A stretch of DNA of 64,000 nucleotides from an uncultured delta proteobacterium (GTDB lineage: Bacteria > Desulfobacterota > Binatia > UBA9968), in NCBI GenBank assembly GCA_963737905.1, contig CAVTUQ010000025.1, positions 96,001 to 160,000 on the forward strand. The letters are read 5' to 3'. The position numbers and the translations under genes are program-made. This document shows positions 1 to 64,000 of the stretch, piece after piece; the stretch's first letter is position 1, and every line of letters starts with the position of its first letter. The notes under the pieces were generated by a model, which worked only from the letters and a program-made list of their open reading frames with translations, did not search any database and was not told where the DNA came from.

Positions 1-561
1 TCCTTGGACCTGCGCGAAATTCGCGGCGCCGGCGGTTCTTGGGGGTTCATTTACTACCATCCGGAGCTGGGAGAGAAGTTTATCCGGCGTCTTTACGGCG
101 AAATGGCGGTGACGATGGTCGGCGACTTGCGGCAAGCCGTGGATTGGCTGGCCAACGGAAAAGTCGCTTTGTGTCTGCCTTGCCAGGACTCGACGGTGGT
201 TAAGGCGAAGAATCAGGGGCTTCCCGTTTCATCTTTTCCGCCCTATCATTTTAAGGAAGGCATCAATATTTCCTCGGCCTTCGGCCAATTGGCGCTTATC
301 AATCGAGCACCCCATCCAAACGCAGCCAAGGTCTTTATCAACTGGTATCTGTCGCGGGCCGGTCAGGCCGCATTCCAAAAAATTATGAGCATTCCGGGGG
401 ACGCTAAAAACTCGCGGCGTATCGACGTGCCCAAAGATCACATTCCCCCGGAAGAGCAGCGCAAGGACGGCCTGGCCTATTTCGACACCGACGCGCCTGG
501 CTCCAAGGATCTCAGGCCGTTGGGCAAGCTTTTGAGCCAGGTCATCCCGAAGCAAAAATAA
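1..561 (+). CDS. ABC-type extracellular solute-binding protein (Fe3+/thiamine-like family), 5'-partial
   Basis: Frame open from base 1; motif APHPNAAKVFINWYLSRAGQ; clear paralog of 15841..16974 and 19705..20889. Confidence 0.85.
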   Translation, partial: SLDLREIRGAGGSWGFIYYHPELGEKFIRRLYGEMAVTMVGDLRQAVDWLANGKVALCLPCQDSTVVKAKNQGLPVSSFPPYHFKEGINISSAFGQLALINRAPHPNAAKVFINWYLSRAGQAAFQKIMSIPGDAKNSRRIDVPKDHIPPEEQRKDGLAYFDTDAPGSKDLRPLGKLLSQVIPKQK

Positions 562-658
562 AGAATTCGGGATCAAGCACAGTGTCCCGGGTCGGACCAG
601 AGCAACCCATTGGCGAGACCCCTAACGCAGGCATCTTGTGCTTCGGCTTTATCTAGAC

Positions 659-1093
659 CTACGACTTTACGATCTCTTCGTACGGCGGTTCCGGCATTCC
701 CTTGTTCCAGCTTGGGTCGCGGATCTCGAGACGGTTCCCGCTGGGATCGTAAAAGTAGAGCTCTCGCCCGGTGAAATAACCTTTGGCGCGGTATTCCAGC
801 TCGACGATGGGAATCTTCTTTTCGTGAAACGTCTTGCAAGCCTGCACGAACCCGTCGGGGCTTACCGTGAAGGAATGATGCACGCGATCTTCGACGATGG
901 TTTCATCCTGCGGCTTCTCCCGCTCGCACAAAAGGATGTTATGATCGCCGACATTAAAGCAGGACATCACGTTGTTGCTGAGGCGCCCGACCGGCTTGAG
1001 CCCGAGCAGCCCGCCGTAGAAATCCTCGGATTCCTTTAAGTCGTTGACCGGAATCGACCAGTGAGTAACTCCTTCGATTTTGAACGTTGCCAT
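659..1093 (-). CDS. VOC family (glyoxalase/bleomycin resistance) protein
   Basis: THWSIPV..DL..SEDFY, HHSFTV and YFYDPSGNRLE motifs; ATG at 1093 with AGGAGG RBS. Confidence 0.88.
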   Translation of the reverse strand: MATFKIEGVTHWSIPVNDLKESEDFYGGLLGLKPVGRLSNNVMSCFNVGDHNILLCEREKPQDETIVEDRVHHSFTVSPDGFVQACKTFHEKKIPIVELEYRAKGYFTGRELYFYDPSGNRLEIRDPSWNKGMPEPPYEEIVKS

Positions 1094-1429
1094 GAAAACC
1101 TCCTTTTCGTTGCGTCCATGCAGACGGTGAGAAATCACTCCTCATACGACAAGACAGCTTAGCATAAAATGCATCGCAATTGGCAACAGTAAAACCCGGA
1201 GGGTTCCACCTTTTTGTGAAAGAGTTCAAATCGTTCAAATGGGGAAACGCGTCGATTTAGATGTATAAGTCAACACCCATCATTTGGCAGTCGACTTACA
1301 AGTTCTCATCGTCGATCGGAGAAATAGAATCTGCATCTGCGGGAGCGCTTTGTACAAATCCAGTGTTGCAAGTTCGAGGTATGTCGCGATGCGGAACTCA
1401 AAGAAAAATAAAAAGGAGCTTGTGGCCGC

Positions 1430-1849
1430 TTAAATAGATTGCTTTCCCATTAACCCCGCCATTTTTGCTTTTAATGTGCTTTTAGCGGTTTCAGACTTAT
1501 ACCACAAGAGCGACCTATCAACGAATACAATCGCCACAATTTCGCTATTATAAACATCCGGGATTGCGTGTCCGTACTCATCTAAACGTTGCTTTAATGC
1601 TTGAAGGGTAACCAGTAAACCGTGATCGGTATTATAAAAGCCGATCATATAGTCCATGATATTATTATTTTGGCTTGAAAATGGCTCCTCGCCAATGATT
1701 TTTCTGCTGCAGTTTTCCAAAAGCTTTTGGACATCAGAATTCATTGTTTTCGAAATGAATTCCCGTCTTTCATCTGCGCACAGACCAGGCGCCATCAGTG
1801 CAAACACCAATACCGGCAAAAATAGGGCCGCCAAAAAGATTTTTTTCAT
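1430..1849 (-). CDS. Hypothetical secreted protein, AT-rich
   Basis: 139-aa ORF with signal peptide MKKIFLAALFLPVLVFALMAPGLCA; sigma54 promoter upstream. Confidence 0.65.
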   Translation of the reverse strand: MKKIFLAALFLPVLVFALMAPGLCADERREFISKTMNSDVQKLLENCSRKIIGEEPFSSQNNNIMDYMIGFYNTDHGLLVTLQALKQRLDEYGHAIPDVYNSEIVAIVFVDRSLLWYKSETAKSTLKAKMAGLMGKQSI

Positions 1850-1966
1850 GAACTACTCTATTTTCATTTCTTTTTTAGGGCCATCCCGGCTCAGGGACGA
1901 CTGACCCCGCACAGAAATCGCGCTTCTTATGGCAGGGTAGACTGCAGTCAATTCTCTTTCACTGTG

Positions 1967-1982
1967 GCAATCCACGTGCCAG
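1967..1982 (-). promoter_or_regulatory. Sigma54 (-24/-12) promoter
   Basis: Minus strand reads cTGGCACgtggaTTGC, matching TGGCAC-N5-TTGC exactly, ~120 nt upstream of 1849. Confidence 0.7.
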
Positions 1983-2253
1983 CAGAAGCGCTTGAAGTTT
2001 AGTGAGCAAACCTTTCACAGTGTTTGAATAACTAGACACTCGGAGTCAGGGTTGGTAAGAAATTCACTCACCGTCGCTTTTAATCTAAAAAACTCGCAAA
2101 GGCCGTCAACGGTCTCAAAAATGATGCGACGATGAATTCAATTCTGGCGGCTGGCTTTTTCCTTGATGCTCCATCTCCTCTGAAACCGCTTGACATTGAC
2201 CTCGCGGACAACTTAGCCTCCGCCAGGACGGCCAAATTACAAGGAGGTGGCTC

Positions 2254-3288
2254 ATGGCCAAGGCACTCGGCGTATTTTTGCTCCCTATCTTTATCCCGGT
2301 AGCGCTGATGACCTCGGCGCTCGCCGCCTCGGTGGAGGAATTCTACAAGGGTAAAACCATCCAATTCATCGTCGGTGGCTCCGCCGGTGGAGGCTATGAT
2401 ACGTACACCCGGCTGATCGCGCGCCACTTCCCTCAATACGTTCCCGGCAAACCGTCCACTGTCGTTCAAAACATGCCTGGAGCGGGTATGCTGATCGCGG
2501 CGAATTACACCTTTAATAGCGCTCCCCGCGATGGAACGGTCATCGGGCATTGGTCCGGCCCGCTTATTTTACAGCACATGATGGGGAACCCTGCGGTGCA
2601 ATTTGAGGGGCGCAAGTTTGGCTGGCTCGGCATGCCGACGTCGGATGCGCTTGTTTGCATACTGACCGAACGCAGCGGGATCAAGACGGCAGAGGAGTGG
2701 CGCAAGGCCAAGACGCGAGTCAAGCTGGGGGCGATTGGCCCGGGCACCAGCGGAACCGATGACACCAAGCTTCTCGCTGCGGCCACGGGTTTCCCCTTGC
2801 AGCTCATCGAGGGCTACAAGGGTACGGCCGACATCAGGGTTGCAGCGGAAACAGGGGAAGTCGACGGTACCTGCGCCTTTGGCTGGCAATCGGCCAAGGT
2901 GACTTGGGCCAACGCGCTGCGGGCAGGAGAGGTTCATGTGGTGCTCCAGACAATGCTCGAGCCTCACCCCGAGCTGAAGGGTGTCCCTCTCGCCGTCGAT
3001 TATGCCAAGACCGAAGAAGGGAAAAAACTCCTCCGCATCGCCAGCGAGCTTTACGGCAAACAGAGACTCTATTCTCTTCCGCCACAAGTGCCTGAACAGC
3101 GTGTGCGAACACTGCAAAAAGCTTTCATCAGTACTCTGAAAGATCCTCAGCTTCTGGCCGAGGCAGAAAAGGCGAAGCTCGAGATCGACCCAATCGATGG
3201 ACCCGGCATAGAAAAGTTGGTGAACGGCCTGTATGAAATGGAGCCCGCCATCGTCACTCGAGTTAAACAGTTGCTGGAGTCAAAGTAG
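2254..3288 (+). CDS. Tripartite tricarboxylate transporter substrate-binding protein (Bug/TctC family)
   Basis: FYKGKTIQFIVG.SAGGGYDTYTR, VQNMPGAG and GYKGTAD motifs; AGGAGG RBS. Confidence 0.92.
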   Translation: MAKALGVFLLPIFIPVALMTSALAASVEEFYKGKTIQFIVGGSAGGGYDTYTRLIARHFPQYVPGKPSTVVQNMPGAGMLIAANYTFNSAPRDGTVIGHWSGPLILQHMMGNPAVQFEGRKFGWLGMPTSDALVCILTERSGIKTAEEWRKAKTRVKLGAIGPGTSGTDDTKLLAAATGFPLQLIEGYKGTADIRVAAETGEVDGTCAFGWQSAKVTWANALRAGEVHVVLQTMLEPHPELKGVPLAVDYAKTEEGKKLLRIASELYGKQRLYSLPPQVPEQRVRTLQKAFISTLKDPQLLAEAEKAKLEIDPIDGPGIEKLVNGLYEMEPAIVTRVKQLLESK

Positions 3289-3482
3289 GGAACCAGGAGT
3301 CAATCAACTCGCCGTGGGTGCGTAGTTTGTGAGTTGTTAAAATCAGGAAACACCCATATCTTCCTGGAGGAATATCGAATTGCCGAGATAGAGCGCGGTT
3401 TGACCCACCCGTACCGCAAGCCCCTTTCCTGTATGAACGGAGCCGCGATCACTACGAGTAGGATGCTCCGCCATACCTGCAA

Positions 3483-4814
3483 ATGGAGCCTGGCCTGACC
3501 GACACATACGCCACTGAGACATTCGTCAAAAAACGGCGGCGGATTTTTTTCGGTTGGTATCTCGTCGCCGCAAGTGTAGCGGCCAACACCATCTTCTCCG
3601 CCGCCTATTTCCAGGGATTCGGCGTTCTCATTCTTCCCATAGAACGCGCCTTCGGCTGGGACCGTTGGGTCATTTCAGCCGCCATGTCGCTGCGCCAGTT
3701 GGAGTCCGGCATTGTCAGTCCCGCCGTCGGCTTCCTGCTGGACCGCTTCAGTTCGCGCAAGTTGATTTTCTGGAGCGCCATCATCTCAGCGGTTGGCTTC
3801 ATCGGCCTCAGCTTCACCAACGGCATCGTCATGTTTTTTCTCTTCTTCGTGGTTATTTCCCTCGGAGCATCCGGCGTCAGCCATGCGGTCACCTGGCCCG
3901 TGATCATCTCGCGGTGGTTTCGTCGCAACCGCGGTCTCGCCATGGGGCTTGCGGTAACGGGTCCCCTCTTCGGCTCGCCTATTGTCATACTGAATACACA
4001 GATCGAGGAGGCGTACGGCTGGCGCGTCGTCCTTATCGGCTACGGCATCCTGGTCTTGGTCGGCGTCACCTTGCTCAGCATGCTCGTGCGCGACCGGCCG
4101 GAGCCCTACGGTCTTTGCCCTGACGGCGACCCGCCAGAGGACGGCACCTCCACGGAACGCCCTTCCGGCCTAACGCCACGTCGGCCGGATACCGGGCTTA
4201 CGCTCCACGCGGTGCTCCGCACCAAGGAGTTCTGGTTGTTCACGAGCTACTTGGCGGGTACCTTCACCGTAAACTCCGCCTTCCAAGTGCATATGATTCC
4301 TTACTTCCAGCAAGACATCGGCCTCACCGCAGCGTGGGCGGCCGTGGTCATGTCCATGGTCTTTATCATCAGCGGCATTGGGCGGATCGGCGGCGGCTAT
4401 CTGCTCGACAAGATGGACTATCGCTACGTGCTGGCAGTCGTCGCGGCGATGATGGGCTTTGCCCTGTTGTATCTCGAGATGGTCGACGTCACTACTGTCT
4501 CGGCGACATTTCCTTTCGCGCTGATGTTCGGCGTCAGCTTCGGCTGCCTTGTTCCCATGCGCGGCGCCGTGGGCAGCATCATGTTCGGCACACGGGCCAT
4601 CGGAGGAATCCTTGGCCTTCTGCAGGGAGGGTCCATTGCGGCGGGGATGATCGGTCCCCTGGTCATGGGCTTCATCTTCGACCTGAACGGGAACTACTCT
4701 GTCGCCATCCGGGGACTCATCGTCATCAGCGCCCTCATGGTGCCGCTGTCCCTGGCCATGGCATCCCCCGCCGCCTTGGCCAAGCGCATTGGGACGGCGG
4801 CCGACCAGCGATAG
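3483..4814 (+). CDS. MFS transporter (MCT/OxlT-like)
   Basis: About 12 hydrophobic segments; GFLLDRFSSR motif A; WF.RNRGLAMG. Confidence 0.9.
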   Translation: MEPGLTDTYATETFVKKRRRIFFGWYLVAASVAANTIFSAAYFQGFGVLILPIERAFGWDRWVISAAMSLRQLESGIVSPAVGFLLDRFSSRKLIFWSAIISAVGFIGLSFTNGIVMFFLFFVVISLGASGVSHAVTWPVIISRWFRRNRGLAMGLAVTGPLFGSPIVILNTQIEEAYGWRVVLIGYGILVLVGVTLLSMLVRDRPEPYGLCPDGDPPEDGTSTERPSGLTPRRPDTGLTLHAVLRTKEFWLFTSYLAGTFTVNSAFQVHMIPYFQQDIGLTAAWAAVVMSMVFIISGIGRIGGGYLLDKMDYRYVLAVVAAMMGFALLYLEMVDVTTVSATFPFALMFGVSFGCLVPMRGAVGSIMFGTRAIGGILGLLQGGSIAAGMIGPLVMGFIFDLNGNYSVAIRGLIVISALMVPLSLAMASPAALAKRIGTAADQR

Positions 4815-4956
4815 ACGCAGTTGACCTACGTCCGCTAGCCTCACCTGGCTACTTTTTTATATCCGCGTATCCGTTAGTATACTTTTTTTCATCGGCGTTC
4901 CGTCTAAAAACTCTTCTGCCAACTAGGTTTTTCACCCGCCAGCTAGTCTCACCGGC

Positions 4957-4973
4957 TTGGCACATTAATTGTC
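4957..4973 (+). promoter_or_regulatory. Possible sigma54 promoter
   Basis: tTGGCACattaaTTGTc; one mismatch at the -12 element; ~85 nt upstream of 5057. Confidence 0.4.
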
Positions 4974-5056
4974 ATAGCAAATAGACGAGTGCGGCAGCCA
5001 ACTAAGAAATTTCGATGATGATGCTCGCGCTCGGGTTCCCAGGACGGGAGAGGCAA

Positions 5057-5299
5057 ATGGATAACGCAAATACTGAAAGTGCAATTAAAGACCGTTTCAT
5101 TGTTACTGTTGTGGCTCTCTATCTGTTGGGTGTCGGCTTTCTCAGCGGAATGCTCGTCGATCACATTCGCTTCGACGAAGCCAGAAGCGAGCTCCTCACA
5201 AGACTCGAGGAAGACAGTCACAGCGTACACCAGCGCCTGATGGCGCTCGAGCGCGAAGAGAGCCGGGAAAGAAACATCCCTGGAGCAGGGGGGAATTGA
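5057..5299 (+). CDS. Small single-TM/coiled-coil hypothetical protein
   Basis: GGGAGAGG RBS before ATG 5057; one TM helix then a charged helix; stop abuts or overlaps the next start. Confidence 0.6.
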   Translation: MDNANTESAIKDRFIVTVVALYLLGVGFLSGMLVDHIRFDEARSELLTRLEEDSHSVHQRLMALEREESRERNIPGAGGN

Positions 5300-6723
5300 T
5301 TATGAATCACGTCGATCGAATCCAAGAACATGCCAAACGAACCAGGAAAAAACTTCTTGCCTCTTGCGCCGGCTCGTTAACTCTCGTAGCAGCACTCATC
5401 GTCGGAGTGTCAACCACCGTCACATCAGAATCCCCGTTCTTACCCAATAACCTTTCTTTCAAGAATTCATTCGGTTTGCACGCAACCTTCAGCACCGATG
5501 GACCGATCGACTTAAGGAATGAGTTTTTCCAGAATCTCGGCACCAATGGCCGCAGCTGCGTCACCTGCCACCGGGCCGAGGAAGGCTGGACCGTTACTCC
5601 GGCGGGCGTGCAAAGGCGATTCGAGCAGACGAAAGGAACCGATCCGATCTTCCGCACCAATGACGGATCGAACGCGCCGAATGCCGACGTGTCGAGCCTC
5701 AACGCGCGCCGCGCCGCCTACAGCATGTTGCTCACGAAGGGACTGATTCGTGTCGGTATCGGCATTCCGGACAACGCCGAGTTCGAACTCGTCGGGGTTG
5801 ACGATCCCTACGAGTTCGCCAGCGCCTCCGAGCTGTCGCTATTTCGCCGTCCGCTTCCGGCGACCAACTTGAAGTTTTTAAGCGCGGTCATGTGGGATGG
5901 ACGCGAGACATTTTCCGGGGAGACAATACATTTTGACTTAAGCCACCAAGCGAATTCCGCCACCACAGGCCACGCTCAAGGCGCAGACCTTACAGATCAG
6001 CAGCGTGAGAGTATCGTGGCCTTCGAGACGGCGCTTTTCACCGCCCAGATTCACGACGCGCAAGCCGGCCGGTTAACCGCGCGCCAAGCCAAAGGTGGGC
6101 CGGTGAACCTCGCGAACCAGGAGTTCTATATCGGTATCAACGATCTCTTTGGCGACAACAAAACCGGGCTGCCTTTTGATCCAATTGTTTTCAACATCTA
6201 CGATGCCTGGAAAGGCTTGTCCGGCGGGGTAAAGAATCGGGCGCGTGCGTCAGTAGCGCGCGGAGAAGAATTATTCAACACAAAATTGATCCGCATTAGC
6301 GATGTCTCCGGGATAAACGATGAGGCGGCATTTGGCAACCCGGCGGTGGTCAATGGGAGTTGCACCACCTGCCACGATGCGCCGAACTCCGGCGATCACT
6401 CCGTCGCTGCCCCGCTGAACATCGGGCTCACCGATGCCGAGCGGCGCACTCCCGACATGCCGCTCTACATTTTGCAAAACAAGACAACGGGGGAAATCAA
6501 ACTCACCACCGACCCGGGACGCGCGTTGATCACGGGGAAATGGAAAGACATCGGCCGCTTCAAAGGCCCAATCCTCCGCGGGCTGGCCGCGCGAGCCCCT
6601 TATTTCCACAACGGGTTTGCGAAAGATCTCAAGGCCGTCATTGATTTTTACGATGAGCGTTTTGGAATAGGCTTCACCGAACAAGAGAAGGCCGACTTGC
6701 TGGCGTTCTTGCGGACGTTGTAG
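5296..6723 (+). CDS. Di-haem cytochrome c, bCcP/MauG superfamily
   Basis: Two CxxCH (CVTCH, CTTCH); MWDGR; FKGPILRGL..RAPYFHNG; N-terminal export/anchor segment. Confidence 0.85.
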   Translation: MIMNHVDRIQEHAKRTRKKLLASCAGSLTLVAALIVGVSTTVTSESPFLPNNLSFKNSFGLHATFSTDGPIDLRNEFFQNLGTNGRSCVTCHRAEEGWTVTPAGVQRRFEQTKGTDPIFRTNDGSNAPNADVSSLNARRAAYSMLLTKGLIRVGIGIPDNAEFELVGVDDPYEFASASELSLFRRPLPATNLKFLSAVMWDGRETFSGETIHFDLSHQANSATTGHAQGADLTDQQRESIVAFETALFTAQIHDAQAGRLTARQAKGGPVNLANQEFYIGINDLFGDNKTGLPFDPIVFNIYDAWKGLSGGVKNRARASVARGEELFNTKLIRISDVSGINDEAAFGNPAVVNGSCTTCHDAPNSGDHSVAAPLNIGLTDAERRTPDMPLYILQNKTTGEIKLTTDPGRALITGKWKDIGRFKGPILRGLAARAPYFHNGFAKDLKAVIDFYDERFGIGFTEQEKADLLAFLRTL

Positions 6724-6787
6724 TTGCTACACAAGCGTCGTAGCCGGTCACCCGGTCGGACCTCTGCAGCTACTGGCTAATCCCCCG

Positions 6788-8486
6788 TCAAATCGACTGG
6801 CTCCGCAATACCTTGCCTGGATAGGCCCCGGTGTGCGAGCCGTTGTCCATTAACACAGCGCCGTTGACTATCGTGTAGTGAATTCCTCGGGCGTGCTGGA
6901 TGTAACGCGGCGCGCCTCCCGGAAGATCATTGACCTGCTCGGGCTTCTCGAGATCGATGGCCGCGGGGTCAAATACAAATACATCCGCGGCCATGCCCGG
7001 CCGCAGCAACCCGCGATCATGGATCCCGAAGATTGACGCGGGCATGAAAGTCAGCTTTCTAATGGCCTCTTCCATAGGCATGATGCCCCGCTGCCTTACC
7101 CAATAGCTGAGCAAAAAAGTTCCAAAGCCGAATCCCGGATTGGCGCTAGCGACGTGGGCGCCGGCATCCGACTGGCCCAGCATAACGTAAGGGCTCCGGA
7201 AGATCTCTGCCACAGCTTTTTCATCTCCCTGAGTGATGGAATCTTCGAAGACCGTCTCGAGCTCCTCGTCCAGAGATAAATCGAGGATTGCATCGATGGG
7301 CGATTTCCCCTGCAAGCCCGCGATTTCTTCGATGCTCTTTCCTTGAAGCTCCCTGTGGGCGGGGCGCCAAGTTTTGTTTACGAATATTGAGTCCCAGCGG
7401 CGAGAGAAGTTGATCGCAGGGCGGTCGGGATCCATTTCTGCCGCCAATTCTCTCCGAGTCTCTTGATGGCGAAGGGCTTCCTTACGGGCCTCCAGAGGCA
7501 TCGACACTACTTTTTTCCAGCCCGGCATCTCGTCGAGTCGATTGCTGTCTTTGAGGTTCCAGCGTCGCAGCGCCAACCGGGTACTGGTCATCGCGAAGCT
7601 CGCGGCCCCCCGGCGGGCGCGTTCTTCGACGTCGTCCAACTGCTTGCGCCAGAGGTCCGGCTCGCTCCACCGATGACGGATACTTTCGCCGATCAGAGGG
7701 CGGCGGGTTGCTTTCAAAATGGTGTCATACCACTGGCTGATTTGCGCAACGTGTTCGGGTGTCGCAAATGCGCCGTGAGTGAATTGCACCGCGCCGCGCT
7801 GGCTTTGGCCCACCACACGGCAAAGCCTCTCGATTTCATCAAGGCTGGCCAAACGGCTGGGGACCGGCTTGCCGTCTTCACGGAAATGGCTCTGGTTAGA
7901 GTTGGTCGAAAACCCAAACGCGCCTGACGCCATCCCTTGACGCACAAGCTCTTCCATCTCGGCGATCTCGGCGTCGCTCGCTTCCCGCTCGACGCTGGCT
8001 TCGCCCATTGCATGCTGTCGGACGGCACAGTGACCGACAAGCGTCGCCACATTGAGACCCAGGGGTTTGCGGCTCAGGGCATCCAGGTATTGTCCGTGGG
8101 TCGTCCATTCCCAGGGAATGCCGGCTTTCAAAGTATTGCGCGGCATGCTCTCGACCCGCACGAAGGTGCCGATCAAGCGCATCGCGACTCTCCGGCTTGC
8201 ACGGCGTCAAAGTCAGGCCGCAGTTGCCGAAAACAACGCTGGTAACGCCGTGTTCGTTGGAAGAGGAGCCCAGCGGGTCCCACCAGATCTGGGCGTCGAA
8301 GTGGGTGTGAAAATCGATGATGCCCGGCGCCACAGCAAGGCCGTCTGCGTCTAGAACTCGATTGGCCGCCTCGTTAATTCTGCCGATCGCCGCGATACGC
8401 CCGTCACGAATCCCGAGATCCGCGACGAACGACGGCATTCCGGAGCCATCATAAATCCGTCCATTTTTTACGAGCAGATCATACAT
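6788..8486 (-). pseudogene. N-acyl-D-amino-acid deacylase (amidohydrolase) split by a +1 frameshift near 8176
   Basis: ORF 7896..8486 gives the N-terminus (IDFHTHFDAQ, GVTSVVFGNCG); ORF 6788..8182 gives the rest (SDAGAH, RGLLRPGMAAD); junction GCG CTT G ATC GGC has one extra base; may be a sequencing error. Confidence 0.8.
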
Positions 8487-8617
8487 AGAAACTCCTTTGC
8501 CGCTTGCGTTTTAGCTATGCCCCCCGACAAGTCTTTATGTGGCCTAACAGGATCCGACTATATTTAGTAGGAGGACACGCTGGCAATGGCGTTTACAGTC
8601 CAGCAGCTAAAAACTCC

Positions 8618-9445
8618 TCACTCGCGCGATCCCAGGTGTATCCTGAAGAACTCTGTGACCACGGACCATGCCTGTTCGCTTTGCTCGGCTGTGAAGCCGT
8701 GTTCCCCGCCGCCAATGACCAGCAGCTCGACGTATCGATTGGCTTTTTGAAGCGCTTCGCGCATCCTCAAGCTCTGCTCGGCAGGCACCCATGTGTCACG
8801 GTCGCCGTGAATAAGCAGGACCGGAGCGCGGATCTGCTCGGCAACATGGATTGGGGAGTTCTGATCACCGGTTCCGCATACCAGCGGGACATAGAAGTTA
8901 CGGATCCCCACGTTACTCGTTGTCTCCTTCCACCGTTGAATATCGGTAATCGGGAAATACGCGACGATGGCTTTGATTCGAGCGCTACGAGTGCCGGAGA
9001 GTAAGGCCACTTGGCCGCCCAGAGAGAACCCCAGAACACCGATGGAGTCGGGATTAACGCCCGGAAGCGTTGCCAGCCAATCGGCGGCCTTCGCGACATC
9101 GTCGGGTTGCTGCGTTCCACAATCGTCACGTCCTGTGGAGGGTGGCCATCCTCGCATGGAAAGCGCCAGCGCAACGTATCCTTGTTCCGAAAGCCGTCGT
9201 GCCGTGCCTTCTACTCGCGAAGCGCCTGGCACGCCCGGTCGTGCCCAGCCATGTAACACGATGATCGCTCTTTGCGATTTCTCGTTGGTAGCAGGGCGAA
9301 AGAGGATCCCGCCGAGCGTAACACCGGACCCAGGCAAGCTGACTTCATATCGACCTGGATCGCTGACAGTCGCGACGTCGGTAACCGCCTGAGTACATCC
9401 CGCCGTGGCAAACGCGAGCAGTAACATCACCACAGTTCTAGGCAT
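8618..9445 (-). CDS. Alpha/beta hydrolase lipoprotein (S9 peptidase/dienelactone hydrolase-like)
   Basis: Lipobox TAGC; GFSLGG nucleophile; LIHGDRD; GEHGF. Confidence 0.88.
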   Translation of the reverse strand: MPRTVVMLLLAFATAGCTQAVTDVATVSDPGRYEVSLPGSGVTLGGILFRPATNEKSQRAIIVLHGWARPGVPGASRVEGTARRLSEQGYVALALSMRGWPPSTGRDDCGTQQPDDVAKAADWLATLPGVNPDSIGVLGFSLGGQVALLSGTRSARIKAIVAYFPITDIQRWKETTSNVGIRNFYVPLVCGTGDQNSPIHVAEQIRAPVLLIHGDRDTWVPAEQSLRMREALQKANRYVELLVIGGGEHGFTAEQSEQAWSVVTEFFRIHLGSRE

Positions 9446-9590
9446 AGATCACAACTCCAACATTGTATGCCGGCGGTGAGGAAGTCAAGAAAAAGAGAAA
9501 TCTTGACCGGCGTTTCAAATCGCAAGCATGAGCGTATCACAAGGGAACCCTGATTGAAGACCCGTGGGTTTGATGATAGACGAAACACCT

Positions 9591-11660
9591 ATGGCGAAAT
9601 ACCGCGTTACCGTCGACACCGGGGGAACGTTCTCCGATTTTGTTTTTTTCAATGAAGATAGCGGTGAGATCAGCATCACGAAAGTCCCTTCGACCCCCAG
9701 GGAACCCTTTCAGGCTGTCCTCAATGGCGTCAAAGAGCTCATCGATAGCGGCCCGGCAGCGAGAGACATTTCTTTTTTCTGCCACGGCACAACGGTTGGG
9801 ACCAACACACTCCTGGAGGAAAAGGGCGCAAAGACGGGCCTGCTGGTCACGCAAGGCTTCCGGGGAATTTACGAGGTGATGGAGCAGACGCGCGGCTACG
9901 GTCCGGCCACTTACGATCTCTTTTTCGAGAAACCACGACTCCTTGCCCCACCCTACCTCACTGAAGAGATTCCCGAGCGCGTCGATTTCCGTGGCACCGC
10001 GTTAAAACCCATCGATGTCGAAGCATCGCTTCAAGCGGTTCGAAACCTGAAAAAGAAGGGCGTCCAGTCGGTGGCGGTCTGTTTTCTTTTCTCGTTCTTA
10101 AATCCCGATCACGAGCTAAAAATCAAAGAGATCTTCGCCGAAGAATTTCCCGAGGCGAGTCTCTCGCTTTCCTACGAGGTGCTACCGCAGATCCGCGAGT
10201 TCTACCGGATGAGCACGACGGTAATCAACGCCTATATCGCCCCGGTGATGGCGAACTATGTCAGCCGTCTCGAAAACCGGCTAAAGGAGATGGGCGTGAT
10301 GACGCCCAAACTCTATATCATGCAGTCCAACGGCGGGGTTTCGACCTTCCAAGGCTCCGCCAGAAAACCGGTGGCCACGGTCCTTTCCGGTCCGGCGGGA
10401 GGCGTTATTGCTTCCATGGGCACCTGCGAGCGGATCGGCGTCAATAACATCATCACCTTTGACATGGGCGGCACCAGCTGCGACGTCGCGTTGATCCATC
10501 AGGGCAATCCGGTCATCACGACTCAGGGAAGAATCAACCAGCGACCCATCAGTCTGCCGATGCTCGACATTCACACCGTGAGCGCCGGCGGCGGCACCAT
10601 TGCGCGCATCGACGCGGTGGGCGCGCTGCAAGTCGGACCCGATAGCGCCGGCGCCGACCCCGGTCCGGTTTGCTACGACCGCGGCGGTCAAGAGATTACG
10701 GTCACTGACGCCAACGTGGTCATCGGGGTTCTTGACCCAAATCATTTTCTCGGCGGCCGGATGAAACTGGACAAGATCAAAGCGCAGCGCGCCCTCGAAG
10801 AGAAAATCGCCAAGCCTCTCGGCTTGAGTTTGCTCGAAGCAGCAGACGGAGTACTGGACATTATCAACGTTAAAATGGAAGAGGCGATCAAGGCGGTCTC
10901 TTCCCAGCGCGGTTACGACATCCGCGACTTCACCTTGGTAGCCTTCGGTGGGGGCGGGCCCATGCATGCGGGTCGAATCGCCCTCGATCTCGGTATTTCC
11001 GCGGTCCTCATACCGCTGACACCTGGCGTCCACTCCGCCCTGGGTTTATTAATGTCCGACGTAAAGCATGACTACGTCCGCTCAAAACTGGCCGGGCTCA
11101 ACGAACTGGATTTAGATGAAATCAACGGCCTATTCGCCCAACTGATCGAACAGGCGAAAGCCGATCTGCGCGCTGAAGGATTCGACGACGCAGAGATCAG
11201 GCTCGACGCCTTTCTCGATCTGCGTTACGCCGGTCAAGGATACGAGTTGACCGTCCCCTGTCCGCTGCCGCCGCTGAAAAAATCGGATCTCGATCTGATG
11301 CGGCAACGCTTCGACATGCAGCATGAACAAGCTTCCGGCCACAAAGCCGAAACGGAGCCTGTGGAACTGGTCAGTCTCCGGCTGATTTCCTATGGGCTCG
11401 TGCCCCAGGCGAAGCTCTCTCCGGCAAAGGCCACCGGAAGAAGAGTTGAAGAAGCGAAGACCGGCGAGAGAAAAGTCTACTTCGGAAAGCAGCATGGTAC
11501 CCTCGACTGCCAGATCTACACACGGGATGGGCTGGAACCAGGACATAAGATTTCCGGCCCGGCGGTGATCGAGCAGCTGGATACGACGACCGTAATTCAT
11601 CCTGAACAGCAAGCGACCGTGGATAATTATCGGAATTTGATTGTCAGGGAGAAAGCGTAA
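9591..11660 (+). CDS. Hydantoinase A/5-oxoprolinase ATP-binding subunit
   Basis: VDTGGTFSD, HGTTVGTN, SGPAGG, FDMGGTSCD and AFGGGGPMH motifs. Confidence 0.93.
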   Translation: MAKYRVTVDTGGTFSDFVFFNEDSGEISITKVPSTPREPFQAVLNGVKELIDSGPAARDISFFCHGTTVGTNTLLEEKGAKTGLLVTQGFRGIYEVMEQTRGYGPATYDLFFEKPRLLAPPYLTEEIPERVDFRGTALKPIDVEASLQAVRNLKKKGVQSVAVCFLFSFLNPDHELKIKEIFAEEFPEASLSLSYEVLPQIREFYRMSTTVINAYIAPVMANYVSRLENRLKEMGVMTPKLYIMQSNGGVSTFQGSARKPVATVLSGPAGGVIASMGTCERIGVNNIITFDMGGTSCDVALIHQGNPVITTQGRINQRPISLPMLDIHTVSAGGGTIARIDAVGALQVGPDSAGADPGPVCYDRGGQEITVTDANVVIGVLDPNHFLGGRMKLDKIKAQRALEEKIAKPLGLSLLEAADGVLDIINVKMEEAIKAVSSQRGYDIRDFTLVAFGGGGPMHAGRIALDLGISAVLIPLTPGVHSALGLLMSDVKHDYVRSKLAGLNELDLDEINGLFAQLIEQAKADLRAEGFDDAEIRLDAFLDLRYAGQGYELTVPCPLPPLKKSDLDLMRQRFDMQHEQASGHKAETEPVELVSLRLISYGLVPQAKLSPAKATGRRVEEAKTGERKVYFGKQHGTLDCQIYTRDGLEPGHKISGPAVIEQLDTTTVIHPEQQATVDNYRNLIVREKA

Positions 11661-11670
11661 GCTTGAGAGC

Positions 11671-11743
11671 CGATTTGAACGTCTTGAACCTGGCTTGCTG
11701 ATCGTTCCAAGTCGTTCAATTCGTTCAAAAAGTTCAAAGCGTT
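11671..11743. repeat. Palindromic TTGAAC/GTTCAA micro-repeat element (~9-nt units)
   Basis: TTTGAACGTCTTGAACC...CGTTCCAAGTCGTTCAATTCGTTCAAAAAGTTCAAAGCGTT. Confidence 0.75.
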
Positions 11744-11759
11744 ATCGCTAGGAAAAGAT

Positions 11760-13493
11760 ATGAACGTTGATCCCGTAACTTTACAAGTCATTCAGGCGCG
11801 GCTGGCCGGCATTGTCCAGGAGATGCAGAACTCGCTCTTTCGCACCGGCTACTCGACGATTATCCGCGAGTCCCAAGATGCCAGCTGCGCGATTCTAAAT
11901 ACCGACGGTGAAGTGGTGGCCCAGCATGTGGTCCTGCCGCTCCATATGGGCGCGTTTCCGGCTTGCGCCGCGGGATTGCTGAAGAGCTACACCGCTTCGG
12001 AGCTTCACGAGGGCGACGCCTTCATCACCAACCATCCCTATCTCGGCGGCAGTCCCCACGCGCCGGATATGGCGGTGTTGAGCCCGATTTTCTACCAAGG
12101 CGACTGGGTCGGCTTCGCCGCTAATCTCGCACACAAGAGCGACATCGGCGGCCCCGTGCCCGGAAGTTGCTGGAGTCAAGCCCGGGAGATCTACCAGGAA
12201 GGTCTCCACGTACCACCGATCAAATACGTTTCCGGCTATCAAATCAGCAAAGACATCGAAGCCGTTCTCGGCGCCAACAGCCGCACGCCGGAGCTGGTCG
12301 TTGGGGACCTGCGCGGCCAAGTGGGAGCCGCACGGCTCGGAGAGAAACGCTTCCAGGAAATGATGGATCGATACGGCAAGGAAACGATCCTCGCCTCCTA
12401 CGATCAGTTGTTTGCGATGACCGAAGCGAAGGTGCGCGCTGAAATCGCTTCGTGGCCCGATGGCACCGGCGAGGGCGAACGGTTCGTCGACAGCGACGGC
12501 ATCGAACTCGACAAGCCGGTGCGCCTCCATGTGCGCATGAAAAAGAAAGGCAAAGAGCTCCTTTTTGACTTCACGGGCTCCGCCGACCAGACCAAGGGGC
12601 CTGCCAATATCCGTCCCACTATCGTACGCGCGGCCTGCTGCTATCTTCTCACCTGCCTGACGGACCCGGCGCTGGCCATCAACTACGGGCTGGCAAAGGT
12701 GATCGATATCAAAGTTCGCGAGGGCAGCGTGGTCAACCCGCGCTTTCCCGCTCCGGTAAACACGTATAACCCCACCGTGCATGCGCTGGTGGAGGCGTTG
12801 CTGGAAGCCTCCAGCCAGATCACGCCCCACAAGAAGGTCGGCGACGGCTGCAGCAGCCGGTCGATCATCATCGGCGGCCGCAGCAACAAGACCGGCAAGA
12901 GCTACGTGCAATATGAGATCTTTGGCGGCGGCTCAGGCGGACGCAGCGGCAAGGACGGCGTCTCCGGCACCAATGTCAATCAATCCAACGCCAGGATCGC
13001 GCCCATCGAAATTATCGAATCGGAATTCTCCACCCGTCTGCGTCGTTTTGAATTGATTCCCGATTCCGGCGGACCGGGAAAGTTCCGTGGCGGACTGGGG
13101 TTCATCCGCGAGTACGAGCTGCTGGACCATGACGCGAGATTTTCGCTGCGTTCCACCAAACACACCGTCGCGCCCAGAGGCATCGACGGCGGCTCGGACG
13201 GCAAGACCGGCCATTGCACTTTGAACCCCGGCACGGACAAATCCCAAGTCATCCCTTCACGATACTCGGATCACACGCTTCACCCCGGCGATGTCGTCCG
13301 GCTGGAAACCCCGGGTGGGGGCGGCTTGGGTTACGCGTTGGAACGAGACCCAGCCAGGGTACTTAACGACGTCCGCAACGGTTACGTGACCTCACAAAAG
13401 GCGCGGGAAGTCTACCGGGTTGTTGTTGATGCCAATGACGGCGACTACGTGCTGAACGAGGCGCGAACGCGGGAGCTGCGCGGACAGACTTAG
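11760..13493 (+). CDS. Hydantoinase B/oxoprolinase subunit (copy 1)
   Basis: TGYSTIIRESQDASC, NHPYLGGSPHAPD, AHKSDIGG, DSGGPGKFRGG and ETPGGGG motifs. Confidence 0.93.
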   Translation: MNVDPVTLQVIQARLAGIVQEMQNSLFRTGYSTIIRESQDASCAILNTDGEVVAQHVVLPLHMGAFPACAAGLLKSYTASELHEGDAFITNHPYLGGSPHAPDMAVLSPIFYQGDWVGFAANLAHKSDIGGPVPGSCWSQAREIYQEGLHVPPIKYVSGYQISKDIEAVLGANSRTPELVVGDLRGQVGAARLGEKRFQEMMDRYGKETILASYDQLFAMTEAKVRAEIASWPDGTGEGERFVDSDGIELDKPVRLHVRMKKKGKELLFDFTGSADQTKGPANIRPTIVRAACCYLLTCLTDPALAINYGLAKVIDIKVREGSVVNPRFPAPVNTYNPTVHALVEALLEASSQITPHKKVGDGCSSRSIIIGGRSNKTGKSYVQYEIFGGGSGGRSGKDGVSGTNVNQSNARIAPIEIIESEFSTRLRRFELIPDSGGPGKFRGGLGFIREYELLDHDARFSLRSTKHTVAPRGIDGGSDGKTGHCTLNPGTDKSQVIPSRYSDHTLHPGDVVRLETPGGGGLGYALERDPARVLNDVRNGYVTSQKAREVYRVVVDANDGDYVLNEARTRELRGQT

Positions 13494-13510
13494 ATTTTGC
13501 TTGTTAACCA

Positions 13511-13577
13511 CTTGAACGATTGGAACGTTTTGAACGGCTTGAACCGCGGTAGCGTTTCGTTCCAGTCGTTCAAAACG
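13511..13577. repeat. Palindromic TTGAAC/GTTCAA micro-repeat element (9-nt units)
   Basis: CTTGAACGA TTGGAACGT TTTGAACGG CTTGAACCG ... CGTTCCAGT CGTTCAAAA CG. Confidence 0.8.
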
Positions 13578-13598
13578 TGAAATAAGGTTTGGGCTTTC

Positions 13599-15371
13599 AT
13601 GTCGCTTGTCGACCCCATAACTTTGCAAGTCATTCAGGCGCGGCTGGCCGGCATCGTCCAGGAGATGCAGAACTCGTTGTTCCGCACCGGCTACTCAACT
13701 ATTATTAGAGAATCCCAAGACGCGAGTTGCGCGATTTTGAACACCGCCGGTGAAGTGGTGGCGCAGCACGTCGTGCTGCCGCTCCACATGGGCGCATTTC
13801 CAGCCTGCGCTGCGGCTATCCTGAAAGCTTACCCAGCAGCCGAAATCAAACCAGGCGACGCCTTCATCACCAACCACCCCTATCTGGGCGGCAGCCCGCA
13901 CGCACCGGACATGGGCGTGCTCACGCCGATCTTCTACCGGGGCGATTGGGTGGGATTCGCGGCGAACATGGCTCATAAGAGCGATATCGGTGGAACCGTA
14001 CCTGGCAGTGGCTCGGGCAACGCGCGAGAGATTTTTCAGGAAGGGCTTCACTTGCCTCCAGTAAAGTTCGTGTCGGAGCTCCAGCCGGTCAAAGAGATCG
14101 AAGCCATGATCACGGCCAACAGCCGTACTCCGGCACTGGTCATCGGTGATTTGCGGGGTCAGGTCGGCGCCGCGCGCCTGGGGGAACGACGAATTGCTGA
14201 GCTGATGGACCGTTACGGCGAAGAAACGGTGCGCCAATCGACAGAGCTATTATCCATCTACACGGAAAACCGCGTGCGTCAGACCCTTGCCTCATGGGCC
14301 GACGGCGAGTCGGAAGGAGAGAGCTTCGTCGATCACGACGGCATCGATCTTGACCGGCCGATCCGTGTGCATGTGAAGATCGGGAAAATAGGAAATCGAA
14401 TCCACTTCGACTTTAGCGGCTGCAGCGATCAGACAACGGGTCCGGCAAACATTCGACCCCCGCTGGTGCGGGCCGCTTGCGCCTATTGCTTGGTCACCCT
14501 GGTTGACCGCTTCCTGCCCATCAACCAAGGGTTGGCACGCGTGATTGAAGCGACGTTTCGTGAAGGCAGTGTCGTTAACCCGCACTTTCCCGCGGCCGTC
14601 AATACCTACATGCCAACGGCGCTCACCGTAGCGGAGGCGATTTTCAGGGGCCTGGCTCCCTTCGTTCCAGAGAAGCGAATCGCCGGAGGCTCCGGCAGTG
14701 CGGCTTTGGTTTTAGGCGGGCACGACACCAACAGCAACCGGGCCTATGTGCACTATGAAATCTTTAGCGGCGGCACCGGGGCCCGCTCCGGCAAAGACGG
14801 TGTGTCAGCAACCGCTTTTCATCTGAGCAACTGCAAGACCGCGCCCATCGAAATTATCGAATCGGAATTCCCCACCCGGGTGGAACGCTTCGAAATGATT
14901 CCAGACTCGGGCGGGCCAGGCCGATGGCGCGGCGGCTTGGGTTTCGCCCGCGACTATCGAATTCTGGCGGATGAAGTGCGCTTCTCTATGCGCACGGACA
15001 AACATGCGATCGCACCCTGGGGCAGCGACAACGGCAGTGCCGGGGGTAAGGGTTCCTGCGTTATCAATCCAGGGGCTTCGAACGCAAAACGGCTTCCCTC
15101 TCGTTTTGGCGATCACCGCCTGCAAAGAGGCGATCTGCTGCGCCTCGAGCGCCCCGGCGGCGGGGGGCTCGGTCATCCTCTGGAGCGTCCGGTGGAAAGT
15201 GTCTTTGAGGATGTCCGGCAGGGCTATGTATCCATTGAGCGCGCAGGATCGGATTACGCGGTCGTGGTGGAGCTGGTCGATGGCGAGCCGATGCTGAATC
15301 TTCCTCAAACTCGAATTTTACGAGGAGAAAAGCAAAAAAATACTGGCAAATATGACTCGCCTCTGCTATAA
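13599..15371 (+). CDS. Hydantoinase B/oxoprolinase subunit (copy 2)
   Basis: Same motifs as copy 1; near-identical N-terminus. Confidence 0.93.
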   Translation: MSLVDPITLQVIQARLAGIVQEMQNSLFRTGYSTIIRESQDASCAILNTAGEVVAQHVVLPLHMGAFPACAAAILKAYPAAEIKPGDAFITNHPYLGGSPHAPDMGVLTPIFYRGDWVGFAANMAHKSDIGGTVPGSGSGNAREIFQEGLHLPPVKFVSELQPVKEIEAMITANSRTPALVIGDLRGQVGAARLGERRIAELMDRYGEETVRQSTELLSIYTENRVRQTLASWADGESEGESFVDHDGIDLDRPIRVHVKIGKIGNRIHFDFSGCSDQTTGPANIRPPLVRAACAYCLVTLVDRFLPINQGLARVIEATFREGSVVNPHFPAAVNTYMPTALTVAEAIFRGLAPFVPEKRIAGGSGSAALVLGGHDTNSNRAYVHYEIFSGGTGARSGKDGVSATAFHLSNCKTAPIEIIESEFPTRVERFEMIPDSGGPGRWRGGLGFARDYRILADEVRFSMRTDKHAIAPWGSDNGSAGGKGSCVINPGASNAKRLPSRFGDHRLQRGDLLRLERPGGGGLGHPLERPVESVFEDVRQGYVSIERAGSDYAVVVELVDGEPMLNLPQTRILRGEKQKNTGKYDSPLL

Positions 15372-15406
15372 CACCGCTAACGAATTTACTTCCTGAAGGA
15401 GGAACA

Positions 15407-15676
15407 ATGGCAACGAAGAAAAAACGCAAACCGAATGCAGCTTTCATGAAACCGGTACAACCCGATGCCGCTCTGAGCGCTGTCGTCGGTGCCAAAGCAA
15501 TCCCGCGGACCGAGGTGACCAAGAAGCTGTGGGCTTACATCAAAAAGAACAGCCTCCAGGACAAGAAGAAAAAGACCAACATCAACGCCGACGACAAACT
15601 CAAAGTTGTCTTCGGCGGGAAGAAAACGGTCACCATGTTTGAAATGACCAAGTTGGTCAGCAGACACGTAAAGTAA
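15407..15676 (+). CDS. SWIB/MDM2 domain protein
   Basis: PNAAFMKP...L.AVVG...RTEVTKKLWAYIKKNSLQD...INADDKL..VFGGK..VTMFEM; AGGAGG RBS. Confidence 0.92.
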   Translation: MATKKKRKPNAAFMKPVQPDAALSAVVGAKAIPRTEVTKKLWAYIKKNSLQDKKKKTNINADDKLKVVFGGKKTVTMFEMTKLVSRHVK

Positions 15677-15711
15677 GAACCCTTTTCCTTTTCGTTCCGT
15701 GCAAAAGACAG

Positions 15712-15750
15712 CCAAGGCTATCGGGTGCTCGATAGCCTTGGAGTTTCTTT
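15712..15750 (+). terminator. Intrinsic terminator between convergent genes
   Basis: CCAAGGCTATCG-ggtgct-CGATAGCCTTGG followed by a T-rich tract. Confidence 0.75.
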
Positions 15751-15840
15751 AATTCTCCTCAGGCGACAAGCGATATAGAGTCTGGCGGAGCGGCGTGTTT
15801 GTGTGTCCTCTTGGCTGCTGCGCTGGGCTCCAGCTAGTTT

Positions 15841-16974
15841 TTACTTCGTCTTCCCCTGCGCCAACGCTTTCTCGACGATGTCTTGGATCGGCGCCATGTC
15901 CATAAACTCCGGCTTGTCCACCAGTATATATTTGACGCCGTCGACGCGCCGCACTTCGCGGCGCACCATGTCCTTGGGGATATCGGTGCGCAGCGACTCC
16001 TCGGAATTGTTCGGCGTGTTGGCGGCGCGCTGAAGCGCCGTCTGACCTTCGCGCGAGAGCAACCAGTTGACGAACACGCGCGCGGCGTTCGGGTGCGGCG
16101 GCTCGGTCGGTAATGCTATAGAACCCATGTTGCCCGCGGAAATCGCCCGGCTCTCTTTCCACATCGCGGTGCGAAATTCATCGACGGCTAGGCCTTGAGC
16201 TTTGACTTTCAGGATTTCGGAGCAAAAAAAGCAGATGGCAAATTTCCCGTTCGCCAGCCAATCCGTCGCTTGACGGATTTCTCGAGTTAACGTCACATCC
16301 ATCTCTCCATAGAGGCGCCGGATGAACTCGGCGCCCAACTCCGGCGTGTGGTAATACATCCGCAGACCGATGCGTTGGCTGCCGGAAATCTTCGGATCGC
16401 GCGAGAGAATTTTGCCTTTCCACTTGGGTTGTAAAAAATCCCAGTAAGAACGAATCTCACCCGCTTCCACCAACTTGGTATGGTACGAAACATACTCGCC
16501 GACGTTGCCGAGATAGAGGAAGATAGATCGGTTCTCCGGGTCGACGTACTGATGCTGGCCGAGCCACCACTTGGTCTCATCGATGACCTCGGGAAGTATC
16601 AACGCCGCGCGCACGCTGTCCAAGATTTTGCCGCGATAAAAAACTTCATAGGCCGTCGTCACTCCGCTGATATAAACGTCGACGAGATACTTGCCCGCGC
16701 GCCGCTCCGCCATGATGCGCGGCGCGAGCGTATTGCCGCGCCCGAGGGTCGTAACGACGTTGATCTCGGGATACTTTTTCTGAAACAACTGCGCGACGTT
16801 ACCGAGCTCGCCCTCACCTTGAAAAAGATAAAGACTGAGGCCGCCTTCTTTTTTCGCTGCCTGGACCGAACGGTCCCATTCGGCTTGCCAGTTGGGTTTG
16901 GACTCGGCGCCAGCGCGACCGAGCAAGCTAAGAAATGCTAGCCCAACAAGTAAAAGCCTATAGGGCCGAATCAT
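15841..16974 (-). CDS. ABC-type extracellular solute-binding protein (Fe3+/thiamine-like family)
   Basis: Signal peptide; AAKKEG; AERRAGKYLVD; PHPNAARVFVNWLLSREGQ. Confidence 0.9.
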   Translation of the reverse strand: MIRPYRLLLVGLAFLSLLGRAGAESKPNWQAEWDRSVQAAKKEGGLSLYLFQGEGELGNVAQLFQKKYPEINVVTTLGRGNTLAPRIMAERRAGKYLVDVYISGVTTAYEVFYRGKILDSVRAALILPEVIDETKWWLGQHQYVDPENRSIFLYLGNVGEYVSYHTKLVEAGEIRSYWDFLQPKWKGKILSRDPKISGSQRIGLRMYYHTPELGAEFIRRLYGEMDVTLTREIRQATDWLANGKFAICFFCSEILKVKAQGLAVDEFRTAMWKESRAISAGNMGSIALPTEPPHPNAARVFVNWLLSREGQTALQRAANTPNNSEESLRTDIPKDMVRREVRRVDGVKYILVDKPEFMDMAPIQDIVEKALAQGKTK

Positions 16975-16999
16975 GGAACCTCCGAGTTAGTTCACGGTT

Positions 17000-18184
17000 C
17001 TAACCTCGGACCGCAAGCGGGTCGGGCGGCACGTGATATCTCACTGAACCGGCCTTGCCGGCGTGCAGCGAATCGTCCATCTTCGTATCGATGATCGCAT
17101 GATCCGGATCACGCATAACATTCATCGGGTCTAAGTTTTGCGCGACTTTGTCGATTTCGCGCCTGAGCATTTCGCGATACATCACCACGCCGCGATCTGA
17201 ACCGGCGAGCCGTTCACGAGTGCGATCGAGTATCGGCCCTTGGGTTTCCCACGCCATAAAATCTTGGGCATCCACGTCATCGAGGCGAAATTTCGTGAAG
17301 GGATGAAGGGCGTCGAGTGGGTTCTTGAAAGGCTTGCGGTAGTTGATCGGAACGTCGTCTTTGTTCTCACGCGGCTCCGCCGAGTCCGGGACGAAGTGGA
17401 CGTAAACGATCCAGGTATGGGTGTCGTCGATGGGCACGCGAATCTGCGTGCGATTGGCTTGCCGCAAGACGGTCGGGAATAACAGCGGATGCTCCTCCAC
17501 TTTCCCATCCTTGAAAACGCGCCGCTTAAGAATACCGTGAGCAAATTCTTCGAGCTCGAATTTCTCGAGATTGTCGATGGTTCCCCGCGTCGTGCTTTGG
17601 ACTTTGAAGCCGTCGGTGACAAGCTCTTGATGGAGAATATGCAGATGGGCCGTATCGACGGAATTTTCCATCGCTTGTAACCAGTTGCAGTCGAGCTGCG
17701 GCAATGCGCGCAGCCAGTGCCAACCATCCGTGCGCGCCCAGACATCGTATTTTGGAATGACCGGGGCGGGCTCGGGTCCGAGATAGGCCCAGTAGAGTCC
17801 GGCTAATTTTTGCACCGGATAGGCTTTGTGTTTCACGGTTCGACAAAAATTGCTCTCCGCCGGCTCTGCCGGTGTTTCCAGACAGTTGCCTTTCGTATCG
17901 TAGAGCCAGCCATGGTACGCGCAGGCGATGCCGCGCTCTTCGACTCGGCCATAGGAGAGCGAAGCACCGCGGTGCGAACAACGATCGTGCAGCAACCCGA
18001 CTTCACCCTTCGTCGTCTGGAACAGCACCAAATCCTCGCTGAGGATACGGATAAACTTCGTCGGACTGTCCGGCGTCAAGTCCGCCGCGATTGCAACCGG
18101 ATGCCAGTAGCGGCGCAGCAATTCGCCCGCCGGCGTCCCCGGACCGACGCGAGTCAACATCTCATTTTCTTCCGCAGTCAGCAT
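17000..18184 (-). CDS. Rieske non-haem iron oxygenase, phthalate 4,5-dioxygenase-like
   Basis: N-terminus MLT.EEN..LTRVGPGTP.G.LLRRYW; Rieske CSH...CAYH; ENSVDTAHLHILH; QD.MAWETQG. Confidence 0.9.
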   Translation of the reverse strand: MLTAEENEMLTRVGPGTPAGELLRRYWHPVAIAADLTPDSPTKFIRILSEDLVLFQTTKGEVGLLHDRCSHRGASLSYGRVEERGIACAYHGWLYDTKGNCLETPAEPAESNFCRTVKHKAYPVQKLAGLYWAYLGPEPAPVIPKYDVWARTDGWHWLRALPQLDCNWLQAMENSVDTAHLHILHQELVTDGFKVQSTTRGTIDNLEKFELEEFAHGILKRRVFKDGKVEEHPLLFPTVLRQANRTQIRVPIDDTHTWIVYVHFVPDSAEPRENKDDVPINYRKPFKNPLDALHPFTKFRLDDVDAQDFMAWETQGPILDRTRERLAGSDRGVVMYREMLRREIDKVAQNLDPMNVMRDPDHAIIDTKMDDSLHAGKAGSVRYHVPPDPLAVRG

Positions 18185-18234
18185 CCTGAACTCCTTCTCG
18201 AAGACACGCGGAAACGCCCAACAACTTACCCGGC

Positions 18235-18269
18235 ATCTTCGATCTTCGATTCTCTAGCTTCGATCCTCG
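18235..18269. repeat. Degenerate heptamer tandem repeat (ATCTTCG x5)
   Basis: atcttcg atcttcg attctct agcttcg atcctcg. Confidence 0.6.
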
Positions 18270-18275
18270 ACATTT

Positions 18276-19463
18276 CTACTCCGGGCTCGGAACCTGATGT
18301 GAGAGAAAAATCTCTTTGCGCTGATTTGCCGACTCGAGCATTGCCAAGCACACCTCCAACGTCGCCTCACCCCAGCGGCCGTCGTGAAACACGGGACGAC
18401 CGTGCACCACAGCGTTATAGAGTTCTTCGACCTCGGCCTCGCGCCCTCTGCTTCCGGGCGGAAGCGTGATTTCTCGCTTATCGCTTTCCCCATAAACAAG
18501 CAACCCGTCCGGGGTTTGACGGATATCGCCTCGTTCGCAGCTTACCAGCGTGAAGCCAAAGAACGGCTGCTTACGATCGCCCGACCAGACATGGCTGAAC
18601 TCGCCCTCGCGCTGCCCGCCGAAACGCATCCCCTCTTTGAGCCGCTCTTCCTCCTCGGCGCTACGCACTTCCCGAAGTTGTCTTCTAACTTTCAGGTTCG
18701 TTTCCGGATCTCGCGGCTGTCCTCCTTCTCCCACCCAACTAAACAACTCCGCACTGTCGAAGAAGCCATAGCCGCTGTAGACCAAGGTCGCCGGTATGCC
18801 GTCCTCGAATTCAAGGTAGCACGTGTAACTTCCTTCATGCCCGCGCGCCTTATCCCAGATGCCCGTCATCGCCCGGAGGCTGCGCACCATGCCGCCGCCG
18901 ATGAGCCTCACGACATCGACGTGATGGGGCCCCTGGTTTAAGACGACGCCGCGGCTCGTGGCAAGCTCATGCTTCATGCGCGGCCGGTACATGAACTCGT
19001 TGTAGTTCCACGTGTTAATCATGCGGAGTTTGCCGAGCTCGCCGCCTTTGACCAGCTCGCGGATCTTGCGCACCGGCGGATCGAAACTGTGGGTGTGCCC
19101 GCATAAGAGGTTGACGCGATTTTTTTCCGCCGCCTCATTCATGGCTTCACATTCGTCGATGGACAGAGCCATGGGCTTTTCCACGATCACGTGCTTTTTG
19201 TGATTGGCGGCGGCGATGGCATGCTGGGCGTGAAGCTGATTCGGTGTCGCCACGTATACCGCGTCGACGTTCGGACTCGCGCACATCGCTTCGACGTTGG
19301 TGAAGGTCTCACCTTGGTACGCTTCCCTGAACTTCGCGAGCGCGTCGTTGCGCGTGTCCGCTGCTGCACTAACTTTGATAAACGGCAACGTTGAAATGGG
19401 CGGCAGGATTTGCGTGCTCGCCACCCCCAGGCCGGCGATGCCAAATCGTAGAACTTCAGCCAC
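18276..19463 (-). CDS. Gfo/Idh/MocA oxidoreductase, phthalate cis-4,5-dihydrodiol dehydrogenase-like
   Basis: GIAGLG; VEKPMA; CGHTHSFD; YNEFMYRPR; NQGPHHVD; YSGYGFFD; GTG start at 19463 after GGGAG. Confidence 0.88.
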   Translation of the reverse strand: MAEVLRFGIAGLGVASTQILPPISTLPFIKVSAAADTRNDALAKFREAYQGETFTNVEAMCASPNVDAVYVATPNQLHAQHAIAAANHKKHVIVEKPMALSIDECEAMNEAAEKNRVNLLCGHTHSFDPPVRKIRELVKGGELGKLRMINTWNYNEFMYRPRMKHELATSRGVVLNQGPHHVDVVRLIGGGMVRSLRAMTGIWDKARGHEGSYTCYLEFEDGIPATLVYSGYGFFDSAELFSWVGEGGQPRDPETNLKVRRQLREVRSAEEEERLKEGMRFGGQREGEFSHVWSGDRKQPFFGFTLVSCERGDIRQTPDGLLVYGESDKREITLPPGSRGREAEVEELYNAVVHGRPVFHDGRWGEATLEVCLAMLESANQRKEIFLSHQVPSPE

Positions 19464-19587
19464 TAAATTGCTCCCGAGGGTGATCCCCGCTCGGCCGGAA
19501 TGACGGTTGACTACACGGACATACAACCACCTCTCGTGCCCGGACTTTTACCGGCCAGACAACCCTGTAGGTGCGAACGAAGGCCAC

Positions 19588-19635
19588 GAAGGGGTCGGAT
19601 ATTTTTTTTTCCGGGTCCAGAAAGCCGACCCCTTC
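19588..19635. repeat. 11-bp inverted repeat GAAGGGGTCGG...CCGACCCCTTC
   Basis: Perfect arms at 19588-19598 and 19625-19635. Confidence 0.6.
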
Positions 19636-19704
19636 AAATTGAAGCCTTGAGTCGTAATGCATTCTGCTACGCACTTCCAATGGCACGATACACGCGCACG
19701 ATTC

Positions 19705-20889
19705 TTATCTCTTCCGCTGTTCCAATGTTTGCTTTATGAATTTCCGGATCGGCTCCATATCCATCCATTCCGCTCGGTCAACAAAAGGGTAGCGGTTGGG
19801 GTCTCCCTCGGGCCTACGGTTGCCCCTCGGCACTTTGTCTTTCGGTATATCGATTCTCAAAGAATCCGGACCATCGTTGCCCTCGGTGAAAATCCTTTGA
19901 TACGCGATCTGCCCCTCTCGCGAAAGTAACCAGTTGAGGCCGACCTTCGCCGCGTTGAGGTGCGGCGCTTTGTTGATCAGCGCCACCCCGCCCGAACCTG
20001 CAGTGATATACGCTCCCTCTTTTAGATGTTCCGGCGCGAACCAGCTCACCGGCAGACCTTGCATCTGCATCACGTCCAGATCCATGCGCGAAATCGGCCC
20101 AAAAATCGATAGCGCAAACTTTCCGCCGGCCAGCCAATCACCCATTTGGCGGGTATCGTTGCTAATAACGATGTCGGTCTCCGTGAGAATCCGCTTGATA
20201 AATTCCGGGCCGAGACTCTTCTGATGATAGAAAAACCGCATGGCGTCACCCGCGCCGCCCAGGGTCGGATCATAGGCAACGATTTTGCCCTTCCACTTGG
20301 GATTGAGCAGATCCCAGTAGGACTTGATCTCGGCCGGATTCACCAGTTTGGTGTTGTAGCCGACGACGATCCGGGTTTCGCCGTTGATATTGAGCAGGTA
20401 TTGACCCTCCGGATCGACGTAATGAAGCTTTCCCTGCCACCATTTTGAGGTGTCGGTCACCTCAGGCAACACCAGCAGCGGCGGGATCGGATCCAGGGCT
20501 TTGGCCTTGTAAAAAACGTTGTAACCGGTGGTCATGCCGTTAACGTAAAGATCGGCCAGATACTTTTCCCCGCGCCGCTCCGCCATGAAACGCTTCGCCA
20601 CATCGGCGCCGCGGCCGAAAACGCCGACGACTTTAATCTCTGGATATTTCTTGTTGAACTCAGCAAAGAGCTTTTCATAATCGGCGCTTCCATAGAGAAC
20701 CAACTGTCCCTCTTTTTTGGCATCCTGGACTGTTTTCTCCCACTCATCTTTCCACTTGGATGCTTCTCCAGCTGAGGCCGCGCTGGCGACCCAAAGAACC
20801 GCAATGAACGCAGCGAATTTGAGATTTTCGATCATAGATCTCCGATTCAACGAGAGCCGCCTGGAACGTTGAGTCCAAAATCGGTTCAT
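19705..20889 (-). CDS. ABC-type extracellular solute-binding protein (Fe3+/thiamine-like family)
   Basis: AKKEGQLVLY; AERRGEKYLAD; APHLNAAKVGLNWLLSREGQ; ATG 20889 with AGGAG (alternative start 20835). Confidence 0.9.
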   Translation of the reverse strand: MNRFWTQRSRRLSLNRRSMIENLKFAAFIAVLWVASAASAGEASKWKDEWEKTVQDAKKEGQLVLYGSADYEKLFAEFNKKYPEIKVVGVFGRGADVAKRFMAERRGEKYLADLYVNGMTTGYNVFYKAKALDPIPPLLVLPEVTDTSKWWQGKLHYVDPEGQYLLNINGETRIVVGYNTKLVNPAEIKSYWDLLNPKWKGKIVAYDPTLGGAGDAMRFFYHQKSLGPEFIKRILTETDIVISNDTRQMGDWLAGGKFALSIFGPISRMDLDVMQMQGLPVSWFAPEHLKEGAYITAGSGGVALINKAPHLNAAKVGLNWLLSREGQIAYQRIFTEGNDGPDSLRIDIPKDKVPRGNRRPEGDPNRYPFVDRAEWMDMEPIRKFIKQTLEQRKR

Positions 20890-21283
20890 ATATTTCTCCT
20901 TACGTCCCAAATCCAAAGCCAGCAATCGCTTTTCTCATGACTCAAATTGTAAACACCGGCGTGCCCATCTTTTTTGGCCGAGAAAATCTCATCGAATAGC
21001 TTGGTCACCAGTGCCAGATCCTTCGCATTGGGATCACCGGCGTCGTACCTTTCGCCAACGATAGTCTATCCTTCGATGTAGTCAAGGAGGTGACCTCTGC
21101 CACGCACACTTCCAGTGCCGGCTCGAAATGGGTGGGATCCGGGGATTGGACGAGGCGAAATCCCTCCTGGGGCATCCCGGTGGGCATTATTCCGCTCGGT
21201 TGTCCACCAGGCGGCTGATCCACTGATATAAACTCCGGCACAGTCTAGACGCTATCTAAGAACGGCTATACAATTCAATTAAT

Positions 21284-21931
21284 ATGATTATCGACTATGT
21301 CCAGGCTCGTGAACGGATGGTACGGGAACAGCTCGTAACCAGAGGGATCAACAACCCTCGCGTACTTCGGGCGATGACTAAAGTGCCACGTCACTTGCTC
21401 CTTGAAAGCGAACTGTGGGACCAGGCGTATGAAGATCATCCGCTGCCCATTGGGGCGAATCAGACCATTTCGCAACCTTATATGGTGGCGCTCATGGCTG
21501 AGGCGCTTGAACTCAAAGGAGCGGAGAGGGTGCTGGAAGTAGGAACCGGCTCGGGTTATGCGGCGGCGGTCCTGAGTCAGTTATGCGCCGAAGTCTTTAC
21601 TGTTGAGTCCGTGGAAGCGCTTGCCTTGAAAGCCCGCATTCTCTTGAGCAGGTTGGGTTACCGGAACGTGTCGGTTCTCGTCGGCGATGGGACCCTTGGT
21701 TGGGAGGAACATGCTCCTTACGACGCAGTTGTCATTTCTGCTGCTGCACCCTGTATTCCTCGACCGCTTCTTGAACAGTTAAAGACACCCGGCCATCTCG
21801 TATTCCCGATGGGCGAGAAAGAGCTTCAAACTCTGGTACGCATTCGCAAAGACAAGACCGGAATTCGAGAAGAATATCTGGGCGAGTGTCACTTCGTAAA
21901 ACTAACGGGACGATATGGGTGGGAAGATTAA
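21284..21931 (+). CDS. pcm: Protein-L-isoaspartate O-methyltransferase
   Basis: VPRH; QTISQPYMVA; VLEVGTGSGY; GDGTLGW...APYDA. Confidence 0.95.
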   Translation: MIIDYVQARERMVREQLVTRGINNPRVLRAMTKVPRHLLLESELWDQAYEDHPLPIGANQTISQPYMVALMAEALELKGAERVLEVGTGSGYAAAVLSQLCAEVFTVESVEALALKARILLSRLGYRNVSVLVGDGTLGWEEHAPYDAVVISAAAPCIPRPLLEQLKTPGHLVFPMGEKELQTLVRIRKDKTGIREEYLGECHFVKLTGRYGWED

Positions 21932-22144
21932 CATCGTTGCTTATCCCATGAACTTTGTGCGACGCATTTGAACAATAACTCGCTCCTTCAATCAGGATCG
22001 ACCCTGAGCAAACCCGAACGGCTCGAAGCACCCGGACAGGGGTAATACTCCATGACTCGCTGAGTGAATTTACCGAGGAGTCTCGCATTCGCCACGTTCC
22101 CCCGCTCTATCGTGGGCATTATCCCTATTCTCAAAGCAGGCTTT

Positions 22145-22312
22145 TTATGATCCAGGTCGATAGGTGAATGTTGGTATCGCCGGTTTTTTTGGTTGTTCTT
22201 CCTGCGTTTTCTCTGCGGCCGGTTGAGACGTTTGTGCACGCTGGATCGGGCTTGCACACCCAAGCAGTGACACAAGCACCAGAAGTAAACTAATGCGCGG
22301 AGCTACAGTCAT
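22145..22312 (-). CDS. Small lipoprotein (~55 aa)
   Basis: AGGAGG upstream; hydrophobic stretch plus lipobox LLGC; Pro/Gln-rich tail. Confidence 0.65.
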   Translation of the reverse strand: MTVAPRISLLLVLVSLLGCASPIQRAQTSQPAAEKTQEEQPKKPAIPTFTYRPGS

Positions 22313-22466
22313 TGCTCCACCTCCTTGACTCAACCGATCATAATTGTTCCATCGGAAGGTCAGCGGGCTTCGCTTTTTTCAGGAGCGGTCGAGTACAGGC
22401 TCACCCACTCATTCGTTCTCGAGGGGCAACGGAAGGCGTTGGCCCCGGAGCACTCTCGTGGTTTCT

Positions 22467-22919
22467 CTATCCGCCATGTGCCACGGCAGCCAACGTGGCA
22501 AAAAGAAACATCAAGATCCCCACTGTCGAAGTCAACCAGATCATCCATTTCTCGACCCGCAGTCTCTTTTTTACCTGCTCGAGCGTGATTTCCGCATCGC
22601 CCCAGCGCGCGATAGAAAAGTAGCGCGGCTTTTCTTCGCCGATGATTCCGACGGCCATGGGATCGTCTGTGCGACTCCAGATCTCTATACGGTCAAATGA
22701 CCGTGGCGCCTTTTTTGCCTTCTCTATCTCCGTAATCACCGGGCCAGGAAGGGTCTCGGTATTAAACCGTGAGTAGAGATTTCGTATCTGTCTTCTCATC
22801 GGCAAATATCTGCGCCACACTTCCAGTTCCTCCCCAGACAATTCGGGGTAGGGAATCATCGGCTCACTTGTGCCGCCGAGATCCGTGGCCCTATCATCAT
22901 AATAAGTCTCTATAAACAT
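22467..22919 (-). CDS. Hypothetical protein with C-terminal TM anchor
   Basis: AAGGAGG RBS; 150 aa; EIW..DDP..VG...YFSIARWG core; hydrophobic C-terminus. Confidence 0.75.
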   Translation of the reverse strand: MFIETYYDDRATDLGGTSEPMIPYPELSGEELEVWRRYLPMRRQIRNLYSRFNTETLPGPVITEIEKAKKAPRSFDRIEIWSRTDDPMAVGIIGEEKPRYFSIARWGDAEITLEQVKKRLRVEKWMIWLTSTVGILMFLFATLAAVAHGG

Positions 22920-22969
22920 AAAACCTCCTTACTATGCGAAAAGTCCTGTATTTGGTCAATTAGCTCTGA

Positions 22970-23020
22970 AATAGAAAAGCCGGTACACTCTTGCGCCACA
23001 ACCACAAGAGCACCGGCTTT
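22970..23020 (-). terminator. Intrinsic terminator ~50 nt upstream of the 22919 start
   Basis: AAAGCCGGTGCTCTTGTG...CGCAAGAGTGTACCGGCTTTTCTATTT on the minus strand. Confidence 0.7.
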
Positions 23021-23140
23021 ATTATCCTCGTCCGAGGAACATCCTTGGTCCCTCTCAACCCAGCCATCCCCCTATCGGAGATGGGGAAGCTCTGTAACCA
23101 AACTGGAACGTCTATCAGGATGGTATGGGCTTGCCACCCG
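23021..23140 (-). ncRNA. Candidate structured leader RNA or sRNA (family not recognised)
   Basis: Several hairpins seen by eye (GGGTGGCAAGCCC; CCCCATCTCCGATAGGGG; TCCTCGGACGAGGA) between a promoter-like site and a terminator. Confidence 0.35.
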
Positions 23141-23181
23141 TTGACAGTATGGCTTTAGCACCGTGCAAATTGACTGTCAAC
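23140..23181. promoter_or_regulatory. 9-bp inverted repeat GTTGACAGT-N24-ACTGTCAAC with TTGACA on both strands
   Basis: Minus strand reads TTGACA-17nt-TAAAGC with an extended TG. Confidence 0.45.
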
Positions 23182-23262
23182 AATACGAAAGAGATGTATG
23201 CAATGACAAGGCTGGCCCGTCGGAGAAACGCGAGAATTAATAGAGAAATACAGGTGAGACAG

Positions 23263-24687
23263 CTACCGGCTCACGGCCTCGAAAAGGTGAAGCTGGCGGG
23301 TATATCCTTCGTCTTCAAAGTGGACAGGGTAGTTGCCGCTGAAGCAAGCATCGCAAAAACCCCGACTCTGGCCGTTGAAATACGTGTACATCCCCTCTCG
23401 ACTAAGGTAGGAGAGCGTATCGGCCTCGATGAAACGGCGGATCTCTTCGACCGAGCTGGACGACGCAATGAGCTCCGAGCGTGTCGGCGTATCGATGCCG
23501 TAGTAACAGGGGCTGATCGTGGCCGGCGAACTGATGCGCATGTGTACTTCCTTCGCGCCGGCATCGCGAAGCATGCGGATGATCTTCCGGCTGGTGGTGC
23601 CGCGAACGATGGAATCATCCACCACCACGACGCGTTTTCCTTGTAGAACTTCTCGCTGCGCGTTGAGTTTAATCTTGACTCCAAAATGCCGAATCGATTG
23701 CTGCGGCTCGATGAACGTCCGGCCCACGTAGTGATTGCGGATGAGCCCAAACTCCAACGGTATGCCCGACTCCTCGGCATAGCCCATGGCCGCCGGTACT
23801 CCGGAGTCTGGCACAGGCGTTACAAGATCCGCTTCCACGGCACTTTCGCGGGCGAGCTGCCGGCCGAGGGCCTTACGCACTTGATAGACGTTGTGACCGT
23901 AGAGCTTGCTGTCGGGACGAGAAAAATAAATATACTCGAAGATACACTTAGCTTGCGGCGCAGGGGGAAAAGGTTTAAGGGACTCCATCCCATCAGCGCC
24001 AAACGTGATGATCTCTCCGGGCTCTACTTCGCGCACATAGGTCGCTTCAATCAGGTCCAGCGCGCAAGTTTCCGAGGCAACGACGTAGGCGCCTTCGTTG
24101 GGACCCGAATTAAACCGTCCCACCACGAGAGGACGGAAACCCATGGGATCGCGCGCCGCGATCATCCGGTCTAAGGTCAAAAATAACAGCGAATAGGCGC
24201 CCCGCGTCCGGATCAACGCCTCGACGATACGACCCATCAAGGTCGATTCTTTGGAGGTCGCAATCAAGTGTACGATGACTTCAGTATCCGACGTGGATTG
24301 GAAGATGGAACCCGAGTCTTCCAACTCCTTTCGCAATATTTCAGCGTTGACGAGATTGCCGTTGTGAGAGATCGCGATGGGCCCTTGAGAGTATTCGACG
24401 ACAAAGGGCTGGGCATTTTTCAGATGACTTTGGCCGGTGGTGGAATAGCGATTGTGGCCGATAGCCCTCGAGCCCTCCAATCTCTTGATGACATCTTCCT
24501 TAAACACATCGGCGACAAGACCCATCTGCCGATGAGAAATCAGTCCTTTGCCGTCGGAGGAGACAATGCCACACGATTCCTGGCCGCGGTGCTGGAGCGC
24601 ATAAAGCCCTAAATAGACCATGTTGGCCGCTTCGGGGTGGCCATACACTCCCATCACCGCGCATTCTTCGTGAAATTTGTCGAACAC
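23263..24687 (-). CDS. purF: Amidophosphoribosyltransferase
   Basis: Propeptide then EECAV; LQHRGQES; [11 protein letters not shown]; GTG start after AGGAG. Confidence 0.97.
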
Positions 24688-24698
24688 TTTCGCTGCTC

Positions 24699-26933
24699 CT
24701 ATTTGAGCCGACTCGTTAGCCCTGCTGACCAAATCGCGCGCAGATCGTCCACCGCCACCCGCAGCAGGGGTTGAATCACGAAACTTGCACCTCCCACCGC
24801 CCCGATGACCTGCATCGGCACGTGGTGCTCGGACGTAACTTCCCGCAGCTCCTCCAGATACTTTTCGGCGACTGATACAACGATCCGTGATTGCGATTCG
24901 CTAAAAAGCAAAGCGTCCCCGCGAATCATTTCACGCATCTCAATCCGCACCCCCAACGGCTTTTCAGGCCCGCTGACGCAGCACTCCGCCAACGCGACAG
25001 CGATCCCACCATCCGATATATCATGAGCCGACCGGAGAATGCCCCTGTCGATGGCTGCGATGCAGCAGCTTTGAACGGCTTGCTCTAATCTGAGATCAAT
25101 CCATGGCGGGGTCCCTTTCACCAACCCATGGACAACTTTTAAGTATTCGCTGCCACCCAGCTCTTCTCGCGTGCGCCCGAGTAAAACAACCAAATCGCCG
25201 GCGGCTTTAAACCACGGCGTAATAACCTTCGCCACTTGGGCGACGAGGCCCACCATTCCCACCGTGGGCGTCGGATAAATAGGAACTCCATCAGTTTCAT
25301 TATAGAAACTAACATTGCCGCTCACAACCGGGATCTTGAGTGCAATGCAAGCGTCTCGCATGCCCTCGATGACCTGAGAAAATTGCCACATCACTTCTGG
25401 ATTTTCCGGGCTGCCGAAATTGAGGCAATCGGTGAGGCCCAGGGGTCGACCACCGACGCAAGCAAGATTGCGCGCCGCTTCCGCAACGGCTAAAGCCCCT
25501 CCAACGTAGGGATCGAGATAACAGTAGCGGCTATTGCCATCGACAGTAAGCGCAAGTCCTTTTTCCGTTCCCTTAATGCGGATAACTGCAGCATCGGCGC
25601 CGGGGGCAATCACCGTATTGCTGCGCACGAAATGATCGTATTGGCGGTAAACCCACTCTTTCGAAGCGATGTTCGGTGAACCGAGAAGAAGCTTCACTGT
25701 TGCACCCAAGTCCGTTGGTTCCGCGATGTTTGAGAGGTCGAGTTGCTCGAGTTGGTCCTGAAGCTTCGGGCGCTCAACCGTTCGTTTATAGACCGGCGCC
25801 TCCTTGGTCAAAGCCGTAATTGGAATACAAGCCACTTCGACGCCGTTAAAAATTGCGTGAAACTGCCGATCGTCGGTAACCCTACCGATAACGACTGCAT
25901 CGAGATCCCATTTGTCGAAAATCCGCTTAATTTCGTCTTCTGTGCCTTTCTTTGCCACCAAGAGCATTCGCTCTTGCGACTCAGAAAGCAAAATCTCGTA
26001 GGGCGTCATGTTCTGCTCGCGAAGGGGCACACGGGAAAGATCCAGCTCCACCCCGGTACCGCCGCGCCCTGCCATTTCCGAAGAGGAACTCGTCAGGCCC
26101 GCCGCGCCCATGTCTTGAATGCCGACGATGTAGTCCCTCTCCATCAGTTCCAGACAAGCTTCCAAAAGCAGCTTCTCAGTAAACGGGTCGCCGACCTGAA
26201 CGGTCGGACGCCGTTGTTCCTTTTCTTCTGAGAATGATTCCGATGCCATGGTCGCGCCGTGAATTCCATCGCGTCCGGTTTTGGAACCCACGTAGATGAC
26301 CGGGTTACCAAGGCCCCGCGCTACGCCGGTGAATATTCGCTTCTTTTTGGCGATACCCAGGGTAAAAGCATTCACCAAGATGTTGGCGTTGTAGCATTCA
26401 TCGAAATAAACTTCCCCACCCACGGTGGGGACGCCGATGCAATTTCCGTAGCCACCGATGCCCGCGACCACCCCCGATAATAGATAACGGGTGCGCGGAT
26501 GGTCGATGCTGCCAAACCGGAGCGAGTTCAGAGAAGCGATCGGCCGGGCACCCATGGTAAAGACATCGCGCAGAATCCCTCCGACGCCGGTGGCCGCGCC
26601 TTGATAGGGCTCGATAAAGGAGGGATGGTTGTGGCTTTCTATCTTAAACGCCACGGCCAAACCGTCCCCAATGTCGACCACCCCCGCGTTCTCGCCCGGC
26701 CCCTGCAGAACCTGCGGGCTTTCGGTTGGGAGGCGTTTCAGATAATGCCGTGAGCTCTTGTAGCTGCAGTGCTCCGACCACATGACCGAGAACACCCCAA
26801 GTTCCGTATAGTTTGGCTCCCGCCCGAGGAACTTTATGATCTTGCCGTATTCTTCCGGTGTCAGACCGTGACTGGCGATAATCTCGGGGGTTACGAGGGG
26901 CTGATTGAATTGTGACGTTTTTTCATCACGCAT
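24699..26933 (-). CDS. purL: Phosphoribosylformylglycinamidine synthase subunit PurL
   Basis: WSEHCSYKS; ESHNHPS; SESQERM; HDISDGG. Confidence 0.97.
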
Positions 26934-27636
26934 GCCGATGTTCCCTTTGAGTACACATGGCTGCAATGGATGAAAAGATCTTGCGACCATCCTCACTGCC
27001 GAGAAGCTTGTTACAGGCATCTTCCGGATGAGGCATCAGGCCGAAAACGTTGCGCGCCTCATTGCACACGCCCGCGATGTTATCCAGGGAGCCATTGGGA
27101 TTAGCCGGCGGCGAAGCTCGCCCTTTTGCATCGACATAACGGAACAGGATCTGGCGGTTCTTGCGCAGCTGCTCCAGGGTTGCCGCGTCTGCGTAATAGC
27201 ACCCCTCTCCGTGCTTGACCGGAATTCTGAGAAGCTGTCCTTTTTTGGCCTCGCAGGTCAACGCTGAGTCCGTTTCTTCGACACGAAGCATCACCTGCTG
27301 GCAAACAAATTGAAGCCCAGTATTTCGCACCAGCGCGCCCGGCAGGAGACCCGATTCGCAGAGAATCTGAAACCCATTGCAGATTCCCAACACGAGGCCG
27401 CCTTGCCGAGCGAATTCGAGGACACCACGCATGATCGGGGAAAAACGCGCCACGGCACCACAACGGAGATAGTCGCCGTAAGAAAATCCGCCGGGCAACA
27501 CCAGGCAATCGAAATGGCCTGCAAGATCGTCCTTGTGCCAGAGCAACTTAACCTTCTGGTCCATGTCCCGCTTTAAAGCATCATAGACGTCCTGGTCATC
27601 GCAGGAACCTGGAAAAACAATTACCCCCCAACGCAC
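26926..27636 (-). CDS. purQ: FGAM synthase glutaminase subunit
   Basis: [10 protein letters not shown]; GICNGFQ; GLMPHPE. Confidence 0.97.
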
Positions 27637-27639
27637 GGT

Positions 27640-27882
27640 CTACTCCTCAATCTCAAACCGATAGTCTTCGATGACCGGATTCGCGAGCAGCTTCTCACAC
27701 ATCTCGCGGATGCGGGATTCGGCAGCTTCACGTGAAGTCGCTTCAACATTGAGTTCGAGATATTTCCCCATCCGGACATTCTGCACTTCAGCATAACCCA
27801 AGGTATGCAGCGACCTCTCAATGGCTTTGCCCTGGGGGTCCAGCACTCCGTATTTCAGAGAAACGAAAATCTTAGCGTGCAT
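27640..27882 (-). CDS. purS: FGAM synthase subunit PurS
   Basis: VLDPQG; LLANPVIE. Confidence 0.96.
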   Translation of the reverse strand: MHAKIFVSLKYGVLDPQGKAIERSLHTLGYAEVQNVRMGKYLELNVEATSREAAESRIREMCEKLLANPVIEDYRFEIEE

Positions 27883-27915
27883 GGTCAGTCGCTTTCGGCC
27901 ACCGACTTTATCACT

Positions 27916-29208
27916 TCAATGGAAAACTCGGCGGAAGATAAAGTCAATATTCTTGAGGTGATGCTTCACGCCCCACACTTTCTCGATTTCTTGCGCCGAC
28001 AGGTGGCGGCGAATTTCCGCATCCCGAAGTAGTTCCTCTTTTAGATCACCACCCTGTCGTCCCACTTTCAAGGCATGGCGCTGCACCCTACGATACGCGG
28101 TGTCCCGCGGGATTCCTTTGTCAACCAAGGCGAGCAGCACTTTTTCGGAAAAAACTGTGCCGCCGCTCCTTTCCAGATTGCGTTTCATGTTTTCAGGATA
28201 AACACAGAGATTGCCCAAAACGTAGGTCATCCGTCGGAGCATGAAGTCAAGCACAATGGTCGCATCCGGCGCAATCACCCGTTCCACGGAAGAGTGACTG
28301 ATATCCCGCTCATGCCATAGGGGAACGTTCTCCAGTGCAGCTACGGCATACCCTCGCATGAGCCGCGCCAATCCAGAAACGTTCTCGGAGAGGATCGGGT
28401 TTCGTTTATGCGGCATCGCCGAAGAGCCCTTCTGCCCCTCCGTGAACGGCTCCTCCGCTTCTTGAACTTCAGTGCGTTGCAAGTGACGAACCTCCACGGC
28501 AAACTTTTCCAGCGAGCTGGCGATCACGGCCAACGTGGCAAAGAAATAGGCGTGACGGTCGCGTTGGATAATTTGATTGGAGATCAGCGCCGGCTTGAGC
28601 CCAGCCTTTCGACAAACATAGGCCTCCACCTTTGGGGAAATCTGTGCGAACGTACCCACCGCGCCGGAAATCTGACCGACGCGGATATCATCCGCGGCTT
28701 GTTCCAGCCGGGCCAGATTGCGTGCGGTCTCTTGATACCAGAGCGCCAATTTCAAGCCGAACGTAATCGGCTCGGCGTGCACGCCGTGGGTGCGGCCGAT
28801 CATCACGGTCCACTTGTACTTGAAGGCCTGGCGACGCAACACCTTCATTAGATCCTTCAGGTCCAGGAGTAAGATCGCCGACGCCTCTTTGAACTGAATG
28901 GCTAAGGCCGTGTCCATGACGTCGGAAGACGTCATCCCGACATGGAGGAAGCGGGCGTCGTCGCCGACGGATTCCGCCACGGAACTCAGGAATGCGATAA
29001 TCTCGTGTTTGACTTCGCTCTCGATCTTGCGGATACGGGCAATGTTGAATCGCGCCTTTCTCTTAATTCGCGCGACGGCCGCCTTGGGGACTTGCCCAAG
29101 CTGCGCCAAACCTTCGGCGGCAAGAATCTCTACATCGAGCCACTTCTGAAACCCGTTCTCCTCGGACCATATGCGGCCCATCTCCGGCCGTGTGTACCGC
29201 GCGATCAT
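27916..29208 (-). CDS. purB: Adenylosuccinate lyase
   Basis: GSSAMPHKRNP; GRTHGVHAEP. Confidence 0.97.
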   Translation of the reverse strand: MIARYTRPEMGRIWSEENGFQKWLDVEILAAEGLAQLGQVPKAAVARIKRKARFNIARIRKIESEVKHEIIAFLSSVAESVGDDARFLHVGMTSSDVMDTALAIQFKEASAILLLDLKDLMKVLRRQAFKYKWTVMIGRTHGVHAEPITFGLKLALWYQETARNLARLEQAADDIRVGQISGAVGTFAQISPKVEAYVCRKAGLKPALISNQIIQRDRHAYFFATLAVIASSLEKFAVEVRHLQRTEVQEAEEPFTEGQKGSSAMPHKRNPILSENVSGLARLMRGYAVAALENVPLWHERDISHSSVERVIAPDATIVLDFMLRRMTYVLGNLCVYPENMKRNLERSGGTVFSEKVLLALVDKGIPRDTAYRRVQRHALKVGRQGGDLKEELLRDAEIRRHLSAQEIEKVWGVKHHLKNIDFIFRRVFH

Positions 29209-29241
29209 GCCGCTAATTAAAACTCTGGATATTTTTAGGGT

Positions 29242-29778
29242 TCAAGACTTGGCAGCGCGTTTTGTTCTTGCCTTGAACTTTTTGAACTTTGAACGTTGAA
29301 CCGTGTTATCTTCGTCCGTATGGCCAAACCCGCCGGCCTGCCGATCCGACGGAGGCAATTCCTCAACCTCCTGCCACCGCGCCCGAATAATTCTCTGAAT
29401 GACCATTTGAGCGATGCGTTGGCCGCGTCGAATTGCGACCGGCGCTTGGCCTAGATTGACCACAATCAGTTGAATCTCACCCCGATAATCGGAATCGATG
29501 GTTCCGGGACTGTTAGCCATCGTCAATCCCTGTTTTAGAGCTAAACCGCTGCGGGGACGGATTTGAGCCTCAAAACCGGTCGGGAGCGCAATGGCAACAC
29601 CCGTCGGGATCAGCGCCCGTTCCATCGGGGCCAACGTCAGTTCGCCCTTGAGATCCGCACACAGGTCCATACCGGCGGATCCCGTTGTCATATAAATCGG
29701 CAGCGGGACTTCCTGGGAGCTTGGGCGCACCCGTTTTATCTGAATTCGGATCTCTTCCACCGGCACCCTGTGCTGCAC
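29242..29778 (-). CDS. dut: dUTP diphosphatase with basic C-terminal extension
   Basis: [27 protein letters not shown] and GGFGHT motifs. Confidence 0.95.
29272..29302. repeat. TTGAAC micro-repeat (4 units) inside the dut 3' end
   Basis: CTTGAACTTTTTGAACTTTGAACGTTGAACC, with an opposing GTTCAAG at 29240. Confidence 0.7.
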
Positions 29779-29812
29779 GACCCGACGACCGGAGACATTT
29801 AGTCACCCGGCT

Positions 29813-31076
29813 CTAGATTTTTATCTTGATGTCATCTTTAAAGTCACCCAGCAGAGATAACGCGATTCCCTGTGAGCCAAAAAGCATGGAGGCGAGATCA
29901 ACGACCGCATCACGGGAGACAGCGCGAATCTCCCGGCATATCTCATCCGTGGCGATCGGCTTCCCGAAATAGATTTCATTACGTGCGATATGGCTCATCC
30001 ATGAGTCCGTGGACTCGAGGCCAAGCATCATGCTGCCCACCAGTTGTCCCTGGGTCCGGCGAATTTCCTCGTCTTTGACATGACCGGCGGCGAGCTGCCT
30101 TAGTTCCTTGAGAATCAGCTCGACAACTTCTTCCACCCATTCTACGCTCGTGCCGGCATAGACACCGAGGTAGCCGATATCCTGATAGGACGATGAGAAC
30201 GAATAGACCGAATAAGCCTTGCCGCGCTTTTCGCGGATCTCCTGAAACAACCGAGAACTCATGCCACCGCCAAGCAAGGTATTTAGGACATAGGCCGTGT
30301 AACGCTGCGGATGGGTTTGGTGCAATCCCGCTACTCCGAGACAAAGATGAGCCTGCTCAAGCGATTTGGTATGTTGGAAAATGCCGGCTCTGCATCGCCG
30401 GCGCGCCGGCGCCGTCCTGGGAGTTTGAACGGCCGTCGTGGGCGGAGTCGCGCACGGAACCCAGCCTTTCGTTGAGCGCCTGGACCAACTCCTGGTGGCG
30501 CAAGTGGCCCGCCGCCGCAACGACAACCCGCCTCGGCCCATATCGCGACTTGAAGAAATTTAAGAAATCCTGCCGTCGAAACGAGTTCACCGTTTCCGCA
30601 CTGCCGCAAATGGGACGAGCCAGGGGATGATCCTTGAAGAAGTCAAGGCTGAAGAGATCGTGGATGTAATCGTCCGGCGTATCTTCCGCCTGGGAGATTT
30701 CCTGGAGGATGACAGACCGCTCGCGTTCGATCTCGTCGCCATCGAAAATAGAATGAAGAAAAATGTCGGTCAATAGATCGATCGCCAGCGGCAGATCTTC
30801 GTCGAGGATCTTGGCGTAGTAACAGGTGTGTTCTTTGGCCGTAAAGGCATTGAGAACGCCACCGATCGCATCCATCTCTTCAGCGATCGCGGCGGCGCTA
30901 CGCCGCTCGGTGCCCTTGAAGAGCAGGTGCTCGATGAAGTGGGAGATCCCGTTCTCACGCGGCAATTCGTGCCGGGAACCGTTCTCAACCCATATTCCCA
31001 AACTTACCGATCGATGATCCGGCATCTCTTGGGAAACGACTCGGATCCCATTATCGAGGACGGCTTTAGCAAACAT
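29813..31076 (-). pseudogene. M16B zinc peptidase (pitrilysin family) split by a +1 frameshift near 30387
   Basis: HFIEH inverted Zn motif in ORF 30357..31076; LGGGMSSRLFQEIRE in ORF 29813..30541; junction CAG AGC C GGC ATT has one extra C; probably a sequencing error. Confidence 0.8.
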
Positions 31077-31090
31077 GGAAAGATCAGGAC

Positions 31091-33217
31091 CTAGGTTCGA
31101 GGCGAATCATCCGAGCTGGCGCCGGACGGGCCATTTCCTGTTTCCTGAAGCGCCTCTTTTCGACTGAGCCGAATCTTGCCCTGCTTATCGATCTCCAGAA
31201 CTTTCACCATGACCTCGTCGCCCTCTTTCAAAACGTCGCTGACCCGCCGAACCCGCTCGGGTGCGAGCTGTGAGATATGGACCAAGCCGTCGGTCCCAGG
31301 CAAAATTTCAACAAAGGCTCCAAAATCGACAATTTTTCTCACGGTCCCTTTATAGATCTTCCCGATTTCCGCCTCGGCGGCGATCCTTTGCACCATCTCG
31401 ATGGCTTTTCTTGAAGCAGCCTCATCGCTGGACGCAATGGTGACTGTTCCGTCGTCTTCCACATCCATCTTAACGCCGGTGGCTTCAATGATACCGCGAA
31501 TAACTTTACCACCGGGTCCGATGATTTCACGAATTTTTTCGGGTCTGACCTTCAGGGTGGTAATTCGCGGCGCATGACCTGAAACGCTCGCCCGGTGCGA
31601 CCCCATGGTCTCGGTCATGATGCCGAGAATATGCAACCGCCCTTCCCGCGCCTGGTACAACGCCTGGCGCATGATATCGCGGTTCACACCGCTGATCTTA
31701 ATATCCATCTGTAACGATGTGACGCCGGTTGGCGTACCGGCAACTTTGAAGTCCATGTCGCCGAGGTGATCTTCATCACCCAAAATATCCGATAGCACTC
31801 GCACATGTTCCCCTTCTTTGATCAGACCCATGGCGATGCCCGCCACGGGCGCGGACACCGGTACGCCGGCATCCATCAGAGAAAGTGATCCGCCGCAGAC
31901 CGTGGCCATTGACGTAGAGCCATTGGACTCCAAAACTTCCGACACAATGCGGACCGTGTAAGGGAAACTCTCCTCGGGCGGCAATACCGGCAGTAACGCC
32001 CGTTCGGCGAGATTGCCATGGCCGATATCGCGGCGGCTCGGGCCACGAAGAAACTTGACCTCACCGACGCTGAACGGAGGAAAGTTATAATGCAGCATGA
32101 ACTTTTTATAGTGTTCGCCGATCAATGCGTCGATCTTTTGTTCGTCCGATGCCGTCCCGAGTGTCGTCACGACCAGCGCCTGGGTCTCCCCGCGGGTAAA
32201 CAGCGCCGACCCGTGAGTCCGCGGCAGAATTTCGACCTCACAGGTAATGGGGCGGATATCTTTTAACCCGCGTCCGTCGATGCGGCGCTCCCGCTGAATG
32301 ACCAGGCCGCGGAAGCAATTCCGCTTGAGCTCGTCGAATGCCCCTTTAATGTCCTTTTCCTTTTGCGGAAATTCCGCCAGCATCTTTGCGACGACTTCGC
32401 CCTTGATTTCGCCTATTTGTTTATAGCGCTCCAATTTCTCTGGAATCTCGATGGCCTGTTGCAGCTTCGACAGTGCCAACTGCTCGACTTGCCGAACCAT
32501 CGCCGTGTCCAGCTCTGCCAGTGGCACTTGACGCTTGGCCTTACCAACCTCCCGGCGGATCTCTTCCTGTAACTGCAGAAGCGGTTGGATAGCTTCATGG
32601 CCCGTGAATAAGGCTTCGAGAATTTCGTCTTCTGGAATCATTTTGGCGCCGCCCTCGACCATCACGATGGCATCGCGGCTGCCCGACAGAAAAATATCCA
32701 TGTCGCTTTCCAGGAGTTGGCTTTGGGTGGGATTCATGACCCATCGGCCGTCGATCCGGCCTATCCGAACTCCCGCAAGGGGTCCGTTAAATGGAATATC
32801 CGAAACCTGGAGAGCCATCGAGGCTCCCAGCATCGCGACCATATCGGGATCGTTCTCACGGTCAGCCGACAAAACCGTCGCGATCACTTGGGTTTCACAG
32901 CGAAGCCCCTCCGAAAACAGCGGCCGGATGGAGCGGTCAATGAGCCGACAGGTGAGAATCTCTTTCTCCGATGGGCGGCCCTCGCGCTTAAAGAAACCAC
33001 CGGGAATCTTTCCCGCGGCGAAAGTTTTCTCTTGATAATCAACCGTTAACGGGAAGAAATCAGTATCGGTCTTAAGCTCTTTGGCGGCCACTGCCGTTAC
33101 CAACACCACGGTTTCACCGTAGCGGACCAATGCGGCGCCGTCAGCCTGTTTGGCGACTTTGCCGACTTCGATCGACAAAGGACGGCCGTGAAAATCTAAT
33201 TCCACTTTCTTAATCAT
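31091..33217 (-). CDS. pnp: Polyribonucleotide nucleotidyltransferase
   Basis: FFPLTVDY; RRDIGHG; [13 protein letters not shown]; KH and S1 domains. Confidence 0.98.
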
Positions 33218-33284
33218 AGAAGGATCCTCTGAGAGGAGATGGGCTTAACGGAGGCGGTACAGGAGGGCAAATGGTCAGGAATGG

Positions 33285-33554
33285 CTATTTCCTTATTCCT
33301 AGCCGTTGGATCAGGCTCTGATACCTTTCGAAATCGCTTTTCTTAAGATAATCGAGAAGCCTCCTCCTCTGGCCTACTAGTTTCAGCAGGCCCCGACGGG
33401 AATGGTGATCCTTGACGTGAATCTTGAAGTGCCCGGTGAGGTGGTCGATACGCTGACTCAATAAGGCGACTTGCACTTCAGGAGAGCCGGTATCCGTCTG
33501 ATGAACCCTGAACTGCTCGATAACTTCTTGCCTATGCGCTTGAGCAATTCCCAT
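33285..33554 (-). CDS. rpsO: 30S ribosomal protein S15
   Basis: [10 protein letters not shown]; [14 protein letters not shown]. Confidence 0.98.
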
Positions 33555-33736
33555 GTGATCTCCGCTCTTTCTCTCTCTTTCTTTCTTTTAAGTTGGACAA
33601 ATTTCTATCATACTGACTCCGCCTTGTAAAGGTGCCTCGACAAGCCCATGTTAGATCATTTCGCCGGCAGCGGACAAACATGTCCGTGAAAGTTAGAGTC
33701 GTCAGGGTCAGTTTTCGTTTTCGTTGGTGATGACTT

Positions 33737-34360
33737 ATGGTAATATTCCTTGTCATGGTACGGATGGTTTTCGGCGCCGTCTTTCTATCCGTTCTTTTGA
33801 GCGGCTCAGCCTCAGTTGTCGCCGCCGAATACTATCGCTGGGTGGATCAAAACGGTGTAGTTCATTTTACAGACAATTTGCATAACATCCCGGAAACACA
33901 GCGAGGTAACGCGGGGCGTATCCAGTCCATAGATCCCCCGAGGGTCCCACCGCCTCCAGCTCCAATCTCGCCGAGCAAGGCCTCGATCCCCTTCGAAAAG
34001 CAAGGACAGGTCGTCATCGTCGAGGCCACGTTGAATAAGAAAACCTCGGTTAAGTTTGTCGTCGACACCGGTGCAAGCTATACGATGATCTCAAGCGCCG
34101 TAGCCAAAGAGCTCGACATCGACACTGAGCAAAATCGTCGGACCGCCCCCTTTCAGACGGCCAATGGGATCATCCAAGCCCCCTTAGTGAGTCTCGACTC
34201 GATTACCGTCGGTGGCATGGAAATCCGCAATCTGACCGCTGCCGTGCATGATGTCCTCGCTGACTCAAGGGTTGCCGGCCTGTTGGGCCTCAACTTCCTG
34301 AGCAATTTTCGCATGGACATCGACACGCAAAAAGGCGTGCTCCATCTGGAGAAGAAGTAG
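33737..34360 (+). CDS. Exported retropepsin-like aspartic protease with N-terminal DUF4124-like domain
   Basis: Signal peptide; YRWVD.NG.VHFTD; FVVDTGASYT; GLLGLNFL. Confidence 0.88.
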   Translation: MVIFLVMVRMVFGAVFLSVLLSGSASVVAAEYYRWVDQNGVVHFTDNLHNIPETQRGNAGRIQSIDPPRVPPPPAPISPSKASIPFEKQGQVVIVEATLNKKTSVKFVVDTGASYTMISSAVAKELDIDTEQNRRTAPFQTANGIIQAPLVSLDSITVGGMEIRNLTAAVHDVLADSRVAGLLGLNFLSNFRMDIDTQKGVLHLEKK

Positions 34361-34375
34361 CCGGGCGGGGCAGAT

Positions 34376-37153
34376 TTATGAGCAGCCGCTCACCGCGCCG
34401 CAGTTCATACATTTGTAGCAGGCACCGCTCCGAATCATGATGGCGCCGCAGTCGGGACAGGGCGGGGCATCCTGCTGATAGAGACTCGTCACGCTGCTGA
34501 TGCTGGTCACGGGCGCTCCGCCCCGAAGGGCCTGCGACGAAATCGAAATCACTTTTTTACCAGTGTTATTTTCTTTGTTGCTGGTGTCCTCGGGCTCTGG
34601 CCTTACGACACCGACCTCCTGCTGCGCATCCCCATCGAGAAACTTGATCGCCAACCAACGGAAGATGTAGTCCATAATCGACTTTGCCATCGGGATATCG
34701 GGATTTTTGGTAAAGCCGGACGGCTCGAAGCGCATATGACTGAACTTGTCCACCAGAACCCTCAGCGGCACCCCGTACTGAAGCGCCATGGAGATCGCCG
34801 TCGCAAATGAATCCATCAGGCCGGAAATGGTGGAACCTTCCTTGGACATGGTAATGAAAATCTCGCCGGGCTGACCGTCTTCATACATTCCGGCGGTGAT
34901 GTAACCTTCATGGCCGGCGATATCGAACTTATGAGTGAACGATCTTCTTTCATCGGGGAGCTTCCGCCTAAGAGGCCGAGACTCTTTCCCCTCCGCCGCG
35001 GCTGCTTTCTTCTCCTCTTTGTCTTTAGAGGTGTTTAAGGGCTGCGTCCGTTTTGACCCGTCGCGGTAAATTGCCACCGCTTTAAGACCCAGCTTCCAGG
35101 ACTCCATATACGCGTGCACGATCTCATCCACGCTAACATCGGTGGGCATATTGATGGTTTTAGAGATCGCACCGGAAATGAACGGCTGCACCGCGCCCAT
35201 CATTTTGACATGGCCCATGTAGTGGATCGACCGGCTGCCATTGGCCGGCTTGAAGGCACAGTCGAAGACGGCCAGGTCTTCGTCCCGGATATGCGGCGCG
35301 CCTTCGATAGTCTCATGCTCGTCGATGTATTCGACGATCTCTTGAATCTGCTTGACATCATAACCAAGCCTTTTCAGCGCCCGCGGCACGGTATTGTTGA
35401 CAATTTTCAACAGGCCGCCGCCAACGAGTTTCTTATATTTGATGAGCGCGATATCTGGCTCGACCCCGGTGGTATCGCAGTCCATCATGAAAGCGATGGT
35501 CCCGGTCGGAGCCAGCACGGAAATCTGCGAATTTTTTACTCCGTATTTTTCCGCCTCGTCGCAAGCCTGATCCCATGCCTCTCGGGCCGCGGTCAAAAGA
35601 TCCAGCGGCACATGAGATGACGAGATTTTGTAAGCCTGGGAGCGGTGTTTGTTGAGCACCCGCAGCATGGGCTGACGATTGACCTCGAAGCTCGCGAAGG
35701 CTCCGGTGGCCGCCGCGTTCCGGGCCGACTGCAGATAGCCTTGCCCCGACATCAAAGCCGTGACCGCCCCTGCGTAGGCGCGACCTGCATCCGAGTCGTA
35801 GGGCAGCCCCAGAGACATGAGCAAAGCACCCAGGTTGGCGTAACCAAGCCCCAATTCGCGGAAGGCGTGGGCATTGGCGGTAATTTCCGCGGTCGGGTAA
35901 GAGGAATTGTCCACCAGCATGTCCTGCGCCAGGCTGATGATATCCACCGCGTGGCGGAAAGATTCCGTGTCAAACACGCCATCGTCTCGGAGGTACTTGA
36001 GCAGGTTCAGCGATGCCAGGTTACAGGCCGAGTTGTCCAGATGCATATATTCAGAGCACGGGTTTGAAGCATTGATACGAGCCGTATTGGCGCAGGTATG
36101 CCAATCGTTGATCGTTGTATCGTATTGCATTCCCGGATCACCGCAGAAGTAGGTGCTTTCAGCGACCATCCGCAGCAACTCCCGCGCCTTAAAGGTTTCG
36201 CATACCTCACCACTCTTCACATAACGAGTCTTCCATTCCCGGTCTTCCTGAACCGCTTGCATGAACTCATCCGATACCCGCACGGAGTTATTGGCATTCT
36301 GAAAAAAGACGCTGCCGTAGGCCGGGCCGTCTAAGCTGGAATCATAGCCAGCCTCGATGAGAGCCCAGGCCTTCTTCTCTTCCTCGACTTTGCACTTGAT
36401 GAATTCTTCGATGTCCGGGTGATCCATGTTGAGCACCACCATTTTGGCGGCGCGCCGTGTTTTGCCTCCGGATTTGATCACGCCCGCCGAGGCATCGGCC
36501 GCCTTCATGAAGGACACCGGGCCCGAGGCGGTGCCGCCGCCCGCTAATTGTTCTCTAGCTGAACGAATCTTCGACAGATTGACTCCCGAACCGGAGCCAC
36601 CCTTAAAGATAATCCCCTCTTTACGGTACCAATCCAGGATCGACTCCATGGTGTCGTCCACCGCGAGAATGAAACAGGCAGAGCACTGGGGTTTTGGTTC
36701 GATGCCGCAATTGAACCACACCGGGCTGTTGAAGCACGCCTTCTGATGCACCAGGATATGGGTGAGCTCGTCATGGAAGCTTTGCGCATCTTCTTCCGTG
36801 GCGAAATAGCCGTCCTTCCGTCCCCATCCCGTGATCGTATCGACCACCCGCCCAATCATCTGGCGCACGCTGTGTTCTCTCTGCGGGCTTCCCAGGGGGC
36901 CGCGAAAATACTTCGAAACCACGACGTTGGTCGCCATCAACGACCACGCCTTCGGAATCTCGACGTTGGCCTGTTCAAAGACGACCTTGCCCTTTTCGTT
37001 GGTAATGGAGGCAATACGTTGTTCCCACTCGATTTCATCGTAAGGATCTATCCCGGGACGGGTAAAATATCGCCCTATTTTGAGCCCCTTTTGGCTTCCA
37101 TGGTCCCCTCTGGAGACACTAAATTCCGTCACTTGTGACATCGTGCTTGCCAT
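34376..37153 (-). CDS. nrdJ: Class II (B12-dependent) ribonucleotide reductase with C-terminal TSCPD and Zn-ribbon
   Basis: FNSPVWFN; QCSACF; SNPCSEY; APTGTI; C-terminal CPDCG...CMNCG...GCS. Confidence 0.96.
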   Translation of the reverse strand: MASTMSQVTEFSVSRGDHGSQKGLKIGRYFTRPGIDPYDEIEWEQRIASITNEKGKVVFEQANVEIPKAWSLMATNVVVSKYFRGPLGSPQREHSVRQMIGRVVDTITGWGRKDGYFATEEDAQSFHDELTHILVHQKACFNSPVWFNCGIEPKPQCSACFILAVDDTMESILDWYRKEGIIFKGGSGSGVNLSKIRSAREQLAGGGTASGPVSFMKAADASAGVIKSGGKTRRAAKMVVLNMDHPDIEEFIKCKVEEEKKAWALIEAGYDSSLDGPAYGSVFFQNANNSVRVSDEFMQAVQEDREWKTRYVKSGEVCETFKARELLRMVAESTYFCGDPGMQYDTTINDWHTCANTARINASNPCSEYMHLDNSACNLASLNLLKYLRDDGVFDTESFRHAVDIISLAQDMLVDNSSYPTAEITANAHAFRELGLGYANLGALLMSLGLPYDSDAGRAYAGAVTALMSGQGYLQSARNAAATGAFASFEVNRQPMLRVLNKHRSQAYKISSSHVPLDLLTAAREAWDQACDEAEKYGVKNSQISVLAPTGTIAFMMDCDTTGVEPDIALIKYKKLVGGGLLKIVNNTVPRALKRLGYDVKQIQEIVEYIDEHETIEGAPHIRDEDLAVFDCAFKPANGSRSIHYMGHVKMMGAVQPFISGAISKTINMPTDVSVDEIVHAYMESWKLGLKAVAIYRDGSKRTQPLNTSKDKEEKKAAAAEGKESRPLRRKLPDERRSFTHKFDIAGHEGYITAGMYEDGQPGEIFITMSKEGSTISGLMDSFATAISMALQYGVPLRVLVDKFSHMRFEPSGFTKNPDIPMAKSIMDYIFRWLAIKFLDGDAQQEVGVVRPEPEDTSNKENNTGKKVISISSQALRGGAPVTSISSVTSLYQQDAPPCPDCGAIMIRSGACYKCMNCGAVSGCS

Positions 37154-37181
37154 CGCGCCTACCCCCTTCTACTCTCCGGAT

Positions 37182-37228
37182 TGTCAATATATGGTGTGAA
37201 TCACGCCGGAACGTACTAGATTTTGTAT
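37182..37228 (-). promoter_or_regulatory. Tandem NrdR boxes
   Basis: ACACCATATATTGACA (37182-37197) and ATACAAAATCTAGTAC (37213-37228), 31 bp apart, upstream of nrdJ. Confidence 0.8.
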
Positions 37229-37383
37229 TGGTAAAGCTTTTTAAAAACTTTGTCAAGAAAATTTTTCCTTCCGACAATCATTTTATCTTTTTATCCGCTT
37301 TTAGTTAGACCCGCATCCTTGGATTATGAATTTATCTAGAGTCTCGGCAGCGCGTGTGCTACTTTCTTTTCCGGTTATTTAGC

Positions 37384-37857
37384 ATGGCGAAGCACGACCA
37401 GCAGATAGAACGGCTCGGGCAGGTGCTCGACAAGTCTCTCAAGCGCATGGAGATATCTACCCGGTTGGACGAGTATGGTGTCTGGCCAATCTGGAACGAC
37501 ATCGTCGGGACGACGATCGCCCGAAATGCGCAACCAGAAAAAATCCGCAATGGCACTCTATTCGTCAAAGTAACGAGCTCGGTTTGGATGCAGCAACTTC
37601 AATATATGAAGGAAATGATTGCCGAGAAACTCAATCAACGACTGAAGACAGATGTCGTGAGAAACATTTTTTTCGTTGTTGGGCGAATCAATGCTCAAAG
37701 GATCGAGATGGAGTCACAGTCACCCGCACCGCCTTCCGTTGCGGGACCGGATTCCCGACCCAACGAAGATTTTCTCGAATCAATAGGGGATCCCGAGATT
37801 CGCCAGGCCTTTAAGCGTTTACTGAGAGGCTATTCCAGGCGGCAGCGAAAAGACTAA
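37384..37857 (+). CDS. DUF721/DciA family protein
   Basis: W.DIVG..IA...P.....G.L.V...SSVWMQQL...K..I..KLN pattern. Confidence 0.85.
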   Translation: MAKHDQQIERLGQVLDKSLKRMEISTRLDEYGVWPIWNDIVGTTIARNAQPEKIRNGTLFVKVTSSVWMQQLQYMKEMIAEKLNQRLKTDVVRNIFFVVGRINAQRIEMESQSPAPPSVAGPDSRPNEDFLESIGDPEIRQAFKRLLRGYSRRQRKD

Positions 37858-38684
37858 CACAAGGGAGCCCTTCCCGCCAACATAGTTTCGACTTCCGCCG
37901 TGTACTGTTTTCCTTGCTGATAGACAATGAGCGGCGAGAGTACCTCGATTCCGCTTCTGCCACCCTTCACCCCTTCCGTCAGAACCAGAGCGGCCTTCGC
38001 ATCGGCAAAGGAATGGACCATGCGCAGGCGCTTGGGCTCAAGATTCGCGTCGCGCATGGATTGCAGCACGTCGACGATGCGCAGGGCAGGATAAACCAAT
38101 GCTATTCGTCCTTTAATCGGCAACAAATAAGCCCCGGCGCGCAAAAAATCGGCAAGCCCCGCGGCGATTTCGTGCCGGGCTATTTTCCTTTCAGCGTTTG
38201 GGCTTATCCGACCGCTGGTCGTTCGTCGGTACGGCGGATTACAAACCACCGCAGCAAAACTTTCAGGGCTGAAAGCTTTCTGGATATGGGTGACATCGGC
38301 TTGAGCGATCGTTACCCTTTTCTGAAACTCGTTCAGCCGGACATTTCTGCTGGCCCGATCAATCATGCTTGGCTGGGTTTCCACACCCGTAATCGACAGC
38401 GACGAATGGAGATACGCTAGAATCAAAGCAATCACGCCGTTACCCGTGCCAAGATCGATGATCTTCTCGCCGTTCCGGCAAGTCATAAAATGGGCCAGAA
38501 GCAGCGCGTCGAGAGAAAAGCGGTAGCCACTCTGGCCTTGAAAAAGTTTGAGCTTGCCTTCAAACAGCGTGTCTAATGTTTCATCCTCCCTTTTTAGGCT
38601 TTTGGCCCCAGCCCAAACTGGCACACGCTTATCTGAAATCATTGATATCCCTTTTGGGTTTTTTCCGTTCGAGTCTTCACTCAT
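37854..38684 (-). CDS. tRNA1(Val) A37 N6-methyltransferase-like (start uncertain)
   Basis: GYRFSLDALLL; DLGTGNG; CNPPY; IARHE. Confidence 0.88.
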   Translation of the reverse strand: MSEDSNGKNPKGISMISDKRVPVWAGAKSLKREDETLDTLFEGKLKLFQGQSGYRFSLDALLLAHFMTCRNGEKIIDLGTGNGVIALILAYLHSSLSITGVETQPSMIDRASRNVRLNEFQKRVTIAQADVTHIQKAFSPESFAAVVCNPPYRRTTSGRISPNAERKIARHEIAAGLADFLRAGAYLLPIKGRIALVYPALRIVDVLQSMRDANLEPKRLRMVHSFADAKAALVLTEGVKGGRSGIEVLSPLIVYQQGKQYTAEVETMLAGRAPLC

Positions 38685-38778
38685 CGCTTTTAATTGGTTA
38701 ATTTATGAATTTGCTTGAAAACCAGTGAAGTTTTCTATAATAGCCTGACTCAAGTATTACGGCCGCCACAACCAAAAA

Positions 38779-39549
38779 ATGCTTTCCCTACTCGCTCGGA
38801 TTGGACGGTTTACCTTGCAGCAACTCGCAGGGATGGGCCGAATGTTCCTGTTTCTCTTTTCCGCCTTCGCCTGGAGCTTTCGCCCCCCCGCGCGAATTCG
38901 TTTGATCATCTATCATGTCAGAAGCATTGGGGTTGACTCGCTATCGGTGGTGCTTCTTTCCGGCGTATTTACCGGCATGGTTATGGGGCTTCAGGGTTAC
39001 TATAGCCTAAGGAAGTTCAACGCCGAAAGCTTTCTCGGCTCCGCTGTTGCGCTGGGCTTGTTGAGGGAGCTCGGTCCCGTGCTTTCAGCTTTCATGGTTA
39101 CCGGCCGAACCGGCTCAGCGATGGCGGCCGAGATCGGCAGTATGAAGGTTACCGAGCAAATCGATGCACTCTACTCGATGGCGATTAATCCGATCCAATA
39201 TCTGGTCTCTCCCCGCATCATCGCCGGCCTGATCTCGATGCCGCTGCTGACCGCGATCTTTGACGTGGTCGGCATCTACGGCGCTTACCTGATCGGCGTC
39301 GGACTGCTGGGTGTCAGCTCAGGCAGCTATTTTGCCGGAATGGAGAGCAGCGTCGTTTTCCACGACGTCTGGAGCGGTCTCTTAAAATCGGTAAGCTTCG
39401 GTCTGATTATCACTTGGATTTGCTGCTACAAGGGATTTAATGCTCCGCCGATGGCTACCGGCGTCGGTCAGGCAACGACTGAATCGGTCGTCTTGTGCTT
39501 CGTTTTGATCCTAGTCTGGGACTATTTCATGACTTCGATCATGCTCTAA
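38779..39549 (+). CDS. mlaE: MlaE ABC permease
   Basis: RELGPVL..GR.GSAMAAEIGSMKVTEQIDAL. Confidence 0.95.
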   Translation: MLSLLARIGRFTLQQLAGMGRMFLFLFSAFAWSFRPPARIRLIIYHVRSIGVDSLSVVLLSGVFTGMVMGLQGYYSLRKFNAESFLGSAVALGLLRELGPVLSAFMVTGRTGSAMAAEIGSMKVTEQIDALYSMAINPIQYLVSPRIIAGLISMPLLTAIFDVVGIYGAYLIGVGLLGVSSGSYFAGMESSVVFHDVWSGLLKSVSFGLIITWICCYKGFNAPPMATGVGQATTESVVLCFVLILVWDYFMTSIML

Positions 39550-39574
39550 AGCTTTTTCAGCAACCTGCTAGCTG

Positions 39575-40321
39575 ATGATTAAAGTCGTTGACCTGCACAA
39601 GACCTTCGGTGACCAAGCGGTCCTCAAAGGTATCAACCTGGAGCTCGAAACCGGCAAGGTGACGACGATCATCGGTGGTAGTGGTTCCGGGAAGACGGTG
39701 CTGTTAAAGCATCTCAACGCCCTCCTTCTCCCGGATCGCGGCAGCGTGCGGGTAGACGGAAAAGACATTACGAAGTTGGGCGAGCGCGATCTCAACGAAG
39801 TGCGACAGAAGTTTGGCGTCCTCTTTCAAGGCGCCGCCCTGCTCGACTCCATGACCCTCTACGACAACGTCGCTTTCCCTTTGCGCGAGAAAACCAAGAT
39901 GTCGGAGAGCGACATCCAAAAGAGAGTCGAGGAGCGACTAGCCCAGGTCGGACTTGCGGGTATGGGCTACAAATATCCAGCCGAGGTTAGCGGCGGTATG
40001 AAAAAACGCGCCGGACTAGCCCGCGCCTTAGCCATGGAACCCGAGATTGTGTTATTCGATGAGCCCACCACCGGGTTGGATCCTTTGTTGGGTAAGAGCA
40101 TTCACCGACTCATCGGTAAAATGCATGCCACATTCGGATTCACCGGAGTCATTGTGAGTCATGATATTCCGGAAGTGTTCAAGATCTCGGACCGGGTTGC
40201 TATGTTGGCGAATGGAGTGATCGCGGAGGCGGGTTCGACGCAAGAATTCGTGGCGTCGAAAAATCCGGTGGTCCGGCAGTTCTTGCAAGGAGATCCCGAA
40301 GGTCCACTCACGGTTCTATAG
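39575..40321 (+). CDS. mlaF: MlaF ABC ATPase
   Basis: GGSGSGKT; SGGMKKR; LFDEPTTGLDP; lies between mlaE and mlaD. Confidence 0.93.
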   Translation: MIKVVDLHKTFGDQAVLKGINLELETGKVTTIIGGSGSGKTVLLKHLNALLLPDRGSVRVDGKDITKLGERDLNEVRQKFGVLFQGAALLDSMTLYDNVAFPLREKTKMSESDIQKRVEERLAQVGLAGMGYKYPAEVSGGMKKRAGLARALAMEPEIVLFDEPTTGLDPLLGKSIHRLIGKMHATFGFTGVIVSHDIPEVFKISDRVAMLANGVIAEAGSTQEFVASKNPVVRQFLQGDPEGPLTVL

Positions 40322-40332
40322 GAGATTGATCA

Positions 40333-40809
40333 GTGACCCAGACGCGCACGGAGATAATTGTCGGCTTGTTTGTTCTGCTGGGAATGGCTTGCCTCGGCTA
40401 TCTAGCCATCAAACTCGGCAAGCTGGAAGTCTTAGGAAGTAGCGGCCACATCGTTTATGCGGATTTCTCGTCCGTAGCCGGACTCAAGATCGGAGACTCA
40501 GTGGAAATTGCCGGGGTGAAAATCGGGCGTGTGGAGGCGATGGGGCTGGCGGATGATCGCGCCCGGCTCCAGCTGCGCATTCAGGACGATGTCAAGCTTC
40601 AGGAGGACGCCATCGCATCGGTAAGAGCCCGCGGGTTGATCGGTGACAAGTTTATCCTGATCACGCCGGGGGCATCCGACAAGATCATTCCAACGGGCGG
40701 TAGGATCCGCGAAACCGAATCACCGCCGGATATTGCGGACTTGATCGGCAAGATCGTCGGCGGAGACTTGACCTCAAAGAGTGAAAAAAAAGAGGAGAGC
40801 CAAAAATAG
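40333..40809 (+). CDS. mlaD: MlaD (MCE domain) protein
   Basis: VGLFV; GL..GD.V.IAGV.IG.V; GLIGDKFI.I.PG. Confidence 0.93.
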   Translation: MTQTRTEIIVGLFVLLGMACLGYLAIKLGKLEVLGSSGHIVYADFSSVAGLKIGDSVEIAGVKIGRVEAMGLADDRARLQLRIQDDVKLQEDAIASVRARGLIGDKFILITPGASDKIIPTGGRIRETESPPDIADLIGKIVGGDLTSKSEKKEESQK

Positions 40810-40904
40810 TTTGGCGCTCCCAGTCAACCGTCACAACTCCACTTGACTCTGCAAGCTCTTCCGCAGTATCGAAAGCTTGAAAGCGGATACGAAAGGAAGG
40901 TCCC

Positions 40905-41840
40905 ATGGCGACCTGGATTGACTGGCACTCTCATCACACCGCCCCCGAAGTTGTGGAAACGTTTGCCGCGTTTACCGGCAAACGGCCGAAGATCGACGAC
41001 TACGATTCCACCAACTTTGCCAAACGGGTACAGGAGATGGACGAGGTCGGTATCGACCTCCAACTGATCTGCCAGGGGGCCGGCCTCTACGCGGACCAGC
41101 TCCCAGCGGACCAGGCGTTGAGCGTGGCTCGGCAATCGAACGCGATGCTCGCGGAACGCATCGCTTCGTACCGTAACCGGCTCATGGGAGTCAGCGCCCT
41201 CTCGCTAAAAAACATCGATGCCTCCGTTGAGGAATTGGAGCGCACTTCGGCGCAAGGCTTTCGCGCCGCTTTGCTGTATCCCACCGTGGACGGCGAAATG
41301 GTTGTAGATCTCCCGGAGATGAATCCGATCTATAGCAAACTATCCGAATTGGGTTGGCCGATATTTCTCCATGGCGCTGGCTTAGCCAAGAGCCCCACCC
41401 TTAAGCGGCTCGAAGATGGCGGGGCTGGCGTCGCCTACGCCGTGCTATCGGACGCCGAAGTATCGGAGTGCGCCCTGCGCATGATCGCCAGCGGCGTTTT
41501 TGATCGTTATCCCAATTTGAGAATTGTCATTCGTAGCTCCGGCGGCGGTCTCCCGCTACTATTGCATCGCTTTTTTTGGAAACACAAAGGACCGAAGGGT
41601 GAGCGGCGCTACTCGGAAATTTTCCTCGAGCACTTCTTGATCGATTGTGCCAGTTCCGATGCCCGAACTCTCTCGTTTTTGATCGACACCATGGGCGAAG
41701 AACACATCGTTTTCGGCTCTGACTATTGCGGCGGCCTCGGCCCCCTGAAGAAAGCCTTTAATGGCGTATCCGGCTTGGCGGATCCGGAACGTTTCAAACG
41801 CCTCACGGACAAGAATTCGCGCGAGCTAATCCACATTTAG
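40905..41840 (+). CDS. Amidohydrolase_2 family protein (ACMSD-like)
   Basis: IDWHSH; IFLHG; GVFDRYPNL; VFGSDY. Confidence 0.85.
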   Translation: MATWIDWHSHHTAPEVVETFAAFTGKRPKIDDYDSTNFAKRVQEMDEVGIDLQLICQGAGLYADQLPADQALSVARQSNAMLAERIASYRNRLMGVSALSLKNIDASVEELERTSAQGFRAALLYPTVDGEMVVDLPEMNPIYSKLSELGWPIFLHGAGLAKSPTLKRLEDGGAGVAYAVLSDAEVSECALRMIASGVFDRYPNLRIVIRSSGGGLPLLLHRFFWKHKGPKGERRYSEIFLEHFLIDCASSDARTLSFLIDTMGEEHIVFGSDYCGGLGPLKKAFNGVSGLADPERFKRLTDKNSRELIHI

Positions 41841-41842
41841 TC

Positions 41843-41918
41843 GTTCGAGGTTCAAGGTTCCGGGTTCAACCTGAGAACTCGGTTTCCGACCTTGAACTTT
41901 GAACCTGGAACTTTGAAC
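41843..41918. repeat. Inverted 4+4 heptamer repeat (GTTCAAG/CTTGAAC)
   Basis: GTTCGAG GTTCAAG GTTCCGG GTTCAAC - 20 nt - CTTGAAC TTTGAAC CTGGAAC TTTGAAC. Confidence 0.85.
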
Positions 41919-41923
41919 TTTCT

Positions 41924-43156
41924 ATGGCTTCCCAATACGACCTCACGATTATCGGCGGCGGCATCGTTGGTTTAGCAACGGCTCTAAGAATCCTCGAAGC
42001 CTACCCCCGCACGAAACTATTGATCCTCGAAAAGGAACCCCAACTTGCCCGCCACCAAACCGGCAACAACAGCGGAGTTATTCACTCCGGACTCTATTAC
42101 CGCCCCGGCTCCCTGAAAGCGCGCAGCTGCGTCACCGGGCGCAAAGCGTTGATTGAATTCTGCAACGAACATTCTGTACCCTATGAATTGTGCGGCAAGG
42201 TGGTCGTGGCAACGAGCCAGGAAGAGTTGGCACGTCTTGATGAGCTTCATCGGAGAGGCGTGGCCAATGGGCTGCAAGGCTTGGAAATAATCGGAAAGGA
42301 GCGGCTCAAAGAGCTTGAACCCCATGCCACCGGGATCAAAGGGCTCCGTGTTCCTGAAACCGGTATAATCGACTATAAGAAAGTCGCCGAGGCCTACGCT
42401 AACCAGGTGCGGGCGACGGGCGGTGATATTCGTCTGTCGCAAAGGGTTCTTGGGATTCTCGAAGGTGGCCGAGAAATCGTTTTACAAACCTCTGGCGGCG
42501 ACTATCGGACGAGCTACCTGATCAACTGTTGCGGCCTTCACTCCGATGTCGTCGCTAAGATGATGAAAACTCATGACGCTGCTGGAAACGGCGACGAGCA
42601 CAGAATCATTCCGTTTCGCGGGGAGTATTATAAGATCGCGCCCGAAAGACAGTTTCTGGTTCGCAATCTGATTTACCCAGTGCCGGACCCGACTTTCCCA
42701 TTCTTGGGAGTTCACTTCACCCGTATGGCGAAGGGCGGAGTCGAAGCCGGACCCAACGCGGTCCTCGCCCTCGCGCGCGAAGGCTACCATCATACCGATG
42801 TCAATCTCGGAGATCTGTGGAAGACCGCTTCCTTCAAGGGCTTCTGGGCGATGGCGGGGAAATATTGGCAAACCGGATTCGGCGAGCTTTACCGCTCCCT
42901 CAACAAGCCGGCTTTTGTCCGCGCCCTGCAAAAACTTGTGCCGGAAATCCGCGAAAGCGACCTTGTCCCAGGAGGCGCCGGCGTCCGTGCCCAGGCGGTG
43001 TCAGCCAGCGGCGCGTTGGTGGACGATTTTGTTATCAAAGAAGGCCGCAATGCCATTCACGTGCTCAACGCTCCGTCTCCCGGTGCGACTGCGTCCTTGT
43101 CCATTGGCCTGGCGATCACCCAGATGGCAGCAAAGAATTTTGACTTGAAAAATTGA
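41924..43156 (+). CDS. lhgO: L-2-hydroxyglutarate oxidase
   Basis: GGGIVG; HQTGNNSGVIHSG.YY.PGSLKA; IYPVPDP.FPFLGVH; NAPSPGAT. Confidence 0.92.
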   Translation: MASQYDLTIIGGGIVGLATALRILEAYPRTKLLILEKEPQLARHQTGNNSGVIHSGLYYRPGSLKARSCVTGRKALIEFCNEHSVPYELCGKVVVATSQEELARLDELHRRGVANGLQGLEIIGKERLKELEPHATGIKGLRVPETGIIDYKKVAEAYANQVRATGGDIRLSQRVLGILEGGREIVLQTSGGDYRTSYLINCCGLHSDVVAKMMKTHDAAGNGDEHRIIPFRGEYYKIAPERQFLVRNLIYPVPDPTFPFLGVHFTRMAKGGVEAGPNAVLALAREGYHHTDVNLGDLWKTASFKGFWAMAGKYWQTGFGELYRSLNKPAFVRALQKLVPEIRESDLVPGGAGVRAQAVSASGALVDDFVIKEGRNAIHVLNAPSPGATASLSIGLAITQMAAKNFDLKN

Positions 43157-43243
43157 TCACGATTCTAAGCCCAGAGAGACAATCTTGATTTCCCCTGCCC
43201 GTCAAATATCGTGATGCACAACTAGAACGGAGGTCGATACTGA

Positions 43244-43771
43244 ATGATTATTGAATACAAAGGGAAAAGACCAAAGATCTCTGCCACGGCTTTCATTGCA
43301 CCCACCGCTGTTTTGATCGGCGACGTTACCATCGGCGACGAAGCAAGCATCTGGTGGGGAGCGGTTTTGAGATCAGATCAAAATGCCAATCCGATCGTCG
43401 TGGGTGACCGCACGAGCGTACAGGACAATTGCGTGATTCACTCCGGCGAAGCCCCAACGATTATTGAAGCGGATTGCACGATCGGCCACGCTGCGATCAT
43501 GGAGGGTCCGCTGGTCAAACGCGGCGCGATTATTGGAATGAATGTGACTCTCCTAGAGAACGTCGAGATCGGCGAAGAGGCTCTTATCGCCGCTGGCAGC
43601 GTCGTCGTTCCCCACACCAAGATTCCACCCCGTGTTCTCGCCGCAGGGAGCCCGGCTAAAGTGAAAAAAGAGCTCACCGGCGAGGCCCTAAACTGGATCA
43701 AAATGGGGTCGTCGACCTATGTAAACCTATGCCGAAGTTATCTCGCCGGCGATTACAAAGTTATTGCCTGA
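43244..43771 (+). CDS. Gamma carbonic anhydrase family protein
   Basis: Hexapeptide repeats; LIGDV.IG; AVLR.D; QDNCVIH. Confidence 0.9.
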   Translation: MIIEYKGKRPKISATAFIAPTAVLIGDVTIGDEASIWWGAVLRSDQNANPIVVGDRTSVQDNCVIHSGEAPTIIEADCTIGHAAIMEGPLVKRGAIIGMNVTLLENVEIGEEALIAAGSVVVPHTKIPPRVLAAGSPAKVKKELTGEALNWIKMGSSTYVNLCRSYLAGDYKVIA

Positions 43772-43826
43772 CTATCCCGGGGAACCATTTCCTGAAAACA
43801 GCCACGTCAACAATTAAGACAAGGCG

Positions 43827-43864
43827 TTGACAAATAACGACAGAAGCGATACTGGTCAGACCAG
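43827..43864 (+). promoter_or_regulatory. TTGACA plus a FadR/PdhR-type operator CTGGTCAGACCAG
   Basis: TTGACA at 43827; palindrome TGGT-N3-ACCA at 43853-43863 over the -10/+1 zone. Confidence 0.75.
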
Positions 43865-43881
43865 CAGACAGCTAGACCTAA

Positions 43882-44622
43882 ATGCTCCACGCTATTAAGA
43901 AGACTCGCATTCACGAGGAAGTGGTGACCCAGATTCATGATCTCATCAGAGAGGGTCGACTCAAGGCCGGCGATCAGCTGCCCTCCGAGAGAGAACTTTC
44001 GGAGACATTCAAGGTGAGTCGGACTTCCGTGCGCGAAGCTCTCCGGGCACTGGAAACCAAAGGACTTATTATCAGCCGGACGGGAATGGGAAATTTTGTC
44101 GCCGACTTGCCTATCGAATCTTTAATCGCGCCCCTGGCCAAACTGCTCATCGAAGAAAAGACTGCCCTAGCCGACATTTTTGAACTTCGTAAGCTCATTG
44201 AACCGCACATCGCAGCATTGGCGGCGGAGCGCGCAACCATGAAAGACATTGAGAGAATGAAAAACATCCTGGAAAAGCAGAGTGAAGCGGTCATTCGAGG
44301 GGAAACCGGAGTGGAGGCCGATGCTCAGCTGCATTTTGCTATCGGACAGGCAACTCAAAATCAAGCCCTCGAGAAACTTGTCTCCGGCTTGATGGAGATA
44401 TTAAGCCATAGCCGCGAGGAGTCCCTCCAAACACTCGATCGCAGGAAGGCATCTATAGAATCCCACCGAAAAATTCTCGCTGCCATTGAACAGCACAACG
44501 GGACAAAAGCCCAAGAAGCGATGTTCCACCACATCGAACAGGTCGAAGAAAATGTGCTTTCATCGAGGAAACCACCTACCAATAACAACCATAACCGTTT
44601 AGAAGAGAGGAGTGTTTCATGA
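43882..44622 (+). CDS. FadR/GntR family transcriptional regulator
   Basis: LPSERELSETFKVSRTSVREAL; FCD domain. Confidence 0.95.
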   Translation: MLHAIKKTRIHEEVVTQIHDLIREGRLKAGDQLPSERELSETFKVSRTSVREALRALETKGLIISRTGMGNFVADLPIESLIAPLAKLLIEEKTALADIFELRKLIEPHIAALAAERATMKDIERMKNILEKQSEAVIRGETGVEADAQLHFAIGQATQNQALEKLVSGLMEILSHSREESLQTLDRRKASIESHRKILAAIEQHNGTKAQEAMFHHIEQVEENVLSSRKPPTNNNHNRLEERSVS

Positions 44623-45818
44623 TCAAACGCGTAGAGGTCAACTATCGAGGTATATTTCAGAAGAACCTGGGAAAGAAGATCGGCAGCGACATTGTTATGA
44701 TCGCGAGCCGAATGGGGCAGAGGGCATTCTCCAACGGTCGTTACAGTGACTCGCCGGAGAGAAACGGGATTCCCTGTAAGTACTTCGCCTTCGTTTCTCC
44801 GGATCTTTCAGAGGAGGAACTGGAAGCAGAATGCGGCGCCAAGCTGGAGATCGACGACGCCAACATCTCCGTCGTGCTCGACGATACGATGTGCAAGGGC
44901 GTCGAACCCTGGGGTTGGCACGGCGTGCGGCCGATCAATGAGAGGGTGGTCAAGGACGGCTGTCTGCTCGTGGTCTCCAACAAAAAGCCGGAAGAGCTGC
45001 TAAAATTCATCGGCAAAAAACCTTACAATTACCGGCTGGCGATCCTTAGCGGGGACGCCAGTCTCGCGGGTCTGTGGGTCAATAAGGACGACTTGACCCA
45101 CGAGCGGATCTTGGGCGGAATTGCCGCTGTCGATCCGGCAGTGATCAGCATCGAAGCCGTAGAATCCTACCTTTTGGAAAAGACCAAACAAAAACATCGT
45201 GCAGAGGCGGCGCGGGCGGCTTACGAGTCGCTCAGGCAGGAGGCCAAACCTCCACGGGTGAAGACGGTCACGCCGAACGACGGAATCGTGTGGACGCATG
45301 AGATACCCGTGCTGCCCAAGTGGTTCGAGATGCAAGAGGGCGCCGCGGTTCCGGCGGTCAAGCGTGGATTCGAAATCGGCCCGCGGGGACAATCGAGAAA
45401 TGCCATGTTCAAGCGCGGCACCACCAAGACCCAAAGGCCTGCGGTCCGATTCGATCTCTGCACCAAGTGCACGCTTTGCTGGGTTGAGTGTCCGGATGAA
45501 TGCTTCGATCCGACCAGCGACGGCTACTACGACATCGAGTACCAGTACTGCGTTGGTTGCGGCAAATGCGCCGAGATCTGTCCGGTGAAAGAGTGCATCG
45601 TGATGGTGGATGAGCTGCAATTCGAGGACGACCACAGTCCGTGGGAGCATTGGAAGAAAGATTCCAAAGAATACATTCAATGGGTCGAGGGGAAAAAGGG
45701 CAAAGACCGGGTTTCCTATCCCGTCGTAACCGGCAAGGGCATCACCGTGACCCAGGGAGTAGTGATGCCTGAGGGAAAGATCGTACCCGTCAGAAAGACG
45801 GAGGAGGTTGAAGTATGA
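44619..45818 (+). CDS. Oxalate oxidoreductase-like delta subunit (gamma domain fused to 2x[4Fe-4S] ferredoxin)
   Basis: CTKCTLCWVECP and CVGCGKCAEICP; N-terminal gamma-like domain; ATGA overlap with the regulator. Confidence 0.85.
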   Translation: MIKRVEVNYRGIFQKNLGKKIGSDIVMIASRMGQRAFSNGRYSDSPERNGIPCKYFAFVSPDLSEEELEAECGAKLEIDDANISVVLDDTMCKGVEPWGWHGVRPINERVVKDGCLLVVSNKKPEELLKFIGKKPYNYRLAILSGDASLAGLWVNKDDLTHERILGGIAAVDPAVISIEAVESYLLEKTKQKHRAEAARAAYESLRQEAKPPRVKTVTPNDGIVWTHEIPVLPKWFEMQEGAAVPAVKRGFEIGPRGQSRNAMFKRGTTKTQRPAVRFDLCTKCTLCWVECPDECFDPTSDGYYDIEYQYCVGCGKCAEICPVKECIVMVDELQFEDDHSPWEHWKKDSKEYIQWVEGKKGKDRVSYPVVTGKGITVTQGVVMPEGKIVPVRKTEEVEV

Positions 45819-47056
45819 GTGTCGCAGTCGCACAAACAAAATCAGATCAATCAGGTGTCTACGAGCGTGAAGACCTTCTGAACGGTTGCCAGGCCGTCGC
45901 GCATGGCGTGCGCCTGGCGGACGTGGACGTGATCGCCGCTTATCCGATCCGTCCTTATACCGAGGTGATGGACGCGCTCTCTAAACTGATCGCCGACGGT
46001 CAATTCGACGCCGAGTACATCATCGCGGACAGCGAGCACTCGCAGTTCGAGATCGTCAAGCACGCCAGTTCCGTAAACGCGCGCGCCTTCGGCGGATCGA
46101 GCGGCACAGGTTGGATGTACGGTATGGAAGCGCTGGTCGTTACGGCGACCGACCGTCTCCCGCCTCTTTTCGTAGTGGGCAATCGCGCGCTTGACGATCC
46201 GGGCGCTTTCGGCGTCGAGCACAACGACGCAATGGCGGTCCGGGACATGGGCTGGCTTCTCTGCTGGGTGACCACCCCGCAGGAAGCGCTGGAGCACGTG
46301 CTGATCGGCTACCGTATCGCCGAAGACAAGAAAGTCAGGATGCCGATGGGATTGGCAATGGACGGCGCCTTTCTCACCCACTCGCAGCACATGGTCAAGA
46401 TCCCATCGCCGGAAGCGGCGAAGAGATTTCTCCCGCAGTACGACCTCGCCGAGCGGCGCCTCCATCCCGACAATCCGATCTCCATCGCGCCGCAGGTCAA
46501 CGAGGATTGGGTTATGGAGCTCAGACGCCAGAACTGGGAGGCCGCCAAACGGGCGCGCAGCGTGATCAAGGAAGCCTATAAAGAATTCAACGACATCTTC
46601 GGCGATCGCTACGCTGCGCCCTACTATTTCGACGAGTTCATGACCGACGACGCGGAAGTGGTCCTGATCGGCATCGGCACGGTGGCGGCGCCGGCACGCA
46701 CAGCGGTGCGCCGCATGCGCGAGAAGGGACAAAAAGTAGGTTACGTGAACCTGCGCTGGTTCCGGCCTTTCCCGACAGTTGAGCTGCGGGAGTGCTTGAG
46801 CCGCTTCAAAGCGGTCGGCGTGGTCGATAGGGATTTCGCCCATGGTTCGCCGGACAACGGCGGCATCCTGATGCAAGAGGTCCGTTCTTGCCTCTACCCG
46901 GCCAAGAATCGGCCGGCGATCGTCAATTTCATGGGCGGCCTGGGCGGGCGCGATCTCTCCATCGCAGACGCGCAGAAGATGTACGATATAACGCAACAGG
47001 CGGCCAAGAAGGATTCGATGGACGAATTCGTAACGTGGATCGGTCTCAGGGAGTAA
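45815..47056 (+). CDS. Oxalate oxidoreductase-like 2-oxoacid:ferredoxin oxidoreductase alpha subunit
   Basis: GC.AVAHGVRLADVDVI..YPIRPYT; SEH; GGLGGRD. Confidence 0.88.
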   Translation: MSVAVAQTKSDQSGVYEREDLLNGCQAVAHGVRLADVDVIAAYPIRPYTEVMDALSKLIADGQFDAEYIIADSEHSQFEIVKHASSVNARAFGGSSGTGWMYGMEALVVTATDRLPPLFVVGNRALDDPGAFGVEHNDAMAVRDMGWLLCWVTTPQEALEHVLIGYRIAEDKKVRMPMGLAMDGAFLTHSQHMVKIPSPEAAKRFLPQYDLAERRLHPDNPISIAPQVNEDWVMELRRQNWEAAKRARSVIKEAYKEFNDIFGDRYAAPYYFDEFMTDDAEVVLIGIGTVAAPARTAVRRMREKGQKVGYVNLRWFRPFPTVELRECLSRFKAVGVVDRDFAHGSPDNGGILMQEVRSCLYPAKNRPAIVNFMGGLGGRDLSIADAQKMYDITQQAAKKDSMDEFVTWIGLRE

Positions 47057-47073
47057 AATAGGAGGGAAGGATT

Positions 47074-48069
47074 ATGTCAACTGCACCACAAATCGATTAC
47101 GAGAAGATCAAAGGCGTTCACAAAATTCCGCTGGAAGAGCTTTACACCTCCGGCCACCGCACCTGTCAGGGATGCGAGTCCGCGACGACGATGCGCGGCT
47201 TTATCAAGGTGGCGGGTTCGCGCACGGTCGTCACGGGAGCGACCGGCTGCATGTATGTAGCCAACACCTCGTACCTGACCACGCCCTGGATCGTGCCCTG
47301 GATGCACACCCAGCTCGGCGCCGGTGGCTCGTCCGCCGTGGGCATGGCCGCGGGGCTGCGCGCGCTCAAGCGCAAGGGGAAGATCAAAGACGAGAAGATC
47401 AATGTCATCAACTTCTCCGGCGATCTCGGCGCCGGCGATATGGGAATCGGCGGCATCTCCGGCGCCCTGCAAAGCGATTACGACTTGCTGATCATCATGT
47501 ACGACAACGAATCGGCCGCGAATACCGATATTCAAGCGACGGGTTTGACCACCTATGGGGCGCAGACGACGTTCACGCCTCCAGGCACCAAGCACTCCAT
47601 CATGCAGCGGCGCTGGAAGAAAAATGTTGCCGGCATGCTGGCCGTCGGCCATCCGACCTGCCGCTACGTGGCCACCGCCTGCGCCACCTTTCCGCCCACG
47701 GACTATTTGAACAAGGTCCAAAAGGCGCTCGCTATCGGCGGCCCGACCTTCATCCACACCTACGATCCCTGTCCCAAAGGTTGGGACTATCACCCTCGCT
47801 TCTCAAACGAGCTTGGCGAGTTGGGAATCAAATGCGGCATCTATCCGCTCTACGAAATAGTCGACGGGAACATCATTTACACCTGGGACGCGCGCAAGAC
47901 GGGCAAGGGACGAATTCCGGTGAAAGAATTCCTCACCAAACAGGGCCGCTTCGATCACCTTCAAGAAGAGCACTTCACCCATATCCAGAAGATGGTGGAC
48001 GAGATGTGGGAGGAATGGGAGTTTCCCGGTGTCGCGCCGATAAAGGGCACCTTGAAGGCCAGAATTTAA
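47074..48069 (+). CDS. Oxalate oxidoreductase-like beta subunit (ThDP, [4Fe-4S])
   Basis: GHRTCQGC; TGCMYVANTSY; GD...YDNES.ANT; PCPKGW. Confidence 0.88.
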   Translation: MSTAPQIDYEKIKGVHKIPLEELYTSGHRTCQGCESATTMRGFIKVAGSRTVVTGATGCMYVANTSYLTTPWIVPWMHTQLGAGGSSAVGMAAGLRALKRKGKIKDEKINVINFSGDLGAGDMGIGGISGALQSDYDLLIIMYDNESAANTDIQATGLTTYGAQTTFTPPGTKHSIMQRRWKKNVAGMLAVGHPTCRYVATACATFPPTDYLNKVQKALAIGGPTFIHTYDPCPKGWDYHPRFSNELGELGIKCGIYPLYEIVDGNIIYTWDARKTGKGRIPVKEFLTKQGRFDHLQEEHFTHIQKMVDEMWEEWEFPGVAPIKGTLKARI

Positions 48070-48087
48070 ACGCCACGTTCCCCTGCC

Positions 48088-48117
48088 AAAAGGCCCCAAA
48101 AATGGGGCCTTTTTTTT
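48088..48117 (+). terminator. Intrinsic terminator of the oxidoreductase operon
   Basis: AAAAGGCCCCA-aaaa-TGGGGCCTTTTTTTT. Confidence 0.9.
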
Positions 48118-48327
48118 GCCGCGAAGAAGAGGTCTATTCGCAGCGACTTGTAACTTGGCCGTCGTTCCAAGTAAAAGGCAACTATCAGCATTCCGCGCCG
48201 AGAGAAGGTCGCATGGCAACGTAATGATTCGGCTGTCATCCGGCCGCGCCTCGCCAGCTGACCTTTTACAGTTTATTCGCTGCCCGCCTGATTGTTTTTT
48301 CTATTACGATCCAATAGCCTACCGGTC

Positions 48328-49173
48328 ATGGGTGCAGTGACCTTCCCCAAAGCAGCGCAACACTCTCAGCGAAGCAGAGCCTCCATTGCTTTTCTCAGTG
48401 CGTCAGTTCTGTTGACCGCGCTGGTATTTCTCTCGTCTTCCGCCCATTCCTCTTGCCGTGACCCCGAGGTAGCGCAGGGCTTTGGATCTCTTGCCTACGC
48501 GGCGAATGTCGATGCGACAATTCAATATTTCGGTCACAATTTTTTTCTCATCACCACCAGCAAGGGAACCCGCATCGTCACCGACCCATTGGGGCCGGGA
48601 TGGTATCCAAACCCGAACGTGGTCGGGGACGTGGTCACCGTCGGGAAAGAGATGTTCAATCACAATGCGGTCCAGATCGTCCGGGGCAATCCGCTGATTC
48701 TCCGCGGGCTCAAGGACTATGGCGCCAACTGGAACACCGTTAGCATGAGTTTCAAAGATACTTTCATCTATAACGTCCCGATTCATCAAAACGCCGAATT
48801 CACCGAGGGCATTCATGGCTCTGCATTCGTTTTCGATCTCGGACCGTTGTGCATCGCCCACTTGGGCGACTTGAGCCAAAAGCTGAACGAGCAACAGATC
48901 AAAGCGTTTGGCAAGGTGGACGTTGCCCTCACACCCATCGGGGGAGGTCGCACGATGGGGCCGGACTTGGCGCGGGAAGTCCTGGCGCAGCTCAAGCCCA
49001 AGATTGCAATTCCCATGCATCACCGCGACAACCCTTATCTGGTCAGACAGTTCACAGCAGGTCTCAAGACAGAGATCATGAAGACCGACACACTAGGGGT
49101 GAGCAAAGGCGCTCTCCCGTCCTCGTTGGAGATCAGAGTTCTTCAGCCTCGCGGTGCGATGCGTTACGAGTGA
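48328..49173 (+). CDS. Exported MBL-fold protein with degenerate metal motif
   Basis: YFGHNFF; IVTDP; IAHLGD; PIGG; IPMH; N-terminal hydrophobic segment; start uncertain. Confidence 0.8.
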   Translation: MGAVTFPKAAQHSQRSRASIAFLSASVLLTALVFLSSSAHSSCRDPEVAQGFGSLAYAANVDATIQYFGHNFFLITTSKGTRIVTDPLGPGWYPNPNVVGDVVTVGKEMFNHNAVQIVRGNPLILRGLKDYGANWNTVSMSFKDTFIYNVPIHQNAEFTEGIHGSAFVFDLGPLCIAHLGDLSQKLNEQQIKAFGKVDVALTPIGGGRTMGPDLAREVLAQLKPKIAIPMHHRDNPYLVRQFTAGLKTEIMKTDTLGVSKGALPSSLEIRVLQPRGAMRYE

Positions 49174-49323
49174 CGGCGTTAATCCCGCGGGAAGGGACGA
49201 GCCCCTCGTCACCTCATCATCGAAGAGGATGAATCCGAGCCCGCTTTCGGGGGACAGCGGAACAGAGTCCTCCACTTCAAACGATTCCTGCGCCGCGTTA
49301 TAATCGAAGCGGCTTTGGCAATC

Positions 49324-50070
49324 ATGAAAAAGCTTCTCGTCTGCCAGCATGTCCCGCATGAAATTCTTGGCACTCTAGATCCGTTATTGAAAAGCGCGGG
49401 ATTTCGCATACGGTACGTGAATTTTGGCCGCTATCCCGACGCGGGACCCAGCTTGGACGGTTATCACGGGTTGGTCGTTCTGGGCGGGCCCATGAGCGTG
49501 AACGATACGCATCGACTGTCCCATCTGATCACGGAAATGAAGTTGATCGAAATAGCGATGCGCAGGAATCTTCCCGTGTTAGGGATTTGCCTCGGCGCTC
49601 AATTGATCGCGAAAACACTGGGCGCCGCCGTTTACCCAAACAAGGAAAAGGAAATCGGTTGGCACGACGTTTCTCCGACGGCCGAGGCGGAAAGCGATCC
49701 GCTACTCGCTGAATTCCAAAGAACGGAGAAAATTTTTCACTGGCACGGCGATACATTCGACATTCCCAAGAGCACCATTCACCTCGCCTTCTCTGCCCTG
49801 TGCGTCAATCAGGCTTTTCGCTATGGCGCCAATGTTTATGGTTTTCAGTTTCACCTCGAAGTCAACGAGCCGATGATTCATCGGTGGCTTCGGGTCGCCG
49901 AAAACAAAAAAGAAATCACCGCCCTCGGCGGGAAAATTGATCCCGAGCGCATCGATCTGGAAACACCGGACAACATGAGGAGACTCCAATCGCTGAGTGA
50001 ACGCGTTTTCGGTGAATTCATCCAGCTGTTCGACATCCAAAAGAAAATCGTCAGACTTCCTTCACTCTAA
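49324..50070 (+). CDS. Class I glutamine amidotransferase (stand-alone)
   Basis: LGGPMS; GICLGAQ; WHGD; QFHLE. Confidence 0.9.
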   Translation: MKKLLVCQHVPHEILGTLDPLLKSAGFRIRYVNFGRYPDAGPSLDGYHGLVVLGGPMSVNDTHRLSHLITEMKLIEIAMRRNLPVLGICLGAQLIAKTLGAAVYPNKEKEIGWHDVSPTAEAESDPLLAEFQRTEKIFHWHGDTFDIPKSTIHLAFSALCVNQAFRYGANVYGFQFHLEVNEPMIHRWLRVAENKKEITALGGKIDPERIDLETPDNMRRLQSLSERVFGEFIQLFDIQKKIVRLPSL

Positions 50071-50137
50071 GGCGCGCAAAACCGACATGGGGGGCGGCCC
50101 GATTTGTGGCCTACGCAAAGTCGCCGACCCCTTGAGG

Positions 50138-50959
50138 TCATGCTTGGCACGAAGGACAATAGAAGGCGCTGCGATTACCGATCGGAACTCTTTTAATCCG
50201 GGTTCGGCAAAAGCGGCACTTTTCTCCGCCGCGATCGTAAACCCTGAGGTGGTTCTGAAACTCGCCAAACTTGTCGTCGGCATCGCGATAGTCCGAAAAC
50301 GACGTCCCGCACCAGCGGATCGCCTCATTTAAGACCTCTGGAATCGCTGCCGCAATCTCATCCACCTTTGATCGTTTGAGCTTCCAAGAGCGAGTCGTCG
50401 GTCGAACACCGACACGGGCGAGAATCTCGTTCGCATAGATATTGCCGATGCCCGCCACGATCTGCTGGTCGAGGAGAAGGTCCCGGATGCGGCGCTCTGA
50501 ACGCTTGGTGAACGAGTGCAGATAGGAGCCGGCGAATCGTGGATCAAACGGATCGAGCCCAAGATATTTCAATTGCGGCAAATCGTGAAGCCTGTCTACC
50601 GCGACCACCAGAGATAAACCAAAGCGCCGGGGATCGTGGTAACGCAGTTCCTGCCTGCTATCGAGACTGACGAGGATGTGATCATGCTTTTGTCTCGGTG
50701 TCTTTGGATCGACATGAACGAGCTTCCCCGACATCCCCAGATGAACCATCCAGACGATGTTAGCGCTGAGCGAAATCAAGATGTATTTCGCTATGCGTTC
50801 AACCCGTAGGATGGTTTTACCTTCCAAGGACTGAGCAAATTTCCGATCCACGAGGCAACGTAGGCGCCGCTCCATCACATGGACGCCCAGGATACGCCGC
50901 CCCGCCAGGTGGAGCTGCAGCCCACGGCAGATGGTCTCGATTTCAGGTAACTCGGGCAT
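50138..50959 (-). CDS. mutM: Formamidopyrimidine-DNA glycosylase
   Basis: MPELPE; HLGMSG; DPRRFG; GIGNIYANE; C-terminal Zn finger. Confidence 0.96.
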   Translation of the reverse strand: MPELPEIETICRGLQLHLAGRRILGVHVMERRLRCLVDRKFAQSLEGKTILRVERIAKYILISLSANIVWMVHLGMSGKLVHVDPKTPRQKHDHILVSLDSRQELRYHDPRRFGLSLVVAVDRLHDLPQLKYLGLDPFDPRFAGSYLHSFTKRSERRIRDLLLDQQIVAGIGNIYANEILARVGVRPTTRSWKLKRSKVDEIAAAIPEVLNEAIRWCGTSFSDYRDADDKFGEFQNHLRVYDRGGEKCRFCRTRIKRVPIGNRSAFYCPSCQA

Positions 50960-50972
50960 AGGATTCCGGAAA

Positions 50973-51836
50973 TTATTTATCAGCCGCTAACAACGGGGAC
51001 GCTTGCAAAGCCTCGGTCAAGGCAAGAAACTCTTCGGTCTTTAGGGTCTCTCCCCGGCGCATGGGATCAACTCCTGTGAGGCGGAGGAGGCCTTCGATTT
51101 CGTTTCGATCTCGCTGTAACCCATTCGCCAGCGCGTTACCCAAGGTCTTGCGCCGCTGGCCGAAAGCTGAACGGACAACCCCCCGCAGCAAAGGAAGCTC
51201 CTTTACAGGAACCAGCGGCTCTTGATAAAGATCGATCTTTAGCACGGTCGATCTCACTTTGGGTTTGGGGAAGAATGCCTCCGGGGAGACGGTTATCTTT
51301 TCGACGATGCGTCCATGCACCTGGCACCAAACGGATAGTGTCCCGTACGCTTTCGTGCCCGGAACGCTGGCCATTCTATCGGCCACTTCTTTCTGCACCA
51401 TTAAAACCAAAGACGAAAAATGTTCTCGCCAATCGAACAAACGAAACAAAACAGGTGTGGAGATGTTGTAGGGTAAATTGCCCACCAATTTAACTTTATG
51501 TGGCGGCAGAAAATCCTCCGGTGACACATTGAGAATGTCATCGTGGATCAGTTGAAAAGCCGGGTGGGAGCCTAAGGAACTACCCTTCAAACGATTGACC
51601 AAGGCAGAATCGATTTCGACGGCCCACACCCTCTTTGCCGTGTTGACTAACCGGCGGGTCAAAAAACCCAACCCCGGCCCGATCTCGACGACCTCATCCT
51701 GGGGAGTAAGGTCGAGGAGTTGAACAATGGACGCGATGATGTTTTCGTGAATAAGAAAGTTTTGGCCCAGCTGTTTTCTGGGCTTAAATTCAGATTCCCT
51801 CAGCGTAGCACGCACTTCTTCATAGAGGGTCGTCAT
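50973..51836 (-). CDS. rsmA: 16S rRNA m6,2A dimethyltransferase
   Basis: LGQNFL; EIGPGLG; GNLPYNIS; F.QRRKTL. Confidence 0.96.
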   Translation of the reverse strand: MTTLYEEVRATLRESEFKPRKQLGQNFLIHENIIASIVQLLDLTPQDEVVEIGPGLGFLTRRLVNTAKRVWAVEIDSALVNRLKGSSLGSHPAFQLIHDDILNVSPEDFLPPHKVKLVGNLPYNISTPVLFRLFDWREHFSSLVLMVQKEVADRMASVPGTKAYGTLSVWCQVHGRIVEKITVSPEAFFPKPKVRSTVLKIDLYQEPLVPVKELPLLRGVVRSAFGQRRKTLGNALANGLQRDRNEIEGLLRLTGVDPMRRGETLKTEEFLALTEALQASPLLAADK

Positions 51837-51876
51837 TTTGTGTCAACCCTACCATTCACAAATTCCGGACTTTTGC

Positions 51877-52875
51877 TTATAACGTAAGAGCGGCGTCGGC
51901 GTTGAGACAGAAATCGTCTCGGCGTCCGCGTTTGAGCCAGTGATAACCGGTCAAGGCGATCATCGCGCCATTGTCCGTGCAAAACTTGGGCGAAGGAAAG
52001 TAAACTTTTAACCCTTCCGCATCCGCCCTCTCCGTCATCTTCTCCCGCAATCGACTATTCGCGGCGACTCCGCCGGCAAGCACGATGCGGCTCACGCGGC
52101 AGGCGACGGCCGCTTTCACCGTAGGCTGGACGAGCATATCGACGACGGCTTCTTGAAAACTCGCGGCGATATCTGCTAGGTGATTTTGCCACGGTTCTCT
52201 GCTCTGGGACTTTAGATACTGCCACACGGAAGTCTTGATACCGCTAAAACTGAACTGGTAAGAACCTTTCTTGATCTGGGCGCGCGGAAAGCGGACCGCC
52301 TTGGGATTGCCGCGTTTAGCGAGATCGTCGATGATTCGTCCCCCCGGATACCCCAACCCCATCATCTTGGCAACTTTGTCATAAGCCTCACCCGCCGCAT
52401 CGTCGCGGGTGCCACCGAGGTGGATATACTCACCGATATCCTTAACGCAGTAGAGGAGTGTATGTCCGCCGGAAGCGAGCAACGCAATATACGGAAACCC
52501 AACTTCATGTTCCAGTTGAATCGCTAGCAAATGGGCCTCCAGATGGTTAACGCCGACATAAGGGATGTTCCAGCGGAACGAAATGCCTTTTATCATCGAC
52601 AATCCCACCAGCAACGACCCGACAAGCCCCGGGCCATAAGTCACCGCCATACCATCAAGATCATGGAGCGTGACGCCGGCTTTCTCTAAGGCTCCATCGA
52701 CGATCGGGAGAATGTTTTGGACATGCTGGCGCGATGCCAACTCCGGGACCACCCCGCCGTAGGGACTGTGAACCTGGTCTTGAGACGAAACGACATTCGC
52801 TAAAACCGTGTTCCCATCGCGCACCACCGCAGCTGCCGTATCGTCACAGGACGTTTCAACGCCTAGGGTCAACAT
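51877..52875 (-). CDS. tsaD: tRNA t6A37 threonylcarbamoyltransferase
   Basis: ETSCDDT; GGVVPELASR; HLEAH; SGGHT; TDNGAMI. Confidence 0.97.
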   Translation of the reverse strand: MLTLGVETSCDDTAAAVVRDGNTVLANVVSSQDQVHSPYGGVVPELASRQHVQNILPIVDGALEKAGVTLHDLDGMAVTYGPGLVGSLLVGLSMIKGISFRWNIPYVGVNHLEAHLLAIQLEHEVGFPYIALLASGGHTLLYCVKDIGEYIHLGGTRDDAAGEAYDKVAKMMGLGYPGGRIIDDLAKRGNPKAVRFPRAQIKKGSYQFSFSGIKTSVWQYLKSQSREPWQNHLADIAASFQEAVVDMLVQPTVKAAVACRVSRIVLAGGVAANSRLREKMTERADAEGLKVYFPSPKFCTDNGAMIALTGYHWLKRGRRDDFCLNADAALTL

Positions 52876-52887
52876 ACTTGTAAATCC

Positions 52888-53658
52888 TCAGTGAGAAATT
52901 GCCTGACTCTGCCCTTGGAGCCGCGCTAGAGCATCGTTGGCAGTACGGTTACCTGAATTCAGGCGCAATGCTTGGGCATAGCTGGCTTCCGCCTTGTCGA
53001 CCATCCCGAGAGCGCGAAAATTTTCACCGCGAAGGGCGTGCACTTCGGCGAGCCAGAAGGGTTCTGCGTTGAGACGAGATTCGGCCACCTCAAGAAAACT
53101 CAGAGATTCTTTGTAACGTCCAAGACGGTAATGTGTTTTGGCCAAATAAAAGTAACCGTAGGGATTCGTCGAATCGATAACGATGGTCTTTTCCAAGCGA
53201 GACAGAGCTTTCGAAGCATCCCCCGCTTCGAGGAGTTTCTTACCCTCCTCTGTAAGCCGAAGCGACGCAGCGCGTTGCGGAGAGGTTCCCGGAGTGATTT
53301 TGGAGAGCAACGAGCTGTCATCCGGCAACGGAGCGGTAGTGGACTCCGGGGTAACAAGCGAAGGTTTAGCCGTCTCCTTCGCGGCTGGGGGGGGGATAGC
53401 GATCGCGGGGGGGATCGGGCTTCTGCTTTTTAGGTCCTGTTCCCTGATCTTTGATTCCTGAGGCAAAGGTTTTCTCGGCAGTTCCTCCACTGGCGACGGG
53501 GTTGGAGCTGGCGGAACCTTCGCAGATGAATACGGCGAACTACTGGACGTCAGAGGTGTCCGATGCAGTGGCCGCGGCGCGCAGCTTTGCGTTACCCCCA
53601 TGATCCCTGCAAAGCTGAGGATGAGAAACCACCCCTTCGGGAGGCCGTTTGTTTTCAT
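52888..53658 (-). CDS. TPR lipoprotein with Pro-rich linker (LpoP-like)
   Basis: Signal peptide ending TQSC; ~100-aa Pro/Ser-rich linker; C-terminal TPRs; directly downstream of PBP1b. Confidence 0.75.
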   Translation of the reverse strand: MKTNGLPKGWFLILSFAGIMGVTQSCAPRPLHRTPLTSSSSPYSSAKVPPAPTPSPVEELPRKPLPQESKIREQDLKSRSPIPPAIAIPPPAAKETAKPSLVTPESTTAPLPDDSSLLSKITPGTSPQRAASLRLTEEGKKLLEAGDASKALSRLEKTIVIDSTNPYGYFYLAKTHYRLGRYKESLSFLEVAESRLNAEPFWLAEVHALRGENFRALGMVDKAEASYAQALRLNSGNRTANDALARLQGQSQAISH

Positions 53659-53672
53659 GACAAAAAATCGCC

Positions 53673-56003
53673 TCAGTCGAATTTTGAGACTTGCCGCGAC
53701 GTCCCCGGATGCAATGGGCAAGTCGTTGTCGGTTCGTCACCTTCGAGAAATGCCTCTCGCAAGACATACGAGCAGTTCGCTGTCGCCAGCTGACCGCTCA
53801 ACGGATCAATTTCAACAATCTTGATACCGGGTGGCGGGACGAAATCAGTTATCGGGGCGCCGGCGGTTGCAAGCTTCATAAATTCAGTCCAGATGGGAAG
53901 CGCCGCTTGAGCGCCCGAAAGACCCAGTTTCGCCTTGTTGTCAAAGCCTACCCAAACCACGGCCAGCAAATCTGGGGTATAACCAACGAACCAAGCATCC
54001 TTATAATCGTTCGTGGTTCCCGTTTTGCCGGCAGCCGGACGTGTGAAGCCCCATCGTCGGGCCGCATCCGCCGTGCCGCGGTCGAAGACTCCCTTCAAAA
54101 GGTAGTTCATGATGAAAGCTATTTGCGGTGTTAGCACTTTCTCAACTCTTACGTCACGCTTTTCACGCACTCCACCATTCGTATCTATAACCTGTTTCAC
54201 AGCGAGGGGACGGGTGCGCACGCCATTATTCGCCAAGGTTGAAAACGCAACGGCGACTTCCAGTGGTGTCACCTCTGCGGCACCCAGTGCCAATGACGGC
54301 ACCGCCGGGAGGGAACTCTGAATGCCAAGGCGGTGAGCGATATTACCTACCCGTTTGATCCCCACATCCCGGGCGATTCGCGCAGTGGCTGAGTTCAAAG
54401 ACTTCTCGAGCGCGCGGCGAAAGGTAACTGTACCAAAATACTGGTCGTTGTAGTTGCCGGGCTCCCACTCCTGACCGTCGTAGCTCCACGTAAAGGGAGA
54501 ATCCTCCACCATGGTCGCCGGTGTAAACTTCTTCCCGCCTTCGCCACCCGACAGGAGGGCCGCCAAGTAGACAAACGGTTTAAAGATCGATCCCGGTTGT
54601 CGTTTCGCTTGGAAAACGCGGTTGAATTGTGACTTTTGATAGCTCCGGCCGCCTACCATCGCCTTAATCTCGCCTGTCTGAGGCCGGAGCACGACGATAG
54701 CGCCCTCCAGGTTATCTTCCTCTCCTTGTCGTCGCAGAGCCGGATAGGACGCCTCTAGCTTCTTGAGTCCCTCAGCGAGGGACCTTTCCGCCATCTTTTG
54801 TAGCTGCAGGTCCATGCTGGTGAAGATATTAAGCCCCTCAGCAGTGAGCACATTGTTGGAATAATTCTCCGCCAATTCGCGTCGGAGATAGTCAACATAG
54901 TAAGGGGCATCATTGGTGACTTTTACTAACTCCCGACGCGGCAGACTCTCCCCCATCGCCGCCTCGTATTGCTTGTGGGTAATAATCTTGTCGTCCAATA
55001 ACTTTGCCAGGACGACGTTTCTCCGTTTGGTCGCTGCATCCTGACTGCGATAGGGTGAAAGTCTATTCGGCGCTCGGACCAAGCCTGCCAACAGAGCCAC
55101 CTCGCCCACCGTAAGCTCGGATAACGGCTTGGAGAAATAGAACTGTGATGCCTCCCAGATGCCGAAAATCCCTTGAGACCCTCTCTGGCCAAGGTATATT
55201 TCGTTTAGATAATTTTCCAAAATTTCATCTTTGGTATATTTGCGTTCCGCGATCAGCGCCATGATCGCCTCTTTCATCTTGCGACTGAATTTGCGCTCGT
55301 CGCTGAGGAAAAAATTCTTCATCAATTGCTGGGTAAGTGTACTGCCGCCCTGGACCACGCCTCCGCTGCGAAGATTGACCCACGTGGCACGCACGATCGA
55401 AACCGGATCAATACCGTGGTGATGGTAAAACCGCTCGTCCTCGACTGCCAAAATGGCCTTGACAATCAAGGGGGGCACTTCAGACAGTGAAACAACTCTT
55501 CGCTCCTCCCAGACCCGCTCATAAAGACCGGTGATTAGCTCCGGCTCCAGCTCGAGGGAAAACAATTCTTCCCCTGTCGTACTGTTTTCAATCTTGGTGA
55601 TGGTGGTACCCTGCAGTGAGAGGCGAACCGGAAAGCCCCTAAACTGGTCCGCAGGATAAGCAAAATCGTGGAGATAAATTTCTAATAGTCCACGGGAAGA
55701 TTGCAAACGATATTCCCCCCGCGCTTTGGGCGCAGACTGTATTTCGTGATAGCCGAGGCGGCGGAGTTTCTCCACCAAATCCTGGGAACGAAGATTGATT
55801 CCGACATAGAGCAAATAGGAGTCAGAGTAGATCTTGGACGGGAAGCGCCACTTTTGCCCTTCAAATTTAGCTGCGACGGTTTCCTCAAGCCGTCTGAGAT
55901 ACCAACCGCCAAAAACAAGCCCGGTGGAAGTGACGATGAGAAGCGAAACGAGGAGGATACCAAAAATTCGAAGTTTGGGCCTTTTCAAAACCTGACACTC
56001 CAA
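53673..56003 (-). CDS. mrcB: Class A penicillin-binding protein PBP1b-like
   Basis: TM; UB2H-like region; EDERF and GGSTLTQQ (GT51); SIFK, SLN and KTG (transpeptidase). Confidence 0.9.
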   Translation of the reverse strand: MECQVLKRPKLRIFGILLVSLLIVTSTGLVFGGWYLRRLEETVAAKFEGQKWRFPSKIYSDSYLLYVGINLRSQDLVEKLRRLGYHEIQSAPKARGEYRLQSSRGLLEIYLHDFAYPADQFRGFPVRLSLQGTTITKIENSTTGEELFSLELEPELITGLYERVWEERRVVSLSEVPPLIVKAILAVEDERFYHHHGIDPVSIVRATWVNLRSGGVVQGGSTLTQQLMKNFFLSDERKFSRKMKEAIMALIAERKYTKDEILENYLNEIYLGQRGSQGIFGIWEASQFYFSKPLSELTVGEVALLAGLVRAPNRLSPYRSQDAATKRRNVVLAKLLDDKIITHKQYEAAMGESLPRRELVKVTNDAPYYVDYLRRELAENYSNNVLTAEGLNIFTSMDLQLQKMAERSLAEGLKKLEASYPALRRQGEEDNLEGAIVVLRPQTGEIKAMVGGRSYQKSQFNRVFQAKRQPGSIFKPFVYLAALLSGGEGGKKFTPATMVEDSPFTWSYDGQEWEPGNYNDQYFGTVTFRRALEKSLNSATARIARDVGIKRVGNIAHRLGIQSSLPAVPSLALGAAEVTPLEVAVAFSTLANNGVRTRPLAVKQVIDTNGGVREKRDVRVEKVLTPQIAFIMNYLLKGVFDRGTADAARRWGFTRPAAGKTGTTNDYKDAWFVGYTPDLLAVVWVGFDNKAKLGLSGAQAALPIWTEFMKLATAGAPITDFVPPPGIKIVEIDPLSGQLATANCSYVLREAFLEGDEPTTTCPLHPGTSRQVSKFD

Positions 56004-56043
56004 ATATGAAATTTATTGTTACCCAGTTCCTACGCAAAAGCAA

Positions 56044-56078
56044 CAAAAAGAGGGCCGTGTGTGATCACCCGGCCCTCT
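56044..56078 (-). terminator. Intrinsic terminator after degP
   Basis: AGAGGGCCG...CGGCCCTCT then TTTT on the minus strand. Confidence 0.75.
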
Positions 56079-56104
56079 GATAAACGGGGGATAACGGGGA
56101 GGAA

Positions 56105-57598
56105 TTAGTTTTGCGGCTTGAGTGCCAGGAAAAGCGTGCTCTCACCGCGGCGCACCAATAGAAGAACCCCTTTCCCTTTACGAATCCCGGCGAGGGATTT
56201 CTTGTATTCGTCGATACTACGTATGGGCTTTCTATCGACTTCAAGGATTACGTCTCCCCGTCGAATTCCCGCCTCATCGGCCGCGCTCCCCGGATCTACG
56301 GCTGACACAACGACACCGTCTGCCTTGTCCAGTCCCAAACTTTCCGCGATCTGGGGCGTCAGCTTCTGCACCGTCATCCCTAATTCGCCCTTTTCGGGAG
56401 CAGAGGCGACCACTTCTTCGTCCTTCAGTTCACCAACACTCACCGTCAGTTGCAGTTCTTTCTTGTCGCGCAACACCTTCATGCGCACCCTGCGATCCAC
56501 AGGAGTCCGCGCAACAATGATGGGCAGGTCTCCGGAGTCTCTAATCTCCTTACCGTCGAATTCGATGATAACGTCGCCGACTTTGACGCCTGCTTTCTCC
56601 GCCGGCCCATCTTTTGAGACATTGGCGACCAGAGCGCCATGGCCTTTATCCATACCCAAGCTCTCAGCGATTTCCGGGGTAACCTTCTGAATCAGCACCC
56701 CCAAGTAACCGCGCGTAACTTTGCCCTTGCCTCTGAGCTGCGGGAGAAGTTCTTTGACAAGATTGATCGGGATAGCAAAGCCGATTCCGATATTGCCGCC
56801 CGAACGGCTGAAGATGGCGGTGTTGATGCCGATCACTTCGCCGCTCAGATTGATCAGGGGACCGCCAGAGTTTCCGGGATTAATCGAGGCATCGGTCTGG
56901 ATAAAATTGTCATAGGGGCCCTGGCCGATATGACGACCTTTGGCACTCACAATCCCCGAGGTCACGGTGCTGTCCAAGCCGAAGGGATTGCCAATAGCCA
57001 TGACCCATTCTCCGACCTCGAGGTTGTCCGAATCTCCCAGGCTCGCGGCGGTCATGCCGCCTTTAATATCGATCTTGATCACGGCGATATCGGTCTTTGG
57101 ATCCCGTCCCACGACCTTGGCCTCATATTCTTGTTCGTCCGAGAGTTTCACGACGATCTTCTGCGCATTCTCGACCACATGGTTGTTCGTCAGAATCGAT
57201 CCATCGCCATCGATGATAAACCCAGAGCCCAGACTTCTTTGCCGTTGCGGACCTCGGGGCACGGGTCCGCCGAAGAACCGCTTCCAAAAATCATTGAACG
57301 GGTCGTCTTCGCCAAACGGATTGCCGAACTCTTGTTGGCCCCGTCCTTCACTGACCTGAGTCGTAGAAATATTAACGACCACGGGTCTCATCTTCTTGGC
57401 CAGATCGACAAAGTCCGGCAATTGACCGGGCGACCGCGGTTCGGGTTTTCCACTTTCACTCATCATGTTTACGGCGCGGCTGGGCGATAGCCAATCGAGG
57501 CTGCCGCTGATTCCGAGACCGACCACCAGCGAAACCAAAGCGACTAGCATGACCCCTTTAAACCCTACGTTTCCGCTCCAGATGCTTTTCAAGTTCAT
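56105..57598 (-). CDS. DegP/DegQ serine endoprotease (2 PDZ)
   Basis: TNNHV; DIAV; INPGNSGGPL; two PDZ domains. Confidence 0.95.
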   Translation of the reverse strand: MNLKSIWSGNVGFKGVMLVALVSLVVGLGISGSLDWLSPSRAVNMMSESGKPEPRSPGQLPDFVDLAKKMRPVVVNISTTQVSEGRGQQEFGNPFGEDDPFNDFWKRFFGGPVPRGPQRQRSLGSGFIIDGDGSILTNNHVVENAQKIVVKLSDEQEYEAKVVGRDPKTDIAVIKIDIKGGMTAASLGDSDNLEVGEWVMAIGNPFGLDSTVTSGIVSAKGRHIGQGPYDNFIQTDASINPGNSGGPLINLSGEVIGINTAIFSRSGGNIGIGFAIPINLVKELLPQLRGKGKVTRGYLGVLIQKVTPEIAESLGMDKGHGALVANVSKDGPAEKAGVKVGDVIIEFDGKEIRDSGDLPIIVARTPVDRRVRMKVLRDKKELQLTVSVGELKDEEVVASAPEKGELGMTVQKLTPQIAESLGLDKADGVVVSAVDPGSAADEAGIRRGDVILEVDRKPIRSIDEYKKSLAGIRKGKGVLLLVRRGESTLFLALKPQN

Positions 57599-57607
57599 CG
57601 CACGCTC

Positions 57608-58039
57608 CTATTTCTTCTTCACCGCCTCCACATATTTCATTCTCAAGTCGAACAGAATATCCTCGATAAGTCTTTCTTCACCCGCATCTAAATTGCCGCG
57701 GCTCTTTTCTTGCAACATGCCGAGAATATCGATCATCTGTTTAGCCACTGGAATATCGGCTTCGTTTTTGCCGCTCAGGGGGTTCGCGATCTCACCCAAG
57801 TGCATAAGCGCCTGGGTGCTGAGACTGATGATAAAAGTCGAAAAGTTGATTTCGGGGAGGGATTCATGAACCGGCTCGGTTTTGTTTTGCGATTCGCCAA
57901 CGCTTTCACTTCCACCAGGCATGGTAAACCCTTTGGATTCTTCAGAAGCTTCACGAGCTTCGCCGGTCTCCGGTGAAAATCGGCGCCGATCTTGAACCGT
58001 GAATCCTTTGCCTTCTTGCTTTTCTTCCTCTCCAGCCAT
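57608..58039 (-). CDS. DUF1844 family protein
   Basis: F..FIISL..QALMHLG...P...A...ID.L.ML..K..GNL...E...L..LRM.YV; AGGAGG RBS. Confidence 0.85.
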   Translation of the reverse strand: MAGEEEKQEGKGFTVQDRRRFSPETGEAREASEESKGFTMPGGSESVGESQNKTEPVHESLPEINFSTFIISLSTQALMHLGEIANPLSGKNEADIPVAKQMIDILGMLQEKSRGNLDAGEERLIEDILFDLRMKYVEAVKKK

Positions 58040-58057
58040 ATCCACCCTCCTTTAGAG

Positions 58058-58111
58058 AGAAAAAAAGCCTGGAAACGACTTCCGCCATCTTGCCAGCGGG
58101 TCTCTCCAGGC
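58058..58111 (-). terminator. Terminator-like hairpin immediately upstream of the DUF1844 RBS
   Basis: GCCTGGAGAGAC-CCGC...GCGG-AAGTCGTTTCCAGGC-TTTTTTT. Confidence 0.65.
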
Positions 58112-58207
58112 ACTCGTTTGAAGATTTATGCTAATTGCTATTCCACGCTTGTTACAGCGTAAACGACACGCCCATCCCGTCTCGGTAAACAGCTGTTATC
58201 TCTCAAT

Positions 58208-59230
58208 TTACTTAATAATTTCAGCATTCACTGTAATCCCTACCCCCCCCCTTGTCAAGGTGAGCTTCTCCGCCAAACCGGCCAATCTTTGGATTACATA
58301 TTCAGGCTCTAGCGTGGTTAGGCATTTCCGATGCGGACAAGTTTTCATCGTCGAGACCGTGCATGGTGCACATTCGATGTTCTGGGTCAGTACGGTGACA
58401 TTCTTGCCGCGGGGTGCCCATCGTAGAACATTCGAAGGACCAAACAACACCGCGGTTACAACACCCAGCGCCGCAGCTAAATGACTCACACCACTATCAT
58501 TCCCAAGGTACAAGTCACTGCGTGCTAGTAGCGCCGCCAGCTTTCCCAAATTCAAGTTACGAGCAACTACAGCCTGCCGACACAAAGCCGTGTAGTCTCC
58601 TTTTTCTTCTTCGACAGGCCCAAGAACGACGACTACCGCGCCACCGGTTTGCCGGCGCCACCAACGAGCGACCGCTCGGAAAAAAGCACCCGGCCAGCTT
58701 TTCTCCCGGGCACCACTGCCTGGGGCAAGTGTCAAAACGAGCTTGCCATCGAGACCGCGCTGCCGCCAATACCCCTCGCCCCATGCCACCGCCTCCGACT
58801 GCAAAGGGATTTCCGGTTTGTCAGTCTCGAGGGAAGGATACCCAAGACATCCAAGATAATAATCAGACTGATGCAGCCGCATTTCAGCCGGATGAAACGG
58901 AAAAACCCGTGCCCGCCCTGAAGACAGCCCATTGAGCTCTTGGACAAACGTCCCTTCCCCGGCGCCCATCCACGAAAAGATAGACGAGTAGGAACTAAAA
59001 AAGTCACGCAGTCGTTCTTCCTGGGAAGACTCAGGAATGAAAAGTCTACGGATCTCATAGCGCTCCAGAGAACCAACCTGGACGGTCGGGGGAACCAAGT
59101 CGGCAAACTCACTACGCGCCAAGAGATCGACTTCCCTATCTCGGCTCAAAACCCGCAACGCAGGCAGAAAGCAAAGGAAATCCCCCAGAGCTCCAGGAAA
59201 AATAACAAGCGCTCGCTGTGCCATCGGCAT
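58208..59230 (-). CDS. Glycosyltransferase family 9 (heptosyltransferase-like)
   Basis: GALGD; APGSG...K.W; [14 protein letters not shown]; LFGPS. Confidence 0.9.
58230..58258 (-). promoter_or_regulatory. Sigma70-type promoter inside the 3' end of the GT9 gene
   Basis: TTGACA-17 nt-TACAGT. Confidence 0.6.
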
Positions 59231-59330
59231 TATCGAAAAGTCAGTTTCGTTGACTTTGAAATGTCAAAAATATAGCATCTATCTTGAACCGGTTCAGACC
59301 GCATTTCAAATCAGATACCTGAGCATATTT

Positions 59331-60275
59331 GTGGCAAGCATAAATGGCGCCCGATCCATTCTGGATCTCATCGGCTCCACTCCCGTCGTGAAACTGAGAA
59401 CACTTCCCGGAAAAGACGACGCGGAAATATGGGCTAAGATGGAATCTTTCAACCCCGGCGGCTCGGTGAAGGACCGTATCTGTCTAAACATGATCGCAGT
59501 CGCCGAAAACGAGGGGAAACTTAAGCCCGGAGCCACAATCGTTGAACCCACTAGCGGCAATACCGGGATAGGCCTGGCGTTGATCGCCGCAGTAAAGGGT
59601 TACAGGCTCATTCTGACCATGCCGGATACCATGAGCGAAGAGCGACGCAGCCTCCTGTCGGCGTACGGCGCTCACTTAATCCTTACTCCCGACACCAAGG
59701 GCATGGGCGGTGCGATTCACAAGGCCGAGGAGTTGTTGCAAGAACATAGCGAGTATTTCATGCCGCAGCAATTCAACAATCCTGCCAATCCGGACATGCA
59801 CCGAAAGACGACTGCCGTTGAGTTACTAAAACAGTTCAAGCGAATTGATGCTTTCGTAGCAGGTGTCGGTACCGGTGGCACGATTACCGGTGTCGGAGAA
59901 GTTCTTAAAGATAAGATGAAAAATGTTCGTGTCTGCGCCGTGGAACCGGCTGCTTCCCCGGTCATTTCCGGCGGTGAACCGGGCTATCACAAAATTCAGG
60001 GTATTGGTGCCGGCTTTATTCCGGCGGTTCTCAATCGAGACATTCTGGATGAAGTCATTGCGGTCAGTGATGAGGACGCGACCCTGTGTGCAAGACGCCT
60101 CGCGGCGCAGGAAGGCCTTCTCGTAGGCATTTCGTCCGGGGCCGCTTGCTCTGCTGCCCTAAGAGTTGCAAAGGCTTTAGGCAAGGGGCATGTCGTCGTG
60201 ACCGTCTTCGCCGACAAGGGAGAGCATTATTTGAGCACCGACCTATTCAGCGAAAAACGATGGACGCAAAGCTAG
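59331..60275 (+). CDS. cysK: Cysteine synthase A
   Basis: NPGGSVKDR; PTSGNTG; GVGTGGT; HKIQGIG. Confidence 0.95.
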
Positions 60276-61072
60276 AACGCCTGGAGGAAGGGCTGCGAAA
60301 AACCGAGGGAGTCATGGTGGCTTTCTCCGCCGGCGTAGATTCCACATTCCTACTCAAGATTGCGCATATGGTTTTGGGTGACCGCGCCGTCGCCCTAACG
60401 GCATCGTCCGCCACGATACCGCCTGGAGAACTGACAGCGGCACAAGAGTTCGCCGCGAGCCTCGGCGTCCGGCATATTGTCTTGGACTCTCACGAACTTG
60501 CCAACCCGTCATTTACCCAGAATCCCGCTAACCGATGTTTTTTCTGCAAAGACGAGCTCTACAAGATTTGTCGAGAACAGGCTGATCAATTGGGAATCGC
60601 GACCATCATAGACGGCACCAACCTGGATGATTTGCGGGATCACCGTCCGGGTCTCAAGGCCGCCAAAGAATGGGGTGTTCGTCATCCCTTGGTGGAAGCC
60701 GATATGACCAAGGAAGATATTCGCGGTTACAGTCGGGATCTCAATCTTCCGACCTGGGACAAGCCGTCCAGCCCCTGTCTCTCCTCCCGTTTTCCCTTCG
60801 GAACCGAGATCAACCTCGAACGGCTAAAAAAAATCGCTGCTTGCGAGCTATTGATGAAGGAACTCGGCTTTCGGGAGTTTCGTGTCCGCTACCACGGCGA
60901 TCTGGCCCGGATCGAAGTAGCCCAGGAGGAATTCCACCGGTGGTTCGAAAAAACTACGCGAGACGCCGTGGTGCAAAAATTCAAACAGATTGGGTTTCAC
61001 TATGTAAGTCTCGATTTGCAGGGTTATCGGACCGGGAGTATGAACGAGACCTTGCACAAAACACCGGGTTAG
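60260..61072 (+). CDS. larE: LarE family ATP-dependent sulfur transferase
   Basis: PP-loop AFSAGVDS; NRCFFCK; DGTN.DD..D.RPG; SPCLSSR; overlaps cysK by 16 nt. Confidence 0.9.
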
Positions 61073-61767
61073 GACAACCGACCTTTCCCCAGTAGTGTTT
61101 CGGCCAATAAAACATCCTCGGCCACGGTAATCTTAATGTTTGTTCTCTCTCCTTCGAGGAGAAACACCGGCTTCCCGATGCCCTCCACCAGCATCGCGTC
61201 ATCGGTTGCTTCGATCGCTTGACGCATCCCCCAATCGTGAGCTTCCATGATGACTTCTTTGCGGAAAACCTGGGGCGTTTGTATTTCCCACAAAGTATTT
61301 CTGGCCGGCGTTGCTTGAACCCAATGTTGGTCCGAAACGACTTTGATTGTGTCTTTTACCGGCACACCGACGACCACGGCGCCTGTTCGATACGCTTCAC
61401 CGACACAGCGGTCGATGAGCGAGGAAGAGACAAAGGGCCGAGCCCCGTCATGAATCACCACGATTTCGCAATTCGAATCCAGCTTCTCGAGCCCGAACCT
61501 AACCGATTCTTGTCGGCTGGCTCCCCCGGCTTGCAGAATCCATGGTCGATGCCGGAGATTAGGGTCGCTTTGAATCAACGTTTGGGTCTGTCCAAGTTCT
61601 TTGCCGGCAACCACTAGAATCACTTTTTCTATACTTCCAGTCGAGAAGAATCGGTCGAGGGTGCGCAAGACCAACGGACGACCCGCGATCGGGAGAAAGC
61701 TTTTGGAAATCGGTCCTCCGATCCGTTTCCCTTCCCCTGCAGCGACTATGATGGTGGTTACATGCAT
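61069..61767 (-). CDS. ispD: 2-C-methyl-D-erythritol 4-phosphate cytidylyltransferase
   Basis: AAGEGKR; RQESV; IHDGARP; QTPQ; NIKIT. Confidence 0.95.
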   Translation of the reverse strand: MHVTTIIVAAGEGKRIGGPISKSFLPIAGRPLVLRTLDRFFSTGSIEKVILVVAGKELGQTQTLIQSDPNLRHRPWILQAGGASRQESVRFGLEKLDSNCEIVVIHDGARPFVSSSLIDRCVGEAYRTGAVVVGVPVKDTIKVVSDQHWVQATPARNTLWEIQTPQVFRKEVIMEAHDWGMRQAIEATDDAMLVEGIGKPVFLLEGERTNIKITVAEDVLLAETLLGKGRLS

Positions 61768-61848
61768 GTTGGTGTGCGAGAAAACGAAAGAGCCGAGAGG
61801 TGGCTCTCGGCTCCGATCGATCAACTGACTTGTAATTGGATCAATAAC

Positions 61849-62331
61849 TCAATGGGTGAAAATATGGCGCAGCTCTTCCATGATTTTCTCTTCGGAGTGG
61901 GAGCGCGCGATGGAAAGTTCCTTGACCAGCAGATTTCGGGCCGTATCCAACATCTTTCTCTCGCCGAAAGAGAGTTCTTTATCGCCCTTCAACACAAAAA
62001 GGTCGCGCAGCACCTTGGCGATCTCCAGTATCGAGCCCGTTTTGATTTTCTCCGTATATTCTCTATAGCGCCGATTCCAGGTTTGCTGATCCGTTTCGAC
62101 CTTCTTTTGACGTAAAACTTTGTAAACTTTCGAAACCATCGCGCGGTCAATAACCTTACGCAAACCCACGGATTCCACGTTATCAATAGGAATCATGATC
62201 TTCATATCGGTTTCGAGAATCCTCAACATATAGAACTTTCTCTCGGTCCCGGAGATGACGTGGCTCCTGATGGCCTCGATTTCACCCACGCCATGGGCGG
62301 GATAGACGACTTTTTCACCAACCTTGAACAT
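61849..62331 (-). CDS. carD: CarD family transcriptional regulator
   Basis: F.VG..VVYPAHGVG; WNRRYRE; LSFGER. Confidence 0.95.
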   Translation of the reverse strand: MFKVGEKVVYPAHGVGEIEAIRSHVISGTERKFYMLRILETDMKIMIPIDNVESVGLRKVIDRAMVSKVYKVLRQKKVETDQQTWNRRYREYTEKIKTGSILEIAKVLRDLFVLKGDKELSFGERKMLDTARNLLVKELSIARSHSEEKIMEELRHIFTH

Positions 62332-62521
62332 GGTAACCTCCTAGCGGCGGATCGCTTTCGCGTTGCTTGTCGAACTGCGGCCGATATTGAACTGGCAACT
62401 GGCTAACAAAAGTGTGGAGTTGATCTCTTAAGGTCGATGGGAAGAATATCCGAGAACTGAGCTGGAGCCGGGTACAGAGTCTATTGGACATTCCTTGTTC
62501 CGTTCCACTGGCATGGGGTCC

Positions 62522-62598
62522 AAAAAAAATCAGCGGCCAAGTATTTCAGACCGCCAGAGGATAAAATCACTATACAACAGGGCAATTTGTTACGTCAA
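62522..62598 (-). promoter_or_regulatory. carD promoter followed by a promoter-proximal terminator-like hairpin
   Basis: TTGACG-18-TATAGT (62598-62569); GGCGGTC...GGCCGCT-GATTTTTTTT (62555-62522). Confidence 0.5.
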
Positions 62599-62711
62599 GA
62601 GGCCCAAGAGCAGCGAGCGGAAACAAAAACAAGTATATTTTCAATAGTTTAGGTATGAAATATCTAATGCTTATATACTTCAGTTGCTACCGGCTATGTG
62701 ACAATAAGGGG

Positions 62712-63155
62712 TCACCGAGGAGCCAGTTCAAGCACCATGATTACGGCATCTTCTCCGTCGTCTGAGTAATAACCCTTTCGCAGGCCCTTGTTCGCGAATC
62801 CAACGGATTCGTACAGTTTTTGCGCGGCGATGTTTGAAACCCTTACTTCAAGTGTTACTCGACATGAGTCGCGGCCGCGCGCCACCGCCACCACCTGCTC
62901 CAGAAGGGTTTGCCCAATGTGTTGACGACGGAACCCGGTATGCACGGCTATGTTGTGGATATCAACTTCCTCGGGCAGGAGCCAAAAAAGAACATAGCCG
63001 ACGATTTTGTCGTTAACCTGTGCCAGGATCGATCGGGCACAGGCGACTTGAAGCTCTTCCAGAAAAAAATTCGAACTCCACGGATGACGGAAGGAAGTCC
63101 TTTCAATGGCCATGACCTCGTCCAGATCGGCTGGGACCATCGACCTGAATGACAC
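62712..63155 (-). CDS. rimI: Ribosomal protein S18-alanine N-acetyltransferase
   Basis: IE..SF..PW; NIAV; LEVRVSN..A..LY...GF...G.RKGYY....EDA. Confidence 0.93.
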   Translation of the reverse strand: MSFRSMVPADLDEVMAIERTSFRHPWSSNFFLEELQVACARSILAQVNDKIVGYVLFWLLPEEVDIHNIAVHTGFRRQHIGQTLLEQVVAVARGRDSCRVTLEVRVSNIAAQKLYESVGFANKGLRKGYYSDDGEDAVIMVLELAPR

Positions 63156-63170
63156 CCTAAGTCCGGAAAC

Positions 63171-63203
63171 AAAAAAACCACAGGACGTTCTAGATTCCTG
63201 TGG
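63171..63203 (-). terminator. Intrinsic terminator
   Basis: CCACAGGA...TCCTGTGG followed by T7 on the minus strand. Confidence 0.7.
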
Positions 63204-63237
63204 CTCGGCCGTGGAGACTATTCCGCAATTGGTTTTG

Positions 63238-63999
63238 CTAGCGATAGCTCGTCTCCCAGTAGTTCTTCTCGCCTTTTAGCAGCAAGACTTCTAAAAGCTT
63301 ATTCTCAAAGCGATGGGCAAAACCCACAACTCTCTCCTTTAGCGGGATCACCGTTGTAAACTCGGGTGGGAAAGCGCCGATGCTGGAGGATATTTTGCGC
63401 ACCCTCTCGTCCGTGCATCTTCCTTTGATAATGAACTGACTGTCTTTGAGCGCAAGATCGTAGTCGTATTCTGGCATTTCATCAGGCAACTGCTGCCGAT
63501 TAGGCAGGCCGATGTCAGGTAAGCGCCTCGGAAACTCCAATCGCAGGAAAAGCGCGTTCCCCCGATCCTCGACCGTATAAACGTTTCCGTAGCGACGTTC
63601 GCGCTCGAGTTTTTCAACAAATCCCTTGGAATAAAACCCATCAACCGGAATCGGTATCTCTCTAATGATACCGGTATGCTTTGCTAAGATGGGCTGCAAA
63701 ACCACTCCGAGGGGGACTCCATAAACAGAGGCCGGAAACACCATCTCCCCTGCTGGCTTAACATGCAATATGCCATCCTTCAGACGATAGACTCCCTCGG
63801 CCACCGCCAAACAAAGCCCTACGAGAATATAATTGTTAATTTCTTGGCTGAAGAGAACTGAGGGTCCATGCAGAATAACGGCCACGACCATACAGACGAC
63901 CGGGTAAATAACCGCGTTATGCACGATATTGAGTCCGGTGCTGCCGGCCGCTGTAAACCAAGGACTTTGAACCGCGGCTTCGATCTGTTTTTTGGTGTC
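63238..63999 (-). CDS. Hypothetical membrane protein, 5'-partial
   Basis: Frame open to the window end; two TM helices then a soluble beta-rich domain; terminator downstream. Confidence 0.75.
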   Translation of the reverse strand, partial: DTKKQIEAAVQSPWFTAAGSTGLNIVHNAVIYPVVCMVVAVILHGPSVLFSQEINNYILVGLCLAVAEGVYRLKDGILHVKPAGEMVFPASVYGVPLGVVLQPILAKHTGIIREIPIPVDGFYSKGFVEKLERERRYGNVYTVEDRGNALFLRLEFPRRLPDIGLPNRQQLPDEMPEYDYDLALKDSQFIIKGRCTDERVRKISSSIGAFPPEFTTVIPLKERVVGFAHRFENKLLEVLLLKGEKNYWETSYR

Positions 64000-64000
64000 A

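Follow-up and report, generated by a model that had tools for sequence, protein, structure and literature searches.

Here we report that a four-gene operon in the window, the 64,000-nucleotide stretch of DNA that was analysed, belongs by its sequence to a large, uncharacterised sister lineage of the oxalate oxidoreductase (OOR; EC 1.2.7.10) of Moorella thermoacetica. The operon (positions 43882-48069, forward strand) comprises open reading frames for a GntR/FCD regulator followed by the delta, alpha and beta subunits of a 2-oxoacid:ferredoxin oxidoreductase (OFOR), and we incline, without great assurance, to the view that the enzyme is a CoA-independent variant of oxalate oxidoreductase in which Asp128 of alpha may take over the role of Asp116. 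To our knowledge a single oxalate oxidoreductase has been characterised so far, from a thermophilic acetogen, and the literature on oxalate oxidoreductase, YPIRP and OFOR CoA/domain III, available partly as excerpts, yielded no paper on the clade of the window enzyme (the query clade). The features of the locus are as follows.

43829-43834, forward strand: putative -35 box TTGACA of the operon promoter (direct reading)
43852-43864, no strand assigned: perfect 13-bp palindrome CTGGTCAGACCAG, probable GntR/FCD operator (predicted), 18 nt before the regulator start codon
43882-44622, forward strand: GntR-family regulator of the FadR subfamily, with an FCD ligand domain, 246 aa, heading the operon (Pfam)
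44619-45818, forward strand: delta subunit, 399 aa, gamma-like domain III fused to a 2x[4Fe-4S] ferredoxin domain (NCBIfam OOR delta, 5c4i_B)
45815-47056, forward strand: alpha subunit, 413 aa, domains I-II (NCBIfam OOR alpha, 5c4i_A)
47074-48069, forward strand: beta subunit, 331 aa, domain VI (NCBIfam OOR beta, 5c4i_C)
48088-48117 (hairpin 48088-48113), forward strand: intrinsic-terminator-like hairpin and U-run (folding)

The original prediction of a delta-alpha-beta operon with two ATGA overlaps agrees with the open reading frames and with direct reading of the junctions: regulator and delta, and delta and alpha, each overlap at ATGA with a GGAGG-like ribosome site ahead, and beta follows alpha after 17 nt with AGGAGGG ahead of its start. 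A TTGACA stands at a similar distance ahead of the operator in most of the Binatia-type loci inspected; we infer its role as a -35 box, since a promoter scan of 43500-48500 gave no full sigma-70 match. Where a strong terminator had been described, folding of 48078-48125 gives an 11-bp hairpin at 48088-48113 (-18.3 kcal/mol, z -2.16, with 5 of 200 shuffles folding equally well) and U's running to 48117, but the consensus/pattern terminator scan missed this hairpin after beta. The Rieske chemistry mentioned in the same prediction corresponds to a Rieske oxygenase gene elsewhere in the window, at 17003-18184 on the reverse strand.

All three subunits find their best match in Moorella OOR, in both NCBIfam and PDB, ahead of archaeal PFOR (OOR references were PDB 5C4I, 5EXD and 5EXE, and NCBIfam NF045790-NF045792). 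Against the crystal chains, alpha reaches an E-value of 3.7e-102 (5c4i_A), beta 6.8e-76 (5c4i_C) and delta 1.7e-14 (5c4i_B, query residues 3-337), with archaeal PFOR second-best (9bt4_B, E 1e-62; 9bt4_C, E 3.6e-50). These best matches to OOR models and chains support an oxalate-oxidising enzyme; counting against it, every subunit scores under its curated OOR equivalog cut-off, with 387.6 bits for alpha (cut-off 500), 327.3 for beta (590) and 83.5 for delta (230). In a motif table of 107 rows, made up of the query and 106 representatives at 50% identity, the YPIRP Arg is confined to the query lineage, its two intermediates and OOR-type rows, the remaining representatives having the Thr form (YPITP) or a variant of it. 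A quick IQ-TREE analysis of 90 rows, which left out Moorella OOR itself and in which P0128 is of its type by motif, united the YPIRP-Arg rows, P0128 included, in one clade apart from the PFOR rows (SH-aLRT 97), and gave the query clade a support of 100. The alpha rows thus branch with the OOR type and not with ordinary PFOR, VOR or OGOR, which supports the proposed membership of the OOR clade.

An altered active site had also been proposed, with YPIRP kept in alpha but the loop reading RALDDPGAF (Asp116 to Ala), and alignment to 5c4i_A upholds this. The query AYPIRPY (Arg46) is aligned with SYPIRPY of OOR (Arg31), the Arg being present in 81 of 81 clade alpha sequences, and query R124-A-L-D-D128-P-G-A131-F132 lies opposite OOR R109-T-L-D-P113-P-G-D116-F117. 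Arg124 (81/81) and Phe132 therefore occupy the Arg109 and Phe117 positions and are kept, Asp128 falls at the position of Pro113, and Ala131 falls at that of Asp116 (Ala in 81/81); the loop ALDDPGAF, with Asp128, Ala131 and Phe132, is invariant across all 81. According to an excerpt of PMC5020499, Arg31 of OOR binds oxalate, the YPIRP Arg and Arg109 bind its second carboxylate, and Arg31 and Asp116 drive a "bait and switch" mechanism. The YPIRP-only clade, together with the invariance of Arg46, Arg124 and Phe132, supports action on oxalate, whereas the absence of Asp116, cited as important for catalysis, speaks against it. It is plausible that Asp128 stands in for Asp116, because all lineages seen with Ala or Asn at position 116 carry Asp at the Pro113 position, a pattern that also counts towards the oxalate reading.

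In beta, TGCMYVANTSY is identical to OOR in the 5c4i_C alignment, and the ThDP/Mg region reads GDLGAGD...NESAANTDIQ against GDGGAVD...NESYANTGIQ, that is, GDG to GDL, Tyr141 to Ala and Gly145 to Asp; the TGCMYVANTSY and GDL...NTD noticed in the first reading of the letters are thus borne out. GD[L/I]G and YDNESAANTDIQA are invariant in 72 of 72 beta sequences, as are Cys31, 34, 59 and 233 of the proximal cluster. The modified ThDP motif, with NTD for NTG, keeps both its Asp and its Asn. The beta changes are specific to the query clade, being absent from the OOR-type, P0125-type and P0121-like lineages, so that the query clade has diverged further at the active site. Since they lie next to the cofactor and the active-site Asn, these three replacements may point to a different substrate, and they weigh against the oxalate reading. 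With the differences from OOR fixed in 81 alpha and 72 beta sequences, drawn from several phyla, and the delta residues examined invariant in 72 of 73, chance is not an issue as the cause of the residue pattern. We rejected beta Asp152 as a necessary partner of the loss of Asp116, since the P0121-like locus L133 combines an ALDDPGAF alpha with an OOR-like beta (GDG...YANTG).

The canonical Gly-rich CoA loop is GxGGQG, and a KorA-type OFOR encoded in the same genome has the Gly-rich loop IGGAAGQG. In the alignment of delta with 5c4i_B this N-terminal loop is missing from both proteins, the query having YRGIFQK and OOR ARGVVMN. An AF2 model of delta found OOR delta chains as its best Foldseek matches (E about 1e-14), followed by PorC; its mean pLDDT is 61.8, with a good N-terminal domain, and because residues 227-335 fall below 50 the model says nothing on the ferredoxin domain or the extension. 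Alignment and Foldseek match together support the predicted fusion of a gamma domain to a ferredoxin without the Gly-rich loop. Delta also carries eight invariant Cys at 281-321 and, at 338-399, a conserved C-terminal extension some 62 residues long. All cofactor ligands are hence intact (eight Cys in delta and, in beta, four Cys plus the ThDP-motif Asp and Asn), which, together with an OOR-like delta lacking the Gly-rich loop, is further support for oxalate. The absent loop, our sole ground on this point, suggests independence of CoA; an excerpt of PMC12337175 describes OOR as the single OFOR needing no CoA.

[quoted passage not shown] Arg46 and Arg124 would attract the oxalate dianion, Asp128, which precedes the Asp116 position by three residues in this loop, would supply the acidic "switch", and beta Asp152, adjoining the active-site Asn150, may contribute.

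Relatives are encoded in 205 species genomes, one 90% cluster alone holding 1212 member sequences, and the clade extends over Binatia, Acidobacteriota, Chloroflexota and other soil phyla. Formyl-CoA transferase (Frc) is encoded in 10 of 80 related loci, downstream in Binatia and divergently upstream in Acidobacteria, and an oxalate/formate antiporter in 7; the tested Frc copy scored 682 bits on TIGR03253 (cut-off 504), and the four antiporters scored on TIGR04259 gave 475-616 bits (cut-off 335). These equivalogs among relatives favour oxalate over a related substrate, and the occurrence of one or the other in 15 of the 80 loci supports the oxalate reading, as does the sole genome of the class sample with both the alpha gene and Frc, where Frc lies 3.5 kb from alpha. 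Against this, 65 of the 80 loci have neither oxalate gene, and what lies nearby most often is a TctABC carboxylate transporter (18/80). Nor is there a positive genome-level link in the class sample, with Frc over cut-off in 1 of 15 genomes that have the alpha gene and 36 of 186 that do not. No gene of the window's own genome (87% complete) reaches the cut-off for frc, oxc or oxlT, and the neighbours of the operon in the window (an amidohydrolase, an L-2-hydroxyglutarate oxidase and a gamma-carbonic-anhydrase-like protein) are unrelated to oxalate; both points count against the oxalate reading. A cupin protein near loci L019 and L028 was dropped, as no model for oxalate decarboxylase recognised it.

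Contigs from four soil metatranscriptome runs, from four studies, cover 25-28 of 30 operon bins at a minimum of 90% identity, and we count this cover in favour of the oxalate explanation. The bin at 48079-48200 had no cover in any of the four runs, which is a weak hint only for the terminator; neither gaps nor the empty last bin can be taken as signs of transcript ends. These contigs place the operon sequence in soil RNA libraries and are not proof of transcription.

The same fold and CoA-independent chemistry might instead serve another small 2-oxo substrate, such as glyoxylate, oxamate, mesoxalate or another short dicarboxylic 2-oxoacid, in a pocket retuned by the clade-specific changes in alpha and beta. 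We regard this as rather unlikely, but several observations already given would fit it: the beta changes, which lie around the active-site Asn, are fixed in all 72 sequences and missing from the other three lineages named above, the window genome lacks frc, oxc and oxlT, Frc shows no genome-level link, and TctABC is the most frequent neighbour. However, the YPIRP Arg and Arg124, which correspond to the residues that bind the second carboxylate of oxalate in OOR in the excerpt of PMC5020499, are invariant, oxalate genes, which turn up in several phyla, are the sole neighbours found that indicate a particular substrate, and no neighbour pointing to glyoxylate, oxamate or mesoxalate was seen in the related loci examined.

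Database labels would make the operon an ordinary CoA-dependent pyruvate or 2-oxoisovalerate:ferredoxin oxidoreductase: all source names seen for close homologues read "pyruvate ferredoxin oxidoreductase", and the archaeal PorA and PorB models are second-best. This reading is very improbable given YPIRP in place of the YPITP, or variant of it, of the other motif-table rows, a gamma-like domain fused to a ferredoxin domain and lacking the Gly-rich loop, branching with the OOR type away from PFOR rows (SH-aLRT 97), and scores far under the cut-offs of these models (PorA 327.6 bits against 550; PorB 262.6 against 405). It is no easier to credit a mainly reductive or redox-balancing module, for instance one for C1 carboxylation with reduced ferredoxin, in place of a catabolic oxidase, which we consider highly unlikely. 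OFORs are reversible in principle, as an excerpt of PMC13768988 has it, and the loci of some relatives carry Frc, a NuoEF-like protein and a molybdopterin enzyme nearby, of a formate/formyl-CoA-handling kind, but delta lacks the CoA-binding loop that would be needed to accept a formyl or acyl group carried by CoA, nothing seen around the operon, in the window or in related loci, was a gene of autotrophy, and the host genome encodes two haem-copper oxidases, so that the host looks aerobic or facultative.

In its likeness to Moorella OOR, the window enzyme shares the three subunits in the order delta-alpha-beta, a delta of domain III and a two-cluster ferredoxin without Gly-rich loop, the equivalents of the YPIRP Arg, Arg109 and Phe117, TGCMYVANTSY and the four beta cluster Cys. 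It differs in alpha (Pro113 to Asp, Asp116 to Ala), in beta (GDG to GD(L/I), Tyr141 to Ala, Gly145 to Asp), in the conserved delta extension of about 62 residues, in the FCD-GntR regulator heading the operon, and in its host, an aerobic or facultative soil bacterium as opposed to an acetogen. The four-subunit PFOR of Methanosarcina acetivorans (PDB 9BT4; NCBIfam PorA/PorB/PorD) is of the same superfamily and also has separate alpha and beta, but it carries YPITP, its gamma is a subunit of its own, its delta is a small ferredoxin, and it needs CoA, whereas the window enzyme has Arg for Thr and a fused gamma-delta. An uncharacterised OOR-type enzyme of Vicinamibacterales (the P0128 cluster) falls in the same YPIRP clade, comes from a soil phylum common to many query-clade members, and has an alpha 41-43% identical to the query alpha. 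Unlike the window enzyme, and like Moorella, it keeps LDPPGDF in alpha and GDG...YANTG in beta, and its operon further encodes a Cdc48-like ATPase, a GltD-like flavoprotein fused to a ferredoxin domain and a NuoG/FDH-like gene. No genome among 301 sampled has both enzyme types, 12 carrying one and 13 the other; this was discarded as a sign of mutual exclusion, as 0 of 25 carriers is uninformative when the expected overlap is only about 0.5. Five complete Vicinamibacterales genomes have one copy only each.

A sister clade of OOR that is abundant and highly conserved is labelled as pyruvate oxidoreductase in the source names seen. If it oxidises oxalate, it is a sink, so far unrecognised, for a common carbon flux in soil and yields electrons of very low potential, oxalotrophs are undercounted wherever surveys rely on frc and oxc, and the "bait-and-switch" mechanism becomes testable on a natural enzyme without Asp116; if it acts on another substrate, it would represent a new specificity in the OFOR superfamily. 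A survey of oxalate degradation in the gut omitted OOR for lack of information, according to an excerpt of PMC8062136. More speculatively, and with doubts that outweigh our confidence, the clade could constitute a distinct CoA-free oxalate:ferredoxin oxidoreductase of aerobic or facultative soil bacteria in many phyla, its catalytic acid now Asp128 in place of Asp116, perhaps together with beta Asp152, its delta extension perhaps shielding clusters or docking a partner, and its activity forming a major frc/oxc-independent route for mineralising soil oxalate that marker-gene surveys and "PFOR" annotation have missed.

The operon had been called FadR-regulated, which fits the subfamily but is loose as regards FadR itself: Pfam identifies a GntR winged helix (N-terminal, 6.2e-22) and an FCD domain (C-terminal, 2.3e-27), but the FadR model NF003444 gives 40.1 bits against a cut-off of 189. 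The nearest NCBIfam models (NanR, LldR, PdhR and GlcC) are all far under cut-off, the best being NanR with 141.8 bits against 260, so the protein has winged helix and FCD domain in common with these regulators but is by NCBIfam cut-offs the equivalog of no named one. By acting at the palindrome that overlies the promoter, it would repress the operon to which it belongs, repression being relieved by a small carboxylate, presumably oxalate. Operators of the TGGTnnnACCA type are typical of FadR-subfamily GntR regulators, and the predicted operator, pointed out in the first reading, is a perfect 13-bp palindrome of this kind over the promoter of the regulator's own operon. CTGGTCAGACCAG has a single exact copy in the window and, at up to 2 mismatches, 4 matches in two places, against 1.03 expected. 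A homologue of the regulator precedes delta in 51 of the 80 related loci, and of 48 related loci with enough upstream DNA, 37, across several phyla, have TGGTnnnACCA in the 150 nt ahead of the regulator gene.

The operon consists of four open reading frames (ORFs) arranged head to tail on the + strand, with ATGA overlaps at the regulator/delta and delta/alpha junctions and a GGAGG-like site 5' of each, followed by a 17 nt alpha-beta gap with AGGAGGG ahead of the beta start. Its features are as follows.

43852-43864: perfect palindrome CTGGTCAGACCAG, candidate operator, 18 nt 5' of the regulator start
43882-44622, +: regulator, 246 aa ORF, Pfam GntR and FCD
44619-45818, +: delta subunit, 399 aa ORF, Pfam two-cluster ferredoxin domain at residues 278-329
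45815-47056, +: alpha subunit, 413 aa ORF, Pfam POR_N and PFOR_II
47074-48069, +: beta subunit, 331 aa ORF, Pfam TPP_enzyme_C
48088-48117, 3' of beta: terminator-like hairpin, 11 bp, G+C-rich, followed by U's (folding -18.3 kcal/mol, z -2.16)

For each of the three enzyme subunits the top NCBIfam model is the equivalog of Moorella thermoacetica oxalate oxidoreductase (OOR), every score lying under its cut-off (alpha 387.6 vs 500; beta 327.3 vs 590; delta 83.5 vs 230), with archaeal PorA and PorB models ranked second. The best PDB chains are likewise those of OOR (alpha, 5c4i_A, E 3.7e-102; beta, 5c4i_C, 6.8e-76; delta, 5c4i_B, 1.7e-14), the runner-up being the M. acetivorans pyruvate:ferredoxin oxidoreductase (PFOR; 9BT4). 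Alignment to the OOR chains bore out the motifs named in the original prediction: alpha carries YPIRP and a changed loop, TGCMYVANTSY is common to the window beta and OOR, and delta has YRGIFQK and lacks a Gly-rich N-terminal loop. OOR delta, to which window residues 3-337 align, also lacks this loop and has ARGVVMN at the same position. The two enzymes differ in alpha, where R124-A-L-D-D128-P-G-A131-F132 of the window aligns with R109-T-L-D-P113-P-G-D116-F117 of OOR, and in beta, where the window has GDLGAGD...NESAANTDIQ and OOR has GDGGAVD...NESYANTGIQ. An AF2 model of delta built from a 31-row alignment (mean pLDDT 61.8; N-terminal domain good, residues 227-335 poor) has a predicted fold whose top Foldseek PDB matches are OOR delta chains (E about 1e-14, probability 1.0), followed by PorC gamma subunits (TM normalised to target 0.72). 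Delta residues 338-399 (window 45630-45815) form a C-terminal extension of ~62 residues, modelled with low confidence, which has conserved positions (SPWEHW...KKGK.RV.YP.VTG) and no counterpart in Moorella OOR delta or in the 309-aa delta of the related locus L133.

A word-indexed protein search in which 8000 candidates were scored returned at least 7650 proteins at E <= 1e-30. The best 120 of these 7650 matches are 79-94% identical and come from Binatia, Deltaproteobacteria bins, Zixibacteria, Chloroflexota, Acidobacteria and Armatimonadota; those with names are all called "pyruvate ferredoxin oxidoreductase" but one ("transketolase C-terminal domain-containing protein"). In the species-genome collection a relative is encoded in 205 stretches, the best 80 of which (77-97% identical) are nearly all from metagenome-assembled genomes of soil and groundwater phyla. 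Counted at a coverage of at least 85%, and with many loci ending at contig ends, all 80 loci have alpha, 72 have delta, 71 have beta and 51 have the regulator. When the window is added to the 80 loci, every alpha has GNRALDDPGAFGVEHN and the YPIRP Arg (81/81) and every beta has GD(L/I)G (72/72; L in 62, I in 10) and YDNESAANTDIQA (72/72); all four beta and eight delta Cys are invariant, and delta YRGIFQK is present in 72/73. This invariance across related loci argues that the odd active-site residues are selected features and not errors. Compared with the window proteins, alpha is 76-97% identical, beta 74-99% and delta 66-95%, but the regulator only 37-87%.

The order of the active-site changes was examined among 50%-identity alpha representatives, an exhaustive search of which yielded 364 proteins at E <= 1e-30. 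Motifs were tabulated in 107 rows (the query and 106 of 150 listed representatives, which were 360-470 aa in length or, for fused forms, cut to their first 420 aa). Five representatives share LDDPGAF with the query, four rows have the Moorella form LDPPGDF, and LDDPGNF (P0125) and LDQPGSF (P0228) are found in one row each; the remaining rows combine a YPITP-like motif with a different loop. A quick IQ-TREE of 90 rows, from which rows outside 375-435 aa (including three short OOR-type rows) and P0122, P0135, P0148, P0208 and P0218 (judged partial or chimeric) were excluded, united the YPIRP-Arg rows in one clade (SH-aLRT 97), in which the query clade (support 100) is joined successively by P0121 (99), P0125 (91), the OOR-type P0128 (93) and P0228 (97). 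The P0125 locus, L132, combines an LDDPGNF alpha with an OOR-like beta (GDG...YANTG), and in the P0121-like L133 an LDDPGAF alpha (53% identity with the query alpha) stands beside an OOR-like beta and the 309-aa delta. Since both loci pair a changed alpha loop with an OOR-like beta, the alpha loop change (Pro113 to Asp, Asp116 lost) was the first to arise, its loss of Asp116 paired with Asp at 113; only the query clade has the changed beta and the extended delta.

We consider a CoA-independent oxalate oxidoreductase to be the most likely function, and hold this view with moderate confidence, because the fold, the cofactor ligands and two substrate-binding Arg are conserved, delta lacks the CoA loop, the clade lies beside the OOR type in the tree, and the only substrate-specific neighbours are oxalate genes. 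According to PMC5020499, the YPIRP Arg31 of OOR is an oxalate-binding residue, Arg109 is the conserved Arg, and Arg31 and Asp116 are important in a "bait and switch" mechanism; according to PMC12337175, CoA is required by all 2-oxoacid:ferredoxin oxidoreductases (OFORs) except OOR. The role of Asp116 would probably be taken over by Asp128, because an Asp at the 113 position accompanies every loss of Asp116 to Ala or Asn seen. The alternative, that the substrate is a different small 2-oxoacid, we regard as less likely; it draws on the additional changes that flank the active-site Asn in beta and on the lack of oxalate genes in the organism's own genome, and has against it the conserved substrate-binding Arg and the neighbours found in relatives, which were counted by tblastn in the 80 loci.

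Genes near the operon in the 80 related loci
Formyl-CoA transferase (Frc): 10/80 loci; TIGR03253 score of the L063 protein 682 bits (cut-off 504)
ThDP enzyme, acetolactate-synthase / oxalyl-CoA-decarboxylase superfamily: 10/80 loci; every model under cut-off
ADP-forming acyl-CoA synthetase: 6/80 loci; Pfam and NCBIfam domains
Oxalate/formate MFS antiporter: 7/80 loci; four scored 475-616 bits on TIGR04259 (cut-off 335)
TctA transporter: 18/80 loci; Pfam TctA

Frc or the antiporter is present in 15/80 loci. In seven Binatia-type loci Frc follows the operon on the same strand; in the other three (two from Acidobacteria, one from Terriglobia) it is upstream of the regulator and transcribed away from it. 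Six of the Binatia-type loci (L001, L006, L014, L019, L023 and L025) continue the operon 3' of beta with three same-strand genes, encoding a 570-aa ThDP enzyme, a genuine formyl-CoA transferase and an ADP-forming acyl-CoA synthetase of 711 aa; L017 has the first two only. The best model for the 570-aa enzyme is PRK05858, under its cut-off, and the oxalyl-CoA decarboxylase model gives 236 bits vs 557. The three genes may constitute a divergent oxalyl-CoA branch. A conserved ORF of ~236 aa, which matches no Pfam or NCBIfam model and is absent from the window, lies just 3' of beta on the same strand in other Binatia-type loci (L003, L021, L022, L029, L030 and L038).

Several findings speak against the oxalate reading. 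No oxalate genes were found beside the operon in the window, where the upstream neighbours encode an Amidohydro_2 protein, an L-2-hydroxyglutarate oxidase (539.7 bits, cut-off 299) and a gamma-carbonic-anhydrase-like protein, and the downstream neighbour a metallo-beta-lactamase-fold protein; nor did frc, oxc (oxalyl-CoA decarboxylase) or oxlT (oxalate/formate antiporter) score above cut-off in the organism's own assembly (6.7 Mb, 46 contigs, 87% complete). Among 201 genomes of the class, with the alpha gene called at E <= 1e-100, it is present in 15 (10/13 in the organism's own family and 4/25 in one other family) and was found in none of the remaining families. Frc exceeds its cut-off in 1/15 genomes with the alpha gene vs 36/186 without it, and in the single genome with both it lies 3.5 kb from alpha. 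This rarity of Frc, together with the lack of frc, oxc and oxlT in the own genome, argues that the enzyme does not, as a general rule, belong to the frc/oxc pathway: it would either be an alternative route or act on a different substrate. Within the own genome, the highest-scoring frc-like match (263 bits, under cut-off) adjoins an oxc-like ThDP enzyme (159 bits), forming a CoA-transferase and ThDP-lyase pair (contig C12, 98601-102070).

The same genome encodes, above cut-off, two haem-copper oxidase subunit I genes and two ring-hydroxylating dioxygenase alpha genes, as well as two KorA-type OFORs, one with a Gly-rich IGGAAGQG loop. The remark on O2-dependent Rieske chemistry in the original prediction is confirmed by a gene within the window itself:

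17003-18184, -: Rieske [2Fe-2S] oxygenase with a LigXa-like C-terminal domain, beside a GFO/IDH/MocA oxidoreductase and a solute-binding protein

Across 301 sampled genomes of the order Vicinamibacterales, the P0128 type occurs in 12 (85-90% identical to P0128) and the query type in 13 (42-45% identical to P0128); the two occur together in none of the 301, an uninformative result as the expected overlap is only about 0.5. The beta of P0128-type loci keeps GDG...YANTG, and their operon differs from that of the window in having a Cdc48-like ATPase, a GltD-like flavoprotein fused to a ferredoxin domain and a NuoG/FDH-like gene. In L127 (3139-10332), and also across L123-L131, the OOR-type (LDPPGDF) enzyme genes are accompanied in their operon by four more: those for a Cdc48-like AAA+ ATPase and a GltD-like flavoprotein-ferredoxin fusion of 614 aa, a separate domain-III ORF, and a NuoG/formate-dehydrogenase-like gene. 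Its gene content suggests an NAD(P)-linked form.

The palindrome CTGGTCAGACCAG has a single exact copy within the window, with TTGACA 17 nt upstream of it. Of the 48 loci whose sequence extends far enough 5' of the regulator gene, 37 have TGGTnnnACCA no more than 150 nt ahead of it; these come from Binatia, Chloroflexota, Acidobacteria and Gemmatimonadota bins. A pattern scan around the operon gave no canonical promoter and did not flag the hairpin 3' of beta. A second conserved stretch, CAGACAGC(T/C)(A/G)GACC, immediately follows the palindrome in the window (43865-43881) and is in the same place in Binatia-type L002-L038; it may serve as an additional half-site for the regulator or as a leader element.

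Between 20 and 40% of the operon's sampled 31-mers are present in each of 21 public runs, 15 of them recorded as RNA. In four of the 21 (from four studies), contigs of at least 90% identity cover 25-28 of the 30 bins of 43700-48200, none reaching the last bin, and such presence in RNA libraries is not proof of transcription.

Elsewhere in the window, one hydantoinase/oxoprolinase A gene is followed by two tandem full-length B-subunit genes (577 and 590 aa) at 9564-15368. At 29816-31076 (-) the catalytic and inactive domains of an M16 peptidase are carried by two ORFs overlapping by ~180 nt, a split which may stem from a frameshift, from misassembly or from the way the ORFs were picked.
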